Below are positions 1 through 64,000 of a DNA stretch of 64,000 nt, piece by piece. The position numbers and the translations under genes were made by a program. The stretch comes from an uncultured Bacilli bacterium. GTDB lineage: Bacteria > Bacillota_I > Bacilli_A > RF39 > UBA660. Below the pieces are notes generated by a model, which had not been told where the DNA came from, searched no databases, and was given only the letters and a program-made list of their open reading frames with translations. The stretch's first letter is position 1; each line of letters starts with the position of its first letter. The DNA lies in NCBI GenBank assembly GCA_944358415.1, contig CALVRA010000001.1, positions 33,920-97,919 on the forward strand, in the 5' to 3' direction.

Positions 1-52
1 ATATCAAGACATCGAACTTAGTAAAAAGCTAAGTAAACAAGCAGGGGACAAT

Positions 53-439
53 ATGAATTTTAATAAATGTGGATATGATGGTAAGAGCAATCCAAATCAA
101 TTATACGATGTTTATAATGGTTTTATTAGAGGCAATATGTTTCCAGATTTGTTTAATCAGTATAAACTTTCTAGACCTTATGATGTAAAAGGAATGAATG
201 AACAAGCTGAGCTTTTAACGAAGGTCGATGCTTATTCTTTTGCAGCTCACGATATAAATCTATATTTAGACACTCATCCAAATGATAGTGCGATGATTGA
301 TTTATACAATCAATATAGTGCGGATGCATGGACAGCTAAAAATGAATATGAAAGTAAGTTTGGACCACTTTTTGTAAATTCTAATGAAGGGTATCCTTGG
401 ACTTGGAATAATACACCTTGGCCATGGGAAAATAAATAG
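53..439 (+). CDS. cotJB: spore coat protein CotJB, with an N-terminal ~45 aa CotJA-like segment
   Basis: LYLDTHPND and C-terminal PWPWE motifs typical of CotJB. Lies directly upstream of cotJC. N-terminal GNMFPDLFNQY resembles CotJA. Confidence 0.8.
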   Translation: MNFNKCGYDGKSNPNQLYDVYNGFIRGNMFPDLFNQYKLSRPYDVKGMNEQAELLTKVDAYSFAAHDINLYLDTHPNDSAMIDLYNQYSADAWTAKNEYESKFGPLFVNSNEGYPWTWNNTPWPWENK

Positions 440-448
440 GAGGTATAT

Positions 449-1018
449 ATGTGGAAATATGAGAAAAAATTACAGTATCCTGTAAATATTAAGAAAAAAA
501 ATTTAAAGATGGCAAAATGTATTTTGACACAATATGGAGGTCCAGCTGGAGAGCTCGCAGCTGCATGGCAATATTTAGATCAAAGATATATTATGCCTGA
601 TGATAGGGGAAAGGCATTACTTACTGATATTGGCACCGAGGAGCTTGCCCATGTCGAAATTATATCAGCTATGCTTTATCAACTTATGAAAGGAGCAACT
701 AAAGAGGAGTTAAAAGAGGCTGGTTTAGATAGTCAGTATGCACAGTTTGGTATGGATTTATTCCCATCAGATGCTTTTGGTAATCCATTTAACATGACAC
801 ACATTAAGGTTGCAGGTGATTATATTGCGGATATTGAAAGTGATATGGGCGCTGAACAAAGGGCAAGAGCTACTTATGAGCATTTGATGGATTTGACTGA
901 CGATCCTGATATTTTAGGTCCGCTATCGTTTTTAAGGGAAAGAGAAATAGTACATTATCAGAGGTTTAAAGAGTTAAGAGATTATTATTTAAAAATTAAA
1001 AATCAAAGTTTAAAATAA
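449..1018 (+). CDS. cotJC: spore coat protein CotJC (manganese-catalase/ferritin-like family)
   Basis: 189 aa. EELAHVE and ERxxY-type di-metal motifs. GGAGG RBS upstream. Positioned after cotJB. Confidence 0.85.
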   Translation: MWKYEKKLQYPVNIKKKNLKMAKCILTQYGGPAGELAAAWQYLDQRYIMPDDRGKALLTDIGTEELAHVEIISAMLYQLMKGATKEELKEAGLDSQYAQFGMDLFPSDAFGNPFNMTHIKVAGDYIADIESDMGAEQRARATYEHLMDLTDDPDILGPLSFLREREIVHYQRFKELRDYYLKIKNQSLK

Positions 1019-1057
1019 AAAATTATCTAAAAAAATATATGCTATTTAATGTTTTTT

Positions 1058-1086
1058 ATACTTGTTTTTACAAGTATTTTTTTTTA
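1058..1086 (+). terminator. rho-independent terminator after cotJC
   Basis: 8-bp stem (ATACTTGT/ACAAGTAT), 4-nt loop, followed by a T-run. Confidence 0.6.
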
Positions 1087-1109
1087 TAAAAAAAGCATAA
1101 TAATGATAG

Positions 1110-1793
1110 GTGATTATTATGCGGAAGGTACTATTTTTATTGATTTCGTTATTGGTTTTTGGATGTTCCAAAACATTGGATATTCATGGTGATATTACAG
1201 AAATTAAATATAATGATGTTTATATTAATAAAAATGATTTTAAAAAAGTTAAGGAATTAATTAGTAAGACTTATGATAAAAATGAGGATAAGGATTTAGC
1301 TAATAAATTAACAATTAAAACGACTGATGATATATATTATTTTTCTTTGAGTGATGATGAGTTAAAATATGACGGAAAAGTGGCAAGTAATACAAAGCTT
1401 AACAGTTATTTACAAAGTTTGACTAAAAAGTATACAGATAAGAATTTCTATACAATAGATTATATGAAAAATTATGAAGCAACTAACGATGATAAAACTA
1501 TTTTACTGGATAAGACATCTAATTATATTATTATAAATTTTGGCGAGAAGGTAAGTAATTTGAAAATTAATGAGATGGAGTTTGAAAATGACAAGTATAT
1601 GGATATTGATTTACTTTATAGTTTAGATAATGTAGATGATAGTAAGATTATTATAAGGAAAAGTATTAATTATGATAGTCCAGATATTAGAATTTCTTTT
1701 GAAAACAAGTATGGATATGTGGTTTCAATTATTCCTATTTATAATAATGATAAGGATAATGTAGAATTTAAAACTACTTTTAGGTCAAAATAA
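1110..1793 (+). CDS. putative lipoprotein, unknown function
   Basis: Signal peptide with lipobox-like LLVFGCS. No recognisable catalytic motifs. Confidence 0.5.
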   Translation: MIIMRKVLFLLISLLVFGCSKTLDIHGDITEIKYNDVYINKNDFKKVKELISKTYDKNEDKDLANKLTIKTTDDIYYFSLSDDELKYDGKVASNTKLNSYLQSLTKKYTDKNFYTIDYMKNYEATNDDKTILLDKTSNYIIINFGEKVSNLKINEMEFENDKYMDIDLLYSLDNVDDSKIIIRKSINYDSPDIRISFENKYGYVVSIIPIYNNDKDNVEFKTTFRSK

Positions 1794-1885
1794 AACCTCT
1801 TATATGAGTTTTTATTAAACTGTTAATAAAGTTATAAGTTAACCTTTTATCAAGGTTCAAAAAAACCAAGTTTTATTTACTTGGT

Positions 1886-3640
1886 TTATGCTTTTTTCTT
1901 TAAAACAATGAATGCAGTAACCGCAACAATTACAGCAACACCACCAATTACAGCTACTAAAATTATACTATCTGATGTTTTTGGGTTAGTTGCTTCATCT
2001 TTAATATCTTCTTGATCTTTTAACTCTAAACTATCAATCGCTTTTAAAATGTCTTCAGCATATTGATCAACTTCTTTTTGTTCAGTAATGTTTTTATTCC
2101 AATCAACTTTGTTGATTGCATCTTCTACTAAACTAAAGTTTTTGTAGTCGTTTTTATTTAATTTGTTTGCTTTATCAATAGCTTCTTCTACTTTGCTATA
2201 ATCAGCTTTTTTATAAGCTATTGTGACAGTTCCATCTTCATTTGTAGTTACTATTTGGTCTTCATTTACAGTAACTTGATCTAATATTTCTTTAGGGAAT
2301 GTTCCGCCTTCAACGGTTGTTGTAGCACCTGTGTTAGTTGTTGGTATTGTTTGATAAGTACCACCTTTAATTGTTAATTTACCAGAATTTTTAATATTTG
2401 TATTAACTTTGCCAGTTTGGGCTTTACTTGTATCATTGATAGTAATATCTGAGCTATTAGCAATACTAATACCTTTGGTACTGTTAATAGTGTGTCCATT
2501 TAAATCAATGTTAATTTCTTTTCGGCTAATTGAAATGCTACTAGTTTCATTAGTGTCAGCTAATAATTTAACGTTAATGCCTTTAGAATCTAAAGGTACA
2601 CTATTAAGGGCATTTTTTAAATTCGTCCAATATGAATTTGTTGATTCTACATAGACATTAGCATTTTTCATTTCACCTTTTAAATCTAATTGGCCATTTC
2701 CAATTTTAACTCCACCAGTTCCAACAGTTAAAGTTCTTTCTTTAGGAATTACTACTGTAATGCCTTCAGGTATTATTAAAGCACTACTATAGTCAACATC
2801 AATAATTACTTTAGTTCCTTTAACACTATTAGCAATAATTGAACCGTTTGTGTTATTGTGATTAGTTTTAGCAGTTATTTCTCCACTATAAGATTGAACT
2901 GTTCCATTATTATTTCCTGTAGATGTTTTACCAGTAATAGTTGAATCACTAATATTAACTGTTTGCGTAGTTGTTGTACTGTTAAGTCTTTCAGTTCCTA
3001 GAAAATAAAGCCCTGTAATTGTTGAATTTTTAATAGTAATATCTGAATTTTTATTAGCACTAGCACCGCTTCGTGCGAATATGGCATAGTCTTTTTCGGC
3101 AACAACTTTTGTATTATCTACTTTAGCAGTTCCCCAGTTTTGAATAGCACCAGTAAAACCGATTTCTTTGTCCAAAGAGTTTCCCACATGAGTAGAAATA
3201 ACAGTTGAATTTTTAACAGTTAAATTACCATAATGTTCTCCTTCTTCATCTTTACTACTAGTTGCATCATTTTTAATAGTAGCAAAAGCACTTTCAGCTG
3301 TTATGCCATCTACTTCCATTGTGCCTAAGTTTCTAAGGCAAGATGAAGTATTTGATGGACAACTTATTTTACCTTTATTGCTTCCGGTATCGATTATTTT
3401 AACAGTACCTCTATTATCAACAAGATAATCATCAGTTGGTCCTGTTAAGGTATGACCATTTAGGTCAATTGTAAGGCTTTCGCCTTCATTAATGACGTGC
3501 CTTTTTGATAAAGTTACGTCTTCAGTTAGTTTGATTACATTACCACTTTGCATACCATCGAAAGATGTGGCTGCTTTTACGGCAAATGGCAAAGTAATAA
3601 ACAATGCAATAAACCCTAAAGAAAATATTTTCTTTTTCAT
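1886..3640 (-). CDS. large surface protein: N-terminal signal peptide, beta-helix-like Thr/Asn/Gly-rich repeats, helical FIVAR-like module, C-terminal TM anchor
   Basis: Signal peptide. Repeated IDLNGHT(L/I) and ...KNSTI... units. C-terminal hydrophobic helix plus KKKA. Confidence 0.5.
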   Translation of the reverse strand: MKKKIFSLGFIALFITLPFAVKAATSFDGMQSGNVIKLTEDVTLSKRHVINEGESLTIDLNGHTLTGPTDDYLVDNRGTVKIIDTGSNKGKISCPSNTSSCLRNLGTMEVDGITAESAFATIKNDATSSKDEEGEHYGNLTVKNSTVISTHVGNSLDKEIGFTGAIQNWGTAKVDNTKVVAEKDYAIFARSGASANKNSDITIKNSTITGLYFLGTERLNSTTTTQTVNISDSTITGKTSTGNNNGTVQSYSGEITAKTNHNNTNGSIIANSVKGTKVIIDVDYSSALIIPEGITVVIPKERTLTVGTGGVKIGNGQLDLKGEMKNANVYVESTNSYWTNLKNALNSVPLDSKGINVKLLADTNETSSISISRKEINIDLNGHTINSTKGISIANSSDITINDTSKAQTGKVNTNIKNSGKLTIKGGTYQTIPTTNTGATTTVEGGTFPKEILDQVTVNEDQIVTTNEDGTVTIAYKKADYSKVEEAIDKANKLNKNDYKNFSLVEDAINKVDWNKNITEQKEVDQYAEDILKAIDSLELKDQEDIKDEATNPKTSDSIILVAVIGGVAVIVAVTAFIVLKKKA

Positions 3641-3889
3641 TTTTCTACACTCCTCTCTATAATTAAGTATACCCTTTTTTCTACTTTTTTACAATTATTT
3701 TTTTGTTTGAAATTCTTTTTTTAGATAGAAGTGTTAAATAAAGTGACGAATAAAAAAGCATAGCAATATATAGCAATAAATATAATGATAATTTTAATAT
3801 AATCATACAAAATTTCAATGATATTGCCCATAAGTCATAAAGTATAACAGAACCTACATAAAATAAAACTTTCCTTTTTATTGGAAAGT

Positions 3890-5707
3890 TTATTTAGGAT
3901 TTTTCTTGTTTTCGTATTTTTTTCTTTCATTGGTGTTTAGAATTTTCTTTCTTAATCTATAGGTTGCAGGGGTTACTTCGACTAATTCATCTTCATTGAT
4001 ATAGTCTAGGCAAACTTCTAAACTCATTTCTCTTGGCCTTTTTAAGACTACAGTATGATCTTTATTCGCACTTCTAGTGTTTGTTAGTTGTTTACCTTTA
4101 GTAACGTTAACAGCTAAGTCGTTTTCATGGTTATTTTCACCAACTATCATACCCTCATAAACATCTGTTCCTGGTTCAATAAACATAACGCCTCTATCTT
4201 CTAGGGAACCTAGGGCATAGGCTGTAGCTTTGCCATTATCAATAGAAACAAGGACTCCGGCTTTTCTTTCACCAATATTACTTGCAGTAATTGGCTCATA
4301 AGATTTAAAGGCATGAGATAATATTCCATAACCTTTAGTTAAGGTCATAAATTCAGTTGTAAAGCCAATTAATCCTCTTGATGGAATGGTATATAAAAGT
4401 TTTGTCTGATTATCAAAAGGAGTCATATTTTCCATTGTTCCACCACGGTTACCTAATGATTCAATGACTGGTCCAACATATTCTTCTGGGACTTCGATTT
4501 CAACATCTTCAAAGGGTTCACATTTTATGTCATCTATTTCTTTGACAATGATTTGTGGTTTTGATACTTCTAGTTCATATCCTTCTCTTCGCATTGTTTC
4601 AATTAATATTGATAGGTGAAGTTCACCTCTACCAGATACCATCCATGACTCAGAGTCTATTTGTTTTACTTTTAAGGATACATCTTTTTCAGTTTCTTTG
4701 ATTAATCTATCTTCTATTTGTCTTGCGGTTAGAAATTTTCCATCTCTACCATTAAATGGACTGGTATTTACACCAAAGGTCATTTGTAAGGTTGGTTCAT
4801 CAATTCTAAGTGGTTCAAGTGCTTCTTCGTGTCCAACTTCACATACTGTTTCACCAACTGATATATCAGGTAAACCAGCTATAGCGACAATGTCTCCAGC
4901 ATGAGCTTCTTCAACTTCTATTTTATTTAGTCCTAGATAACCAAATATTTTTTGAATTCTAAACTGTTTTTTTGTACCATCTAAACGCATACATGTTACT
5001 GTAGAATTTACTTTGATATGTCCTCTTTTAACGACACCGATACCGATTCTTCCTACAAAATCATTATAATCAAGTAGGGCAGGTTGAAATTGGAAAGGTC
5101 CATTTTCATCAACATTTGGCTCTGGTATATTTTCAATAACGGCATCTAATATTGGATCCATGGTCTTGGCTTGAGTATTTAAATCAGAAGATGTAGAAGA
5201 GGTTCCATTTAGGGCAGATGCATATAATACTGGGAAGTCTAATTGTTCAATGGAAGCGCCTAATTCAATGAATAAATCCATGACTTCATCGACAACTTTT
5301 TCTGGTCTAGCAGATGGTTTATCGATTTTATTGACAACTACTATTGGAGTTACGCCAGCAGCTAGAGCTTTTTTTAGTACAAATCTAGTTTGAGGCATGG
5401 TTCCTTCATAGGCATCAACAACTAATAAAACACCATCAACCATATTCATTATTCTTTCAACTTCACCGCCAAAGTCAGCATGTCCTGGAGTATCTAAGAT
5501 GTTTATTTTATATCCTTTATAATTAATGGCAGTTGTTTTTGCTAAAATGGTTATTCCGCGTTCTTTTTCTAGGGCATTTGAATCCATGACTCTTTTTCCT
5601 ATTTCTTCGTTTTCTCTAAATGTTCCTGACTGTTTTAATAATTGATCGACGAGTGTTGTTTTACCATGATCGACATGGGCAATTATTGCAATATTTCTCT
5701 GTTTCAT
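3890..5707 (-). CDS. typA: translational GTPase TypA/BipA
   Basis: G1 [10 protein letters not shown]3 [12 protein letters not shown]. BipA length. Start moved to the ATG at 5707, which has an upstream AGAGGG RBS. Confidence 0.9.
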
Positions 5708-5776
5708 ACAAATCCCTCTTTTCACACTAGGAACAATTATAACACTTATGTATTTAATTGTAAATAAATTTTTGTT

Positions 5777-6373
5777 TTAAGATTGTTTGCGTTTTAGTGT
5801 GGAAAAGTTATTTATTAATCTAATTATTATTCTAATGGTCCATACAAAGAAACTTCCAATATATAAATCATTAATAGCATCTTCTCTTTTAGAAAAGTAA
5901 TTTGATTTTAAAATCATTTTATTTCTAAGTGAGAGAAGATTTAATATTTTTAAATCATCAAAGGTAATTATTTGACATCTTTTTTCTACTTCTGAGCAAG
6001 TAAATAGTTTACAAGTGAGATTTTTGGTTTTACAACCTTTTTCACTTTGATATTTGCACATTCTACAGCATCCATTTATAGTACCATTATTTAATTTTTG
6101 CTGGACGTAGCACTTATTATTTTTAAAACCACATATATTTTTATTATTATAATGGTTATCTATTTGCGTGCATGCTTCATCATAAATATATGTTATTCTT
6201 TCTTTTCTTTTTTTAATATTTAAAGCTGTAATGGGTTTTATTTCTTTATAGTCGGTTTCTACTTTAAAATATATTTTTTTAAAGATAAATGATTTATAAA
6301 AAAAGAGCTTTCGATAAAATTTATCTAAAGCTTTTTGGTCTTTTATTTTTAATATTTTAAGCATCAATTCCAC
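5777..6373 (-). CDS. cysteine-rich hypothetical protein
   Basis: Long ORF with clustered Cys (GCCRMCKY...GCKTKNLTCKLFTC). Overlaps the NUDIX gene stop by 17 nt, so it is probably co-transcribed. Confidence 0.4.
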   Translation of the reverse strand: MELMLKILKIKDQKALDKFYRKLFFYKSFIFKKIYFKVETDYKEIKPITALNIKKRKERITYIYDEACTQIDNHYNNKNICGFKNNKCYVQQKLNNGTINGCCRMCKYQSEKGCKTKNLTCKLFTCSEVEKRCQIITFDDLKILNLLSLRNKMILKSNYFSKREDAINDLYIGSFFVWTIRIIIRLINNFSTLKRKQS

Positions 6374-6800
6374 CGAAGTAGTTTCTCAATATATAATCAA
6401 AAGATATTTTGACATCTGGAAAAACTGACATTTCTTCTAAATCATGTCTTGAAAACCAACCAATATCATTACTTTCATCACTTACTTTTAATGGTTCTTC
6501 TGGGTTGTTTGGTTTTCCAACATAAACTATATCAACCATTCTATCACCATTATCTTTTCTATTATATTGGATACCTAATGGTCTTATTAAATCATCTTCT
6601 CTTGGGAAGTGCTCACCAATTAAAGTTGTTTTTATGCCTGTTTCTTCATAGACTTCTCTAGTGGCAGCTTCTTCTGGGGTTTCATTATCTTCGATATGTC
6701 CACCAGGCTGAAGCCATTTATTATATTTTTTGTGTTTGACAAGTAATAATTTTTTATTATTTGGATTAATTATATATGCAGATGCGCAAAAATGTCTCAT
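6357..6800 (-). CDS. NUDIX hydrolase
   Basis: Complete Nudix box GGHIEDNETPEEAATREVYEETGI (Gx5Ex7REUxEExGU). Confidence 0.8.
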   Translation of the reverse strand: MRHFCASAYIINPNNKKLLLVKHKKYNKWLQPGGHIEDNETPEEAATREVYEETGIKTTLIGEHFPREDDLIRPLGIQYNRKDNGDRMVDIVYVGKPNNPEEPLKVSDESNDIGWFSRHDLEEMSVFPDVKISFDYILRNYFGGIDA

Positions 6801-6841
6801 ATTATCACCTTTGTCATTATAGCAGTTATTAAAGATAATTA

Positions 6842-7561
6842 CTAGTTTAAGATGTCATAAGTTTTAGAATTGACATTTTTTCCGTAAACTATGAAGTTTT
6901 CTTTTAAATCAAGAGTTGCTAAAATGATATCTTGAAGTTTATAGCCTTTGACTTTTATTTCATGTTTAAGCCATTTTTCATCTTTATGCATTATTTTTAG
7001 AGATTCATAGATAATTTTTCCATCAATGATTAGGTTCGCACATAGTCCTGTTTTTTCTTTATTTATATTTAAATCTTTATTAGTCGGTTTTTGAAAATCT
7101 GGTTTAGCAAGAAAGCTTATTTTTCCATTGGCTTCCATTAAGGCATAGTCAATTTCTTGAATATCAAAGTAACCGTTAATTCTACATTCTTCTAAAAGAT
7201 CGTTGATATCGAATTTCGTTTTTTTTAGATTTTTATATAATATTTTACCATCTTCGATAATGATAGTGGGGTCACCTATAAAAAATCTTCTTAGTTTGAG
7301 GTTTTTTAAAGTAAGGATAGAAACTAAATATGCGACTATTCCAAAGACTATGACGGCAATAGTGCCATGCATATAGTCAGAGTCGAGGTTTAAAGCCATT
7401 TCAGCAGCAAAGTTACCTATGGAAATACCAATGACATAGTCAAAAAGACTAAACTGAGATACTTGTTTTTTTCCAATCATTTTGGTAACAAAAAATAGGG
7501 TAACTAGAGATATTAAACATCTTAATATTACGTCTAATATTTCCATTATTTCCTTTGACAT
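6842..7561 (-). CDS. DUF421 (YetF-like) membrane protein
   Basis: N-terminal TM helices. MIGKKQVSQFSLFDYV motif typical of YetF/DUF421. Confidence 0.7.
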   Translation of the reverse strand: MSKEIMEILDVILRCLISLVTLFFVTKMIGKKQVSQFSLFDYVIGISIGNFAAEMALNLDSDYMHGTIAVIVFGIVAYLVSILTLKNLKLRRFFIGDPTIIIEDGKILYKNLKKTKFDINDLLEECRINGYFDIQEIDYALMEANGKISFLAKPDFQKPTNKDLNINKEKTGLCANLIIDGKIIYESLKIMHKDEKWLKHEIKVKGYKLQDIILATLDLKENFIVYGKNVNSKTYDILN

Positions 7562-7614
7562 ATAATCACCATTAATATTATGAGGTTAAAAAAAATAATT
7601 ATACTTTTTGATAA

Positions 7615-8673
7615 TTATTTTTCTTTATTATGTTTTTTATGGAAAGCGGCTTTATCAACGATGATGTCGGTTTTTAATATGAATATAATAACTATTATAG
7701 TTAATACTGTGTATATTATATAGCCGAGTTTTTGGTCATGAAGGGCATAGATGATAGAAGCAGTGGCAAATAATATATCAATTCCATAAATAATTAAAAC
7801 TGTTGCTTTATGGGAAAAGTTTTTATTTAAAAGTTGATGATGAAGGTGAGATTTATCGGGTTTAGATATTTTTTCACCTTTTAATAACCTTCTTATAATA
7901 GCAAATACAGTATCTAGGATAGGAATAGCTAATATAAGTAATGGGATAATTAGTGAGGTTAAGGTTACACTTTTGAAACCAAGTAAGGCAATAACGGCTA
8001 TCATAAAGCCCATAAATAATGAACCTGAGTCACCGGCAAAGATACTTGCTGGATGAAAGTTATGGACTAAGAAACCTAAGACAGAACCAAGCATGATGAA
8101 TGTTAAAATAAAATCCAAGCCTGTTTTACCCATAATAATAGCAATTATTCCGATGGTAGCAAAGTAAATGGAGCTAATTCCAGCAGCTAAGCCATCTAAC
8201 CCATCAATTAGGTTAATACAGTTAAGGCAGCCTAAGATAAAAAATATGGTAATAGGGTAGGCAAGTAATCCTAAATCTAAGTAAAAACCAAAGGCTGTAA
8301 TATCTTGAATTAAAAGTTTGCCATAACAAGTTACAACGATTGCGGCCATTAATTGAGCAGCAAATTTTACGGAAGCTTTTAATGGTTTAATGTCATCAAT
8401 TGCGCCGGTTAATACTATTATAAAACTTCCTATTAGTATAGAATTCATGGTACTACTAGGTTCACCAAATAAGATATAGCCAAACAGAAAACCAAAGAAT
8501 ATGGCAAGGCCGCCTAATCTTGGCATGGGTTTACTATGGACTTTTCTTTTATTTGGAATATCTAAAGCTCCGACATGAATAGCTATTTTTTTGATAAAAG
8601 GAATTAATAATGCGACAAATATAAATGTCGTAATTATCATTAGAAAAATGTTAGTTATTTCATTTTGTGTCAT
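7615..8673 (-). CDS. MraY/WecA-family polyprenyl-phosphate N-acetylhexosamine-1-phosphate transferase (TagO-like)
   Basis: About 10 TM segments. PNKRKVHSKPMPRLGG, DDIKPL and DGLDGLA motifs of glycosyltransferase family 4. Confidence 0.8.
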   Translation of the reverse strand: MTQNEITNIFLMIITTFIFVALLIPFIKKIAIHVGALDIPNKRKVHSKPMPRLGGLAIFFGFLFGYILFGEPSSTMNSILIGSFIIVLTGAIDDIKPLKASVKFAAQLMAAIVVTCYGKLLIQDITAFGFYLDLGLLAYPITIFFILGCLNCINLIDGLDGLAAGISSIYFATIGIIAIIMGKTGLDFILTFIMLGSVLGFLVHNFHPASIFAGDSGSLFMGFMIAVIALLGFKSVTLTSLIIPLLILAIPILDTVFAIIRRLLKGEKISKPDKSHLHHQLLNKNFSHKATVLIIYGIDILFATASIIYALHDQKLGYIIYTVLTIIVIIFILKTDIIVDKAAFHKKHNKEK

Positions 8674-8712
8674 ATTTTCACCTCTAGTGGTCTATATTCT
8701 ACCATATTTTTA

Positions 8713-9237
8713 TTAAGAATGCGAATTTTCATCATTTTGTTTAAATTGATATATCATACCTAATATGGCTAAAATTAAAATGATAATAATTGATATAGTG
8801 TCATTTTTGATATTTAAAAGGTTTAAGGCAGTTTCTGAGATAGTTCCAGCACCGGCTAGACTTGTCGATATAATCATTAGTGGCCGTGTGAATTTTACAC
8901 CTATTATTCCAGCTATAAGTCCTGCTATGAGACTTACTATCATTTGAATATTTTCTGATAGATTTAAATTTTCACAGAAGATATAAGCAAATAGGGCACA
9001 TAATAGAAAGACTCCTACTAGATATAGTTTAAAGGAAATTAAGCCTAGGGCAATAGCTAGTATTATAGATGCAATGTATACGGCAGTTTCATTTTCAATA
9101 AGATTTGGTAGGTAGGTTATACCTAAGTTAAAACCGATGATTAGTCCTAATACAGCAATTAATCCTTTATTTAGTTTATAGCCAAAGAAACAGGTTATGA
9201 TGGCTATTATAAGAGTTATAATATTTACTATATTCAT
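8713..9237 (-). CDS. integral membrane protein, unknown function
   Basis: 174 aa made of about 6 hydrophobic helices. No other motif. Confidence 0.45.
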   Translation of the reverse strand: MNIVNIITLIIAIITCFFGYKLNKGLIAVLGLIIGFNLGITYLPNLIENETAVYIASIILAIALGLISFKLYLVGVFLLCALFAYIFCENLNLSENIQMIVSLIAGLIAGIIGVKFTRPLMIISTSLAGAGTISETALNLLNIKNDTISIIIILILAILGMIYQFKQNDENSHS

Positions 9238-9281
9238 TTAGTGTCTCCTTTCTTTTATATTATACCATAGAAAAAGACGAA

Positions 9282-10682
9282 TTACTCGTCTTTATAAAAA
9301 ACTTCATAAGCTTTATAGGCATTATATATATCAAATTTACTGGTTATTTCATAAGGTGAGTGCATTGATATGACAGGAATACCACAATCGATGACGTCAG
9401 TTCCTTTATCAGCTAAGATATAGGCGATGGTTCCACCGCCACCGATACCTATTTTACCCATTTCACTATTTTGATAGGCAATATTATTTTTTTCAAATAA
9501 ATTTCTGATATATCCGACGTATTCAGCATTAGCGTCTGAGGCACCGCCTTTAGATGCACTACCGGTATATTTAATTACTGAGATACCATGACCAATATAT
9601 GATTCATTATTTTTTTCATAAATGTTTGGATAGTTTGGATTATAAGCTCCTGTGACATCAGCAGATAAAACTTTAGTATTTTGGAATATTTCATCTAATA
9701 GTCCTGGTTTATTACCGATGGTTTTATTTAATATTTCACTTAAAAAGTATTCAAATGATCTTGATGACATCCCAGTGTTTCCCATACTACCAATTTCTTC
9801 TTTATCTGCCAAAAGACAAATAGCGGTTCTTTTAGGATTATTTATATTTAATAAGGCTTTTAAACTAGTGTAGGCACAGACTCTATCATCTTGACCATAT
9901 CCTGCGACTAAGCTTTGATCGAAACCTAAGCTTTTGGCTTTCATGGCAGGGGTAAATTCAATTTCACTACTGACGAAGTCTCTTTCAACGATACCATATT
10001 TTTGATTTAAAATATTTAAGATGTTTAGTTTAACTTTTTCGGATATTTCTTCATCGGTTTCATAAGGAATGCTTCCGACTAAAATATTTAAGTCTTCACC
10101 ACTTATTGCTTCTTCTAATTTCTTTTTATCTTGCTGTTTTGATAGGTGAGGGAGCAAGTCGGCAATAGTGAATATTGGTTCATCATCTTTTTCACCAATA
10201 TTTATTTCAATTTTTTTATCTTTAGTGACGATGACACCATGCATGCTTAATGGGATATTGACCCACTGATATTTTTTTATACCACCATAATAATGAGTTT
10301 TAAATAAAGCTAAGTCTTCTGATTCATATAATGGATTTGGTTTTAAATCTAATCTTGGACTATCAATATGTGAACCTATTATATTAAATCCATTTTTTAA
10401 ATCATCTGAGCCAATAACAGCTGCATAGATATTTTTATGTCTATTAATATAGTATATTTTGTCGCCAGCTTTAAAGTTTTCTTTTTCTTTTATGTCTTGA
10501 AAATTATTTTCTTCTAAGATTTTTTTGAATTCTTTGACGCATTCTCTTTCGGTTTTGGCTTTATTTAAAAATGATATATAGTTGCGTGCAAAATTTTGTA
10601 TTTGATTTATGTCTATATTCATTTCCCAGCCATTTTGTTTTTTTCTAAACAGTTTTTCTTTTAAGTTTTTTGCTTGTTCCAT
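9282..10682 (-). CDS. M18-family aminopeptidase
   Basis: GSHIDSPRLDLKPNP motif, DDRVC and EEIGS metal-ligand motifs. 466 aa. Confidence 0.75.
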   Translation of the reverse strand: MEQAKNLKEKLFRKKQNGWEMNIDINQIQNFARNYISFLNKAKTERECVKEFKKILEENNFQDIKEKENFKAGDKIYYINRHKNIYAAVIGSDDLKNGFNIIGSHIDSPRLDLKPNPLYESEDLALFKTHYYGGIKKYQWVNIPLSMHGVIVTKDKKIEINIGEKDDEPIFTIADLLPHLSKQQDKKKLEEAISGEDLNILVGSIPYETDEEISEKVKLNILNILNQKYGIVERDFVSSEIEFTPAMKAKSLGFDQSLVAGYGQDDRVCAYTSLKALLNINNPKRTAICLLADKEEIGSMGNTGMSSRSFEYFLSEILNKTIGNKPGLLDEIFQNTKVLSADVTGAYNPNYPNIYEKNNESYIGHGISVIKYTGSASKGGASDANAEYVGYIRNLFEKNNIAYQNSEMGKIGIGGGGTIAYILADKGTDVIDCGIPVISMHSPYEITSKFDIYNAYKAYEVFYKDE

Positions 10683-10712
10683 AGAAATCCCCTTTCTAAT
10701 TTTTATTATGGA

Positions 10713-11720
10713 CTAATAACGTTTATTTAAACCACTTTCTAGTAAAGGAATATTTTCTAGCAAAACACCGGTACCTTCAACTACGCAAGTTAATGGGCTT
10801 TCAGCTACAAATACAGGTACTTTTAGTTCATGAGAAAGCAATTGATCAATACCGTTTAATAAAGCTCCACCACCAGTTATGACAATACCTTTATCAATTA
10901 TATCAGCTGATAGTTCTGGAGGTGTTTGTTCTAAGACTGATTTGGCGGTATTTACGATGATATAAGCACTTTCTCTTAGAGCTTCTTCAACTTCATCTGA
11001 GGTTAAGGTTATGGTATGAGGCAAGCCTGTGACTAAGTCTCTTCCTCTTACTTCCATTTTTTCGTTTTTTGAACCTGGAAATACGGTGCCTATTTCAAAT
11101 TTTATTTCTTCAGCTGTTCTATCTCCAACTAGGAGTTTATATTTTTCTCTAATATATTTTATAATATCATTGTCAAAGGTGTTTCCAGCAATTTTGATTG
11201 ATGATGAAGTTACTATTCCACCTAATGATAAAACGGCTACATCGGTTGTTCCACCACCAATATCAATGACCATATTGCCACTTGGTTTAGAAATATCCAT
11301 GCCAGCTCCAACGGCAGCAACTTTTGGTTCTTCTTCTAGGTATACTTTTCTAGCTCCGGTTTTTTCAGCGGCTTCTCTGATGGCATTTTTTTCTACTTGC
11401 GTGATGTTTGATGGACAGCAAATTAGTATTCTAGGTCTTCCAAAGAAACTTTTACCGTTAACTTTTCTAATAAAGTTATTCAACATTATTTCGGTTATTT
11501 CGAAGTCAGCAATGACACCATCTTTCATAGGTCTTATGGCTCTTACTTGTCCTGGAGTTCTTCCAAGCATTTCTTTAGCGGCGGTTCCAACAGCAACCGG
11601 TCTTTTGGTTTCTTCATCAATGGCTACAACGCTTGGTTCATTTAAAACTATTCCTTGTCCTTTAATATAAATAAGAACATTAGCTGTTCCTAAATCTATT
11701 CCAATATCTTTTGAAAACAT
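10713..11720 (-). CDS. mreB: rod-shape-determining actin homologue MreB/Mbl
   Basis: IGIDLGTANV phosphate-1 motif and DIGGGTTD phosphate-2 motif. 335 aa. Confidence 0.9.
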   Translation of the reverse strand: MFSKDIGIDLGTANVLIYIKGQGIVLNEPSVVAIDEETKRPVAVGTAAKEMLGRTPGQVRAIRPMKDGVIADFEITEIMLNNFIRKVNGKSFFGRPRILICCPSNITQVEKNAIREAAEKTGARKVYLEEEPKVAAVGAGMDISKPSGNMVIDIGGGTTDVAVLSLGGIVTSSSIKIAGNTFDNDIIKYIREKYKLLVGDRTAEEIKFEIGTVFPGSKNEKMEVRGRDLVTGLPHTITLTSDEVEEALRESAYIIVNTAKSVLEQTPPELSADIIDKGIVITGGGALLNGIDQLLSHELKVPVFVAESPLTCVVEGTGVLLENIPLLESGLNKRY

Positions 11721-11970
11721 ATTATCACCCTTTTTCTTAAAATATTATATCATACAAGTGGTTATTTGGGTATTAATATTGGCTTTTTTTTAATACTTTT
11801 TTTGTCACATTTTAAAAGAAAAAGAGTTTGGTTATTAATGTTAGTATCTTAAAGATTACATGGCTACATAAAATGATATTCTTTGTATATTTGTATAATA
11901 CAATCTTGAATTTTATTAATTATTATATAAAATATATTATTAGGTTATATTTGACACTTTAAAATATCGC

Positions 11971-12837
11971 ATGATAAAATTGGAATGTGGTGATTTAATG
12001 TTAAGTAAATTTGATTATAGTAAAAATTTCATTGAAAATGATGAAATATTGGTATGTCCAATATGTAAAAAGAAATTATATATTAAAGAACATTCATTAA
12101 TGTGTGAAAATGCTCATAACTTTAATCTTTCAAAAAAAGGTATTACGAATCTTGTTTCACATAATCATATTAAAGAAAGCAAAATATATAATTATGATTT
12201 ATTTTTCAATAGAAGATGTTTCATTCAAAAAATGTTCTATCAAAAATTATATGATAAAATTGTCAGGATTATAAATAAACATTTTGATAAAAATATAAAT
12301 ATTTTAGATTTAGGCTGTGGAGAAGGGGCTCATACAATTAATATACTAAATAATTTAAAACTAAATTATAAGTATTATGGCTTTGATTATTCAAAAATAG
12401 CTATTCAAATGGCGAGTGATTATAATTCCAATAATAGATTTTATTTTGTAGGTGATGTTAATAATATTCCTATTAAAGATCATTCTACACATTTAATTAT
12501 TGATATACTTTCACCTTATAATCAGTTAGAAGTTAAAAGAGTTTTAAAGAAAAAAGGATTATTTATTAAAGTATCTCCAGGAAAAAACTATTTAAAAGAG
12601 CTTAGATTAGCTACAGGCATATCTATTTATGATAAAGATACAGAAGTTGAACGAAATTTGGAAAAAAATTTTAAAAAAGTGCGGAAAGAGAATATTTTAA
12701 TTACTTATCCTATTACTAATGAAGACTTTATGCTACTTTTAAAAATGTCGCCAATGCAAAGCGAAAAGATTTTAAATAAGCCTAATACAATTACAATTGA
12801 TTTAAATATATATATTATGAATGGAGAAGAATTATGA
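11971..12837 (+). CDS. RlmA-like SAM-dependent methyltransferase with N-terminal zinc ribbon
   Basis: CPICKKKL...CENAHNFNLSKKG zinc-ribbon and LDLGCGEG SAM motif, as in 23S rRNA G745/G748 methyltransferases. Its stop overlaps the next gene's start (ATGA). Confidence 0.7.
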   Translation: MIKLECGDLMLSKFDYSKNFIENDEILVCPICKKKLYIKEHSLMCENAHNFNLSKKGITNLVSHNHIKESKIYNYDLFFNRRCFIQKMFYQKLYDKIVRIINKHFDKNINILDLGCGEGAHTINILNNLKLNYKYYGFDYSKIAIQMASDYNSNNRFYFVGDVNNIPIKDHSTHLIIDILSPYNQLEVKRVLKKKGLFIKVSPGKNYLKELRLATGISIYDKDTEVERNLEKNFKKVRKENILITYPITNEDFMLLLKMSPMQSEKILNKPNTITIDLNIYIMNGEEL

Positions 12838-14150
12838 TTTCTAAATACGCAAATAAAATAAAAATCAAAAAAGATGTTTATGCAATATTTAATAGTTTAG
12901 TTATGTTACCCATTTTTGTTAACGAAAAACAATGTGCAAATATTTTAAATGGTAATATTGATAATTTAACTAATGAGGAAAAAACAGAATTTATAAAAGC
13001 CGGTATAATTATAGAAAATAAAGAAATTGATAATCAACTTTTAAATACACTAAAATCAGCACGTGAGCAATATATGAAAGAACATATCACTATAATGTAT
13101 ATTATTCCTACAAATACTTGTAATTTAAGATGTAAATATTGTTTTATAGGTAAACTTAATGATAAACCAATTAAAATGGAAGAAAGTACTTTGATTAAAG
13201 CCATAGAAATGTTTAATAGTCATTTAGAGAAAATAGGCGAAAAAGGGACTATATTTCTTTACGGAGCAGAGCCATTATTAAACTTTGATTTAATTAAATT
13301 AGGGGTTTTATATGTGAAAAAGCAAAATTATAATATTCAATTTTCTATGGTATCAAACGGAATACTTATAACTGAAGAAATAGCAGATTTTATAAAAAAT
13401 AACAACATCTCATTAGGAATTTCCATTGATGGTCCAAAAGAAATTACTGATGAAAATAGAATATTTAAAAGTAACAACAAAAGTGTGTACGATTTTGTTT
13501 TAAACAAAATAGAGTTATTAAAAGAAAAAAACGTTGATTTTGGTTTATCAATTACAATAGCACCTATTTTTCTTGAAAATGAAGACTATTTTCTAAATTG
13601 GATTTCTAAACTAGGAGTATATAACATTAGCTATAATTTATTACATTTCACTACTAAAACGGATGAATGGAAAGAATATTATAAAAAAGCAACTAAATTT
13701 ATTTATAAATCTAACAAAAAATTGTTTGATCAAGGTTTTAATGAAGATAGAATTAACAGAAAATATGATTCATTTTACAACAGAATATTTAAATTTAGTG
13801 ACTGTGGAGCGATTGGTGGAAATCAAATAACTGTATGTCCAAATGGTGATATTGAAATATGTCATGGTTATTGGAATTATAAAAGAAAAATTTTACCAAA
13901 CATTAATCAAATTCAATCATTTTCCGATTTATTTGATAATCCTGAATATATAAAATGGTCTAATAATATTACATTAAATAAGAAAAAATGTTTGCGTTGC
14001 CCTGCAATATATATATGTGGTGGTGGCTGTGCTATGCAAGCAAAGGATTTATTTGGTAATGAAAAGGAAATTGATAAACCATTTTGTATATATACTAAAG
14101 GAATGCTTAAAAACATATTAAAAGAGGTTTATGATGATAATATAAATTAA
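12834..14150 (+). CDS. radical SAM / SPASM-domain peptide maturase
   Basis: CNLRCKYC (Cx3Cx2C) cluster. C-terminal Cys-rich SPASM region (CGAIGG..CPNGDIEIC..CLRCPAIYICGGGC..FC). About 85-aa N-terminal extension. Confidence 0.85.
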   Translation: MISKYANKIKIKKDVYAIFNSLVMLPIFVNEKQCANILNGNIDNLTNEEKTEFIKAGIIIENKEIDNQLLNTLKSAREQYMKEHITIMYIIPTNTCNLRCKYCFIGKLNDKPIKMEESTLIKAIEMFNSHLEKIGEKGTIFLYGAEPLLNFDLIKLGVLYVKKQNYNIQFSMVSNGILITEEIADFIKNNNISLGISIDGPKEITDENRIFKSNNKSVYDFVLNKIELLKEKNVDFGLSITIAPIFLENEDYFLNWISKLGVYNISYNLLHFTTKTDEWKEYYKKATKFIYKSNKKLFDQGFNEDRINRKYDSFYNRIFKFSDCGAIGGNQITVCPNGDIEICHGYWNYKRKILPNINQIQSFSDLFDNPEYIKWSNNITLNKKKCLRCPAIYICGGGCAMQAKDLFGNEKEIDKPFCIYTKGMLKNILKEVYDDNIN

Positions 14151-14201
14151 TTGACTTCTAAGATATTATCATGATAGAATTAGCGAAAGGAGGGAAATAC
14201 A

Positions 14202-14387
14202 ATGAAAATAGCAAAAATTAGTACAACTAACAAAAAATTTAGAGCATCTAATTCTATGGCTTCTACTTGTAATTGTGGAGCTTGCAATTGCAATTGTGGT
14301 AGTGGAAGTAATTGCAGTAATGTTTTCATTTCACATGAAATAACATCATTGCTAAATGCTCAAGTCGATAACATTTTAAAAGCATAA
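14202..14387 (+). CDS. candidate RiPP precursor peptide (six-Cys, Cys/Asn/Gly/Ser-rich core)
   Basis: 61 aa. Strong RBS GGAGGG 8 nt upstream. Core TCNCGACNCNCGSGSNCSN. Immediately downstream of the rSAM/SPASM gene and followed by a terminator. Confidence 0.6.
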   Translation: MKIAKISTTNKKFRASNSMASTCNCGACNCNCGSGSNCSNVFISHEITSLLNAQVDNILKA

Positions 14388-14408
14388 TTTAGCATCTTTT
14401 TAACACCT

Positions 14409-14446
14409 AAACAGCGCATTATCTTAATTGATAAATGCGCTGTTTT
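14409..14446. terminator. bidirectional rho-independent terminator (copy A)
   Basis: 11-bp stem AAACAGCGCAT/ATGCGCTGTTT with a flanking T-run. Near-identical to the hairpin at 15148-15185. Confidence 0.7.
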
Positions 14447-14462
14447 GTATTAAAAAAAGAGT

Positions 14463-14598
14463 TTAGTTACTCTTTAATTCGTCAGGCGTTTTATCAAAGC
14501 AGTTTTCTGGATTTATGTATCTGCCATCGACAGTGATTTCAAATAGGACATGATTACCTAAGTCTTTTTTTTTAGTTTGACTGGCCATCTTTACCAAT
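14463..14598 (-). pseudogene. decayed duplicate of the 3' end of the SpoIIQ-like M23 gene
   Basis: Roughly 85-90% identical by eye to 15201-15335. The translation IGKDGQSN* is interrupted by a stop and a frameshift relative to IGKAGQSNLEKDLGNH. Confidence 0.7.
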
Positions 14599-14713
14599 TG
14601 TATTTTTTAATAAAATTTATTTGTATTTAAAGTCTTTTTCTATATTTTTACCATTTGATATATATATTGACATTTATAATTATTATATATACTAAAATTA
14701 AGGAGGTTTAGTT

Positions 14714-15145
14714 ATGACAGGAGAAGAATTGGAAGTGAAAAAAAGAGAATTACAAGAGTTACGAAAACTTAAAGCTGAGTTGATAAAGGAACGTCAAAGA
14801 TTTTTAGAGAATAGTTCAATTCAAGATTTTTTAACACTTGAAAAACGGATTAGTGAAACTAGTGAAGACTGTAATAATTTACAAAAAATAATACGAGATG
14901 GATGTCCTCACCCTATATGGTATGCGCTGAAACGTGATGTGCATACATACACAGGTAGAACTTATTTAACATGTATGTGTTTAGAATGTGGAAAAGTTAG
15001 AAAAGCTTATCCTCAAGATTTTTCAGAAGTTATATTTAAAAGTACACTTTCACCTTCTCAAGCAGTTAGTGAATGGGAAAAATTTAAAGATACATTTCCA
15101 AATACAAAAGACAAGGTTAAAACATTTACTAAAGTGATAAAATAG
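14714..15145 (+). CDS. hypothetical protein: N-terminal coiled coil plus C-terminal 4-Cys putative zinc-binding region
   Basis: AAGGAGG RBS 7 nt upstream. 143 aa. Cys at DGCPHP and LTCMCLECG. Bracketed by about 190-bp direct repeats. Confidence 0.5.
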   Translation: MTGEELEVKKRELQELRKLKAELIKERQRFLENSSIQDFLTLEKRISETSEDCNNLQKIIRDGCPHPIWYALKRDVHTYTGRTYLTCMCLECGKVRKAYPQDFSEVIFKSTLSPSQAVSEWEKFKDTFPNTKDKVKTFTKVIK

Positions 15146-15147
15146 AT

Positions 15148-15185
15148 AAACAGCGCATTTATCAGTTATGGTAATGCGCTGTTTT
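15148..15185. terminator. bidirectional rho-independent terminator (copy B)
   Basis: Stem AAACAGCGCAT/ATGCGCTGTTT plus a T-run. Serves ORF 14714-15145 and the convergent M23 gene. Confidence 0.7.
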
Positions 15186-15200
15186 ATATTAAAAAAGAGT

Positions 15201-15848
15201 TTAGTTACTCTTTAATTCATCAATTGTTTTATCAAAGCAGTTTTCTGGATTTATGTATTTGCCATCAATAGTTATTTCAAATAAAACATGGTTACCTAAG
15301 TCTTTTTCTAGGTTTGACTGGCCAGCTTTACCAATGACTGTGCTTTGAGCGACAGTATCGCCTTCTTTTACTGTTACTTCACTTAAGCTTTGATATGTGG
15401 TTATGACATTTGATTCATGTTCAATTGTAACGATTTTACCCATTAGTTTATCTTCTTTGACTGATGTGACGGTACCTGGTAAAACACTTACAACGTCGAA
15501 AATTTCGTTTATACCACCATAAGATGCACCACTATTTTGGATATATGTTGTATCATAGTTTATTATAGAGTTTTGCTGGGTGTTTTCATCGCTTTGGTAG
15601 TCATAGAAAGTATTTAAGGCTTTGACATTGGTGTTTGTATATGGTCTTACGATTACATTTGGGGTACTGACAACGGAAATGACATTATCATCAAATAGTC
15701 TAGAGACATAGATTAGGTCTTCTTCTGGTTTTAGATCTTGTTTTGATGTATTGGCATACATTAGACCACCAATTAGGGCAAGACTGACGGCGATGCAGAC
15801 ACTATAAATGACTGGTTTTTTTATTTTTAATTTTTTCATTTTTTTCAC
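15201..15848 (-). CDS. SpoIIQ-like membrane-anchored protein with a degenerate LytM (M23) domain
   Basis: N-terminal TM helix. M23 fold motifs are present, but HxxxD is absent and HxH is reduced to NHVLFE. Directly downstream of spoIID, as in clostridial spoIID-spoIIQ loci. Confidence 0.6.
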   Translation of the reverse strand: MKKMKKLKIKKPVIYSVCIAVSLALIGGLMYANTSKQDLKPEEDLIYVSRLFDDNVISVVSTPNVIVRPYTNTNVKALNTFYDYQSDENTQQNSIINYDTTYIQNSGASYGGINEIFDVVSVLPGTVTSVKEDKLMGKIVTIEHESNVITTYQSLSEVTVKEGDTVAQSTVIGKAGQSNLEKDLGNHVLFEITIDGKYINPENCFDKTIDELKSN

Positions 15849-15886
15849 CTCTCACTATCATTTTGGATAGTTTTGGGTTTTTTATA

Positions 15887-16798
15887 CTAAATTTTTTTTA
15901 TTTCGGTATTTTGATAATAGTGTTTTAATATTTGATCATATTTATATCCTTCTTTAGCCATGCCATTAGCTCCATATTGACTCATACCAACGCCATGTCC
16001 AAAACCTTTGGTGGTGATGGTTATTTTTTCGTTGTTTTGAGTTATTGTGAAATAATTTGAGCGAAGTGAGAGTTTAGTGGCTAAGTCTCTTCCATTTAAT
16101 TCTTGATTATTTATTTTTAGTTTTTTTATTCTACCAGTTGAGGTTTTTTGGGTTATTTCGATGTTTAATTTTTCATTATAAGGTAGGTTTAATTTTGTAT
16201 AAAAGTCTTTTAGATCAAAGGTATATGTATCATTAAAAACAGGTGAGGCTTCATCCCATTTACTATCAACACTTCTTAGATAAGGTAATTTTGAGACAAA
16301 TACTTCTTCGCTATTTTCGGTTTTGCCGACTGAGGTAGAGAAAAACATGGCATTAACTATTTGATTATTATAAGTTAGATATTCACCGCTTGTTTCTTGA
16401 ATAGCTTTATTTATTTTATTTATTTTTTCTTGATAGTTTTCTTTCCAATTTGTTTTTAACTGTTCATCAGTTAGATATACTTGGTTAGCGGTGGTGTTTA
16501 ATACATCATATTCTTTATCTTTAGTGGCGGTCATTTGATACATGGCATAGCTTCTTGAAGCAACTGCTTGGGCTTTTAGGGCTTCTAGTTCAAATGTGGC
16601 AGGCATTTCACCAGCGACAACTCCTTTTATATATTTTTCAAAAGGGATAGTCATTATTTGATTTGTTTTTTCATCTTTGACTCTAATTATATTATTGGTT
16701 TTATATTTGAATTTTATTTCATCTGTTTGAATGAAAATTTTGGTAAATAAAAAAGGTATTATGACTACTAATAGTGCGGTTATAATAAACTTTTTCAT
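15887..16798 (-). CDS. spoIID: stage II sporulation protein D (lytic transglycosylase)
   Basis: SpoIID/LytB domain motifs: EALKAQAVASRSYA, FFSTSVGKTENS, GHGVGMSQYGA. Confidence 0.85.
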   Translation of the reverse strand: MKKFIITALLVVIIPFLFTKIFIQTDEIKFKYKTNNIIRVKDEKTNQIMTIPFEKYIKGVVAGEMPATFELEALKAQAVASRSYAMYQMTATKDKEYDVLNTTANQVYLTDEQLKTNWKENYQEKINKINKAIQETSGEYLTYNNQIVNAMFFSTSVGKTENSEEVFVSKLPYLRSVDSKWDEASPVFNDTYTFDLKDFYTKLNLPYNEKLNIEITQKTSTGRIKKLKINNQELNGRDLATKLSLRSNYFTITQNNEKITITTKGFGHGVGMSQYGANGMAKEGYKYDQILKHYYQNTEIKKI

Positions 16799-16810
16799 AA
16801 CTTGTCCTTT

Positions 16811-17008
16811 CTATATGAATTTCGTACTTGCGAAGAAATCATAGAAAAAATTTGTGACTAAGTATGATAAAGCCATAGCGACTATTAGATATAATACCCT
16901 TGATGAGTAATATCTATTTTTTTTAAATATGCCAGATATGTTTATGCTTTCTAAAGCCCATAATGTGATGATTACTATTATTATATATATGAAACCTTTT
17001 AGTGCCAT
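16811..17008 (-). CDS. small membrane protein (DUF1146/YwzB-like)
   Basis: 65 aa with two TM helices. Position next to spoIID matches B. subtilis ywzB. Confidence 0.5.
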   Translation of the reverse strand: MALKGFIYIIIVIITLWALESINISGIFKKNRYYSSRVLYLIVAMALSYLVTNFFYDFFASTKFI

Positions 17009-17523
17009 TATTCCCTATAATCGTCAAGCATTTTGATACGTTTTTTATGACGTTCTATATTACTAAAAGGAGTTTTTAGAAATACATCAGTTATGTCTTT
17101 GGCTCTAATTAATGGCATATTTCCATTTATAGCCATGATGTTGGCATCGTTATCTTGTCTTGTGTATTTAGCTTCTTTGATGTTATCTACTTTCGCGCAT
17201 CTTACTTTGCTTATTTTGTTACAGGCGATACTGATTCCAATACCACTGCCACAAATAGCGATTCCTTTTTCAACTTTGCCATCACGAACGGCTTTGCCTA
17301 GTTTGAAACCATATTTTGGATAGTCATGACTGGTTTTATCATCGCAACCATAGTCAATAACAGTGTATCCTTTTTTGGTTAAATATTTTGTTAGTTTTTG
17401 TTTTAAGTCATAACCTCTATGATCACTGGCTATTCCTATCTTATTATCTGGTATGTTTAAGTCTAAGATTGTTTTTTCTTGATAATCATTTTTTACAATA
17501 TCTTTTAATGAAGTTTCTTCCAA
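17008..17523 (-). CDS. rpiB: ribose-5-phosphate isomerase B (RpiB/LacAB family)
   Basis: IGIASDHRGYDLK and GIAICGSGIGISIA motifs. About 27-aa N-terminal extension. Confidence 0.8.
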   Translation of the reverse strand: MEETSLKDIVKNDYQEKTILDLNIPDNKIGIASDHRGYDLKQKLTKYLTKKGYTVIDYGCDDKTSHDYPKYGFKLGKAVRDGKVEKGIAICGSGIGISIACNKISKVRCAKVDNIKEAKYTRQDNDANIMAINGNMPLIRAKDITDVFLKTPFSNIERHKKRIKMLDDYRE

Positions 17524-17605
17524 TTTAATGCCCTCCTTTTAGTTTAATTATAACATTAATTTGTGAAATTTTTAAGAAAAAAACATCTACTGTTTTAGTA
17601 AATGT

Positions 17606-17821
17606 TTATTTTACGAATGGTAATAAAGCCATAAATCTAGCTTTTTTTACTTCGTTTGCGATATATCTTTGATGTTTAGCGCAAGCACCGGTTATTCTTC
17701 TTGGTAAGATTTTACCTTTATCTAAACTGATGTATTTTTTTACAGTATCATCTTTATAGCTTACGTGTTTACCTGCACACATTTGACATACTTTTCTTTT
17801 TCTTCTACGAAATTCTGCCAT
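17606..17821 (-). CDS. rpsR: 30S ribosomal protein S18
   Basis: Conserved S18 sequence ([14 protein letters not shown]). Part of the rpsF-ssb-rpsR operon. Confidence 0.95.
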
Positions 17822-17832
17822 AATTAACCTCC

Positions 17833-18285
17833 TTAATCTAAGAAATTATCATCAATTGAGACATTGTCTCCAAAGTCTGCGAAAGGATCATTATCGACAT
17901 CGACATCATTCATAGGAGCAGGAGCTTCTTGATAGTCATAAGGTGTTTGAGTTTTTGCTTCTGTTTGGCGTCTTGAATCTAAGAATTGAATATTATCTGC
18001 GACAACGTCAGTTGTATATCTTTTACTTCCATCCTGAGCTGTATAGCTTCCTGTTTGGATTCTTCCTTCGATTGATACTTGACTACCTTTGTCTAAGTAA
18101 TTTGCGACATTTTCGGCTTGTCTACGCCATACTACTATGTTTATGAAGTCGGCTTGTCTTTCTCCTTGGGCATTATTAAATGTACGATTTACTGCGAGTG
18201 AGAATCTTGTATAAGGAACATTTCCTCCTGTATATCTCAATTCTGGTTTGGCCGTTAATCTACCAACTAAACATACTCTATTCAT
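17833..18285 (-). CDS. ssb: single-stranded DNA-binding protein
   Basis: OB-fold N-terminus [11 protein letters not shown]. Acidic C-terminal tail DDNFLD. Confidence 0.95.
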
Positions 18286-18301
18286 AAAACTACCTCATTT
18301 C

Positions 18302-18592
18302 TTATTTTTCTATTTTTGTAATTAAATGACGAATGATGTCATTATTGATAAGAGCTAAACGGTCAAATTCTTTAATTGCTTTGTCAGTTTCTGATTCAAC
18401 TTCAAAAACAAAGTAATAACCGCTTTTGAAATCTTTTATTTCATAAGCTAATTCTCTTTGTCCCATGTTTTCCTCTTTAGTTACTTTACCATCATTTTTA
18501 GTGATGATTTCTTTAAAGTCGTTTACTACTTTTTTTACTTCATCTTCACTTAATGTTGGTCTTACGATAAACATGATTTCATAGTTTTTCAT
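18302..18592 (-). CDS. rpsF: 30S ribosomal protein S6
   Basis: MKNYEIMFIVRP N-terminus. Operon position. Confidence 0.95.
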   Translation of the reverse strand: MKNYEIMFIVRPTLSEDEVKKVVNDFKEIITKNDGKVTKEENMGQRELAYEIKDFKSGYYFVFEVESETDKAIKEFDRLALINNDIIRHLITKIEK

Positions 18593-18714
18593 TTTCTACA
18601 CCTCCTTGTGGTCTAATTCGGCTTTTGTAATAAAAGCAAGGAGTAAATTAATTACTCGGCTTTGATTATACCAAAATATATTAGAAAAGTAAATATTTTA
18701 TGTTTAAGTTTGTT

Positions 18715-19125
18715 TTAAAATTTTAGTAAAATTTTTTCTATATTTTCTAGGATAGTGTTGATATTAGGGTTATTTTTTAAAATGTTTAATTTATTTGTTA
18801 TTTTGTTTATTTTTTCCTCAATGGTTAAATTATTTGGAATATAATTACTATAATTATTTTGTTTGAATGTTTTTTTAGTTATATCATCTTCAATAATTAT
18901 ATAATTTATTTTGAATTCTTTTAGTTTTGTTATTACTTTATCATAACTATTAGTAGGAAAACCTAGTCTTTTATTATTGTTTATTTCTTTTATTTTATAA
19001 TTAAATAAATTATTTAATATATAGGCATCTTCATTATATGTTTCATAGAATATTCCTACTTTTATTAATATTATGTATTTTGGATATTTGTTTTTATTTA
19101 AGTTATATTTTTCGATTATTTTCAC
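18715..19125 (-). CDS. standalone MutS-domain-I-like protein (candidate DGR accessory, MSL-type)
   Basis: Residues 14-80 align by eye to the MutS N-terminal mismatch-binding domain, including GIFYETY versus MutS GDFYELF (Phe-x-Glu motif retained). Immediately downstream of the TR. Confidence 0.6.
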   Translation of the reverse strand: MKIIEKYNLNKNKYPKYIILIKVGIFYETYNEDAYILNNLFNYKIKEINNNKRLGFPTNSYDKVITKLKEFKINYIIIEDDITKKTFKQNNYSNYIPNNLTIEEKINKITNKLNILKNNPNINTILENIEKILLKF

Positions 19126-19222
19126 AGCTTACCTCCAATTAAAAAAGCAGTATTAAATATTAGACAAAAATATGTCTTATATATGGTACTGCTTTAAAAT
19201 ATATTTTATTTATAGGGAAATG

Positions 19223-19390
19223 GTGTATGGATTTGACTGGGTTCCAGTTCCTCCTGTAATTTGGACATCAGAGGAAAGAGTTATGGCAGGGCGGACCGCG
19301 TTGTTCGTATTGTTCGCGTTGTTGTTGTTGACGTTGCCGTTGTTGTTCACATTGAACACGTTGTTAGAGTTACTAGAATTAGGCGACAAG
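19223..19390 (-). repeat. DGR template repeat (TR)
   Basis: 168-bp copy of the target gene's 3' end, rich in AAC/AAT codons. All but one difference from the VR lie at adenines of this copy (coding strand). Confidence 0.8.
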
Positions 19391-19523
19391 CAAAACAGTC
19401 CAAACATATTAGTATTGCCCCATATATTGTGCCAAAAATATTTTTTCGGCCATGGCGAGGCATTCGCCCCGCTACCAAACTCCTATCGGAGTTTGCGAAA
19501 TCATTCTATCCACTGTTTTATTC

Positions 19524-20453
19524 TTAACTCAAAGTGTATGGATTTGACTGGGTTCCAGTTCCTCCTGTAATTTGGACATCAGAGGAAAGAGTTATGGCAG
19601 GGCGGACCGCGTTGTTCGCAGAGAACGCGTAGGTGCTGTAGACGTTGCCGTAGTTGGTCACCTCGAACACGCGGCCAGAGACACCAGAATCAGGCGACAA
19701 TGTCCACCAAAAACTACTTGAACCAAACATCCAATCACTATTATTACATGTATGAGAATTACTATTATATGTACTGAATGTTTTACAGCTTGTATTTGAT
19801 CCCGCTCTTATATATTCGCTTACGGTTGGTAAGGCTACTTTTACATTTGATGTTGTTCCTTTTTCATCATTTATTTGATCTTGCATATCATTATTATTAT
19901 TTGTTACTGCCCCTGTATAATACGTTGACGTAACTATTTGACTTTGGGCAGTTGATGTTAAACTATTATAATAATCTTTATTCAAATATGTATTAAGACT
20001 TGCTGGACGATTCCAATTATTTGACATTGATGTGTCCCAAACTCTATTATCTATACTTGCATCCCTCATTATTTTTATAGTTCCATCTGAATTTATCGAT
20101 ATGATTCTCCAGCCGGCTTTCTCATTATTAAACGTTACATAATTATTGGGATTGGCTCCTTTATAGGTGTATTTTCCATCTTCATATTCATCTTCATATA
20201 AACCATCTCCTGAGGTTACTATATCTACATTATCTAATATTGTATCTCCGGTTGTTGGTGGGAAACAGACATTATAAAGTTCATCTATTGCTCCTTGGAC
20301 ATTAGTTGATGAAAGGCCACTTGCACTATTATCATATGTTGTTTGATTACTTGGAAAATATGTTGTTGCATATACTCCTACTACAGTAAATAATATTAAT
20401 CCGATAAAAAATCCTATTAAATATTTCTTTGAAAATTCTTTTATTTTCTTCAT
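19524..20453 (-). CDS. membrane-anchored surface protein, DGR target (C-terminal variable ligand-binding-type domain)
   Basis: N-terminal TM anchor. Conserved YDNSASGLSSTNVQGAIDELY module. C-terminal WWTLSP...AVRPAITL region contains the VR. Confidence 0.8.
   Translation of the reverse strand: MKKIKEFSKKYLIGFFIGLILFTVVGVYATTYFPSNQTTYDNSASGLSSTNVQGAIDELYNVCFPPTTGDTILDNVDIVTSGDGLYEDEYEDGKYTYKGANPNNYVTFNNEKAGWRIISINSDGTIKIMRDASIDNRVWDTSMSNNWNRPASLNTYLNKDYYNSLTSTAQSQIVTSTYYTGAVTNNNNDMQDQINDEKGTTSNVKVALPTVSEYIRAGSNTSCKTFSTYNSNSHTCNNSDWMFGSSSFWWTLSPDSGVSGRVFEVTNYGNVYSTYAFSANNAVRPAITLSSDVQITGGTGTQSNPYTLS
19534..19701 (-). repeat. DGR variable repeat (VR), at the 3' end of the target CDS
   Basis: The 3' 85 bp are identical to the TR. 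The 5' 73 bp (19619-19691) carry 21 substitutions, 20 of them opposite TR adenines. Confidence 0.8.
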
Positions 20454-20664
20454 ATAGATTTCCTTTCTAGTTTAGATTTATTATAAATGTTAAGCAGTGT
20501 CGAATGTTGTCTATTATTGTGATATTTTCTATTATTTTCATTATATAATATATATGAGATTTTTGCAATACAATTGCATTACAAACGTAATGTATCATTT
20601 GCTTATTATGTATACTAAAATTGTATTGACATATGCATTATGTTTATAGATAGGAGAGGGATAA

Positions 20665-20853
20665 ATGTTTAGATTAAAACCTGACAGGAAAGAGACTGAA
20701 AACAAATCAATTAGATTTCCCATAGATTTAATTAATCGTATTGAGAAAATATTAGTGGGAAAAAATATTTCTTTTACTGCTTTTGTAATTCAAGCCTGTG
20801 AATATGCGCTTGCTAATATGGAGGTTGAAGAAAAAAAGAAAGTAAATTCTTAA
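20665..20853 (+). CDS. small ribbon-helix-helix-type DNA-binding protein (putative)
   Basis: 62 aa. KSIRFPIDLINRIEKIL resembles an RHH beta-strand plus helix. Divergent from the DGR target gene. GGAGAGG RBS. Confidence 0.45.
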   Translation: MFRLKPDRKETENKSIRFPIDLINRIEKILVGKNISFTAFVIQACEYALANMEVEEKKKVNS

Positions 20854-21380
20854 ATAAAATTACTTTCTTTTAATTTGGTTATTATTGTTATTATTAAATC
20901 TACTAAAAATAATATACTTAATATTATAGTTAAGGATTTAGGAATTTTCTTTTCAATTTTATCGATAATTGGTTTTACAAAATAAATTACTAAGATACTA
21001 ATTATTCCCCAAGCTAAGGCCATTTCTAAAGTTATATATTTACCAATATTAAAGGTGAAATTTTTATAGTTCCACATAGTAATATTAAAAAGTTTTTCAA
21101 TTAAAATACCACCAAGCCATTCTATTAAGGTTAGGGTTACAGTTAGTACTAGGAAAGTTACTATTGTTTCAGTTACTCTACTTTTATGCATTTTTTTAAA
21201 TATTTGATTAGATATTATTATGGTTATAATCGCACCTATTCCATATATTGGGGTCCAAGGTCCGTATAGGATTCCACTTTCAAAGCTTTTAATTGAGATT
21301 AAATTAAAGATACTTTCTAAGAGAAAGCCTAAAATAGAGTAAATAAAAAAACAGTTAAGTAAATACATGTTAATCACCAT
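20850..21380 (-). CDS. polytopic membrane protein (DUF1113 / putative ABC-transporter type IV family)
   Basis: 176 aa, 4-5 TM helices. N-terminus FFIYSILGFLLESIF is typical of this family. Confidence 0.55.
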   Translation of the reverse strand: MVINMYLLNCFFIYSILGFLLESIFNLISIKSFESGILYGPWTPIYGIGAIITIIISNQIFKKMHKSRVTETIVTFLVLTVTLTLIEWLGGILIEKLFNITMWNYKNFTFNIGKYITLEMALAWGIISILVIYFVKPIIDKIEKKIPKSLTIILSILFLVDLIITIITKLKESNFI

Positions 21381-21392
21381 TATTAGTATGTA

Positions 21393-22001
21393 TTATTTAA
21401 CTGTTTTTAAACGGTATTTTTTATATATTTTTTTAGCGTTTTTTTCTAATTCTTCTAGTGAACCACTATTATTATATACAAAATCATATTCTATATTATC
21501 ATCATTATTAGTGAGTTTACATCTATAGTCTGATAGTTCTAGTTCTTTTGTGGTATTGGTTTTGCGTTCTCGTTTAGCTTTTCTAATTAGTCTATTTGAA
21601 TAATCACAAGTTACTTTTATTCGGTAATCAATAGGTATATTTAAATGATTTAAGTTAACACCTTCAATAATAATTAATTGGAAATTTTGTTTTTTTAATT
21701 TGTATAATTCTTTTTTTATTAAAATATTTACTAAAATATTTCTTAAAAATTCATAACCTTTAATTATTATTTTTTGATCACTTGTAGTAATAGGATTTTC
21801 ATTTAAACAAATGTGAGTATGATCATCATAAGGTATATATTTTATATGTTTAGAAAACAAGGTTCTTTTTAATTTATCAAAAACACAGTCCATTTCAATA
21901 ATATGAGATGAGATTTGTTTATCAAGTGCGCATTTATTAAGATATCTAGATAAGGTTGATTTCCCACAGCTAGATAATCCACATATTCCAATGATATCCA
22001 T
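21393..22001 (-). CDS. P-loop NTPase, nucleoside/nucleotide-kinase-like
   Basis: Walker A GLSSCGKST at the N-terminus. 202 aa. Start abuts the ychF stop. Confidence 0.5.
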   Translation of the reverse strand: MDIIGICGLSSCGKSTLSRYLNKCALDKQISSHIIEMDCVFDKLKRTLFSKHIKYIPYDDHTHICLNENPITTSDQKIIIKGYEFLRNILVNILIKKELYKLKKQNFQLIIIEGVNLNHLNIPIDYRIKVTCDYSNRLIRKAKRERKTNTTKELELSDYRCKLTNNDDNIEYDFVYNNSGSLEELEKNAKKIYKKYRLKTVK

Positions 22002-23107
22002 TAGACATTAAACCTAAAATGACAGATATCACCATCTTGCATGATATAGTCTTTTCCTTCTAGTCTTAGTTTGCCAGCTTCTTTGACTTTTAGTTCTGAA
22101 CCATATTTTTTTAAGTCATTAAAGCTCATGATTTCAGCTTTGATGAAGCCTCTTTCAAAGTCAGTATGTATTATACCAGCGCACTGTGGGGCTTTCATTC
22201 CTTGTTTATAGGTCCATGCTCTTACTTCATCTGGTCCAGCTGTGAGATATGTAGATAATCCTAGTAATTTATAAGAAGATTTAATTAATTTATCTAATCC
22301 ACTTTCTTCTATACCTAAGTCTTTTAAGAATTCTTTTTTATCTTCATCATCTAGTTCTGATAGTTCTGATTCTATTTTGGCACATATTGTTACAACTTCA
22401 GTTTTTTCTTTACTTGCGTATTCTTTTAATGTTTTAACATATTTATTTTCTTTATTTATGTCCTCTTCATTAACATTTGCGACATAGATGATTGGTTTTA
22501 AGGTAAGTAGGTTAAATGGTTTTAAGATTTTTAATTCTTCTTCAGTTAAATCTAAGTTTCTTGGATTGATATTTTTTTCTAAGTTTTCTTTTAGTTTTTC
22601 TAAAAGTTCAGCTTCTTTTAAGGCTTCTTTATCGTTTGCGAGTCTTGCTTTTTTTCCCATTTTGTTTAGTCTATTTTCGATTACTTCTAAGTCAGCTAGT
22701 TCTAATTCAACGTTAATTACTTCGGCGTCTCTTATAGGGTCAACATTACCAGATACATGGGTAATATTTGAATCTTCAAAACATCTAACTACTTCACAAA
22801 TGGCATCAACTTCTCTTATATGGGATAGAAATTTATTGCCTAATCCTTCTCCTTTAGATGCACCTTCGACTAGACCAGCAATATCTGTGAATTCAAAGGT
22901 GGCTGGGATTGTTTTTTTTGGTTTATACATGTTTTCTAGAAATGTTACTCTTTCATCTGGAACAGTAACCATTCCAACATTTGGTTCGATTGTTGCGAAA
23001 GGGTAGTTAGCAGCCAAAATATTTTGTTTTGTTATGGCATTAAATAAAGTTGATTTACCGACGTTTGGCAAGCCAACAATTCCTGCAGTTAAACTCATTT
23101 TCATCAC
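22001..23107 (-). CDS. ychF: ribosome-binding ATPase YchF
   Basis: GIVGLPNVGKSTLFNA, DIAGLVEGAS and a C-terminal TGS-like domain. 365-aa class. Confidence 0.95.
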   Translation of the reverse strand: MMKMSLTAGIVGLPNVGKSTLFNAITKQNILAANYPFATIEPNVGMVTVPDERVTFLENMYKPKKTIPATFEFTDIAGLVEGASKGEGLGNKFLSHIREVDAICEVVRCFEDSNITHVSGNVDPIRDAEVINVELELADLEVIENRLNKMGKKARLANDKEALKEAELLEKLKENLEKNINPRNLDLTEEELKILKPFNLLTLKPIIYVANVNEEDINKENKYVKTLKEYASKEKTEVVTICAKIESELSELDDEDKKEFLKDLGIEESGLDKLIKSSYKLLGLSTYLTAGPDEVRAWTYKQGMKAPQCAGIIHTDFERGFIKAEIMSFNDLKKYGSELKVKEAGKLRLEGKDYIMQDGDICHFRFNV

Positions 23108-23235
23108 CAGTAAGTATTATACTATAAAATAAGTTTTTTTAAAAGAAATTTATATTTTGATTTATTTTTACAAATATTTTTTTAAAATGATGTATAATGG
23201 TATAAATTGGAAGTGTTTTAGTAACTGAAAATGAA

Positions 23236-24769
23236 GTGATTCAAGCTATTGAATTAATTAGAAAATATAAAAGTGAAACTAATATGATTGAAGTTAAGAG
23301 TGCGGCTGTAGGTTTTCCTAGAAGGTGTTATGATTCTTTTTCTAGTTTTGCTAATAAAAATGGCGGATTAATTATTTTTGGAATAAATGAAGATAAAGGT
23401 TTTATTTCAGAGAATGTTTACAATGTTAAAGAATTACAAAAACAAATATCTTCATTGTGCAATGATTCAATGAAACCAAAAATTAGGGCTGAAATATTAC
23501 CTATGGAATTTGAAGGCAAAAATATTTTGGCTGTAAAAATTAACGAATTACAGCAAAATAAAAAAACCTTGCTTTTATAAACCAAAAGGGATGAAAGGCG
23601 GTTCTTATATTAGAGTTGGCGATAGTGATATGCTAATGACAGACTATGAAATCTATTCATTACAAAGTTATAATGATCACATTATTGAAGATAAAAGACC
23701 TAATAAAAGTGCTTCAATTGATGATTTAAATAAAGATTCACTTATTAAATATATTAACAAAGTTAAGATAAATAAACCTAATTTTTCAAAAAATTTTTTT
23801 GAAAAAAATTTAAAGTTATGTGGTATAACTGATTCTTCTGAAAATAACATATATCCAACATTAGCTGGTACTATGATATTTGGTGAATATCCACAATGTT
23901 ATTACCCTCAATTATTTGTAGCTTGTGTTGTTGTTCCTGGAAAAGTATTGGGGGAAACTGGAGATTTGGGCGAAAGATTCATTGATAATAAAAGAGTGGA
24001 AGGTACTATTGAAGAAATGCTTGAAGGAACAATGAATTTTTTAAGAAGAAATATGAAAAATACAGTTATTATTGATGATAATGGAATACGAAGCAATAGA
24101 GCAGAATATCCTATAGAGGCTTTAAGAGAAGCTGTGGCAAACGCTTTAATACACCGAGATTACAGTACTCAAACAGAACATGCTTATATTTCCGTATATA
24201 TGTATGAAGATAGATTAGAAATTATTAATCCTGGTGCTTTATATGGTACAAATAAATTAGAAAAATTAGGAACTGATAATATGATGGAAGTTAGAAATCC
24301 TAATATTGTGAGAATTTTGGAAGAAAAAGGTTCTGTGATTGAAAATCGACATTCTGGTATTCCAACTATGAAAAGAGAAATGAAAAAATATAATTTACCA
24401 GAACCTGAGTTTTATGAAGAAAGAGGAAGTTTTAAAGTTATATTTAGAAATAGTTTAGGAATAACTAAAGAGTATGTTGAAAATCAATGGATAAGTCAAT
24501 TAAATGAACAAAATAGTGGACTACAAATTAGTGGACAACAACGTAATAAAAAAAGAAAGAAATTGATTGAGGAATATAAAAATCGTATACTAGATTTTTG
24601 CATAAAACCAAAAAGTGCAAAAGAAATTAGTAATTATTTACAAATAAAATCTAGACAATACCTTTCTTCAAACATTATTAATCCCTTAATTATTGAGGGT
24701 AAACTGGAATATACTAACAAAAGAAGTGTAAATGCGAGAAATCAAAAATATATAACTAAAAATAAATAA
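23236..24769 (+). pseudogene. frameshifted AlbA_2 (Schlafen-like) / HATPase_c_4-type putative transcriptional regulator with C-terminal wHTH
   Basis: ORFs 23236-23580 and 23591-24769 form one protein family architecture. The frame changes in an A7 run (23560-23566). The alternate frame reads KKPCFYKPKG, continuous with MKGGSYIRVG. Confidence 0.65.
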
Positions 24770-24830
24770 GCTATTAAATTTATTAGTAGCTTTTTATTTT
24801 AAATATACTAAATAAAAAATATGGTCATAA

Positions 24831-25100
24831 ATTAGTGGACTACAAATTAGTGGACTACAAATTAGTGGACAACAACGTATTAAAAAAAGAAAAGAATTGA
24901 TTGAGGAATATAAAAATCGTATACTAGATTTTTGCATAAAACCAAAAAGTGCAAAAGAAATTATTGATTATTTACATTTAAAATCTAGACAATATATCAA
25001 CAATAAAATAATAAAGCCACTTATTGAACTTAATTTATTGGAATATACTAATAAAAAACATATAAGGTCTAATAATCAAAAATATATAACGAAAAAATAA
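24831..25100 (+). pseudogene. orphan duplicate of the C-terminal wHTH module of the upstream regulator gene
   Basis: About 110 bp nearly identical to 24520-24640, then diverged. No upstream ATG in frame (a stop at 24828-24830 precedes). Carries 3 copies, versus 2 in the parent, of a 15-bp ATTAGTGGACTACAA unit. Confidence 0.5.
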
Positions 25101-25297
25101 ATATTTTAGGAGCTTAGTTTATACGTTACTATTTTATACTAGTATACAAGTTAGTATACAAGTTCGGCATAATGAAATAAACTATATAAATAAAGTATTA
25201 TGATGTACTATAATGCTTTATTTTTGCTGTTTTTCGTTCTTTATTACGTTGTTTCGTGATATTTTATATTTTTTATTACGGTTTAAACTTTAAAAAT

Positions 25298-26515
25298 TTA
25301 GTTTTCACTAGAATTTTTATATAATATATCAATATCAACATAGCCATCAATACCATCTATTTTACCATCATCACACATTTGCCACATGAAATATTCTTTA
25401 TCATAATCTGTTTGGTCTGTGTAATGGGCAAGCCATACTGATGAGGTATGATATTTCCATATAGCATTTAAATAATTTTTACTACCATATAGAACACCTT
25501 CATAACCGGCATTATTTATAGTATTTATAAAAGATTCTGCGACTTCATTTAATCCAAAGAGGCTTAAGTTCATATCATTAAAAGCATCAAAGCTTTCGAA
25601 GTCAAATACAATAGGTAATTTGATTTCATAATTTTTTATTTGTTTAATAATCCAATTGGCTTGTTTTTTAGCTTCTTTTTTACTATCGGCATAGGAGTAA
25701 AAATATATTCCAACTTTTAGATTATTTTTTAAGGCATTTTCAATGTTTTGTTTAAAATAAGGGTCTATGATATATTCACCTTTTGTTCCTTTTTGGGAAC
25801 CAACTCTTATCATAACAAACTCTGCTCCGGCACTTTTTACTTTGGTAAAGTCAATATTTCCTTGCCATTTAGATACATCGATACCAATTTCGGTGTTCTC
25901 ATTTTTATAATTATTTAAAACTTCTTTAAAGTCTGTATACTTAGGTTCAGATGGGGTTTGAGGAGTTTGATTTGAATTTTGAACAGGTTCATAAACTGTT
26001 AAGGTGAAGTCTTTTTGAAATGTATTATTACTACTATCTTTAGCTATATATGTTAGATTATATGTTCCTTTAGTATTTATGTCATAGGTTCCTTCTATTT
26101 TGCAAGTTGGTTTATTATCATAGTTATCGACGCATATAATGTCATCTTCTAAAGTTATTTTATTTCCTACTTTACTATTATAATTACTATTTATCCAAAC
26201 TAGAGGTTTTTCGGTATCAACTATTTCTATTTCAAAGGTTCCTCTTCTTTTTTTATTATCTTTATTTAGGTAGATAAAAGTTAATTCTTGTTTACCTAAT
26301 TTTTTAGTATTTATTTTAGGTTCTTCTATTATTTTTCCTTCAATAGTATTAATATAATCTTTGATATTGGCTTTAGTATAGACTTCGGTTTTTAGATTAT
26401 CTTTTAAGGTAAAACCTGAGTTATCGTCTATTATTCTATTATTTAAGTAAATAAATATTATTATTGATAATATTATAACAATGATTAAAGAAATTATTAT
26501 TACTTTTTTTCGCAT
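25298..26515 (-). CDS. membrane-anchored GH25 muramidase (lysozyme) with an Ig-like domain
   Basis: N-terminal TM helix. GIDVSKWQGNIDFTKVKSAGAEFVMIRVG GH25 signature. Central Ig-like (DUF5011-type) segment. Confidence 0.8.
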   Translation of the reverse strand: MRKKVIIISLIIVIILSIIIFIYLNNRIIDDNSGFTLKDNLKTEVYTKANIKDYINTIEGKIIEEPKINTKKLGKQELTFIYLNKDNKKRRGTFEIEIVDTEKPLVWINSNYNSKVGNKITLEDDIICVDNYDNKPTCKIEGTYDINTKGTYNLTYIAKDSSNNTFQKDFTLTVYEPVQNSNQTPQTPSEPKYTDFKEVLNNYKNENTEIGIDVSKWQGNIDFTKVKSAGAEFVMIRVGSQKGTKGEYIIDPYFKQNIENALKNNLKVGIYFYSYADSKKEAKKQANWIIKQIKNYEIKLPIVFDFESFDAFNDMNLSLFGLNEVAESFINTINNAGYEGVLYGSKNYLNAIWKYHTSSVWLAHYTDQTDYDKEYFMWQMCDDGKIDGIDGYVDIDILYKNSSEN

Positions 26516-26559
26516 GTTACCACCCTTTTAATTGTATCAAATTCTTTTAAAAACTCCAA

Positions 26560-28074
26560 CTATAATGTTGGAGCGGCAGCGGTAGGTCCAAGAGGAATAC
26601 CAATGACAAAGAAGCCAATTACTATTAGGAACCATAAAACAGCAAATATTAAAGCGGTTGGTCTTAAAAGGTTTAAGGTTCCAAAGACGGTTATTTTATT
26701 ACTTTCTTTATTATTATATTTTTCTAAAAAGGCAAGCATAACGATAAAGTATACAAAGAATGGGGTCATACCTTTTCCGACACTATCGGCGGCTTTAAAT
26801 ATAAATTGCGTGAAGTCTGGAGTGATATTGGCTTTCATAAATAGTGGTACTAAGATAGGAGAGGCCAAAGTCCATTTTGCCATAGCATCTGGAATTAAGA
26901 ATGACATTAATATTATAGCAATAAACATTGTAACAATTAATGGAATTCCAGTGAATTCTAAGTTACTCATGAACGAGATTAGCCATGAGGCCACTACGGT
27001 TCCTAGGTTAGTCCAATTTAAAATACTAACTAATAATGAAGCAAAGAACATTAAAATAAACATATAACCTAAGTTATCAAATTCTTTTGAAAGACCTACA
27101 CTAAAGTCATTAGTGTTTTTAATGTTTTTAGAAATAAATCCATATATACCTGAACAAATCATCATGATTATTAGAAAGACAAAAGCAAAAGCGTCAGTGA
27201 ATGGAGCATCTGGTCCAAGAAGCTGAGCAACATAATCAGTTTGATTTTGGTCTAATAATATTCCTGAGCCAGGAAGTCCTGGGATGATAGTATAGATAAA
27301 TATTAACATTAGAATTATAAAGGCTATAGTACTAGCTAAAAGGCCTTTTTTAGAAATGATTAATTCATCTTCTTCTTTGATCGATTCTTTGACTTTTGGC
27401 CTTAAGATATTTTCGACAATAAGGGTTCCAAAAAATGATAAGATTAAAGTGGCGGCTATCATTGCATAAGAGTTAGACCAAGCATTGAAGATATAGTTTT
27501 CATCAACATCTACGGTGGCAGCTGCTTTAGTTAAAAGGCCTAATTGGTAGTCATCATAGTTAAATACTAAACCGGCACCATAGCCCATACTAACTCCGAT
27601 GAAAGCGGTTAGTATTCCAAGCATGGAGTTACGTCCTAAGTACTGATAAATAACAGCGGTTAGTGGAAGTACTAAAACGAATCCATATTCACCTAGGAAT
27701 GAGGATATTATTCCAGCAAATAAAGTAAAGAAAGTAACAACACCTGGCTTTAATCTTTTTAATGGGGTAAACATTGCTTTGAATAAGCCACTTGCTTTAC
27801 CAATTGATACAGCCATTAGGGAAATAATTAATAAAACAAGGGGTTCAAAGGTTTTAAAGGTATCAACTGGTGAAGAGAAAATATATTTTAATCCTTCTTC
27901 TGAGAAGATACTTTTAACGGTAACCATGGATGTCTCTAAGCTATTATTATTTATTTTAGTAATTTCTCCTTGAACACCTAAGGCGGAACAGATGCCACTT
28001 AATATCATAATTGATATGGTTAAGATAATAATAGTTATAACTGGTCCAAGTAGTATTTTTTTCTTTTTTTTCAT
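26560..28074 (-). CDS. AbgT-family transporter
   Basis: 504 aa, polytopic. Aligns by eye with MtrF/AbgT blocks (..FEPLVLLIISLMAVSIGKASGL.., ..GRNSMLGILTAFIGVSMGYGAG.., C-terminal GIPLGP). Confidence 0.8.
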   Translation of the reverse strand: MKKKKKILLGPVITIIILTISIMILSGICSALGVQGEITKINNNSLETSMVTVKSIFSEEGLKYIFSSPVDTFKTFEPLVLLIISLMAVSIGKASGLFKAMFTPLKRLKPGVVTFFTLFAGIISSFLGEYGFVLVLPLTAVIYQYLGRNSMLGILTAFIGVSMGYGAGLVFNYDDYQLGLLTKAAATVDVDENYIFNAWSNSYAMIAATLILSFFGTLIVENILRPKVKESIKEEDELIISKKGLLASTIAFIILMLIFIYTIIPGLPGSGILLDQNQTDYVAQLLGPDAPFTDAFAFVFLIIMMICSGIYGFISKNIKNTNDFSVGLSKEFDNLGYMFILMFFASLLVSILNWTNLGTVVASWLISFMSNLEFTGIPLIVTMFIAIILMSFLIPDAMAKWTLASPILVPLFMKANITPDFTQFIFKAADSVGKGMTPFFVYFIVMLAFLEKYNNKESNKITVFGTLNLLRPTALIFAVLWFLIVIGFFVIGIPLGPTAAAPTL

Positions 28075-28085
28075 GGCTTTCCTCC

Positions 28086-28277
28086 TTATAGTTTAACGAT
28101 TTTTTTTAATTTTTTATTAAATTCAATTCTTGGAAGCATAATGCTTCTTCCACAGCCTAAGCATTTTATTTTTATATCGGCACCTAACCTAGTTATTTCC
28201 CATTCGTTATGTCCGCACGGATGGGCTTTTTTCATTATGACTATGCTGCCTAATTTATAATTGTTCATTTGTAACAT
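28086..28277 (-). CDS. DUF951 (YyzM-like) small zinc-ribbon protein
   Basis: KKAHPCG...WEI.R.GADIKIKCLGCGR motif of DUF951. Confidence 0.7.
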   Translation of the reverse strand: MLQMNNYKLGSIVIMKKAHPCGHNEWEITRLGADIKIKCLGCGRSIMLPRIEFNKKLKKIVKL

Positions 28278-29049
28278 TTATTTTATCATAAGATAAGGTT
28301 AGGTTATTAGCTTCGGCTTGTTTTAATATTTCTTTTAGGAAAATACGATTGAACTCAAAGTTTTTCATTGGTTCAACTTCGGCTTCAACACGGTATACGA
28401 TTGAATCATTGTTTAATTTTTCAATACCTAAAATAGTTATTGGTCTTTTTAGGTAAGTTATTTGTTTTGCGGTGTTTTCAATAGCTGTTTTTAAAACTTC
28501 TTCGGTTTTTTCTATTTTATTATCATAAGATAGTCCAACATCAACTACACAAACAGCAGGCATAACACTATAATTAATTACTTCATTAATATTTCTATTG
28601 GCAATAATTTTTACTTCGCCGGTATAGGCTCTGATTTTTGTTATTTTCATACCTAAGTAAATAACATTACCTCTAAAGCCTTTTATTTCAATGTTATCGC
28701 CCACTTTAAATTGGTCTTCAGTTAAAATGTCAGCACCACCAATGAAGTCTTTTAGCATGTCTTGCATAGCTAAACCAGCAACGGCACCAGCAACTCCTAA
28801 TGAGGCGATTAAAGCTTTAGTATCAACCCCCCATGTAGCTAAAATCATTAGTAGGGCAATAGCTAATATGATATATTTAACAACGTTGGTTAGGATTGTT
28901 AATAAAGTTAAGGCTTTTTTATTTGATCTTCTTCTAGCTTTTTTTAGAAATACTTTTGTGATAAGCTGTTTGATTGCAATATAAAAAAGAAAAGCAAATA
29001 GGATTATACATATTGTAGTGATTACTTCTTTGGTTAAAATATTTTCCAT
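28255..29049 (-). CDS. small-conductance mechanosensitive channel (MscS family)
   Basis: 3 TM helices followed by the FKVGDNIEIKGFRGNVIYLGMKITKIR beta-domain motif. Confidence 0.8.
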   Translation of the reverse strand: MENILTKEVITTICIILFAFLFYIAIKQLITKVFLKKARRRSNKKALTLLTILTNVVKYIILAIALLMILATWGVDTKALIASLGVAGAVAGLAMQDMLKDFIGGADILTEDQFKVGDNIEIKGFRGNVIYLGMKITKIRAYTGEVKIIANRNINEVINYSVMPAVCVVDVGLSYDNKIEKTEEVLKTAIENTAKQITYLKRPITILGIEKLNNDSIVYRVEAEVEPMKNFEFNRIFLKEILKQAEANNLTLSYDKINVTNEQL

Positions 29050-29053
29050 TTAA

Positions 29054-29929
29054 TTACTCCTTTATATTTAATATTTCTAGTATTCTATTTAAATCAGCGG
29101 TGTTTGTAAAGGATATTTCTATTTTTTTATCTTTTATTTTGACTTTGGTATCTAGTTTTTCTCTAAGCATATCTTGGACGTATTTGAATTCTTCGTTTTT
29201 TGGTTTTCTATTTGTTTGATGTTTTTTTGGAATGTTTTCGCTTTTTTCTTCAACATCTCTGACAGTTAAGCCTTTTTCAGTAATGGCATTAGCCATTTTT
29301 ACAATTTCTTCTTTGTCTTCTAGTTTACTTAGAGCTCTAGCGTGACCCATGGTAAGTTTTTGAGTAGATATCATATCTTGAACTTCACCAGGAAGTCTAA
29401 GTAGTCCAAGCATATTAGTGATATGGCTTCTACTTTTACTTACTTTTTTAGCTAGTTCTTCTTGGGTTAGATTTAGTTTTTCAATTAAACTTTTATAAGC
29501 TTTTGCTTCTTCTAAGGCGTTTAAGTTTTCTCTTTGTAAGTTTTCGAGTAAAGCTATTTCAGCCATTTTTTCATCACTTATTTGTCTTATGATTGCCGGT
29601 ATTGTTTTTTTGCCGGCTATTTTACTAGCTCTAAGTCTTCTTTCTCCAGCAATAACGTCATAACCTTTGATGCTTTTTTTTACAATAATTGGTTGGAAAA
29701 CACCATTTTCTTTGATTGAAGAAGCAAGTTCGTTTAAAGCATCTTCATCAAATATTGTTCTAGGTTGATATGGGTTTGGTCTTAATTCATCGACGTTTAA
29801 TTCAATTATTTCTTCATGCTTTGTATCTTCATAGATGTTTTTTTCAAATTCACTGACATTATTGACATTTAAGTTATCTAAATCAAATAATTGTTCTAGG
29901 CCTTTACCTAGGGCTCTTCTATTTTCCAT
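29054..29929 (-). CDS. spo0J: chromosome partitioning protein ParB/Spo0J
   Basis: ParB box GERRLRAS, HTH (LTQEELAKKVSKSRSHITNMLGLLRL). Downstream of parA. Confidence 0.9.
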   Translation of the reverse strand: MENRRALGKGLEQLFDLDNLNVNNVSEFEKNIYEDTKHEEIIELNVDELRPNPYQPRTIFDEDALNELASSIKENGVFQPIIVKKSIKGYDVIAGERRLRASKIAGKKTIPAIIRQISDEKMAEIALLENLQRENLNALEEAKAYKSLIEKLNLTQEELAKKVSKSRSHITNMLGLLRLPGEVQDMISTQKLTMGHARALSKLEDKEEIVKMANAITEKGLTVRDVEEKSENIPKKHQTNRKPKNEEFKYVQDMLREKLDTKVKIKDKKIEISFTNTADLNRILEILNIKE

Positions 29930-30704
29930 TTCTTTTAATCACCTCTTTAGCTAAGTTTATATAGGCTTCAGCTCCTCGACTTTTAGGGTCATAGTTAATT
30001 ATTGGTTTACCATGACTTGGGGCTTCAGATAGTCTAACTAATCTTGGAATGATTGTATCATATACTCTTTCTTTGAAATAACTTTTAATATCTTGAACGA
30101 CTTCTAAGCCTAGATTAGTTCTATTGTCTAACATGGTTAACAATACTCCTTCAATATCTAAGTCAGGGTTTAATGTTTTTTGAGCCAGCATGATTGAGTT
30201 TAATAATTGCATAATCCCTTCTAAGGCGAAGAATTCACACTGAACTGGGATAATTACTGAGTTTGCGGCTGTAAGTGCATTGGTTGTAAGTAAACCTAAA
30301 GAAGGGGGACAGTCGATTATTATATAGTCAAATATTTCTTTTGCACTTTCTAAATTATTTTTTAATTGTTTATTTTTTGAAAATTCAGGGTCTAATCTAC
30401 TTTTTTCAGCTAGTTCTAAGTCAGCTCCAGCTAGTGAGATAGTTGCTGGAATAATATATAGATTTTTGAATTTTGTTTTTTTAATGACTTCTTTTAAGTT
30501 TGCATTTCCAACTAGTAAGTCATATATACTTTTTTTTATATCACCTTTGTCAATTCCTAGGCCTGTTGTACTATTTCCTTGTGGGTCTAAATCTATTAAT
30601 AAAGAACGTTTGCCTAGATAACCTAGGCATGCGGCTAAATTAATACTAGATGTTGTTTTTCCGACTCCACCTTTTTGATTGACAAGTGCAATTATTTTTC
30701 CCAT
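29919..30704 (-). CDS. soj: chromosome partitioning ATPase ParA/Soj
   Basis: Deviant Walker A NQKGGVGKTT. 261 aa. Overlaps the parB start. Confidence 0.9.
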   Translation of the reverse strand: MGKIIALVNQKGGVGKTTSSINLAACLGYLGKRSLLIDLDPQGNSTTGLGIDKGDIKKSIYDLLVGNANLKEVIKKTKFKNLYIIPATISLAGADLELAEKSRLDPEFSKNKQLKNNLESAKEIFDYIIIDCPPSLGLLTTNALTAANSVIIPVQCEFFALEGIMQLLNSIMLAQKTLNPDLDIEGVLLTMLDNRTNLGLEVVQDIKSYFKERVYDTIIPRLVRLSEAPSHGKPIINYDPKSRGAEAYINLAKEVIKRNGK

Positions 30705-30803
30705 TTATACCACCAGATTCCATATTTATAGCTATAACCATTTTAACACATTGGGTGAAATAAATCTATGGTAAATGATTATATATTTTAAAAACGCCTT
30801 ATT

Positions 30804-31139
30804 TTATTTGGCGTTTTCTTTGATAATATTTTTCATTTTATCATACTGTTTATATAAATATTGTACATGATTTTCTAAAAAGAAATAATGTCTAACGTAA
30901 AAAAGTAATATAATTAAAGCGAGATATAGAATTATTAAGAAAAGATTTATTTTTAAAGATATTATTACTGACATGAAAACAAATATTCCGTAGGCAAGGG
31001 TTACTAAAAGATGAATTAGTCGTTCGTGCTGGAAAAATTTTATTTTTATTAAATGGTTATCAATATCTTTTTGAGTTATTTTTTTTGATTTTATTAAAGT
31101 ATCAATTTCTTTTGTATAGTTTTCTAAATATTTACGCAT
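30804..31139 (-). CDS. hypothetical membrane protein
   Basis: 111 aa with two central TM helices. No recognisable motifs. Confidence 0.4.
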   Translation of the reverse strand: MRKYLENYTKEIDTLIKSKKITQKDIDNHLIKIKFFQHERLIHLLVTLAYGIFVFMSVIISLKINLFLIILYLALIILLFYVRHYFFLENHVQYLYKQYDKMKNIIKENAK

Positions 31140-31179
31140 TTTATCATTCCTTTTTTTTAGTATATCATAAATAGTTGAA

Positions 31180-31701
31180 ATGGGGTATAATTATAGTAAG
31201 GAGATGATAAAAATGGAATTATTTGACACAATTAATAGTCGGTTTTCTAATAGGAAATTTTTAGACAAACAAATTAAAGATGAAGATTTAAAGAAGATTT
31301 TAAAAGCTGGTATGCAGGCACCTATTGGAAGAGGTAAGTATGATGATATGCATATTACGGTTATTCAAAATAAGGATTTGTTAAACAAAATTGGCACTCT
31401 TATTGATAGAAATGTATTTTATAATGCACCCACTTTAGTTATTATTTCAGCTAAGGATGATGGTCATGGTTTAGATAAAGAAAATAGTGCCTGTGTGGCG
31501 ATGAATATGTTACTTGCAGCAACAGCTTTAGGGCTTGGAAATATTTATTTGAATTTAGTTATTGGTTTGATTAAAGAAAATAAAGATGTTTTAGATAAAT
31601 TAAATTTACCTGAAGGGTTTATTCCTATTGTTGGGGTTGGACTTGGTTATGCGGATGGAAGTCATATTGTAGAGCATTCAATTGATGTTGATTATGTTTA
31701 A
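31180..31701 (+). CDS. nitroreductase-family protein
   Basis: RFSNRKF motif and overall nitroreductase pattern. About 170 aa. Confidence 0.7.
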   Translation: MGYNYSKEMIKMELFDTINSRFSNRKFLDKQIKDEDLKKILKAGMQAPIGRGKYDDMHITVIQNKDLLNKIGTLIDRNVFYNAPTLVIISAKDDGHGLDKENSACVAMNMLLAATALGLGNIYLNLVIGLIKENKDVLDKLNLPEGFIPIVGVGLGYADGSHIVEHSIDVDYV

Positions 31702-31732
31702 AAAACCAAGAAGAATTTAATTCTTGGTTTTT
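31701..31732. terminator. bidirectional terminator between convergent genes
   Basis: 12-bp stem AAAAACCAAGAA/TTCTTGGTTTTT with an 8-nt loop. A- and T-runs on either side. Confidence 0.6.
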
Positions 31733-33141
31733 AATATATCTCTTGCAGCAACTAAACCAGTAGCTGCGGCTGTGACAATATTTCCAGCTTTACCAGCGCC
31801 ATCACCTATGAAATAGACATCATATTTTTTTAATTTGAAGTGATTATCTGTTTCGATTTCATTACTGAAAAATTTAATTTCTGGTCCGTATAATAATGTT
31901 TCACCATTATTGACTCCAGGAATTATTTCATTTAGTTTATCTAATCCTTCAATGATATTGGTGACTATTCTATAAGGTAAAACTAAGGCAAGGTCTCCAG
32001 CTACACAATCTTTTAGAGTAGGGGTTATAAAGCCTTTGTTTATTCTATTCCAATCACTTCTTCTTCCTTGTTTTAAATCTTTTAGGGTTTGAATGATTGG
32101 TTTTCCATCACCTAATACATTAGCAATATGGGCAATGCTTTCACCATATTCTCTTGTGTTTGTGACAGGTTCTGTTAGATTTACTTTTGAGATAAAGGCA
32201 AAGTTACTATTGTTTGATTTTACATCTTTTAGGGCATGGCCGTTGACGCATATATATCCATAGTAATTTTCTTTAGCTACAAAGCCACCTGGGTTGGTAC
32301 AGAAGGTTCTGATTTCATCATTATAAGTATCTGTTTTAATAAATATTGTTGGGTCATATATGATATTACAAAGTTTTTCTAATATTTCTTTTCTAACTTC
32401 AACTCTGACACCAATTTCAATACTTTGTGATAGATATGGAATTTTATATTTATCAGCTAAGGTTTGAACCCATTTAGCTCCGGTTCTACCTGGAGCGATG
32501 ACAACCTTTTTGGCTTTATAGATTATTTGTTTATTTTTTGTATTACATATTACTTCATGATTATCTTTTGATATACTTTTGACATCTTCAACTTTTGTTT
32601 GATCTAATAAATGAACATTTGATTTTTTTAAATATTCTGTGAATTTTTCGATATAGCTTGGTAATTTATCACTACCTAAGTGTTTTTGTTTTATTAAAAG
32701 CAATCTAGCTCCGGCTAGGGCAACTTTACTTTTTATTTGTGTGGCTTCTTCTAGGTTAGAAGGGTATATATCACTATCCATGCCAAACTCTTTAAATATT
32801 TCTTCACAGTCATCAATTAGTTTATTTGCTTCATTTTCATCCATATATTTAAATAAGTCGCTTTTACCAAGTTTTGGAATAAAGTTTAATTTACCATCAG
32901 AAAAGGTTCCGGCTCCACCATAGCCAGATAAAATTTGACAAGGTTTACAATTTACGCATTTTCCTGTTTTTTTCATAGGACAGTTTCTTTTATCAGCAAA
33001 TCTTCCTTCATCTAAAAGTAAAATATTTAATTTTGGGTTATTTTTTATTAATTCATAGGCTGTAAATAAACCAGCAGGTCCTGCACCTATTATTATTACA
33101 TCATACATTTTTATCACCAGTATTATTTTATCAAAAAACAA
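31717..33141 (-). CDS. NAD(P)/FAD-dependent oxidoreductase (COG2509-like)
   Basis: YDVIIIGAGPAGL dinucleotide-binding motif and C-terminal GDGAG motif. 474 aa. Confidence 0.75.
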   Translation of the reverse strand: MFFDKIILVIKMYDVIIIGAGPAGLFTAYELIKNNPKLNILLLDEGRFADKRNCPMKKTGKCVNCKPCQILSGYGGAGTFSDGKLNFIPKLGKSDLFKYMDENEANKLIDDCEEIFKEFGMDSDIYPSNLEEATQIKSKVALAGARLLLIKQKHLGSDKLPSYIEKFTEYLKKSNVHLLDQTKVEDVKSISKDNHEVICNTKNKQIIYKAKKVVIAPGRTGAKWVQTLADKYKIPYLSQSIEIGVRVEVRKEILEKLCNIIYDPTIFIKTDTYNDEIRTFCTNPGGFVAKENYYGYICVNGHALKDVKSNNSNFAFISKVNLTEPVTNTREYGESIAHIANVLGDGKPIIQTLKDLKQGRRSDWNRINKGFITPTLKDCVAGDLALVLPYRIVTNIIEGLDKLNEIIPGVNNGETLLYGPEIKFFSNEIETDNHFKLKKYDVYFIGDGAGKAGNIVTAAATGLVAARDILKTKN

Positions 33142-33143
33142 GA

Positions 33144-35174
33144 CTATTTGTCTTGCTTTTCTTTTAATTTATTAAGGATTTCTTTTTTATTTAATTTATA
33201 GTAATCCTTGATGCCTTCTTCTTTAGCTATTTCTTTTAAGTCTTCTAATGATAAATCGTCTAACTTAGCTACTTTGATATCTTCTTTTTTATCTTTTTCT
33301 ACTTCTTTTTCAAATTCTTCATGAGCTTTGATATCATCTTCTGGCATTTTGCCATTTTTTACTAAATAGTCGATTTGTTCTTTAGTGATTGTTTCATATT
33401 CTAATAGAGTTTCAGCTATTAGTGTTAATAAGTCTTTATTTTCACTAACGATTTTTTTAGTTACTTCATATTGAGTTGTAATGATTTTTCTAACTTCTTC
33501 ATCTATTTGTTTGGCAACTTCATGTGAGAAGTTTTGAGCTTTATTATAATCTCTACCTAAGAAGACACTTGACTGTTGTTCTTCAAATTGGATAGGTCCT
33601 AGATCACTCATTCCATATTCAGTGACCATGGCTCTAGCAATTTTAGTAGCTTGTTCAAAGTCATTTTGAGCGCCTGTTGTTACTTCGTTAAACATTAATT
33701 CTTCGGCAACTCTTCCAGCTAAGAAACCACTAATTGAATCTAAAAGTTCTTTTTTAGTTCTTAGATATGTTTCTTCTTTTGGAAGCATTAAGTTATAACC
33801 GCCAGCTCTTCCTCTTGGAATGATAGTTATTTTTTGAACATCATTAGCGCCATCTAATTTGATTCCAACAACGGCATGACCTGCTTCATGGTAAGCGACT
33901 GTGCGTTTTTCTTTATCAGTATATTTATGACTTTTTTTAGCTGGGCCCATTAATACTCTATCATGAGCTTCATCTATTTCAGCCATTGTTATAGCATTTT
34001 TGTTTCTTCTTACAGCAAGTAAAGCAGCTTCATTAAGTAAGTTTTCCAAATCTGCACCACTAAATCCAACTGTTCTTTTAGCAATGTTAGTTAATGTGAT
34101 ATTTGGGGCAAAAGTTTTACCTTTGGCATGAACTGCTAAAATTTCTTCTCTTCCTTTGGCATCTGGATAATTAACTGTTACTTGTCTATCAAATCTTCCT
34201 GGTCTTAAAAGAGCAGGGTCTAAGACATCTGGACGGTTTGTAGCAGCTATGATAATAATTCCTTCGTTAGCTCCAAAGCCATCCATTTCAGTTAATAATT
34301 GATTTAATGTTTGTTCTCTTTCGTCATGTCCACCACCTAGGCCAGCACCTCTTTGACGACCAACGGCATCTATTTCATCGATGAATACTAGACATGGGGC
34401 ACTTTGTTTGGCTTGTTTGAACATATCTCTTACTCTTGATGCTCCAACACCGACGAATAATTCGACAAACTCTGATCCACTTATGAAATAAAATGGAACG
34501 TTTGCTTCTCCAGCAACGGCTTTTGCTAGTAAGGTTTTACCTGTTCCCGGAGGACCAACTAATAGGACTCCTTTAGGAATTCTAGCGCCCATTTTTTGGA
34601 ATTTTTTTGGATTTTTTAAGAAGTCAATTAGTTCTGACATTTCTTCTTTTTCTTCTTCTAATCCAGCAACATCTTTGAAGGTTACTTTAGTTTCTCCACC
34701 ACTTAATCTAGCTTTTGAGCGACCAAAGTCCATTGATTTTCCGCCACTACCCATTTGTTTGGTGATGAAGTAAAAGGCAGCTCCAACAATTATTAACATT
34801 GGTAAGACATTGATTAAGAATAATAAGAATGGAGAAGAGCTTGGGTCTGTTGATGTTGTTAGTTTAAAACCGGCTTTTTCTTCTGCATCTAATAGTTTAA
34901 CCATTGTCTCATTAGTTAATGGCATATTGAAAGTGAATGTCTCGTTATCCGCATAGTCTTTTAGTTTACCTCTAATATTATAAACTGTACTTTGACTATT
35001 TGGGGTAACATTTATTTCTTTAACTTCTTTTTCTTCTACAGCTTCCATAAATTCGCCATAGGTAAGTTCGTTAACTTTTGTATTCATTGAACCAACTAAA
35101 GCGTACATACAGAATAAGAAAACTGCAAGAAATATATAAGGGAGTAATCCTCTTTTAACTACTTTTTTATTCAT
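33144..35174 (-). CDS. ftsH: ATP-dependent zinc metalloprotease FtsH
   Basis: Two TM helices, Walker [17 protein letters not shown] zinc motif. Confidence 0.95.
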
Positions 35175-36502
35175 TATAAACTTCCTTTCTTTCGATACCT
35201 AATTATTATATCATAGTTTTTATCTTTTTCTCTATCAAATTTAGTTTTTTTTAGGCCTGGAAGCCAAATTATTTGATTATTATTATCGGTAAGAATAGGG
35301 TATGATTTTCTTTGGTCTATAGGAATTTTTTCATTTATGAAAATATCTTTGATTTTTTTTGTTTGATTTGTTCCTTTTAATATTAATTTATCACCTTTTT
35401 GTTTGGTTCTTATATGAAGAGGTAAAGTTATATCTTTAGAGTTTATTTTAGTGACGAAGTTTGAGTTATCTTCAGTATTATCTATAATTTCAATTACATC
35501 TTTATTTGGAAGATTTATTTTATCTTTTAAAATATAATCATATTTTGGGTTTTCTTTCTTTTTTTCTATCCAAGCATAATTATAGGCTTTTATAAATTCC
35601 ATGTTATTTGGAAGATTTAGTTTTTTGTTTGGTTTTTTATTTTTTATGGTGGATAAAATGTTGTTAACATGAGTGTTTGTTATTTTTGTAATATCTTCTT
35701 TATAGGTTTTGATTAAAATGCTGTGGATAATTTTTTCTTTAATTATTGGCTTTTCTTTTAAGAAAAGGTTAATGTTTAGTTTATTATTCCAAAAAATTTT
35801 ATCTATTTTTTTATTTATTTCATCGTTTAAGTAGTCATCTATTTCGGCTAGTTTTTGACTAAATTTTAAAAATTTTAAGTGAACATTTTTGTTTTCTTTT
35901 TTTAAGCTTGGTAGGATATATTTCCTTATACGATTTCTTGTGAACTTATCACTATTATTTGTTTTATCCAAGGCATAAGGAATATCATTTTTTTGGACAT
36001 AGTCAAATATTTCTTCTTTGGTTTTAGTAATTAATGGTCTATATATTTTATAATTTTCTTTATATGTTATTTCACTAAATCCTGCATAGCCTTTTATAGA
36101 TGAGCCTCTAATTAAACGCATGATGATTGTTTCGGTTAAATCATCACCATGATGGGCAGTTAAGAGATATTTTGCTTGGTGTTTTTTGATTAGATTTTCA
36201 AAGAATTCATAGCGTTTTTTTCTAGCGTAATTTTCAGTATTACCCCTATAATTATTAATTCCCATGTATTCAAAGATTAAGTTATTTTTTTTACAATAAT
36301 TTTTTACCATTATAGCCTCTTTATCACTTTTTTTTCTTAGGTTATGATTAACATGGGCAGAGATGATGTTTAAATGTTTTTCTTTTTTGATTTGATTTAA
36401 AAGACTTAGCAAAGCCATAGAATCTGGGCCACCAGATGTAGCTACTATGATAGATGTGTTATTAGGAATTTCAGTTTTTAATTTATTTAAAATATCATTC
36501 AT
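35174..36502 (-). CDS. tilS: tRNA(Ile)-lysidine synthase
   Basis: PP-loop SGGPDS. Position upstream of ftsH. Confidence 0.85.
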   Translation of the reverse strand: MNDILNKLKTEIPNNTSIIVATSGGPDSMALLSLLNQIKKEKHLNIISAHVNHNLRKKSDKEAIMVKNYCKKNNLIFEYMGINNYRGNTENYARKKRYEFFENLIKKHQAKYLLTAHHGDDLTETIIMRLIRGSSIKGYAGFSEITYKENYKIYRPLITKTKEEIFDYVQKNDIPYALDKTNNSDKFTRNRIRKYILPSLKKENKNVHLKFLKFSQKLAEIDDYLNDEINKKIDKIFWNNKLNINLFLKEKPIIKEKIIHSILIKTYKEDITKITNTHVNNILSTIKNKKPNKKLNLPNNMEFIKAYNYAWIEKKKENPKYDYILKDKINLPNKDVIEIIDNTEDNSNFVTKINSKDITLPLHIRTKQKGDKLILKGTNQTKKIKDIFINEKIPIDQRKSYPILTDNNNQIIWLPGLKKTKFDREKDKNYDIIIRYRKKGSL

Positions 36503-37160
36503 CTATATCACCCCATTTAATTGGTGTGATACCTTTTGATACTAAAAAATTATTTGTTTTAGAAAATGGTTTACTTCCAAAGAAACCTCTATGAGCAGAT
36601 AGGGGAGAAGGGTGAGGGCTTTCTATAATATAGTGGTTAGGATTAGTTATTAGAACTTTTTTACTTCTAGCATAGCTTCCCCATAAAATAAATACTATTG
36701 GTTTTTCTCTTTTGTTTAAAAGTTTGATTAGGTTATCAGTGAAAGTTTCCCAACCTTTATCTTTATGAGAAAGTGGGGTGTCTTTAACAACTGTCATGAT
36801 TGAGTTTAATAAAAATACTCCTTGTTTAGCCCAATCAGTTAAGTTATTATTAGTTCTAGTAATGCCTAGATCGTTTTTTAATTCTTTAAATATATTATCA
36901 AGTGATGGTGGTCTTTTAACACCTTTTTCGACTGAGAAAGAAAGTCCATGAGCTTCGTGTGGTCCATGATATGGATCTTGACCTAAAATAACTACTTTTA
37001 CTTCATCATAATCTGTGAATCTTAAGGCATTAAAAATATTTTTATATTCTGGATAAACTATCTTTTTTCCATATTCATTTTTTACAAAGATTCCGAGTTT
37101 TTTAAAGTAAGGTTTTTTTAATTCGTCTTTTAAAACTTCATCCCATTTTTTATTAATCAT
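36495..37160 (-). CDS. ung: uracil-DNA glycosylase
   Basis: GQDPYH water-activating loop and HPSPLS motif. Start set at the ATG with an AGAGGTG RBS (the track ORF starts 11 codons upstream). Confidence 0.9.
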   Translation of the reverse strand: MINKKWDEVLKDELKKPYFKKLGIFVKNEYGKKIVYPEYKNIFNALRFTDYDEVKVVILGQDPYHGPHEAHGLSFSVEKGVKRPPSLDNIFKELKNDLGITRTNNNLTDWAKQGVFLLNSIMTVVKDTPLSHKDKGWETFTDNLIKLLNKREKPIVFILWGSYARSKKVLITNPNHYIIESPHPSPLSAHRGFFGSKPFSKTNNFLVSKGITPIKWGDIDE

Positions 37161-37234
37161 GAAAAACACCTCTTTCGAGGTATATTGTAACATTTTTTGT
37201 TTTAAATTTAAAGGAAATTATAGCCAATGTTTTA

Positions 37235-38080
37235 CTAATTTAAATTATTAGCTATTTCAGCAAATATTTCTATTGAAAGGGCTTCAGCTCTGACAGATAA
37301 ATCTAGGTTATGTTTTTTTAATACTTCTTCTATTTTTTCTAGGTTATAGTTTTTTAAATTATTTTTTAAGGTTTTTCTTTTTTGTTTAAATGAATCTCTT
37401 ACTAGTTTAAAGAAAATTTGTTCATTTTCAACTTTTATTTTGTTTTCTTTTTTAGTAAATGAAACTACTATACTATCGACATTGGGTTTTGGAATGAAAA
37501 CATTTTTACTAACATCTAATATTTTTTCCACAGTATAGTAATAGTTTAAAAATATAGATAGAGAATTATATTCTTTAGTATTTGGTTTGGCTTTAAATCT
37601 ATCTCCAACTTCTTTTTGAACCATGACAACTATTTTATCAATGTTTATCTTATCTTCTATTAGTTTAATTATTATTGGAGTTGTAATATAATATGGAAGA
37701 TTGGCAACAACGTAAGTATATTTAAAATTATATTTTTTTAAATCTTCTAAAATATTTCTTTTTAAGAAATCTTCATAAATTATAGTTGTATTATTTAGGC
37801 TTTGTTTTTCTAATATAGGTTTTAAGCTTTTATCTATTTCATAGGCAATGACATGACCTGAAACTTTATCTAGTTCGGTTGTTAATGATCCAGCACCAGG
37901 ACCTATTTCAATTACTAGAGTATCTTTATTAATGTTTGCTTTATTTATTATACTTTTGATAATGTTTTTATCCACAATAAAATTTTGACCAAATTTCTTT
38001 TTAAAGTTAAAGTTTTCTTTATTAAGTTTTTCTTTTAGATTTTTAGGAGAATATTCCATGTGCATTACCTCCAAATTCAT
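37235..38080 (-). CDS. rsmA: 16S rRNA (adenine1518/1519-N6)-dimethyltransferase RsmA/KsgA
   Basis: KKKFGQNFI, EIGPGAGSLT and NLPYYITTPI motifs. Confidence 0.9.
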   Translation of the reverse strand: MNLEVMHMEYSPKNLKEKLNKENFNFKKKFGQNFIVDKNIIKSIINKANINKDTLVIEIGPGAGSLTTELDKVSGHVIAYEIDKSLKPILEKQSLNNTTIIYEDFLKRNILEDLKKYNFKYTYVVANLPYYITTPIIIKLIEDKINIDKIVVMVQKEVGDRFKAKPNTKEYNSLSIFLNYYYTVEKILDVSKNVFIPKPNVDSIVVSFTKKENKIKVENEQIFFKLVRDSFKQKRKTLKNNLKNYNLEKIEEVLKKHNLDLSVRAEALSIEIFAEIANNLN

Positions 38081-38120
38081 TATACCAAGAAAAATTATAG
38101 TATTCTAGTATATTTTGGAT

Positions 38121-38149
38121 TTGCATATTTCTTTATTAAATGTTATAAT
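38121..38149 (+). promoter_or_regulatory. candidate sigma-A promoter (TTGCAT-17-TATAAT)
   Basis: Near-consensus -35/-10 with a 17-nt spacer. Would drive a transcript of about 140 nt ending at the terminator at 38264-38299. Confidence 0.4.
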
Positions 38150-38263
38150 TTATGTGTAGGAGAAAATTTATAATGTATTATTTGTAAATTTTTTCATAAA
38201 ATAATAAAGAGATACACCAATGCGTTTATTAGGTGTTAATCTCTGTCCAATGTATTGGCTTTG

Positions 38264-38299
38264 AAAAACACCGTATCATTGTTGATTCGGTGTTTTTCT
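38264..38299. terminator. bidirectional rho-independent terminator
   Basis: 8-bp stem AAACACCG/CGGTGTTT, with an A-run upstream and a T-run downstream. Confidence 0.6.
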
Positions 38300-38300
38300 T

Positions 38301-38363
38301 TTAGTTCTTTGATTTTAAAGCTACAATGATAAATAGAACTAGTGTCAAATACAATATTTCCAT
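38301..38363 (-). CDS. candidate 20-aa hydrophobic peptide (MEILYLTLVLFIIVALKSKN)
   Basis: Not in the ORF track because it is too short. A weak GAAAGG lies upstream. Ends at the bidirectional terminator. A near-consensus promoter lies about 105 nt upstream. Confidence 0.3.
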   Translation of the reverse strand: MEILYLTLVLFIIVALKSKN

Positions 38364-38467
38364 TATATTGCCTTTCTTTTCATATCACTGAACATCACCT
38401 CCGTCCTTTATAACACTTATAATGAACAGAGATTTGAAAAACACCTAACTTGGCATATCTCTATTTA

Positions 38468-38496
38468 ATTATAACATTTAGTGATGTTCTTTTCAA
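38468..38496 (-). promoter_or_regulatory. candidate sigma-A promoter (TTGAAA-17-TATAAT) on the minus strand
   Basis: Reverse complement reads TTGAAA, N17, TATAAT. Points toward the 20-aa ORF. Confidence 0.4.
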
Positions 38497-38590
38497 TTTA
38501 TTTTATGCCTTATTTTCTTAAATTTGATTGGTAAAAGTATGTACTAAATCAAAATAGTAGAATCTTTATTTTAATACATTTTTGAAATAG

Positions 38591-39673
38591 TTATTTTTGT
38601 GGTAAGGTTATTGTGAACGTAGTTGTTTCATTTTCACTTTCAACAGTTATGTTTCCGTTATGTAATTTTATTATTTCTTTAGCAATTGCAAGGCCTAGGC
38701 CTGAACCACCTAGTTTTGTATTTCTTGAATAGTCTACTCTATAAAATTTTTCAAATAGTTGATCTAACTGCTTTTTAGTTAGGGTTTTACTTTTATTAGA
38801 TACGGTTATAATTAGATTTTCTGTTTCTTTTATTTTTATATTAATTGGACTATTTTCATAGCTATAGTTAATGGCGTTTTTGATTAGATTATTAAAGACT
38901 CTAGCCATTTGAATGGAATCGGCTTTTATGAAAATATCTTTTTGAGTTTGAAAGTTTATTTTTTTCTTGTTTTCTTTTAATATTGGATAGAATTCATCTA
39001 TTACTTGATTTATCAATAAAGTTAAGTTTATTTTTTCTTTTTTAAGGGTTATTGTTTCGGAGTTATATTTAGTTATTTCAAATAGTTCATTTATGAGCGT
39101 TTCTAATTTATTTGATTTTTCTAAAGCTATTTTAATGAATTTATTTTTTTGTTTATTACTTAAGTTTTTTTCTTCATCTAATAAGGAAAGATAACCGATG
39201 ATAGAGGTTAGGGGAGTTTTTAAGTCATGAGCTAGATAGACAATTAAATCATTTTTCTTTTGTTCATTTTCTTTGGCTAATTTTTCATTAAATAAGGCTT
39301 CTTTTTTTATTTGGTTCATGGTTTCTTCGGCTTCTTTTAATTCATCTGGTAATATTATTTTATCATCTGTTTTAGTTATTAGTTTTTTACTTTCTGAAAC
39401 TAAGGCATCAATATAAGAAAGCGATTTCATTAAGGTTATACTAAATATTATTATAAAGCCTATAAACCAGAAAATTAGAAGAAAAAAACCTTGATAAAAT
39501 ATACCTGTTAGAAAAATATACAAAGGATCATCTGGATACCAAGTTATGCTTGCACACAATTTTCTTCCTATTATATAGAAAATGATGAAGCAAAGTGTAT
39601 ATAATATTGTTATTTTAAATAGTCTTTTTAAGAATTTAAATGTTAGATCTTTACCATATTTATTTGTTTTCAT
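38591..39673 (-). CDS. sensor histidine kinase (VanS-like, two TM helices)
   Basis: H-box YLAHDLKTPLTSIIGY. N and G boxes (NLIKNAINYS, GGSGLGLAIAKEI). Confidence 0.85.
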   Translation of the reverse strand: MKTNKYGKDLTFKFLKRLFKITILYTLCFIIFYIIGRKLCASITWYPDDPLYIFLTGIFYQGFFLLIFWFIGFIIIFSITLMKSLSYIDALVSESKKLITKTDDKIILPDELKEAEETMNQIKKEALFNEKLAKENEQKKNDLIVYLAHDLKTPLTSIIGYLSLLDEEKNLSNKQKNKFIKIALEKSNKLETLINELFEITKYNSETITLKKEKINLTLLINQVIDEFYPILKENKKKINFQTQKDIFIKADSIQMARVFNNLIKNAINYSYENSPINIKIKETENLIITVSNKSKTLTKKQLDQLFEKFYRVDYSRNTKLGGSGLGLAIAKEIIKLHNGNITVESENETTTFTITLPQK

Positions 39674-39766
39674 ATTTATATCTCCATTTTACTAATTTTT
39701 TTAGAGGCTGAGCCGGTTAAGTTTTATTTATTCATGAATGTGAATGAGGTAGGTGATTATCTGATA

Positions 39767-40450
39767 TTATTTTTCTATTTTGTAACCCACACCCCAAATG
39801 GTATTTATATATTTATTTTTTTCGGTTTCGTTTAATTTTTCTCTTAGGTGACGAATGTGAACCATAAGCGTGGCAGAAGATGATTGATAGTAAGGTTCGT
39901 TCCATATTTTTTCATATAATTCTTCGGTGGTTACTACTTTATTTTCATTTTGAGCTAGATGGTAGAGGATAGAAAATTCGGTTGGGGTAAGATTTATTTT
40001 TTGATTATTTTTTAAACATTCGTGTTTATCTTTATCTAAAACTAAGTCTTTAATGGCAATTATTTTATTTTGGTTTTGATTATAGCTTATATATCTTCTT
40101 AATTGAGCTTTGACTCTAGCTAAGAGTTCGAGGGGCATGAATGGTTTGGTTATATAATCATCGGCTCCTATATTTAAGCCTTTTATTTTATCGGCATCAG
40201 TTATTTTTGCGGTAAGCATGATGATGGGAAAGTTATGTTTTTTTCTTATGGTTTGGCACAAGGTAAAGCCATCTATTTCTGGCATCATAATGTCTAAAAT
40301 GGCAAGGTCTATTTTTCTTTTTTTGATTATTTCTAAGGCTTTTTTAGGTGTATAACATTTATATACATTATAGTTTTCGTTTTTTAAATATAATTCAATT
40401 AAATCAGCTATTTCGATTTCATCATCAACAACTAGTATATTCATTTTCAT
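39767..40450 (-). CDS. OmpR-family response regulator (VanR-like)
   Basis: Receiver domain (ILVVDDE, DLAILDIMMP) plus a winged-helix output domain (TIWGVGYK). Confidence 0.9.
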   Translation of the reverse strand: MKMNILVVDDEIEIADLIELYLKNENYNVYKCYTPKKALEIIKKRKIDLAILDIMMPEIDGFTLCQTIRKKHNFPIIMLTAKITDADKIKGLNIGADDYITKPFMPLELLARVKAQLRRYISYNQNQNKIIAIKDLVLDKDKHECLKNNQKINLTPTEFSILYHLAQNENKVVTTEELYEKIWNEPYYQSSSATLMVHIRHLREKLNETEKNKYINTIWGVGYKIEK

Positions 40451-41094
40451 CCTCCTAGGTATTCTTCTAAAGTAATATTTTGATTTGTTATTTCTTTTGC
40501 GGCCTTTTTACCGACGTAGCGGTAGTGCCAGGGCTCATAGTTTATTTTGGTTATTTCATATTTATCTTTTGGATACCTTAAAATAAAACCATATTTATAG
40601 GCATTATTTTTTAGCCAGTTCCACATTTTTTCATTTTCATCATAATGCCCTTGGTTACTAAAGTCAATAGCAAGTCCTGTTTCATGTTCAGAGTAACCTG
40701 GTATTTGAACTGTTAGGTATGTCATTTTATAAGCTTTTTCTTTATTATATCCTTCATTTATATATTGATTTACTTGTTCGTTAAATATTTCTGTTTGTTT
40801 TTCTTTGGAACGGTAAGCATTATTTATTTTTAAGGTTATGTTACTATTTAGGGCAGCATTATACATATCTTTTAAATCATTATATATTGTATCAGCTACT
40901 TTATTATTTTGAAATGTTACTAAGTTTAAGCTTATATTATCTGGAAAGGCATTTTCACTATTAACTAATATTAAGGGATCTATTTCACTGATTGGATTTA
41001 CTGATGAATAGACATAAGGTTTTTGAAGATAGTAAACTAGATATATAAGTAGGATACTGATAATTATTATTAAAATTTTTTTCATTAATATCAC
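40447..41094 (-). CDS. M15B D-alanyl-D-alanine carboxypeptidase (VanY-like), membrane-anchored
   Basis: SEHETGLAIDF and EPWHYRYVG zinc-ligand motifs. N-terminal TM helix. 4-nt overlap with the response regulator gene. Confidence 0.8.
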   Translation of the reverse strand: MILMKKILIIIISILLIYLVYYLQKPYVYSSVNPISEIDPLILVNSENAFPDNISLNLVTFQNNKVADTIYNDLKDMYNAALNSNITLKINNAYRSKEKQTEIFNEQVNQYINEGYNKEKAYKMTYLTVQIPGYSEHETGLAIDFSNQGHYDENEKMWNWLKNNAYKYGFILRYPKDKYEITKINYEPWHYRYVGKKAAKEITNQNITLEEYLGG

Positions 41095-41189
41095 CTCTAG
41101 GGCAATATTAATATATTCTGGTTTGATTATAAACTTTTTTAATTAATAATTAAGGTATTTTAAGAAAATATTAAGAAAAAAGATGAGGT

Positions 41190-41894
41190 TTAAAAGCCCC
41201 ATCTTTGTACGCTATATTTGACGTTAGAACTTGTGGATAGATGAATGGCTGGATCAGTTTCTGTTTCGTAGGCAAGGTCGATAAGGACTGTGCCTCTGTT
41301 CCAAGCGTTTTGCATTGCTCCACCAGTATCTAATACAATAGCGTTAAAGGTGCCTAGGTTTGGATTATCTACTTTGATAATTGTTCCACAAGGAAATTTA
41401 TCTAAAGCAGCAGCTATTATTCTAACTTCGCCAAATTCATCATCAATGTAGGTCATACCATCATTTGTTAGACTATGGTAAGAGCCAGTTTTGGTTTTAC
41501 AAGCTAGAGTTCCGTTTCCAGAGCACCCTATGCAGTCAGCACCATAACCTGTCATTTTTCCTACGTAATCGGCTTTATCACCAGTTCCAATTTCGATTTC
41601 TGCATTTTTTGGACTTTCAATGATTTGTTCGTTATTTTCTTCATCGATATAAGCAAGTCCGTTATGCCCCTTTTCCTTTGTGATAGTTACGCCTGTAGGA
41701 ATTTTTTTATTATAGGTTTTGACTGTATCATATTCTATAACTTTAGTTAAAGCTACAGAATTTTTTGTCTGGTTTAAATTTTTTACTTCAAATTTCGTTT
41801 CTGAAAATAGGTTACCAGATGTAATTATTCCTGTGATAGTTAGGATACTTATTAATAGAGGTATGCCTAAATATCTCAGGGGATATTTTTTCAT
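41190..41894 (-). CDS. G5 and 3D domain cell-wall protein (YabE-like)
   Basis: G5-like segment, then a 3D domain (MTGYGADC..GRIIAA..CGTIIKV..AIVLDTGGAM). Next to tatD, as in B. subtilis yabD-yabE. Confidence 0.7.
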   Translation of the reverse strand: MKKYPLRYLGIPLLISILTITGIITSGNLFSETKFEVKNLNQTKNSVALTKVIEYDTVKTYNKKIPTGVTITKEKGHNGLAYIDEENNEQIIESPKNAEIEIGTGDKADYVGKMTGYGADCIGCSGNGTLACKTKTGSYHSLTNDGMTYIDDEFGEVRIIAAALDKFPCGTIIKVDNPNLGTFNAIVLDTGGAMQNAWNRGTVLIDLAYETETDPAIHLSTSSNVKYSVQRWGF

Positions 41895-41941
41895 ATTTCA
41901 CCTCATATTTCAAAATTGAAACCATTTAAAGTATACCATAT

Positions 41942-42700
41942 TTATAGTTTTAAGTCAAATTGTCTAATAGCTGTTTGGCTTGTAATTTCAACGATTTTTG
42001 CGTATTTTATACCCGTTAATTGGGATATTTTGGCAGCTACTAATTGGACGTTTTTAGGTTCGTTTTTTTTGCCTCTTAGAGGTTCTGGTGTAAGGTATGG
42101 ACTATCGGTTTCTAAGACAAAGTTATGAATGTCTAGGGTGGTTACTATTTCCTTTAATTTTTTTTCGTTTTTAAAGGTTAGAACACCTCCTATGCCTAGA
42201 GTTACACCTAAATTCACAAATCTTTCTGCCATTTCAAGGCTACCACTAAAACAATGCATATTACATTTTGTTTTTTTGTTTTTATACTGCTTTATTATAT
42301 TATATGTATCTTCTATAGCATCTCTACTATGTATGACTATGGTTTTTTTATATTTATTAGCAAGTTTTATTTGTTTTATGAATAATTCTTTTTGTTTTTC
42401 TTTATTTTCTTTAGTATAATGGTAGTCTAAACCAATTTCACCAATACCTACTATTTTAGGATGGGTTAAATATTTTTCTATTTTGTTTAAGTCGTCAATA
42501 GTGTAGGTATTAGCAAATTCTGGATGAATACCGATAGTACCATAGATATTTTTATGTTTTTCACAAAGGTCTATTACTTCTTTTATATCTTTTGGACTAG
42601 CGGTACTTACTATCATTATATTATTTTCCATGTGTTTTATGATTTCTTCTTTATTTTCGTAATCTTCATCACTTATGTGACAGTGGGTATCTATTAACAT
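41942..42700 (-). CDS. tatD: TatD-family metal-dependent hydrolase
   Basis: MLIDTHCH, GEIGLDY, VIHSRDA and ETDSPYL motifs. Confidence 0.9.
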   Translation of the reverse strand: MLIDTHCHISDEDYENKEEIIKHMENNIMIVSTASPKDIKEVIDLCEKHKNIYGTIGIHPEFANTYTIDDLNKIEKYLTHPKIVGIGEIGLDYHYTKENKEKQKELFIKQIKLANKYKKTIVIHSRDAIEDTYNIIKQYKNKKTKCNMHCFSGSLEMAERFVNLGVTLGIGGVLTFKNEKKLKEIVTTLDIHNFVLETDSPYLTPEPLRGKKNEPKNVQLVAAKISQLTGIKYAKIVEITSQTAIRQFDLKL

Positions 42701-42748
42701 TTTTCATCACCTTTTTTATTATATCATTTTAAGAGAAAAAAGACCTAT

Positions 42749-42922
42749 TTAAAGGTCATTTTTGTGTTCAATTTTCTTGATATAGATAAATCTGATGAAG
42801 CAGGCAATTATAAATAACAAATAGGCGAGGTCTAGGTAGTTAAATTTATTTATAATACTCATGGTCAAGTAAATTATTATTAAAACAAACATCACACCGA
42901 TTCCATTAATATGTTTGTTCAT
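42749..42922 (-). CDS. possible 57-aa two-TM membrane peptide
   Basis: ORF below the track's size cutoff (MNKHINGIGVMFVLIIIYL...). Ends in a hairpin (GACCT/AGGTC) plus a T-run. No homology evidence. Confidence 0.3.
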   Translation of the reverse strand: MNKHINGIGVMFVLIIIYLTMSIINKFNYLDLAYLLFIIACFIRFIYIKKIEHKNDL

Positions 42923-43027
42923 TTTATTCCCTCTCTATTTATTCGTCCTATTTAAGGATAACATAATGTATATTGTATGGGCAAGAGGAATTTGTGGAAA
43001 GATGACGACAATTTACAACAATTTACG

Positions 43028-44587
43028 TTAGTTAGGTAATTTTTTTGAAAATTCATTTTTATCAATTCTGGCAAATAGTATTTCTGGTTTATTTAAAATA
43101 ATACCTGAATCCATACCATCAAATGTTTTTGTAGAAAGTGCGGAACGATTTTGGGTATTTAATTGTTTGAATATTTTATCTGCTGTTTCTGGTAAGAAAG
43201 CAGATAGATAGACAGCAGATATTCTTATGCTTTCAAGTAGGTTATATAAAACCGTTTTTAATCTTTCTTGTTTTGTTTCATCTTTAGCTAAAATCCAAGG
43301 GGTAGTTTCATCGATATATTTATTACTTTTTCTTGAAAGTTCGATTATTTCTTCTAAGGCTTCGGCTACTTTGAATTTACTCATTTTATCTTCGATTCTC
43401 TCACCTAGAGTTTTCGCACTTTCAATTAGATCACTATCTATTTCTTCTAGTTTTTCTGGTTTAAAAACTTCACCATTAAAATATTTATGGGTCATACTTA
43501 CTGTTCTATTGACTAAGTTACCTAATGTGTTTGCGAGGTCAGCGTTTATTCTATCAATGATTAGGTCATAACTGATGTTACCATCATGGCCATAAGGGAT
43601 TTCGTGAAGTGTATAGTATCTTATGGCATCGGTTCCAAATAGGTTAGCTAGTTCATCGGCATATAAAACATTACCTTTTGATTTACTCATTTTATCGCTA
43701 TCAGCTGATAGTATCCAAGGGTGGCCAAAGATATGTTTTGGCATTGGTAAGTTTAAAGCTTTAAGTATTACTGGCCAATATATGGTATGAAATCTTAGAA
43801 TATCTTTACCGATGATATGAACATCAGCAGGCCAATATTTTTGAAACTGCTCTGATGGTTTATCTGGGTCATAGCCTAGGAAAGTAATATAGTTTGTTAG
43901 GGCATCTAACCAAACATAGATAACGTGTTTTTGATCAAATGGAACTTTTACTCCCCAGTCAAATGAGGTTCTTGAGATACACAAATCTTCGACGCCTGGC
44001 TTTATAAAGTTATTTACGATTTCATTTTTTCTATTTTCTGGAATGATAAAATCAGGGTGCGTTTCGATATATTCTTCTAGCCATTTATTATATTTACTTA
44101 GGTTTAAGAAATAGGCTTCTTCTTCTGTTTTGTGAACTTCTCTTCCACAGTCTGGACATTTTCCATTTATTAACTGTTTGTCAGTGAAGAATGACTCACA
44201 AGGTGTACAGTATAAGCCTTCATATTTTCCTTTATAGATGTCACCTTGGTCATATAATTTTTGAAAGATTTTAGCGACTATTTCTTTATGATGTGGGTTT
44301 GTTGTTCTAACAAATTTATCATAGCTTATATTCATGATGTCATCAATTCTTCTTACTTCAAGAGCAATTTCATCAACATATTCTTGTTCAGTTTTACCTG
44401 CTTCTTTAGCTTTATTTTGAACTTTTTCGCCGTGCTCGTCAGTTCCAGTTGTGAATATGACATCATAGCCCATTAGTCTTTTGTATCTTGCTATGGCATC
44501 TGTTAATATTCCTTCATAAGTGTTTCCTATATGTGGTTTGCTTGATGCGTAAAATATTGATGTTGTTATATAAAATTTTGGGTTCAT
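43028..44587 (-). CDS. metG: methionine--tRNA ligase (short form)
   Basis: HIGN (HIGH-type) and KMSKS motifs. CPDCG zinc knuckle. Confidence 0.95.
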   Translation of the reverse strand: MNPKFYITTSIFYASSKPHIGNTYEGILTDAIARYKRLMGYDVIFTTGTDEHGEKVQNKAKEAGKTEQEYVDEIALEVRRIDDIMNISYDKFVRTTNPHHKEIVAKIFQKLYDQGDIYKGKYEGLYCTPCESFFTDKQLINGKCPDCGREVHKTEEEAYFLNLSKYNKWLEEYIETHPDFIIPENRKNEIVNNFIKPGVEDLCISRTSFDWGVKVPFDQKHVIYVWLDALTNYITFLGYDPDKPSEQFQKYWPADVHIIGKDILRFHTIYWPVILKALNLPMPKHIFGHPWILSADSDKMSKSKGNVLYADELANLFGTDAIRYYTLHEIPYGHDGNISYDLIIDRINADLANTLGNLVNRTVSMTHKYFNGEVFKPEKLEEIDSDLIESAKTLGERIEDKMSKFKVAEALEEIIELSRKSNKYIDETTPWILAKDETKQERLKTVLYNLLESIRISAVYLSAFLPETADKIFKQLNTQNRSALSTKTFDGMDSGIILNKPEILFARIDKNEFSKKLPN

Positions 44588-44588
44588 T

Positions 44589-45068
44589 TTAATTCCTCCT
44601 TGTACTTCCTATACCGCCAGTGCGGTTTTCTTTTATTTCTATTTCGTTATCGGTAGTTAAATATTTAATAAAAATTCCTTGGGCAAATCTATCATTTGCT
44701 TTCATATTTATGGTTTTATTTCCTTCGTTTTGAACAGCTATAAAAATATGACCTTCGTTATTTTCATTATTATAGTAATCGCTATCTATTATGCCAGTTT
44801 GGTTACATAATCTTAGGTTATATTTAAATCCTAAGCTACTTCTTATGTGCAGCATTAATACTTCGTCATCATTCATTTTGGCTTTTATGCCGGTGGGAAT
44901 TTTTTTGATTTCATTTGGTTTTAAGGTTAAATCTTCTAATATATGAAAGTCATATCCGGCACTATTTTTTGTAGCTCTTTGTGGAAGGGTTATTTCATTA
45001 TATTCTTTTTTTGTTAGGTTTGTATCCTTGATGAACTGATTTAAAGATATTTTTTCAAATTTTCGCAT
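44589..45068 (-). CDS. dut: dUTP diphosphatase (trimeric dUTPase family)
   Basis: SAGYDF, RSSLGFK, GIIDSDY and C-terminal RTGGIGST motifs. Confidence 0.8.
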   Translation of the reverse strand: MRKFEKISLNQFIKDTNLTKKEYNEITLPQRATKNSAGYDFHILEDLTLKPNEIKKIPTGIKAKMNDDEVLMLHIRSSLGFKYNLRLCNQTGIIDSDYYNNENNEGHIFIAVQNEGNKTINMKANDRFAQGIFIKYLTTDNEIEIKENRTGGIGSTRRN

Positions 45069-45079
45069 ATTTCCTCCTT

Positions 45080-45300
45080 TAAATAAAAAAACATCCTTAG
45101 GATAAGGACGTTTATGAGCGTGGTACCACCTTAATTCGTAAGATTTTCTTACCTTTGAACATATAACGGTGTTTACCGCTTTAGCTTAAATATCGGCTAA
45201 AGTGCTTAGGAGCCATTTAGAGTAGTCACCTTGTTTATTTCCACCAACCATAAACTCTCTATAAAGTTACCTACTTTTCTTTCCTTCACAGCATTTATGG
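45080..45300 (-). promoter_or_regulatory. T-box riboswitch leader (probable Met specifier AUG)
   Basis: Minus strand reads AATTAAGGTGGTACCACGC (T-box consensus) at 45118-45136, followed by a terminator hairpin plus U-run. Stem I begins with an AGAGAG motif. AAAUGG specifier candidate at 45214-45216. Confidence 0.8.
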
Positions 45301-45322
45301 GTACATTATAGCATGTTTAATT

Positions 45323-45847
45323 TTAGTTTTCAATATGTTTGGCTAAAATATTTGATAGGATATTTATGTTGTTTACTGTTTGATTATTTATTTCTTTATT
45401 TGTAATTAATATTATCGCACCTAAAGCATCACCTGATGAAATAATTGGAGAAATAATTATATTTCCTTTTTCTTTTTCGGTTTTGGTTAAGTTTATTGTT
45501 TCATTATTTAGTGAAATGATTTTTCTATTATTAATATATTTTAATACGGTTTCGCTGATTTCTTTTGTTAGATATTTAGTTTTTAAATTACCAGATATAC
45601 TTATGAATTTATCGGTATCAGATATTAATATATTGGCTTTTAATGTTTGATTTAATGTTTCGGCAATAGTGTCACTTAGTTCTTTAATGTTACCAAGTTC
45701 TGAGTATTTTTTTAAAATTATGTTACCATCATTTATGAATATTTCTAAGTTTTCACCATTTTTGATGTGCAGTGTTTTTCTTATTTCTTTGGGAATTACT
45801 ATTCTTCCAAGTTCATCTATTCTTCTTACGATTCCAGCTAATTTCAT
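45323..45847 (-). CDS. spoVT: stage V sporulation protein T (AbrB-family regulator)
   Basis: SpoVT/AbrB swapped-hairpin N-terminus GIVRRIDELGRIVIPKEIRKTL plus a GAF-like C-terminal domain. Confidence 0.85.
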   Translation of the reverse strand: MKLAGIVRRIDELGRIVIPKEIRKTLHIKNGENLEIFINDGNIILKKYSELGNIKELSDTIAETLNQTLKANILISDTDKFISISGNLKTKYLTKEISETVLKYINNRKIISLNNETINLTKTEKEKGNIIISPIISSGDALGAIILITNKEINNQTVNNINILSNILAKHIEN

Positions 45848-45952
45848 TTTTTTCCCTCTTTCTAGGTGTTAGTATGGACTTAAATAAGTTATTTATACTT
45901 TAAATATAAAGAAAAAAATGTTATAATTTACGTTGTAAGGAGGAGATTTAAC

Positions 45953-47572
45953 TTGAGTAAAATTTTAATTTTTGGACATCAAAAACCTGATACTGATAGT
46001 GTGACATCAGCTTTAGTTTTATCTTATTTAAAAAACCAATTAGGAATGGATACTGAGCCTAGAGTTTTGGGTGATATTAATAGTGAAACAGAGTTTGTTT
46101 TAGATTATTTTAAGTTTGATAGACCTAAGTTTTTAAATGATGTAAGACTACAGGTTAAAGATGTTGATTATACTAAAGGGTGCTTTTTAAAGGAAAATGA
46201 TTCTATTTATAAAGCTTATAAGTACATGAATGAAACTAGTATTGGAACAATTCCGGTTATTGATAATGATGGCTTTTATAAAGGTGCGGTTTCGATGAAG
46301 GATGTCGCAAGTAATTTGATTAATAATGATTTAAGAAAAATTAATACGTCTTACGACAATTTACTTGAGGCATTAAGTGGTAAAGAAGTTTTAAGATTTG
46401 ACAAGGAAATACGCGGAAATATAATTTCACCAAGTTATAGAAGTACGACTTTTAAAGAAAATATCAAGATAGATAAGGAAAGTGTTTTAATTACTGGTGA
46501 TAGACACAGTATTATTGAGTATGCGGTTGAAAATAGCGCATCAATTATTATTTTAACTAATGGAGTTAAAATGAAGAAGGAGCACTTAGAGATAGCTAAG
46601 AAAAATCATGTGGATGTTATTAGTACTAAGCATGATGGCTTAACGACTGCGAATTTGGTTGTTTTAAGTAATTATGTTAAAGAAAAAATGAAAACTAAGG
46701 ATATTGTTTATATTAATGAAAATGATATTTTAGGTGAAGTTTTAGATTTAGCTAATAAGAAAAAATACAGTAATTATCCAGTTGTGGATAATGAAGGTAA
46801 GTGTTTAGGAGTATTTAGAGTTAGTATGGCTTATAGCCGTCATCCTAAACAAGTTATTTTAGTTGACCATAATGAGAAAGAGCAGAGTGTGATTGGTTTA
46901 GATGAAGCGTTGATTACAGAGATTGTTGACCATCACAAAATTGGTAATATTGGTACAAATATTCCGATTAATTTTAGAAATATGCCTTTAGGATGTACTG
47001 AAACTATTTTATATTTAATGTTTAAGGAACATAATATTAAAATTCCTAAGAAGTATGCAGGTTTAATGATGTCAGGTATTATTTCTGATACACTACTTTT
47101 AACATCACCTACAACTACTGAGGTTGATAAGGAAGCTTTGGAGGAACTTTCTAAGATTGCAGGAGTAAACTTTAGAGAGTATGGTATGGAAATGTTTAAG
47201 GCTGGATCATCTATGAAAGGTAAAAGTATTTCTGAGATTATTCATGGTGATTTTAAAAATTTTACTGTGGATAATCAAAAGGTTGGTATTGGTCAAGTTT
47301 CTACTATGAGTACTGAGGAAATTATGAATATGCAAGATGAGTTTATTAAGGAACTTAATGCTGATGCGGATGATGAAGGTTATACTGCTATTGCTTTATT
47401 TGTTACAGATATACTTAAAAATGGTTCTTATATTTTATTTAATGATAAGGCAAAAGAGATATTTTCAAATTCATTTGGCGTTGAAGATATTAAGCAAGGA
47501 CATTTCTTTGAGGGAATGGTTTCACGTAAGAAACAAATTGTTCCAAAACTTATGAATTATATGGATAATTAA
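45953..47572 (+). CDS. ppaC: family II (Mn-dependent) inorganic pyrophosphatase with a CBS-domain insert
   Basis: DHH N-terminus (GHQKPDTDS, VDHNE), a central CBS pair, DHHA2 C-terminus. TTG start with an AGGAGG RBS. Confidence 0.85.
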   Translation: MSKILIFGHQKPDTDSVTSALVLSYLKNQLGMDTEPRVLGDINSETEFVLDYFKFDRPKFLNDVRLQVKDVDYTKGCFLKENDSIYKAYKYMNETSIGTIPVIDNDGFYKGAVSMKDVASNLINNDLRKINTSYDNLLEALSGKEVLRFDKEIRGNIISPSYRSTTFKENIKIDKESVLITGDRHSIIEYAVENSASIIILTNGVKMKKEHLEIAKKNHVDVISTKHDGLTTANLVVLSNYVKEKMKTKDIVYINENDILGEVLDLANKKKYSNYPVVDNEGKCLGVFRVSMAYSRHPKQVILVDHNEKEQSVIGLDEALITEIVDHHKIGNIGTNIPINFRNMPLGCTETILYLMFKEHNIKIPKKYAGLMMSGIISDTLLLTSPTTTEVDKEALEELSKIAGVNFREYGMEMFKAGSSMKGKSISEIIHGDFKNFTVDNQKVGIGQVSTMSTEEIMNMQDEFIKELNADADDEGYTAIALFVTDILKNGSYILFNDKAKEIFSNSFGVEDIKQGHFFEGMVSRKKQIVPKLMNYMDN

Positions 47573-47610
47573 TTTATCCTTTTTTTATAAATAAAAACAA
47601 CCTCTAACTT

Positions 47611-48080
47611 TTAAAGGTTGCTTGAGAGCTTAATTATTTCTTTTTGCTTTAAACCTGTAAGCTTTGACACATCGGCAATATCCATATTTGCTTTTAACAT
47701 ATTGAGTGCTATTTCTTTAGCTTTTTGCGCAAGACCTTGTTTTTTACCTTTTTCTTTGGCATCTTCCATGTCAATTTGTCTTACAAATTCATCAGCTGCT
47801 TCTTTATCGTATACACCAATTTCTTCATTTGCTCCTTCAATACTTTTTCCAAATATCATAAGCATTTAATCTCCTTTTGCTATTTTTCTAATATCTTCTT
47901 TTTTTTCTTAACTGCATTATTACTAAAATCTTCTCAAATCTTGTAAGTTTAACATTACTATACCACTTTTTCAAAGCCAATTCCATATTCACATGAATAG
48001 TTTCATAATTATCATCAGTTATAATTAATCCTTGATTATCCTGCATCTTAGATTTATGAACTAATTTTTTTATCTTACTT
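47611..48080 (-). pseudogene. remnant of an Rpn/YhgA-like (PD-(D/E)XK) recombination-promoting nuclease gene
   Basis: The 84-aa ORF matches only the C-terminal helical tail (EKGKKQGL..IALNMLK..ADVSKLTGL). Upstream fragments (..IHVNMELALKKW..) are in another frame and the nuclease core is missing. Confidence 0.4.
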
Positions 48081-48368
48081 TTTTTAGACGAATATTTTTC
48101 AATATTATGGTATATTAATTACGAATTTGTGGTAAAAATGTCAAAAATTTGGAATGGTTTACAATTTTGGAAACTATTTTTATAAAAATTAAAGATTTTT
48201 TCACAAGACTTATTATTGTTAAAGATAATATTAAAAGATGGCGAGATGATAAAGGTATTGTAATTATGGGAATTACTGATTTTCTTTTAGATGATGATAG
48301 TTTGAATTATTAAAAGCACATAATTTGTTTAGATTATATGTTTTTTAGCAATATAATTGATAGATAAT

Positions 48369-49325
48369 TTATTTTATTGTATAGGGATTTGACTGACTTC
48401 CATCTCCTCCTGTGATTTGGATTTCAGAAGAAATATAAACAACTGGTCGAATTGCACCTTCGTATTTAACAAAGTAGTCATTAATTTGTCCGGCTTTTTG
48501 ATTTGTATATCCAAATATGGCAAATACATGATCAGATTGATTGGCATCTGGAGTCAAAGTATATAAATTTTGAACATATGATGTACTATACAACCATGTA
48601 GTATTTTTACAGGTACTATAATTATTATTATATTTACTAAGCGTTCCGCAATTATTTTGATTACTATTACTTCTTAGATATTCTGATGCTGTTATTAATG
48701 CAACTTTATCGTTCCATATTTTTGTTTTCTCATCATTTATTTGATCTGATAAATTATTATTCCTTATTACTGAACCTATACTCCAATCTTTAGATATAAT
48801 TTGATTTTTAGCAGCCACATTTAACCCATTATAATATGTTCCATTTAAATATGTATTTAATGTGGCTGGCATTGTCCAGTTATTTAAAGTGGCACTGCCT
48901 CCACTGCCATTCCAATACATTGCTCCTATCGTTTCATCTTTTATTATTTTAATTATTCCATCACATTCGACTGATATGATTCGCCATGTTTCATTATTAA
49001 ATATTATGTAATTGTTAGGATTTGTTCCAGCAAAAAAATAACGACATTCATATTTGTCTGGATATAATCCATCACCAGTTGTTACTATTGGTACTTTTTC
49101 TAATATTTGAATTCCACCTATTGATGAAGTCTTGCACTCCTTATAAAGCTCATCTATTGCTCCTTGGACATCAGTACTTTGAAGTCCACTTGTTTTGTTA
49201 TCATATGTTACTTGGCTACTTGCAAAATAAGTTGCAGCTGATACTCCTATAGTACTAAAAACTAGGGAAGTTATTATAAAAACGAAAAGTTTGCTATTAA
49301 TAAACTTTTTTATTTTTGATTTCAT
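48369..49325 (-). CDS. membrane-anchored surface protein, non-diversified paralogue of the DGR target
   Basis: Same architecture and many conserved blocks as 19524-20453 (TM anchor, YDNKTSGLQSTDVQGAIDELY, ...IRPVVYISSEIQITGG). No matching TR. Confidence 0.6.
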   Translation of the reverse strand: MKSKIKKFINSKLFVFIITSLVFSTIGVSAATYFASSQVTYDNKTSGLQSTDVQGAIDELYKECKTSSIGGIQILEKVPIVTTGDGLYPDKYECRYFFAGTNPNNYIIFNNETWRIISVECDGIIKIIKDETIGAMYWNGSGGSATLNNWTMPATLNTYLNGTYYNGLNVAAKNQIISKDWSIGSVIRNNNLSDQINDEKTKIWNDKVALITASEYLRSNSNQNNCGTLSKYNNNYSTCKNTTWLYSTSYVQNLYTLTPDANQSDHVFAIFGYTNQKAGQINDYFVKYEGAIRPVVYISSEIQITGGDGSQSNPYTIK

Positions 49326-49492
49326 ATTTTGTTCCTCCTAGTTTAATATTAGCATTATTTGATGTTTGTTTTTATATAGTCACAAATATATTTTGTCGTT
49401 TATATTGATATTTTATTGATTTTAGTTAATAGCTTATTAATTATAATAATGAGATAATTTATTTCAGAAAGTAATAAAATGTGGGTGATTTT

Positions 49493-49745
49493 ATGTCTGA
49501 TAATGAATTATTTGATATTATTGGAAAAAATATTAGTTATTATAGAAGATTATACAGTTTAGAGAAGGAAAAGTTGACACAGGAAAAGCTTGCGGAAATT
49601 GTTGGAGTATCTACTTCTGTTATTGGGGGGACTTGAAAGTAGTAAGGTTAATCAAGGGGTAAGTGTGCCTACTTTATATAGAATAAGTGTTGCATTAGAA
49701 GTTTCTATTGATAAGTTAGTTACTAAAAGAGAAAAGGGTATATAA
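49493..49745 (+). pseudogene. frameshifted XRE-family HTH regulator
   Basis: The N-terminal HTH (LTQEKLAEIVGVSTSVIGG) stops at TGA after a G6 run (49625-49630). Removing one G restores ...LESSKVNQGVSVPTLYRISVALEVSIDKL. Confidence 0.6.
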
Positions 49746-49750
49746 AAAGC

Positions 49751-50089
49751 TCACCTTAAAGTGAACTTTTTTTGTTTTTCTTTTTTATGTAAGTATAAGT
49801 TTGTTATAGCATATACTAATGAACAACCACTGATAATGTATAGGCAATTTTGGGTTATTGTATTTTGATCTAATGATGCTCCTAAAATAAAAGTAGTAGG
49901 TGATGTGATTAAGGCTACTTTTATGTCATTAGTAACTAGTTTTATATTTCTTCTTAGTTGATATTTTTCTAATTTTTGTTCTCTATATCTATTTAAATTT
50001 ACTGTGGAATATTTTGTATATTGTGGTTTCATAGAACCCCTTCTTTCTTTTTTTTGATGTATTTTAGCAATTTTCTTACTTTTTGTCAA
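49751..50089 (-). CDS. hypothetical small membrane protein
   Basis: ORF downstream of mfd, overlapping its stop. A more likely start is the MKPQY ATG at 50032, which has a GAAGGGG RBS. One or two TM helices. Confidence 0.35.
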   Translation of the reverse strand: MTKSKKIAKIHQKKERRGSMKPQYTKYSTVNLNRYREQKLEKYQLRRNIKLVTNDIKVALITSPTTFILGASLDQNTITQNCLYIISGCSLVYAITNLYLHKKEKQKKFTLR

Positions 50090-53000
50090 ATTGTTTGATA
50101 GATTTTTTTATTATTTCTAATAGGTCTAATAAGTAATATATAAAGTGTTTATCTAGTTTTATTGTGTCTAAAGTGATAGTTAGTCTTTCAAATTTAATAC
50201 TAAATCTAAACATTCTTGAAAGATTAGTTGTTTCAAAAAATAATGTTTCACCGTCTATTTTATTAGTTAGTTCTTTATCTAATGTTATTTCAACCGAGTT
50301 TTTCGTTTGTCTAATATTTGTAATATTTAACTGTTTAGCCAATTTTTCGAATAATTCTTCATGCATATAGATTATTAAGTCATCTGATAGTTTTCCAAAT
50401 CTATCTTCTAGTTCGGTTTTAACTTCTTTTAATGTTTTGTATGAATCAATATCACATATTTTTTTATGGATTTCAATTTTTAAATCTTCATCACTAACAA
50501 AGTTATCACTAATTGAAGTTGATACGTCGATAAGTGGTGGGGTATCTTTGGTTTCTTCTTCTTTTGGTTTTTCACCTTTTAGTTTATTTACTTCTTCATT
50601 AAGCATTTGCAAGAAAAGTTCTATACCGATACTATCGATGAAACCAGCTTGCTGGCTACCTAAGATATCACCAGCTCCTCTTATGGATAAATCACGCATA
50701 GCTATGGCAAAACCACTGCCTAGTTCGGTGAAGTCTTTGATTACTTTTAGTCTTTTAGTGGCTATTTCGGATAATATTTTATTAGGGGCATACATTAGAT
50801 AGCAGTAGGCGATTTTATTACTTCTACCAATTCTTCCTCTTATTTGATAGAGCTGTGATAATCCAAAGTGATCGGCATCAATTATTATTAAGGTGTTTGC
50901 AGTTTCAATATCAATACCAGTTTCAATGATGGTTGTACATAGTAAGATGTCATATTTTTTATTGGTAAAGTCAATCATGACATTTTCTAATTCCGTTTTA
51001 TTCATTTGTCCATGAGCAATACCAATTTTAGCTTCAGGAACTAGTTTTTGAAGTTCATATTTTTGTGATTCAATGTTTTCAACTCTATTATATAAAATAA
51101 ATGTTTGGCCACCTCTAGCTAATTCTTTATAAATGGCATCTTTAATTATTTGTTTATTTTGAGCTAAAACATAGGTTTGAATAGGGTATCTATCTATAGG
51201 TGGGGTTTCAATTAATGATAGGCTTCTTATTCCAGCAATCGACATTTGTAAGGTTCTTGGAATTGGGGTGGCGGATAAGGTTAGGACATCGATGTTATTT
51301 TTATATTCTTTTATTTTTTCTTTATGTTTGACGCCAAATCTTTGTTCTTCATCAATTACCAATAAACCTAGATCTTTAAATTTAACATCATCTGACAATA
51401 TTCTATGGGTTCCTATTAACAGGTCGATTTGACCTTTTTCTAATTTTTCTAGTGTTTCTTTAGTTTCTTTTGGGCTGACAAATCTATTTAGAAGGGCAAT
51501 ATCAACAGGGAATGATTTAAATCGCTCGATGGCATTTTGAAAGTGCTGGGAAGAGAGGATAGTAGTGGGGCATAAAATGGCGGCTTGTTTACCTGATATT
51601 ATAGCTTTGAATATGGCTCTAAAGGCTACTTCGGTTTTTCCATAACCAACATCACCACAAAGTAATCTATCCATTGGTTTATCTGACTCCATATCTTTTT
51701 TTATTTCTTCGGTTACTCTTAATTGGTCAGGAGTTTCTTCATAAGGAAATTCTTTTTCAAATTCGATCTGTTCTTGACCATCTTTATCAAAAGCATAACC
51801 TTTTTTAGATTCTCTTATGGCATACATTTTTAGTAAATCTTCAGCTATATCTTCGGCATGTTTTCTAGCTTTGGCCTTGGTTTTTTCCCATTCATGGCTA
51901 CCTAGTTTATTTAATTTAGGAACGACACCATCTTTTGATGAATATTTTGTTATTAAATCTAGTTTTTCAACTGGTATATAAAGTTTATCATTATCTCTAT
52001 AAGCTATGGTTAGGTAGTCTTTTTTTAATCCATTTTTTATGATTGTTTTTAAACCTTCATATCTTCCAATACCATGAATGCCATGAACTACATAATCACC
52101 AATTTCTAATTTAGTTATATCCTTTATTCTTGTTCCATATTTGAATTTTGTTTTATAAGTTGATTCTTCTTTTTTATTGAATAGTTCTTTTTCGGTTATG
52201 ACGATGTATTCATCTGTTTTGAAGCCACTATTTATTTTTTTGACTATTATATTTATTTTTCCTTTATATAGTTCGTTTTCATTAGTATATGTTATATTTG
52301 GGTTTTCTAAGTATTCTATTAGTTTATTTACTTGGTATCTATTATCTAGGCAGATTATTACTAATTTATTTGTTTTTATATAAGTGTTTAGTGTTTCATT
52401 TATTTGTTTTTTATCTTTAGGAAATGGTTCTATGCCGACTTTTTTATAGATTTTAGATGATGGATTATTATCAAATTCTTCGAATATTATTGGGTCATTA
52501 TCTTTTACTTCATCAAAGTCAAACATATATTTAGTGTTTGGATTTAATTCAATACTGATATTATAGTTTTTTATTTCTTCTAAAAGAAGTTTATAATTGA
52601 CGATTAAAGAGTGATAGTTATTATATATGGTTATTGGATTATTTAGGTATCCTTTTATATTAGTGATATTTTTTTCATACTGCATTTCTAGGTGTTTTGC
52701 TTCGAATTTATAGTTTTCTAATAAGGTTTCAGTATTTGAGTAAATGGTTATTTCATTTATTTTTTTTATAGTTAATTGATTTTCAATATTGAATATTCTG
52801 ATAGAATCTATTTCATCGCCCCAAAATTCAATTCTGATTGGATTATCGTTATTGATTGGAAATATATCTATTACATAGCCTCTAGTAGCTATTTCACCGG
52901 TCATATTAACGGTTGTTTCTTTTCTATAGCCCAAATTAAACATTTTTTCTACTAGGGTATTTATTTGAATGGAGTCACCAACTTTTAGTTTGATTTGACT

Positions 53001-53363
53001 TTGTTTGAATTTTTCTTTTGAAGGTAAAAATCTTAAATAGCCCATTAAGTTAGTGATGACAATGGCTTTATTTTCTTTTATAATGGAATTCATGGTTTCT
53101 AGTCTTGTTATTTTAAATTCAGGTGATATGGCAATGGCTTCGCTTGTTATGAAATCATCCATTGGAAAAAACCATACTTTATCTGTATAGTTGATTAGTG
53201 AATTATAAATTAGTCCGGCTTCATGGAGGTTTGAGGTGACTAGAATAATAGAATTATTTGATGTTTTGAATTTTTGATAGATATAAATACTTTTTAATTC
53301 GTTATTTAATCCGATTAGTTCTTTATTTTCAACTTTATTAAATATTTTATCTAGGAAGGTCAT
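50076..53363 (-). CDS. mfd: transcription-repair coupling factor
   Basis: 1095 aa. Superfamily-2 helicase motifs (GDVGYGKTEVA, DEEQRFG) and a CarD/TRCF RNAP-interaction domain. Confidence 0.95.
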   Translation of the reverse strand: MTFLDKIFNKVENKELIGLNNELKSIYIYQKFKTSNNSIILVTSNLHEAGLIYNSLINYTDKVWFFPMDDFITSEAIAISPEFKITRLETMNSIIKENKAIVITNLMGYLRFLPSKEKFKQSQIKLKVGDSIQINTLVEKMFNLGYRKETTVNMTGEIATRGYVIDIFPINNDNPIRIEFWGDEIDSIRIFNIENQLTIKKINEITIYSNTETLLENYKFEAKHLEMQYEKNITNIKGYLNNPITIYNNYHSLIVNYKLLLEEIKNYNISIELNPNTKYMFDFDEVKDNDPIIFEEFDNNPSSKIYKKVGIEPFPKDKKQINETLNTYIKTNKLVIICLDNRYQVNKLIEYLENPNITYTNENELYKGKINIIVKKINSGFKTDEYIVITEKELFNKKEESTYKTKFKYGTRIKDITKLEIGDYVVHGIHGIGRYEGLKTIIKNGLKKDYLTIAYRDNDKLYIPVEKLDLITKYSSKDGVVPKLNKLGSHEWEKTKAKARKHAEDIAEDLLKMYAIRESKKGYAFDKDGQEQIEFEKEFPYEETPDQLRVTEEIKKDMESDKPMDRLLCGDVGYGKTEVAFRAIFKAIISGKQAAILCPTTILSSQHFQNAIERFKSFPVDIALLNRFVSPKETKETLEKLEKGQIDLLIGTHRILSDDVKFKDLGLLVIDEEQRFGVKHKEKIKEYKNNIDVLTLSATPIPRTLQMSIAGIRSLSLIETPPIDRYPIQTYVLAQNKQIIKDAIYKELARGGQTFILYNRVENIESQKYELQKLVPEAKIGIAHGQMNKTELENVMIDFTNKKYDILLCTTIIETGIDIETANTLIIIDADHFGLSQLYQIRGRIGRSNKIAYCYLMYAPNKILSEIATKRLKVIKDFTELGSGFAIAMRDLSIRGAGDILGSQQAGFIDSIGIELFLQMLNEEVNKLKGEKPKEEETKDTPPLIDVSTSISDNFVSDEDLKIEIHKKICDIDSYKTLKEVKTELEDRFGKLSDDLIIYMHEELFEKLAKQLNITNIRQTKNSVEITLDKELTNKIDGETLFFETTNLSRMFRFSIKFERLTITLDTIKLDKHFIYYLLDLLEIIKKSIKQFDKK

Positions 53364-53941
53364 TTAATCACTTCCTTGCTGTTATATTTATTCATTAGAT
53401 TATCAAATGTCATATTTAAGTAATCTATCAATATTTCTTCGGCTTTATCTGTGACTTGTTCTAATATGTTTAGTTCTTCTTTAGGCATTTTACCAATTAC
53501 ATAGTCTATTTTATCTTTGTCTTTATTATTTGATATGCCGATTTTAATTCTTTTATATTCATTTGAATGAAGGTGCGATTCGATGTTTTTTAAGCCATTA
53601 TGGCCTCCAGATGAGCCTTTATATTTCAATTTTATTTTACCTAATGGTGTATCTAAATCATCACAGATGACTAGAATATCATTTAAGTCTATTTTATAGA
53701 AATCTTTGAATTTTATTAAGACTTCGCCTGAGAGGTTCATATATTTTTGGGGTTTTAATAAAATAATTTTTTCATTTTTATAATTAAATTCTGTGTATAT
53801 TCCATCAAATTTTTCTTTATTGAAGTTTAAGTTTTGGCTTTCTGCGAATTTATCTATGAATTTAAATCCAGCATTATGTCTTGTATTTTCATAAGTTTTC
53901 CCTGGATTACCTAAACCAACAATTAATTTCATTTTTATCAC
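53360..53941 (-). CDS. pth: peptidyl-tRNA hydrolase
   Basis: LIVGLGNPG..Y..TRHN and GGHNGLK motifs. Confidence 0.95.
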   Translation of the reverse strand: MIKMKLIVGLGNPGKTYENTRHNAGFKFIDKFAESQNLNFNKEKFDGIYTEFNYKNEKIILLKPQKYMNLSGEVLIKFKDFYKIDLNDILVICDDLDTPLGKIKLKYKGSSGGHNGLKNIESHLHSNEYKRIKIGISNNKDKDKIDYVIGKMPKEELNILEQVTDKAEEILIDYLNMTFDNLMNKYNSKEVIK

Positions 53942-54025
53942 CTGCTTTTTTGATGATAATATTATACCACATTTAGATAGTCATTTTGATTATTTTTGAA
54001 TAGAATAATTTAGGAGATGATTTGA

Positions 54026-54967
54026 TTGAATGAAAAGTTTGGATGTGAAGGGTGCGATATAAATAATAATTATGGCCTTTTATATGTGAATGAGTGTAAT
54101 GATGGGATTTTAGGAAAGGAATATAAAATTAAGGCTTGTCCACAATATCAAGTTAAACAACCTGGAATGGAGTATTTAATGGAACCAAAGCCTATTTTTG
54201 ATAATTATAATTACAAGGGTAGTGGTAAATTAAAAGATAAGGTGGCTATTATTACTGGTGGAGATTCTGGGATAGGTAGGGCAGTTGCGGTTTATTTTGT
54301 AAAAGAAGGAGCAAGAGTAGTTATTGTTTATTATAATGAACATGAAGATGCGGAATATACTAAGAAATATATTGAAAATTTAGGAGGTCAATGTTTATTA
54401 ATTTCTGGAGATTTGAAAGATAGTAATTTTTGTAGGATGGTAGCTGATAAAACAATGGAGTGTTTTGGAAGAATTGATATTTTAGTTAATAATGCAGGGG
54501 TACAATTTCAACAAAAAAAATTAGAAGATATTTCTAATGAACAATTTGATTATACGATGAAAACTAATATTTATTCGATGTTTTATTTGACAAAGTATTG
54601 TTTACCTTATATGAATAAAGGAGCAATTATTAATACAACTTCGGTTACTACTTTTTATGGCGAACCAGAGTTAATTGATTATGTTACAAGTAAGGGGGCA
54701 ATAGTGGGATTTACTAGGGCGCTTGCAACTAATTTAGCGACTAAAGGTGTAAGGGTTAATGCGGTGGCACCTGGATATTTTTGGACGGCATTACAACCTA
54801 GTTGCTGGATGCCTAATAAAATTCCAACACTTGGAGCAGACAGTGATATGAGAAGATGTGCGGATCCTTATGAGATTGCTTCTATTTATGTTTATTTAGC
54901 TAGTGATGATGCTTCATATACAACAGGACAAGTATTTCATATTAATGGGGGACAGTATAAAGGATAG
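54026..54967 (+). CDS. SDR-family oxidoreductase (YhdF/YghA-like)
   Basis: TGGDSGIGRA cofactor motif, NNAG and YxxxK (YVTSK). TTG start 8 nt after AGGAGA. Confidence 0.85.
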   Translation: MNEKFGCEGCDINNNYGLLYVNECNDGILGKEYKIKACPQYQVKQPGMEYLMEPKPIFDNYNYKGSGKLKDKVAIITGGDSGIGRAVAVYFVKEGARVVIVYYNEHEDAEYTKKYIENLGGQCLLISGDLKDSNFCRMVADKTMECFGRIDILVNNAGVQFQQKKLEDISNEQFDYTMKTNIYSMFYLTKYCLPYMNKGAIINTTSVTTFYGEPELIDYVTSKGAIVGFTRALATNLATKGVRVNAVAPGYFWTALQPSCWMPNKIPTLGADSDMRRCADPYEIASIYVYLASDDASYTTGQVFHINGGQYKG

Positions 54968-54981
54968 ACTTTATACTGTTT

Positions 54982-55551
54982 TTATTTAACTATTATTTCA
55001 CTATTTATATAGTTTCCATATAATTCTTTTATATTTGTATCAGAAGTACCGTCTAGATTCATTCTACGAATGTATTGGTAACTATTTGAATAAGCGTATA
55101 TATAATATATATACTGCTGTGTAACATATAAATGATATACATTTTTACTTGTACTTAATCTTACTTGATTATTACCATCTATATCCATTCTATAAATCCC
55201 TGAACTATTAGCATAATATATATAATTATCTTTAATAAAAATACTGGTAGGATTAATACCATATTTTCCAATTCTACTTGTCTTTCCACTATTTAAATTC
55301 ATTTGGAAAATGCCATCTTGGGGTTCTATATAATATAAATAATTATTTAATTCAGTTAAATGGCCACATTGATTATATAACTCATCTATGGCATCTTGAA
55401 CATTGGTTGCATTAAGGCTACTTGCTTTATTATCATATGTTGTTTGATTTGACGGAAAATATGTTACAGCACATACACCTACTATACTACATAATATTAT
55501 ACCTATTACAGTTCCTATTATTATTTCTTTAAAATTTCTTTTTTTTCGCAT
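54982..55551 (-). CDS. membrane-anchored protein: shared N-terminal module plus DUF5050-like beta-propeller repeats
   Basis: N-terminus (TM anchor, YDNKASSLNATNVQDAIDELY) is homologous to 19524-20453 and 48369-49325. C-terminal repeats YIYY..GIYRMDIDG / IRRMNLDG. Confidence 0.55.
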   Translation of the reverse strand: MRKKRNFKEIIIGTVIGIILCSIVGVCAVTYFPSNQTTYDNKASSLNATNVQDAIDELYNQCGHLTELNNYLYYIEPQDGIFQMNLNSGKTSRIGKYGINPTSIFIKDNYIYYANSSGIYRMDIDGNNQVRLSTSKNVYHLYVTQQYIYYIYAYSNSYQYIRRMNLDGTSDTNIKELYGNYINSEIIVK

Positions 55552-55565
55552 ATTTTACCCTTTCT

Positions 55566-55605
55566 TATAATTATTACTTCAATTATTTTTGAAGTAATAA
55601 TTATA
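55566..55605. promoter_or_regulatory. perfect 17-bp-arm inverted repeat in a divergent promoter region (candidate operator)
   Basis: TATAATTATTACTTCAA-N6-TTGAAGTAATAATTATA between 54982-55551(-) and the XRE gene 55653-55991(+). Confidence 0.4.
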
Positions 55606-55652
55606 TAATTTTTGTAGATAATTCAAATTTTGTAAAATTATAAGGAGTAGAT

Positions 55653-55991
55653 ATGAAAAATTTAAAGAAAATTGCAAAAGCTAAAAATAAATCATTAACA
55701 TCACTTGCTGTAGAACTTGGGGTTTCACAAGAAGCTATAAGTCAATATATTAGTGGTAAAATAAAACCTAAGTTATCTATCATTATTAAAATGGCTAAAA
55801 TTTTTGATGTGTCAGTTGATTATTTGTTGGATTTAAGTGATAATGTTTCTAATTCTAATTTAAATGAAGATGAGTTTGCTTTAATTGAAAATTATAGAAA
55901 ATTGGATAATGAAAACAAATTAAAAGCTGAAGCTTATTTGCAAGCAATGGTCGATTTTGCAGATGAAAAAAATAAGGTTTTCACCTTATAA
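55653..55991 (+). CDS. XRE-family HTH transcriptional regulator
   Basis: HTH LTSLAVELGVSQEAISQYISG. 112 aa. AAGGAG RBS. Confidence 0.75.
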   Translation: MKNLKKIAKAKNKSLTSLAVELGVSQEAISQYISGKIKPKLSIIIKMAKIFDVSVDYLLDLSDNVSNSNLNEDEFALIENYRKLDNENKLKAEAYLQAMVDFADEKNKVFTL

Positions 55992-56831
55992 ATTATGATA
56001 TTCATTATAAATTATACTTTTTGGTAGTCCACGTTCTTTGGCTACTTTTTTTATAGCATCATTTGGTTTTAGACCATCTTCTATATACAAATTCACGTGG
56101 TTTTTTATTGATAGATTAGAGAAATCTTCTTTTTTTTGACTTCCTTCTACTACAATGACTATTTCTCCTTTTAAGTTTTCCACAGTTTTAAGTAAGTTTT
56201 CCACATTATCTCTAATTACTTCTTCATATTTTTTACTTATTTCTCTTACAATAGCAATTTTTCTATTACCAAATATTTCATATATGTTATTTAATGTTTT
56301 CATCAATCTATGTGGAGCTTCATAGAAAGCTATAGGATATGGTGTATTTTTTAATGTTTCTAATTCTTTTTTTCGTTTGCTTTCTTTACTGTTTAAAAAG
56401 CCATAGAATGTGAATGGGCCTCCACTTAAACCTGACATTACTAAAGCTGGAATTACAGCAGTTGGGCCTGGTAAACAAACTACGTTATAACCATTTTCAA
56501 TGGCTGTTTTGACTAAAATATAGCCTGGGTCACTGATTACAGGTGTACCTCGATCACTTACAATAGCGATGTTTTTTTTATTTTTTAGATAATCAATTTC
56601 TTTTTCTTCGTTTTGATTTTCATTATATAAATGACTTGATATTAGTTTTTTATTTATTTCAAAATGATTTAATAATTGTTTGGTTGTTCTTGTATCTTCG
56701 GCAAATATTACATCTACTTCTTTTAAAATATTAATAGCTCTTATGGTAATGTCTTCTAAGTTTCCAATTGGAGTTGGAACGATATATAAAGTAGGGGAAC
56801 CATCATAACTTTTTTGTATCATTTTTATCAT
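55986..56831 (-). CDS. rsmI: 16S rRNA (cytidine1402-2'-O)-methyltransferase
   Basis: LYIVPTPIGNLEDIT and AEDTRTT motifs of the tetrapyrrole-methylase-fold RsmI. Confidence 0.9.
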   Translation of the reverse strand: MIKMIQKSYDGSPTLYIVPTPIGNLEDITIRAINILKEVDVIFAEDTRTTKQLLNHFEINKKLISSHLYNENQNEEKEIDYLKNKKNIAIVSDRGTPVISDPGYILVKTAIENGYNVVCLPGPTAVIPALVMSGLSGGPFTFYGFLNSKESKRKKELETLKNTPYPIAFYEAPHRLMKTLNNIYEIFGNRKIAIVREISKKYEEVIRDNVENLLKTVENLKGEIVIVVEGSQKKEDFSNLSIKNHVNLYIEDGLKPNDAIKKVAKERGLPKSIIYNEYHNL

Positions 56832-56832
56832 C

Positions 56833-57552
56833 TCACTTAAAATATTTTTTTATTTCTTCGGTATAAGAACCATCTTCATTATGACTATATAATGGAGGAA
56901 GTATTTTTAGTCCTTTTTTTCCATTTTTTTTACCTTCAACTAATAGTATATTAGCTTCTTTATTTTTTCCTGGATAAATTAACATTATTTTTTTAGGTTC
57001 AATATTGTATTTTCGCATAATGGTTAGAATATCAATTAATCTTTCTGGTCTATGAACTAGACCTAAAGTTCCACCATTTTTTAAAAGTTTTTTTGCTATT
57101 TTTAATATATCTTCTAATTTTAAATTTACTTCATGTCTGGCAATTGTTTTATAATCATTTTTATTAAATTTTGAGCTTTCTTTTACTTCAAAATATGGAG
57201 GGTTGCAGGTTATGATATCATAAAAGTCAGTAGGGGATGTTTTATAAAAATGTTTTACATCATCATTAATTATGGTTATTTTATTTTCAAGGTTATTTAA
57301 TTTTACTGATTCTATGGCCATATCATAGGCTTCTTTTTGTATTTCTACTCCTGTAATATGAGCATTTGTTTTTTGTGATAATATTAAAGGAATAGGAGCA
57401 TTTCCTGTTCCAATATCTAATATATTTTTTGTACTTTCGTTTATTGTTATAAAGTTTGGAAGTAATACAGAATCTAATGAAAAGTTAAACATTTGATTAT
57501 CTTGGACTATTTTTATATTTTTGTAACCAAGAAGATAATTAGTTACTTTCAT
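56833..57552 (-). CDS. tRNA (adenine37-N6)-methyltransferase-like (YabB/TrmN6 family)
   Basis: DIGTGNA SAM motif and NPPY catalytic motif (CNPPYF). Confidence 0.75.
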   Translation of the reverse strand: MKVTNYLLGYKNIKIVQDNQMFNFSLDSVLLPNFITINESTKNILDIGTGNAPIPLILSQKTNAHITGVEIQKEAYDMAIESVKLNNLENKITIINDDVKHFYKTSPTDFYDIITCNPPYFEVKESSKFNKNDYKTIARHEVNLKLEDILKIAKKLLKNGGTLGLVHRPERLIDILTIMRKYNIEPKKIMLIYPGKNKEANILLVEGKKNGKKGLKILPPLYSHNEDGSYTEEIKKYFK

Positions 57553-58330
57553 TTATGTTTATTTCTATCGTTCCATAATTTGGAACATTTACCTTATATT
57601 TTTTATTTAAGACATCTAAACTAGTAATTGTTCCTTCACCATATTCTGTATTTATTTTTTCGCCTGGTTGTTTCATACTGTTTCTGATTTCTTCATAAAT
57701 TTCATCTTCATATTTTAGACAGCACATTAATCTCCCACATACACCATTTATTTTAGTTGGATTTAAAGCAATATTTTGGTTTTTAGCCATATTTATGGAT
57801 ACTGCATTTAAGTCTTTTAGAAAACGAGCGCAGCATAATTTTTGACCACATGGACCGAAACCGCCAACTTCTTTGGCTTTATCACGAACACCAATTTGTC
57901 TTAGTTCGATTCTGACTCTATAGATTGAAGCAAGTTCTTTAGCTAAATCCCTAAAATCAATACGGTTATCAGCTAAAAATCTAAAAATTAGTTTATCTCT
58001 ATCAAAAGTGTATGTGGCATCAATTACATGCATTTTTATGTCATTTCTTTCAACGATTTGACGGCATTTTTTTAAAGCAAATGTGGCATCTTTTAAATTT
58101 TTTTTATGTTTTAAGTAATCTTGTTTGGTAGCTATTCTTATTACTTCTTTAAGGTTGTTTTGAATTTTACTATCAGAAATTTCTATATCTTTATTAACTA
58201 CTGAGCCAAATTGAAGTCCATGTTCTGTTTCAACGATTACGGTAAGATTATCTTTTAACTTTAGTTTTCCTGGATTAAAATAATATATTTGTCCGTGTGG
58301 TTTGAATCTAATGCCGACTACTTTGGTCAT
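57539..58330 (-). CDS. ricT: PSP1-domain regulatory protein RicT (YaaT)
   Basis: PSP1 C-terminal domain with the CGQKLCCARFL / CGRLMCCLKYE cysteine pairs. Confidence 0.85.
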   Translation of the reverse strand: MTKVVGIRFKPHGQIYYFNPGKLKLKDNLTVIVETEHGLQFGSVVNKDIEISDSKIQNNLKEVIRIATKQDYLKHKKNLKDATFALKKCRQIVERNDIKMHVIDATYTFDRDKLIFRFLADNRIDFRDLAKELASIYRVRIELRQIGVRDKAKEVGGFGPCGQKLCCARFLKDLNAVSINMAKNQNIALNPTKINGVCGRLMCCLKYEDEIYEEIRNSMKQPGEKINTEYGEGTITSLDVLNKKYKVNVPNYGTIEININESN

Positions 58331-59277
58331 TTTATCACTCCTTCTAAACTCATTATTAATTTATCCATTAATAATGAAGTATTGATGTTATATTTTATTA
58401 AGTCTTTTAATGAAGATATTTTATTTATTTTCATACATATTTCTTCAATGTTATTTGTTTTGGCAATGCTTTTGATATTATCATTTAATTCAAATATTTC
58501 TAATGGTTTATTTAACAGATAATTTAGAATATCTTTATAATAATTTATCATTACTTCAAAGGATATTAAATATTCTTCTTTGTTTGTAATATATTCATTC
58601 CAAAGTTTATTTATATAAAGTATTGTATTTAAATGATATTTTTCATAGTAATTAACAAAATCAATAGTTTTTTCTATTTTTTGGTTAAGAATATCATCTT
58701 CTAAATTAGACTTAGAAGCAGTTATTTGTTTTAATTTTTGATATTCATTTAGGGCTTCTTTGGAAATATTAGTAGCTTTTAGTTTTAAAATTTGACATCT
58801 TGATATAATTGTTGGTAAAACATTATAAATATTATCAGTTAAAAGTATAGCTACAAGATTATTATCTGGTTCTTCTAGAAATTTTAAGATTGAGTTGGCT
58901 GATGATTTATTTAATCTATCAGCTTGCGTGATAATATAAATTCTTTTATTTCCTATTAAAGCTTTGGTGTTGAATTCTTTTTGTAGATTTTGAAGTTGCT
59001 CTTTTTTTATCCAAAGACCTTCTGGTTTAATTATTTCAATTTCCGGAAAGTTACCTGAGTCAATCACTTCACATTGATGACAGTTTCCACAGTTTTCTTT
59101 ATTGAGTTTTTTTTGAGGACATAAAAGGGATTTAACAAAAGCCATGGTAAAACCCATTGAATCATAAAAACCGCCTGTTTCTATTAAATAGGCGTGGGAG
59201 CATTTATCATTTAAAATGGCGTTTTTTAATATTTTATATACAATTGGTTGTGAATTTTTATAACCATCTAACATCAC
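58327..59277 (-). CDS. holB: DNA polymerase III subunit delta'
   Basis: HAYL motif, zinc module CGNCHQC. Position upstream of ricT. Confidence 0.85.
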   Translation of the reverse strand: MMLDGYKNSQPIVYKILKNAILNDKCSHAYLIETGGFYDSMGFTMAFVKSLLCPQKKLNKENCGNCHQCEVIDSGNFPEIEIIKPEGLWIKKEQLQNLQKEFNTKALIGNKRIYIITQADRLNKSSANSILKFLEEPDNNLVAILLTDNIYNVLPTIISRCQILKLKATNISKEALNEYQKLKQITASKSNLEDDILNQKIEKTIDFVNYYEKYHLNTILYINKLWNEYITNKEEYLISFEVMINYYKDILNYLLNKPLEIFELNDNIKSIAKTNNIEEICMKINKISSLKDLIKYNINTSLLMDKLIMSLEGVIK

Positions 59278-59287
59278 TTATATCCTC

Positions 59288-59473
59288 CTAATATACAACG
59301 AGTCTTATTATAATTAAAAAAATAAATGCGGGAATACTGAAGATTGTTATTAATAAAACGGTAACTAAATTAATAGGGATAATAGCAGCTGCTGGAACTA
59401 AGACGTTATAGCCATATAACATGAAGAAACTCATAATAAATTTTTTGAAAATTTTAAAAATTTTATTAAGCAT
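59288..59473 (-). CDS. bofA: BofA-family pro-sigma-K processing inhibitor (probable)
   Basis: Small 2-TM protein with IPINLVT, matching BofA VPINLVT. Lies after recR as in B. subtilis. Start set at the ATG preceded by GAGGTG. Confidence 0.6.
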   Translation of the reverse strand: MLNKIFKIFKKFIMSFFMLYGYNVLVPAAAIIPINLVTVLLITIFSIPAFIFLIIIRLVVY

Positions 59474-59511
59474 GAAACACCTCAATAAATTATATAATAA
59501 TGAAGTGATTT

Positions 59512-60111
59512 TTATGAGATAGTTGTACGATCCATGATAGCCATTTCTAAAGTTAATGGATCAATATAGTCAATATCAGCACCCATTGGTATACCATGAG
59601 CAATTTTGGTTATTTTTACATCAGTATTTTCTAGCATTTTACTTATATAAAGAGCGGTTGTTTCACCTTCTATGCTTGGTTTTATGGCTAGAATTACCTC
59701 TTTAATATTTTCATTTTTAATCCTTTCAATTAGTTTATCAATATGGATATCTTCAGGATTAATACCATCTAATGGGGAAATTAATCCACCTAGGACATGA
59801 TATAAACCTTTATATGAGCCTATTTTTTCAAAAAGAATTACGTTTTTACATTCTTCGACTACGCAAAGAGTAGTGGTATCTCTTGATTTATCTTGGCATA
59901 TTTGACACAATTCTTCTTCAGTAAGACTACCACATCTGGGACATTTCTTTATTTTCGTCTGAATATTATTTAATGATGTACTAAAAAGTTCGATTATTTC
60001 ACTATCTATATTTAAGGTGGCTAGCGCTAGTCTTTCAGCGGTTTTTTCTCCTATTCCTGGAAGTTTTTTAAAGCATTCTATTAAGTTTAATATTGTTTTT
60101 GGGTAGTTCAT
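59512..60111 (-). CDS. recR: recombination protein RecR
   Basis: HhH (LPGIGEKTAERLA), C4 zinc finger (CPRCG...CQIC), Toprim. Confidence 0.95.
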   Translation of the reverse strand: MNYPKTILNLIECFKKLPGIGEKTAERLALATLNIDSEIIELFSTSLNNIQTKIKKCPRCGSLTEEELCQICQDKSRDTTTLCVVEECKNVILFEKIGSYKGLYHVLGGLISPLDGINPEDIHIDKLIERIKNENIKEVILAIKPSIEGETTALYISKMLENTDVKITKIAHGIPMGADIDYIDPLTLEMAIMDRTTIS

Positions 60112-60407
60112 TAGAATAACCCTGGCATTCCTTTAGTGTATTTTCCCATTTTTTCTTCAGTTTCTGCATCTATTTTATGATTAGCTTCATTTACAGCAAC
60201 TAAAATCATGTCCTCAAGCATTTCTATATCATCTTTTTCTAAACTTTCGGCATTGATTTTTACTTCTGTTATTTCTTTAGTACCTTTTACTTTAACTGTA
60301 ACAAGAGATGATTTTCCTTCAAAGATTTTTTCATCAATTTGTTTTTTTTCTTTTAACATATCATTTTGTAATTTTTGTGCTTGTTTCATCATAGCTTGAA
60401 TATTCAT
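60111..60407 (-). CDS. ybaB: nucleoid-associated protein YbaB/EbfC
   Basis: 98 aa. MMKQAQKLQ N-terminus. Lies between dnaX and recR. Confidence 0.9.
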   Translation of the reverse strand: MNIQAMMKQAQKLQNDMLKEKKQIDEKIFEGKSSLVTVKVKGTKEITEVKINAESLEKDDIEMLEDMILVAVNEANHKIDAETEEKMGKYTKGMPGLF

Positions 60408-60422
60408 ATTTATTCCTTCTTT

Positions 60423-62147
60423 CTAATTATATTCTATTATATCTTCAAACATTGTTTCGATGTTGTTTTTAATTTCTTCGTCTTTGAAGATATCTTCTAG
60501 GTTAAATTGTTCTTCTTTATAGATAAATGGCTTTAGTTTATTATTGAAATCATTTTTAATTATTTCCCATTCATCTAAATCGGTTGCAATTAAATTATAT
60601 TTTTTATTTAATATTTTTTCAATAGTTTCTTCAAGAATTAGTAAATTTTCGTTAAATTGATCTGATAATCTTTTTGTTTTATAGACAAATATTAGATTTT
60701 CTTCACTTGCGGCTTTGAGTGTACCATCTAATATGATAGATGCGGCATTACTATATTCTTGATCTAATAGTAAATCGTTAAGAAGTTCAAGTGATGGAAT
60801 AATACTTTTCATGGTTTGTTTATTGAAGTGGGCGAGAGTATTATCAATTCTTATTTGTTTTATTTTTTCTATTGTTTTGCGAATTTTTTCATTAGCTTTT
60901 GGCTTTTTTAATGAACCAATTATTTGTTTGTTTGTATTTTGTTCGCTTTCTTGGGGCTCGTTTTTTTGTTTTTCCACAATTTCAGTTTGTTTTTCTTGTT
61001 TTTTTTCTATTTTTTCTGGATTTTGAGATGATTTTTCATTATTTTGATCAATTTTTTGGACTTTTTCCACATTTTTGTTATTTTTTTCAGAAATTATTTT
61101 TATAAGGGCAAGTTCGAATAACAATTTTGGGTTATTGCTATTTTTCATTTCAAAAGAGTACTTATTTAATGTTTCAATTATTTCAAAAAGGTGGTTAATT
61201 TCTATTTTCTTTGATATATCTTTGTAATTTTCAAGATTTGGATGTTTTTCTTCAAAATATTTAGGGGCTTCTTTATATAGAATAATATTTCTTATAAAAT
61301 CAATAAATTCTTCAATTAGTTTAATGAAATTTTTTCCTTTATCATTATATTCATCTATTTTTTCTAAAATAATATCTAATTTATTATTTAAAATGTTTTC
61401 TAATAGGTTATTTAAGTCTTGTTCGGTTAAGGTGCCATTTATATCATGAATATCATTAACTGTTATTTTTCCTTCAGTATAGGCCCTTGCTTGGTCTAAC
61501 ATACCAACGGAATCACGCATTCCGCCATCTGCTTGGTTTGCTATTTCATATAAAGCTTGTTCATCAATGTCGATATTTTCTTTTTTAGCTATTTTTTTTA
61601 AATTTTGTACAATAGCTTCGTTACTAATTTTTTTAAAGTCTAACCTTTGACATCTTGATAAAATTGTTTCTATTACTTTATGTGGGTCAGTAGTGGCTAG
61701 AATAAAGATTACGTGAGCAGGTGGCTCTTCTAAAGTTTTTAATAGGGCATTAAAGGCACCTTGGGTAAGCATATGGACTTCATCTATTATATATACTTTA
61801 TATTTTCCATATGCTGGAAGGAGATTGACTTTATTTCTTAATTCTCTTATTTCATCAACTCCATTATTACTGGCGGCATCTATTTCGATAATATCACTAT
61901 TATTTTCTTGTGTACAGCTGAGACATTTTCCACAAGGAGTACAATTTACTGGATTTTCACAGTTGATTATTTTGGCAAATATTTTGGCAATACTAGTTTT
62001 TCCTGTACCTCTTGGTCCAGCAAATAGATAGGCGTGATTGATTTGATTGTTTAATATAGAGTTTTTAATAATTTTAACGATAATGTCTTGTCCGTATATA
62101 TCATCCAAGGTTTTAGGTCTATATTTTCTATATAGTGCTTGATACAT
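60423..62147 (-). CDS. dnaX: DNA polymerase III subunits tau/gamma
   Basis: GPRGTGKTS Walker A, Cys4 zinc module, DEVHML, SRC motif. Low-complexity Lys/Glu/Gln linker. Confidence 0.95.
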   Translation of the reverse strand: MYQALYRKYRPKTLDDIYGQDIIVKIIKNSILNNQINHAYLFAGPRGTGKTSIAKIFAKIINCENPVNCTPCGKCLSCTQENNSDIIEIDAASNNGVDEIRELRNKVNLLPAYGKYKVYIIDEVHMLTQGAFNALLKTLEEPPAHVIFILATTDPHKVIETILSRCQRLDFKKISNEAIVQNLKKIAKKENIDIDEQALYEIANQADGGMRDSVGMLDQARAYTEGKITVNDIHDINGTLTEQDLNNLLENILNNKLDIILEKIDEYNDKGKNFIKLIEEFIDFIRNIILYKEAPKYFEEKHPNLENYKDISKKIEINHLFEIIETLNKYSFEMKNSNNPKLLFELALIKIISEKNNKNVEKVQKIDQNNEKSSQNPEKIEKKQEKQTEIVEKQKNEPQESEQNTNKQIIGSLKKPKANEKIRKTIEKIKQIRIDNTLAHFNKQTMKSIIPSLELLNDLLLDQEYSNAASIILDGTLKAASEENLIFVYKTKRLSDQFNENLLILEETIEKILNKKYNLIATDLDEWEIIKNDFNNKLKPFIYKEEQFNLEDIFKDEEIKNNIETMFEDIIEYN

Positions 62148-62180
62148 TTTACCACCTCATACTGTTTTATTATATCATAG

Positions 62181-62189
62181 TTATCCACA
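62181..62189 (+). promoter_or_regulatory. consensus DnaA box TTATCCACA
   Basis: Perfect 9-mer in the tadA-dnaX intergenic region. Confidence 0.35.
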
Positions 62190-62224
62190 AAAAAAGGAAA
62201 TAAGTTGGGATTTTTTTATGATAA

Positions 62225-62632
62225 TTACTTATTTCGCTTATTTTTAAAGAAATCTTTTAGCAAATTCCTAGAGTTTTCCACATTTTTAATTTGAATAAGT
62301 TCTGGAGTTTTTAAGTTCGCTTGTTTTTCTTGTTTAGCTGCGTATTTTATACACTTTATTCTAGCTTGCTTTGCGACTTCTATACACATATTACACGGTT
62401 CAAGTGTAACATACAATTCACAGTTATTGAGGTGCCAAGACTTTTTCTTTTTGCATGCTTTTTCAATAGCATTTATTTCAGCATGTTTTGTAATTAGATG
62501 TGTTTTTTCTCGTGTGTTATGACCTTTAGCAATGATTTTGCCGTCTTCTACAATGAGTGCACCTACTGGAACATCATCTGTTTTTAGGCTTTTTTTTGCT
62601 TCTTTTAAAGCTATTTCCATATATTTATCCAT
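62225..62632 (-). CDS. tadA: tRNA-specific adenosine deaminase
   Basis: HAE and PCxxC (EPCNMC) deaminase motifs. Start set at MDKY (AGGTGA RBS), because the longer track ORF would run into the SRP RNA. Confidence 0.9.
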   Translation of the reverse strand: MDKYMEIALKEAKKSLKTDDVPVGALIVEDGKIIAKGHNTREKTHLITKHAEINAIEKACKKKKSWHLNNCELYVTLEPCNMCIEVAKQARIKCIKYAAKQEKQANLKTPELIQIKNVENSRNLLKDFFKNKRNK

Positions 62633-62651
62633 ATTATCACCTATATAAAAA

Positions 62652-62724
62652 GGTACACACATTTAGAGGACCTTAAGGCTGCTATCTTCCGATTCTGACC
62701 TGGTTCAGCCATAAATGTTGTACC
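62652..62724 (-). ncRNA. ffs: small (4.5S-type) signal recognition particle RNA
   Basis: Minus strand reads GGUACAACAUUUAUGGCUGAACCAGGUCAGAAUCGGAAGAUAGCAGCCUUAAGGUCCUCUAAAUGUGUGUACC. Domain IV core ACCAGGUCAG..CGGAAG..AGCAGCC and a closing helix are present. Lies near tadA/dnaX as in Bacillus. Confidence 0.75.
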
Positions 62725-62815
62725 AATAATTATATTATAATAATTAGAGAAAAATGTCTATATTTTTTTATAAGTTTTTATAAGTTTTGTATGGTTTTCC
62801 ACAGTATTTATTTTT

Positions 62816-62841
62816 ACCTATGTTTCACGTGAAACATAGGT
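62816..62841. promoter_or_regulatory. parS site 1 (26-bp perfect palindrome)
   Basis: Core TGTTTCACGTGAAACA at 62821-62836 equals the Firmicute parS consensus TGTTNCACGTGAAACA. Confidence 0.8.
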
Positions 62842-62928
62842 TTAATATCTTACTTTTTTTATACTAAAGCTAAAATGATTTTCTTTTTTTACATTAATCT
62901 AATGTGTATATATTTGATTTTTTATCGC

Positions 62929-62954
62929 AGCAATGTTTCACGTGAAACATTGCT
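62929..62954. promoter_or_regulatory. parS site 2 (26-bp perfect palindrome)
   Basis: Core TGTTTCACGTGAAACA at 62934-62949. Confidence 0.8.
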
Positions 62955-63106
62955 AGTAAAGTTAAATTATATTTATTATTGTTTTAAGTATGAGATTATT
63001 TACTGTTATTATATGTAAATATTAATTGTACTTAAATATTTTTAGTTGTATTTACAATTATCTTTATACTGTTTTGCACATTATCAAATTATATATAATT
63101 TTAAAT

Positions 63107-63138
63107 GATCACCAATGTTTCACGTGAAACATTGGTGA
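63107..63138. promoter_or_regulatory. parS site 3 (32-bp perfect palindrome)
   Basis: Core at 63115-63130. Arms ATCACCAA/TTGGTGAT. Confidence 0.8.
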
Positions 63139-63146
63139 TGTGGATA
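63138..63146 (-). promoter_or_regulatory. consensus DnaA box (TGTGGATAA = TTATCCACA on the minus strand)
   Basis: Perfect 9-mer abutting parS site 3. Confidence 0.35.
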
Positions 63147-63303
63147 ATTAATGTTTTTAATATGAAGTGTATAAAATTTTAATTATACAGGTAAATTAAT
63201 CTAAATTTTGTTTAAAATATTAGATTTTAATTTTAATTATTAACAACATTTTAACAATTTTATTTTTAAAATTTGAAAACTTAATACATTTTAGTATTAT
63301 TTG

Positions 63304-63333
63304 GCATTAATGTTTCACGTGAAACATTAATGC
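63304..63333. promoter_or_regulatory. parS site 4 (30-bp perfect palindrome)
   Basis: Core at 63311-63326. Arms GCATTAA/TTAATGC. Confidence 0.8.
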
Positions 63334-63496
63334 TGTGGAAAAATTATAATTATAGTTTTTAATAAGCAATGCTTTTTATTTAAAAATATTATATGTATTA
63401 ATCTTTATATAAAATATTAGCTTTAAAATTCATTGTAAATTTTTTTATAGTAGTTTTTTTTAGTTGTTAGTTATTAATTATTTATTTATTTATTTA

Positions 63497-63524
63497 TTCT
63501 AATGTTTCACGTGAAACATTAGAA
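63497..63524. promoter_or_regulatory. parS site 5 (28-bp perfect palindrome)
   Basis: Core at 63503-63518. Confidence 0.8.
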
Positions 63525-63598
63525 CTGTGGAAATTTTAAAAATGTTTTTGGAATTTTTAAATTATAAATTTGAATGTATTTACTATATTGTTAGTAGT

Positions 63599-63628
63599 GT
63601 ACCAATGTTTCACGTGAAACATTGGTAC
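63599..63628. promoter_or_regulatory. parS site 6 (30-bp perfect palindrome)
   Basis: Core at 63606-63621. Arms GTACCAA/TTGGTAC. Confidence 0.8.
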
Positions 63629-63732
63629 TAAAAATGTTGTTTTTATATTTTGCACGTAGTAATAATATATAAATTTGAATTAAAAACTTGGACACACATT
63701 TATAAAAAATATATTTTAGTATGGTTATTGTG

Positions 63733-63770
63733 TTTAAAACTAATGTTTCACGTGAAACATTAGTTTTAAA
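63733..63770. promoter_or_regulatory. parS site 7 (38-bp perfect palindrome)
   Basis: Core at 63744-63759. Arms TTTAAAACTAA/TTAGTTTTAAA. Confidence 0.8.
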
Positions 63771-63848
63771 ATATATTGTAATACTATTTTAGTGTCCTAT
63801 TTTTTTATATATATTTAATATAAAAAAGAACGCACTAAACGTTCTTTC

Positions 63849-63870
63849 CAATGTTTCACGTGAAACATTG
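63849..63870. promoter_or_regulatory. parS site 8 (22-bp perfect palindrome)
   Basis: Core at 63852-63867, 3 nt downstream of the gyrA stop codon. Confidence 0.8.
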
Positions 63871-63872
63871 AG

Positions 63873-64000
63873 TTAATTTTCTGATTTTTCTTGTGTTTGT
63901 TCTTGGTTTTCTTCGGATGTTTCTTTATCTAATAAAGCAATACTGCTTACGTTTTGATTATCTTTTAAATTAATTAATCTTACACCTTGAGCAACTCTAC
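63873..64000 (-). CDS. gyrA: DNA gyrase subunit A, C-terminal end (partial, continues beyond the window)
   Basis: Minus-strand translation ..RVAQGVRLINLKDNQNVSSIALLDKETSEENQEQTQEKSEN* resembles the last GyrA beta-pinwheel blade plus an acidic tail. The gene neighbourhood is consistent. Confidence 0.55.
   Translation of the reverse strand, partial: RVAQGVRLINLKDNQNVSSIALLDKETSEENQEQTQEKSEN

Follow-up and report, generated by a model that had tools for sequence, protein, structure and literature searches.

Is a dense cluster of ParB-binding sites in noncoding DNA downstream of gyrA the centromere of a bacterial chromosome, or a partition site captured from a plasmid? The question arises from a 64-kb stretch of DNA (the window) of an uncultured bacterium of the order RF39. 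An initial annotation had read the cluster as a ParB centromere with its own Soj-ParB pair, and had likened it to a plasmid centromere, in contrast to the single, scattered sites of most studied Firmicutes. The canonical parS sites, the cognate proteins, the origin-proximal position and the conserved sites stood up to the analysis, while the plasmid-like character and the implied rarity did not. We conclude that the array very probably represents the chromosomal centromere of a gut bacterium with a small genome, an RF39-order member of the Bacilli close to Candidatus Coprosoma, where it would form a compact intergenic ParB-loading zone. This reading is based on exact sites, cognate proteins, origin proximity and conservation.

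Eight parS sites between gyrA and the SRP RNA gene

The window contains eight exact copies of TGTTTCACGTGAAACA, which start at positions 62821, 62934, 63116, 63311, 63503, 63606, 63744 and 63852 and extend from 62821 to 63867. Shuffling of the window gave an expectation of 0.05 matches with up to two mismatches, compared to the eight exact ones observed. The reported number of perfect sites in about 1.1 kb was reproduced. All eight match the 16-bp palindromic consensus TGTTNCACGTGAAACA exactly and are canonical parS sites, as had been proposed. Centre-to-centre distances are 113, 182, 195, 192, 103, 138 and 108 bp; five of these had been given correctly before (113, 192, 103, 138 and 108), while 181 and 196 were each off by one. 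Helical phasing of the sites was rejected by inspection, because the spacings of 103 to 195 bp have no common multiple of approx. 10.5 bp.

Every parS site is embedded in its own perfect palindrome of 22 to 38 bp with abrupt ends, and the arms differ among sites. Site 1, which is closest to the SRP RNA gene, occupies 62816–62841 (16-mer 62821–62836; 26 bp, ACCTA-TGTTTCACGTGAAACA-TAGGT) with a calculated DNA hairpin of -9.1 kcal/mol (z -6.8). It is followed by site 2 at 62929–62954 (16-mer 62934–62949; 26 bp), site 3 at 63108–63139 (16-mer 63116–63131; 32 bp) and site 4 at 63304–63333 (16-mer 63311–63326; 30 bp), the latter two adjoining a perfect DnaA box and a DnaA box, respectively. Site 5 was located at 63497–63524 (16-mer 63503–63518; 28 bp), site 6 at 63599–63628 (16-mer 63606–63621; 30 bp) and site 7 at 63733–63770 (16-mer 63744–63759; 38 bp), whose arms are the same in the relative L122. 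Site 8 (63849–63870; 16-mer 63852–63867; 22 bp) lies 2 nt past the gyrA stop codon.

The flanking genes are encoded on the minus strand. The 3′ end of gyrA (63873–64000, stop codon 63873–63875, C-terminus ...RVAQGVRLINLKDNQNVSSIALLDKETSEENQEQTQEKSEN*) runs off the window, and the full gene was seen in a longer contig carrying the same DNA. Directly after site 8, a probable intrinsic gyrA terminator was read from the sequence at 63820–63847 on the minus strand (AAAGAACG-TTTAGTG-CGTTCTTT followed by a T run). It was not among the candidates of a consensus terminator scan; G+C-rich hairpins occupy the equivalent position in L123 and L125. As site 8 is located upstream of this terminator, it would be transcribed together with gyrA. 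On the other side, the array is immediately followed by the SRP RNA gene ffs (62637–62734; Rfam RF00169, 58.5 bits) and by a conserved downstream flank consisting of a tadA-like tRNA adenosine deaminase gene (62225–62632) and then dnaX, ybaB and recR. The GC skew in the window gave no clear sign that the leading strand is the minus strand.

The description of the array interval as AT-rich noncoding DNA between the gyrA stop codon and the SRP RNA gene was confirmed. It has a G+C content of 19% compared to 28.4% window-wide, its longest open reading frame does not exceed 47 amino acids, and alignment with a close relative revealed many indels, as fits noncoding DNA. No further copy of TGTTTCACGTGAAACA with up to three mismatches was detected elsewhere in the 64-kb window, between dnaA and gyrA or in the 10 kb left of dnaA. 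Altogether about 93 kb around oriC were scanned, of a genome of roughly 1.3–1.5 Mb that may hold further parS sites. A generic or dispersed REP/MITE-like repeat, the alternative that such a scan would reveal, was rejected on this basis.

The origin itself is bipartite, with six boxes of the TTWTNCACA type in the rpmH-dnaA spacer and four in the dnaA-dnaN spacer. A distance of 7.4 kb separates the dnaA-dnaN cluster from the start of the array. It was not assigned to oriC, since the canonical bipartite box clusters flank dnaA 7–9 kb away, and represents a separate locus.

An identical eight-site array was present in three independent metagenome assemblies (L001, L129 and L131), and related arrays were found in L014, L123, L124 and L126, contigs with names suggesting long-read assembly. 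Both observations rule out an artefact of assembly. The initial annotation had suggested a search in relatives, and this search revealed the order gyrA, parS array, SRP RNA gene, tadA and dnaX in more than 20 related genomes with 3–14 sites each. The position between gyrA and tadA-dnaX is common to 18 species-level genomes of uncultured Bacilli, whose GyrA proteins are 59–84% identical. Seven closer relatives carry 6–14 sites at the same position, and in all 12 relatives scanned for it, the SRP RNA gene comes next after the array. Between L001 and L122 the spacers are 84.2% identical, while all 128 of the 128 parS core bases are unchanged (P = 2.8e-10). The parS 16-mers are under strong purifying selection while the spacers drift.

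The presumed reader and known ParABS systems

The soj-spo0J operon indicated at 29054–30704 was verified by Pfam for both genes. Located about 33 kb from the array on the minus strand, it encodes a ParB/Spo0J protein of 291 amino acids (29054–29929; ParB_N 4e-36, HTH_ParB 3e-36), the presumed reader of the array, and a Soj/ParA ATPase of 261 amino acids (29919–30704; AAA_31 5.5e-66, CbiA/ParA families), whose gene overlaps parB by 11 nt. The best match of this ParB among solved structures is B. subtilis Spo0J (6sdk, E = 5e-60). Its GERRLRAS segment aligns with GERRFRAA of Spo0J at the CTP motif GERRxR, and KSR...MGHAR aligns with KSR...MGHGR at the specificity positions; the helix-turn-helix is of the parS type. 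Two parS-contacting positions distinguish ParB (R173 and G201, Caulobacter numbering) from Noc, which has Q and R instead (PMC7383237). When the Caulobacter numbering is mapped by inference onto the window's ParB, R and G occupy the two positions. A second ParB-family protein (565 amino acids), whose residues are Noc-like, has its gene beside rsmG to the left of oriC, and we count it as a point against the main reading.

Chromosomal ParB closes at parS as a CTP-bound clamp, slides onto neighbouring DNA and thereby frees the site for the next dimer. If this established mechanism operates here, each of the eight 16-bp sites would receive a dimer of this canonical ParB, whose gene is 33 kb distant; the dimer would clamp in its CTP-bound form, slide off and leave the site open. 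Given such clamp-and-slide loading, eight sites in 1.1 kb would act as one high-flux, redundant loading zone. The gyrA/ffs/dnaX region could thus be covered by a single ParB complex that would serve the Soj-driven segregation of the origin and probably also the loading of SMC. An unusually large ParB/SMC loading hub at the predicted sites is plausible. What we infer from the sequence is that ParB would occupy the array and spread from it, and that SMC would be loaded and DnaA bound there.

The array shares several features with clustered chromosomal ParABS systems, such as those of Caulobacter crescentus, Pseudomonas aeruginosa (parS1-4), Corynebacterium glutamicum, Streptomyces and Myxococcus. 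These use the same 16-bp consensus, are likewise origin-proximal with several sites together and combine a canonical CTP-motif ParB with ParA/Soj. They contain between a handful and about two dozen sites distributed over 10–200 kb. In contrast, the array described here is much denser, with eight sites in 1.05 kb that are all perfect and all intergenic, and it includes interleaved DnaA boxes and private long palindromes. Unlike in most other phyla scanned, it is not found beside parAB but between gyrA and the SRP RNA gene. The literature on parS arrays that we searched covered the known clustered systems only. The number of parS sites ranges from 1 to 20–23, and clustering is common and unexplained (PMC7333895, PMC7022226).

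The Spo0J/parS system of B. subtilis is similar in that it includes the closest solved ParB relative (6sdk), the same consensus and a Soj partner; the Noc-like paralogue beside rsmG, left of oriC, is a further likeness. B. subtilis has about ten parS sites, which are mostly intragenic and spread across the fifth of the chromosome nearest the origin, one of them within spo0J. Here, by comparison, a window scan with up to three mismatches detected no site in or near parB, and all known sites belong to one intergenic block.

DnaA boxes and Noc-site-like palindromes beside parS

Two features had been missed in the initial annotation, namely the extended palindromes private to each site and the DnaA boxes adjoining parS. 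On the minus strand, the perfect box TTATCCACA (63139–63147) is separated by 7 nt from the 16-mer of site 3, which it precedes in the direction from gyrA to tadA. The box TTTTCCACA (63334–63342), which fits TTWTNCACA, precedes the 16-mer of site 4 by 7 nt, and the box-like sequence ATTTCCACA (63526–63534), with one mismatch to TTWTNCACA, precedes that of site 5 by the same distance. Two boxes are found on the plus strand: an inverted copy of TTTTCCACA (62795–62803) between site 1 and the SRP RNA promoter region, and the consensus box TTTTGCACA (63072–63080; L129 position 19623) in the spacer between sites 2 and 3.

Conservation of these elements varies. The box at site 4 is kept in L122, and the equivalent units of L123, L125 and L127 also carry a box. 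At the box-like position of site 5 L122 reads TTTTCCACA, and this relative does not keep the perfect box of site 3. After the last parS site, ..ACTGTGGAA is conserved in L122, L123 and L125, and L127 has ..ATTGTGGAA. The boxes are not numerous, and some of them are related by duplication. Furthermore, TTTTCCAC is one mismatch away from a parS half-site.

Consensus boxes are clearly enriched in the array. Four are present in 1.2 kb compared to 0.19 in shuffled sequences, and none of 5000 shuffles reached four. The arrays of five out of six relatives contain 3–6 boxes each (P ≤ 0.0015), and L089 has none. At several sites, the distance from box to 16-mer is fixed at 6–7 nt in one orientation, although the intervening bases vary. 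Judged from these predicted boxes, the array locus probably also binds DnaA. Similar in principle are the oriC-proximal DnaA-box clusters of B. subtilis, which are located outside oriC yet close to it and are tied to ParB/Soj (PMC3245932), and DnaA binding at the Caulobacter centromere, which likewise links DnaA to a ParB/Soj locus (PMC6399470). The arrangement here differs from both, as predicted boxes are interleaved with parS in repeated box-parS units at 6–7 nt. No description of such a repeated unit was found in the literature searched.

These boxes raise the possibility that the locus is mainly a replication-initiation control element, in which a DnaA-box cluster is fused to ParB loading sites and the centromere role is secondary. 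The array, copied seconds after initiation, would titrate DnaA, and ParB-stimulated Soj would tune DnaA at oriC. Such a role is in line with the box enrichment in the array and five of six relatives, with the fixed offset and orientation beside parS and with the distance of 7.4 kb to oriC, and it has a precedent in the B. subtilis DnaA-box clusters, which hold back initiation and show genetic interactions with spo0J and soj (PMC3245932). However, the array has only four consensus boxes compared to ten in oriC, one relative has none, and the invariant elements are the parS 16-mers rather than the boxes. We therefore regard initiation control as the main task of the locus as possible but doubtful; it is, moreover, compatible with a centromere role. 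If DnaA is bound at the array, origin firing or DnaA titration would be linked with the Soj/ParB system.

Palindromes of the Noc-binding site type (ATTTCCCGGGAAAT) were absent from the window at up to two mismatches and from L129–L133, and Noc sites were rejected as part of the window's array. Such palindromes are present in arrays of sister lineages, where they are interleaved with parS. In L014, one parS site and one Noc-site-like palindrome occur in each 125-bp unit. The Noc-site-like sequence interleaved with parS in lineages such as L014 reads TTTCCCGGGAAA.

Taken across the order, the gyrA-ffs spacer could be viewed, tentatively, as a dedicated 'origin organiser' with composite units for origin-handling proteins in one short noncoding block. 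In the lineage studied here the unit would consist of parS and a DnaA box at the fixed offset of 6–7 nt, in sister lineages of parS and a Noc-site-like palindrome. In this way, a single kilobase would physically couple the loading of ParB with the binding of DnaA and, where it occurs, that of Noc.

Palindrome arms, plasmid resemblance and array evolution

The palindromes extend beyond the 16-mer by a mean of 6.5 bp per side, compared to 2.2 bp with randomly paired arms (P = 5e-5). This extension is significant across the clade and also in other phyla. Comparison of L001 and L122 revealed four compensatory arm changes where 0.47 were expected (P = 1.4e-3). No strand bias of G:T versus A:C was observed (30 versus 20, P = 0.2), which argues for a process at the DNA rather than the RNA level. 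In the regular arrays of L044, L089, L014 and L062 the extension is almost nil (1–2 bp). As these arrays persist, long arms are not needed for an array to exist.

Most likely, the palindromes arise when replication switches templates between the two arms of a perfect inverted repeat that already exists in AT-rich DNA free of constraint. Reportedly, template switching homogenises and expands the arms of inverted repeats around sites of dimeric factors (PMC13100816, PMC8794818). The parS palindromes resemble the quasipalindrome correction described there, as perfect, abruptly ending inverted repeats surround the site of a dimeric protein, their arms differ between copies and both sides change together. 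In the literature searched, no report of this process for parS was found. A literature search on parS with cruciforms, quasipalindromes or RF39 yielded nothing relevant to parS.

A separate function of the arms is less likely than an origin by template switching. The palindromes might be selected structures, either DNA cruciforms or hairpins, or RNA hairpins serving as terminators or insulators, which would keep gyrA read-through out of the array and the SRP RNA gene or help ParB to load. All eight are indeed perfect with stable predicted hairpins (-6.9 to -14.1 kcal/mol), and the compensatory arm changes as well as the significant extension in the clade and in other phyla would fit selection. 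Several observations disagree with this explanation, which we consider unlikely. On the minus strand, which is the transcribed one, T runs are absent downstream of all eight palindromes, the terminator scan listed two weak candidates only, both on the antisense strand, and gyrA has a separate, probable terminator hairpin of its own. Neither G:U-type tolerance nor a strand bias was evident. Intrinsic terminators or RNA hairpins were rejected because the scan gave no minus-strand candidate and the G:T versus A:C test was unsupportive. Perfect palindromes with abrupt ends fit copying rather than selection on stability, sister arrays with 1–2 bp of extension persist, and a cruciform would destroy the duplex parS site.

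The proposed resemblance to a plasmid centromere was not supported. Plasmid centromeres made of iterated repeats also consist of tandem protein-binding repeats of variable copy number in noncoding DNA. The array, in contrast, is surrounded by the core chromosomal genes gyrA, ffs, tadA and dnaX, keeps the same position in more than 20 genomes, uses the chromosomal consensus and is separated by 33 kb from its parAB genes; a BLAST comparison with 72,556 plasmids gave no match. A plasmid-type centromere was rejected on these grounds. Neither transposase nor plasmid genes were found near the array in the gene content of the window and of the longer contigs. A selfish or mobile palindrome of the REP or MITE type, or a partition site acquired from a plasmid or phage, with a fortuitous parS match, is a highly improbable explanation: the repeats are tandem, intergenic and AT-rich, strains differ in copy number and pairs of the 16-mer occur in 24 IMG/VR contigs, one with eight sites, but there is no copy outside the array in about 93 kb, no transposase or plasmid gene nearby and no match in the plasmid collection, the position is fixed across order-level divergence, and the 16-mer is the exact consensus read by the type of ParB that this genome encodes.

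The rarity implied by the initial annotation was likewise not supported. Closely spaced perfect parS pairs were detected in at least 120 DNA stretches from many phyla. A two-site pattern scan identified at least 18 loci besides the window's own sequence with at least six sites within 1.2 kb, and these counts in other taxa are lower bounds biased to a spacing of 96–126 bp. Dense parS arrays are not rare, and the array is a compact form of a known system, not a new one.

Comparison of the strains and relatives revealed how the array changes. Strain L130 has lost one unit by recombination between two parS copies. L127 and L128 share an internal duplication of 406 bp, in which both copies contain the same strain-specific changes. 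The sister-lineage arrays of L044, L089, L014 and L062 are regular tandem repeats, others are irregular. The array evolves by tandem duplication, by unit-deleting recombination between sites and by concerted evolution, which homogenises duplicates.

For the chromosomal centromere that we propose, these results have several implications. The private palindromes suggest that, in the intergenic DNA of bacteria, template switching remodels the sequence around palindromic sites of protein binding. With eight sites in 1.1 kb, the array offers a compact natural substrate for the effect of close loading sites on the flux and collisions of ParB clamps. If the combined DnaA-box-parS and Noc-site-parS units are functional, the replication, segregation and nucleoid-occlusion machineries would be wired together at the level of DNA sites. 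If the organiser view holds true, initiation control, origin segregation and possibly membrane tethering would be joined in genomes that have lost much other regulation. Moreover, the clade provides a natural series of one locus with 3–14 perfect sites, regular or irregular, with unit loss and concerted duplicates, so that the evolution of a centromere array can be read directly from sequences. Reviews ask why the number of parS sites varies when one suffices, and what drives their clustering (PMC7333895); the array series of this clade bears on both questions.

Position and surroundings of the parS array

Eight exact copies of TGTTTCACGTGAAACA, starting at positions 62821, 62934, 63116, 63311, 63503, 63606, 63744 and 63852, were confirmed in the window, against a mean of 0.05 matches in dinucleotide-preserving shuffles. 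Centre-to-centre spacings of 113, 192, 103, 138 and 108 bp agreed with the initial annotation, while those given there as 181 and 196 bp were off by one and are 182 and 195 bp. As described before, the array lies between the gyrA stop codon (63873-63875, minus strand) and the small SRP RNA gene ffs (62637-62734, minus strand; Rfam, 58.5 bits), in an AT-rich noncoding interval (19% G+C compared to 28.4% in the window) without a credible open reading frame. An assembly artefact is ruled out, since three independent metagenome assemblies contain the identical array and related arrays were found in contigs whose names suggest long-read assembly. About 93 kb, made up of 10 kb to the left of dnaA, the stretch from dnaA to gyrA and the 62.8 kb of window sequence outside the array, contained no further parS-like site with up to three mismatches, demonstrating that the 16-mer is not a generic repeat around oriC.

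Homologues of ParB, DnaX and DnaA place the organism among uncultured gut Bacilli near Candidatus Coprosoma intestinipullorum (81% identity for ParB, 94% for DnaA), which belongs to GTDB genus CAG-822, family CAG-822, order RF39 (PMC8035907). Complete contigs of relatives measure 1.3-1.5 Mb. The gene order on a longer contig of the same strain, which follows the minus strand of the window and continues beyond its end, is rsmG-mnmG-trmE-...-jag-yidC-rnpA-rpmH, followed by dnaA-dnaN-comK-like-recF-gyrB-gyrA-array-ffs-tadA-dnaX-ybaB-recR-holB. As is usual in Firmicutes, oriC is bipartite, with DnaA boxes (TTWTNCACA) in both the rpmH-dnaA spacer (six) and the dnaA-dnaN spacer (four); the array starts 7.4 kb from the latter cluster. 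The small ComK-family gene (150 aa) between dnaN and recF (2166-2618 in the same-strain contig L001) is kept in all close relatives (L122-L133). Cumulative GC skew over window positions 1-64000 rises on the plus strand, even though the minus strand carries nearly all genes and is the expected leading strand, while AT skew does track the coding strand; skew therefore says little about the direction of replication in this region. A T-box leader at 45101-45298 (minus strand; Rfam RF00230, 115.7 bits) is unrelated to the array.

The soj-spo0J pair noted initially is present and canonical (Soj, 29919-30704; ParB, 29054-29929). ParB matches B. subtilis Spo0J best among solved structures (6sdk, E=5e-60), carries the CTP-binding motif GERRLRAS and, at the two positions seen to touch parS in the structure of the Caulobacter ParB-parS complex, shows R and G, where Noc proteins have Q and R (PMC7383237).

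A second, long ParB-family protein adjoins rsmG to the left of oriC (L129 1-1106 in the window's strain; L132 690-2762 and L133 885-2762 in Ca. Coprosoma), the position of noc in B. subtilis. It comprises 565 aa in the window's strain and 625-690 aa in Ca. Coprosoma, with a GERRFKAS motif, Noc-type specificity residues (KSQ..ANK..SERHAR) and a long low-complexity C-terminal tail, and scored 295.6 bits against the NCBIfam Noc model, slightly below the 315-bit cut-off. In gyrA-tadA arrays of sister lineages (L014, L116, L049, L059 and L061), the palindrome TTTCCCGGGAAA, which resembles a Noc-binding site, is interleaved with parS. In each of six units of about 125 bp in L014 (2265-2962; OZ006970.1), one such palindrome precedes a parS by 56 bp; five palindromes lie in the 8-kb locus of L116 and three each in L049 and L059. 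The window contains none with up to two mismatches.

Conservation and turnover of the array

A pattern scan of 185,579 species genomes for two perfect parS sites 80-110 nt apart returned at least 120 stretches of DNA from many phyla. Apart from the window's own sequence, at least 18 loci contained six or more sites within 1.2 kb. Dense parS arrays are thus widespread; examples among the matches listed include 11 sites with a 55-bp period (L044), nine in Candidatus Onthocola (L055), nine in a gammaproteobacterial MAG (L112) and eight in a Paceibacterota genome (L043). Among the matches listed, parS pairs adjoin soj-parB in most phyla. Chromosomal-consensus parS pairs also occurred in 24 of 2.9 million contigs of the IMG/VR viral collection (L134-L157), one of which (L155, 6137-6460) carries eight sites spaced 38-63 bp apart.

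The gyrA-tadA-dnaX position is occupied by an array in at least 18 species-level genomes that carry the label uncultured Bacilli, Tenericutes or Mycoplasma (GyrA identity 59-84%), as well as in closer relatives reached via DnaX and DnaA homologues; in 12 of 12 relatives scanned, the next gene after the array is that of the SRP RNA. This conserved chromosomal position, together with a BLAST search of the array that gave no match among 72,556 plasmids, led us to reject the earlier proposal of a plasmid centromere. Site numbers at the locus are eight (L122), nine (L123/L124), eight (L125/L126), six (L127/L128) and 13-14 (Ca. Coprosoma intestinipullorum, L132/L133), and the loci of the closer relatives (roughly 13-22 kb) contain no site with up to two mismatches outside the array. 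In L125/L126, an IS110-family transposase gene has inserted shortly after the array and separates tadA from dnaX (8520-9683), and L125 has a second insertion, Transposase_mut, further on (16262-17488).

Comparison of the array in L001, which is identical to the window, with that of L122 revealed spacers of 84.2% identity with many indels, whereas 128 of 128 core bases were unchanged (P=2.8e-10 at the spacer rate). This indicates strong purifying selection on the 16-mers, as would be expected for real binding sites. A variant in the wider scan, TGTTTTACGTAAAACA at position 3028 of L078 (gyrA to tadA orientation, the stored strand), departs from the parS consensus by a symmetric double change (C6 to T, G11 to A) that keeps the palindrome, with ten more palindromic pairs on each side.

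Site number is subject to turnover. L130, which encodes the same DnaA protein as the window's strain, has seven sites instead of eight because 113 bp have been deleted, with the junction falling within a parS copy (L130 19753 versus L129 19754-19882). The left flank of one unit is fused to the right flank of the next, the signature left when two parS copies recombine, and the palindromic flanks are gone at the new junction (extension 1). L127/L128 contain a 406-bp internal duplication of two array units (8520-9132), both copies of which carry the substitutions distinguishing these two strains, indicating concerted evolution or gene conversion. Sister lineages display two array styles, regular tandem units (55, 63, about 107 or about 125 bp) and irregular arrays with unique spacers.

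DnaA boxes and palindromes flanking the sites

Three consecutive units, read from gyrA to tadA, contain TTATCCACA, TTTTCCACA and ATTTCCACA, in each case with 7 nt left before the 16-mer begins. Past the last site, ahead of the SRP RNA gene, there is an inverted TTTTCCACA. The array has four exact TTWTNCACA boxes compared to 0.19 in shuffles (none of 5000 reached four), and five of six relatives have 3-6 boxes per array (P<=0.0015). In L122, L123, L125 and L127 a box precedes two to four sites by 6-7 nt with varying intervening bases, and the terminal inverted box is kept, in L127 with a one-base difference. For the perfect box at site 3 there is no conserved counterpart in L122, and the L089 array has no TTWTNCACA box. 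Over the clade as a whole, 14 of 107 sites have a box no more than 20 nt away, versus four expected (P=4e-5, from units that are not independent). TTTTCCAC differs from a parS half-site by a single mismatch. Precedents for such a link are the origin-proximal DnaA-box clusters of B. subtilis, which restrain initiation and interact genetically with spo0J and soj (PMC3245932), and the binding of DnaA at the Caulobacter centromere (PMC6399470).

All eight sites are centred in perfect palindromes of 22-38 bp that stop abruptly, with no more pairing past the first mismatch. Within the clade, the first flanking pair (A...T) alone is invariant; pairs two and three show a bias, and farther out the arms are site-specific. 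Extension averages 6.5 bp per side, compared to 2.2 bp when left and right arms are taken from different sites (P=5e-5), an effect that is clade-wide and weaker in other phyla. In sister lineages, the arrays built of regular tandem units extend by only 1-2 bp. Comparison of L001 with L122 showed four arm positions at which both sides had changed and the pair was kept (0.47 expected; P=1.4e-3), besides ten other changes that created or broke a pair. The perfection and abrupt ends of the arms, their differences from copy to copy and their two-sided changes are together consistent with template switching during replication from one arm to the other of a perfect inverted repeat already in place, a process described as homogenising and expanding inverted repeats around sites of dimeric factors (PMC13100816, PMC8794818). 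Selection for a cruciform or hairpin, with predicted DNA hairpins of -6.9 to -14.1 kcal/mol, is less likely, in part since the duplex parS site would be lost on extrusion. A role at the RNA level is argued against by three results: read in the transcribed orientation, the first mismatches show no excess of G:T over A:C (30 versus 20, P=0.2), a terminator scan listed no T tracts after the palindromes on the coding strand, and gyrA has a separate probable terminator hairpin, read from the sequence, just after site 8.

A putative ParB loading zone

Clustered, origin-proximal parS sites are well known; their number varies between one and 20-23, and why they cluster is recognised as an open question (PMC7333895). 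The array belongs to this kind. It differs from the known systems in the density and perfection of its sites, its fixed position between gyrA and ffs apart from parAB, and its box-parS units and private palindromes. The literature covered, with the survey of Livny et al. 2007 outside its scope, contained no description of parS of such density and perfection, the gyrA-ffs position, box-parS units or private palindromes.

At the sequence level, consensus parS sites near oriC, encoded cognate ParB and Soj, selected 16-mers and a conserved locus are established. By analogy with the established ParB mechanism, CTP-bound ParB would load at each site, close into a clamp and slide off, so that eight adjacent sites might act as one redundant, high-flux loading zone. 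This zone would nucleate a single partition complex for Soj-driven segregation, and SMC is likely to be loaded there as well. More tentatively, DnaA may occupy the candidate boxes beside parS and thereby couple initiation control to the ParB/Soj hub.
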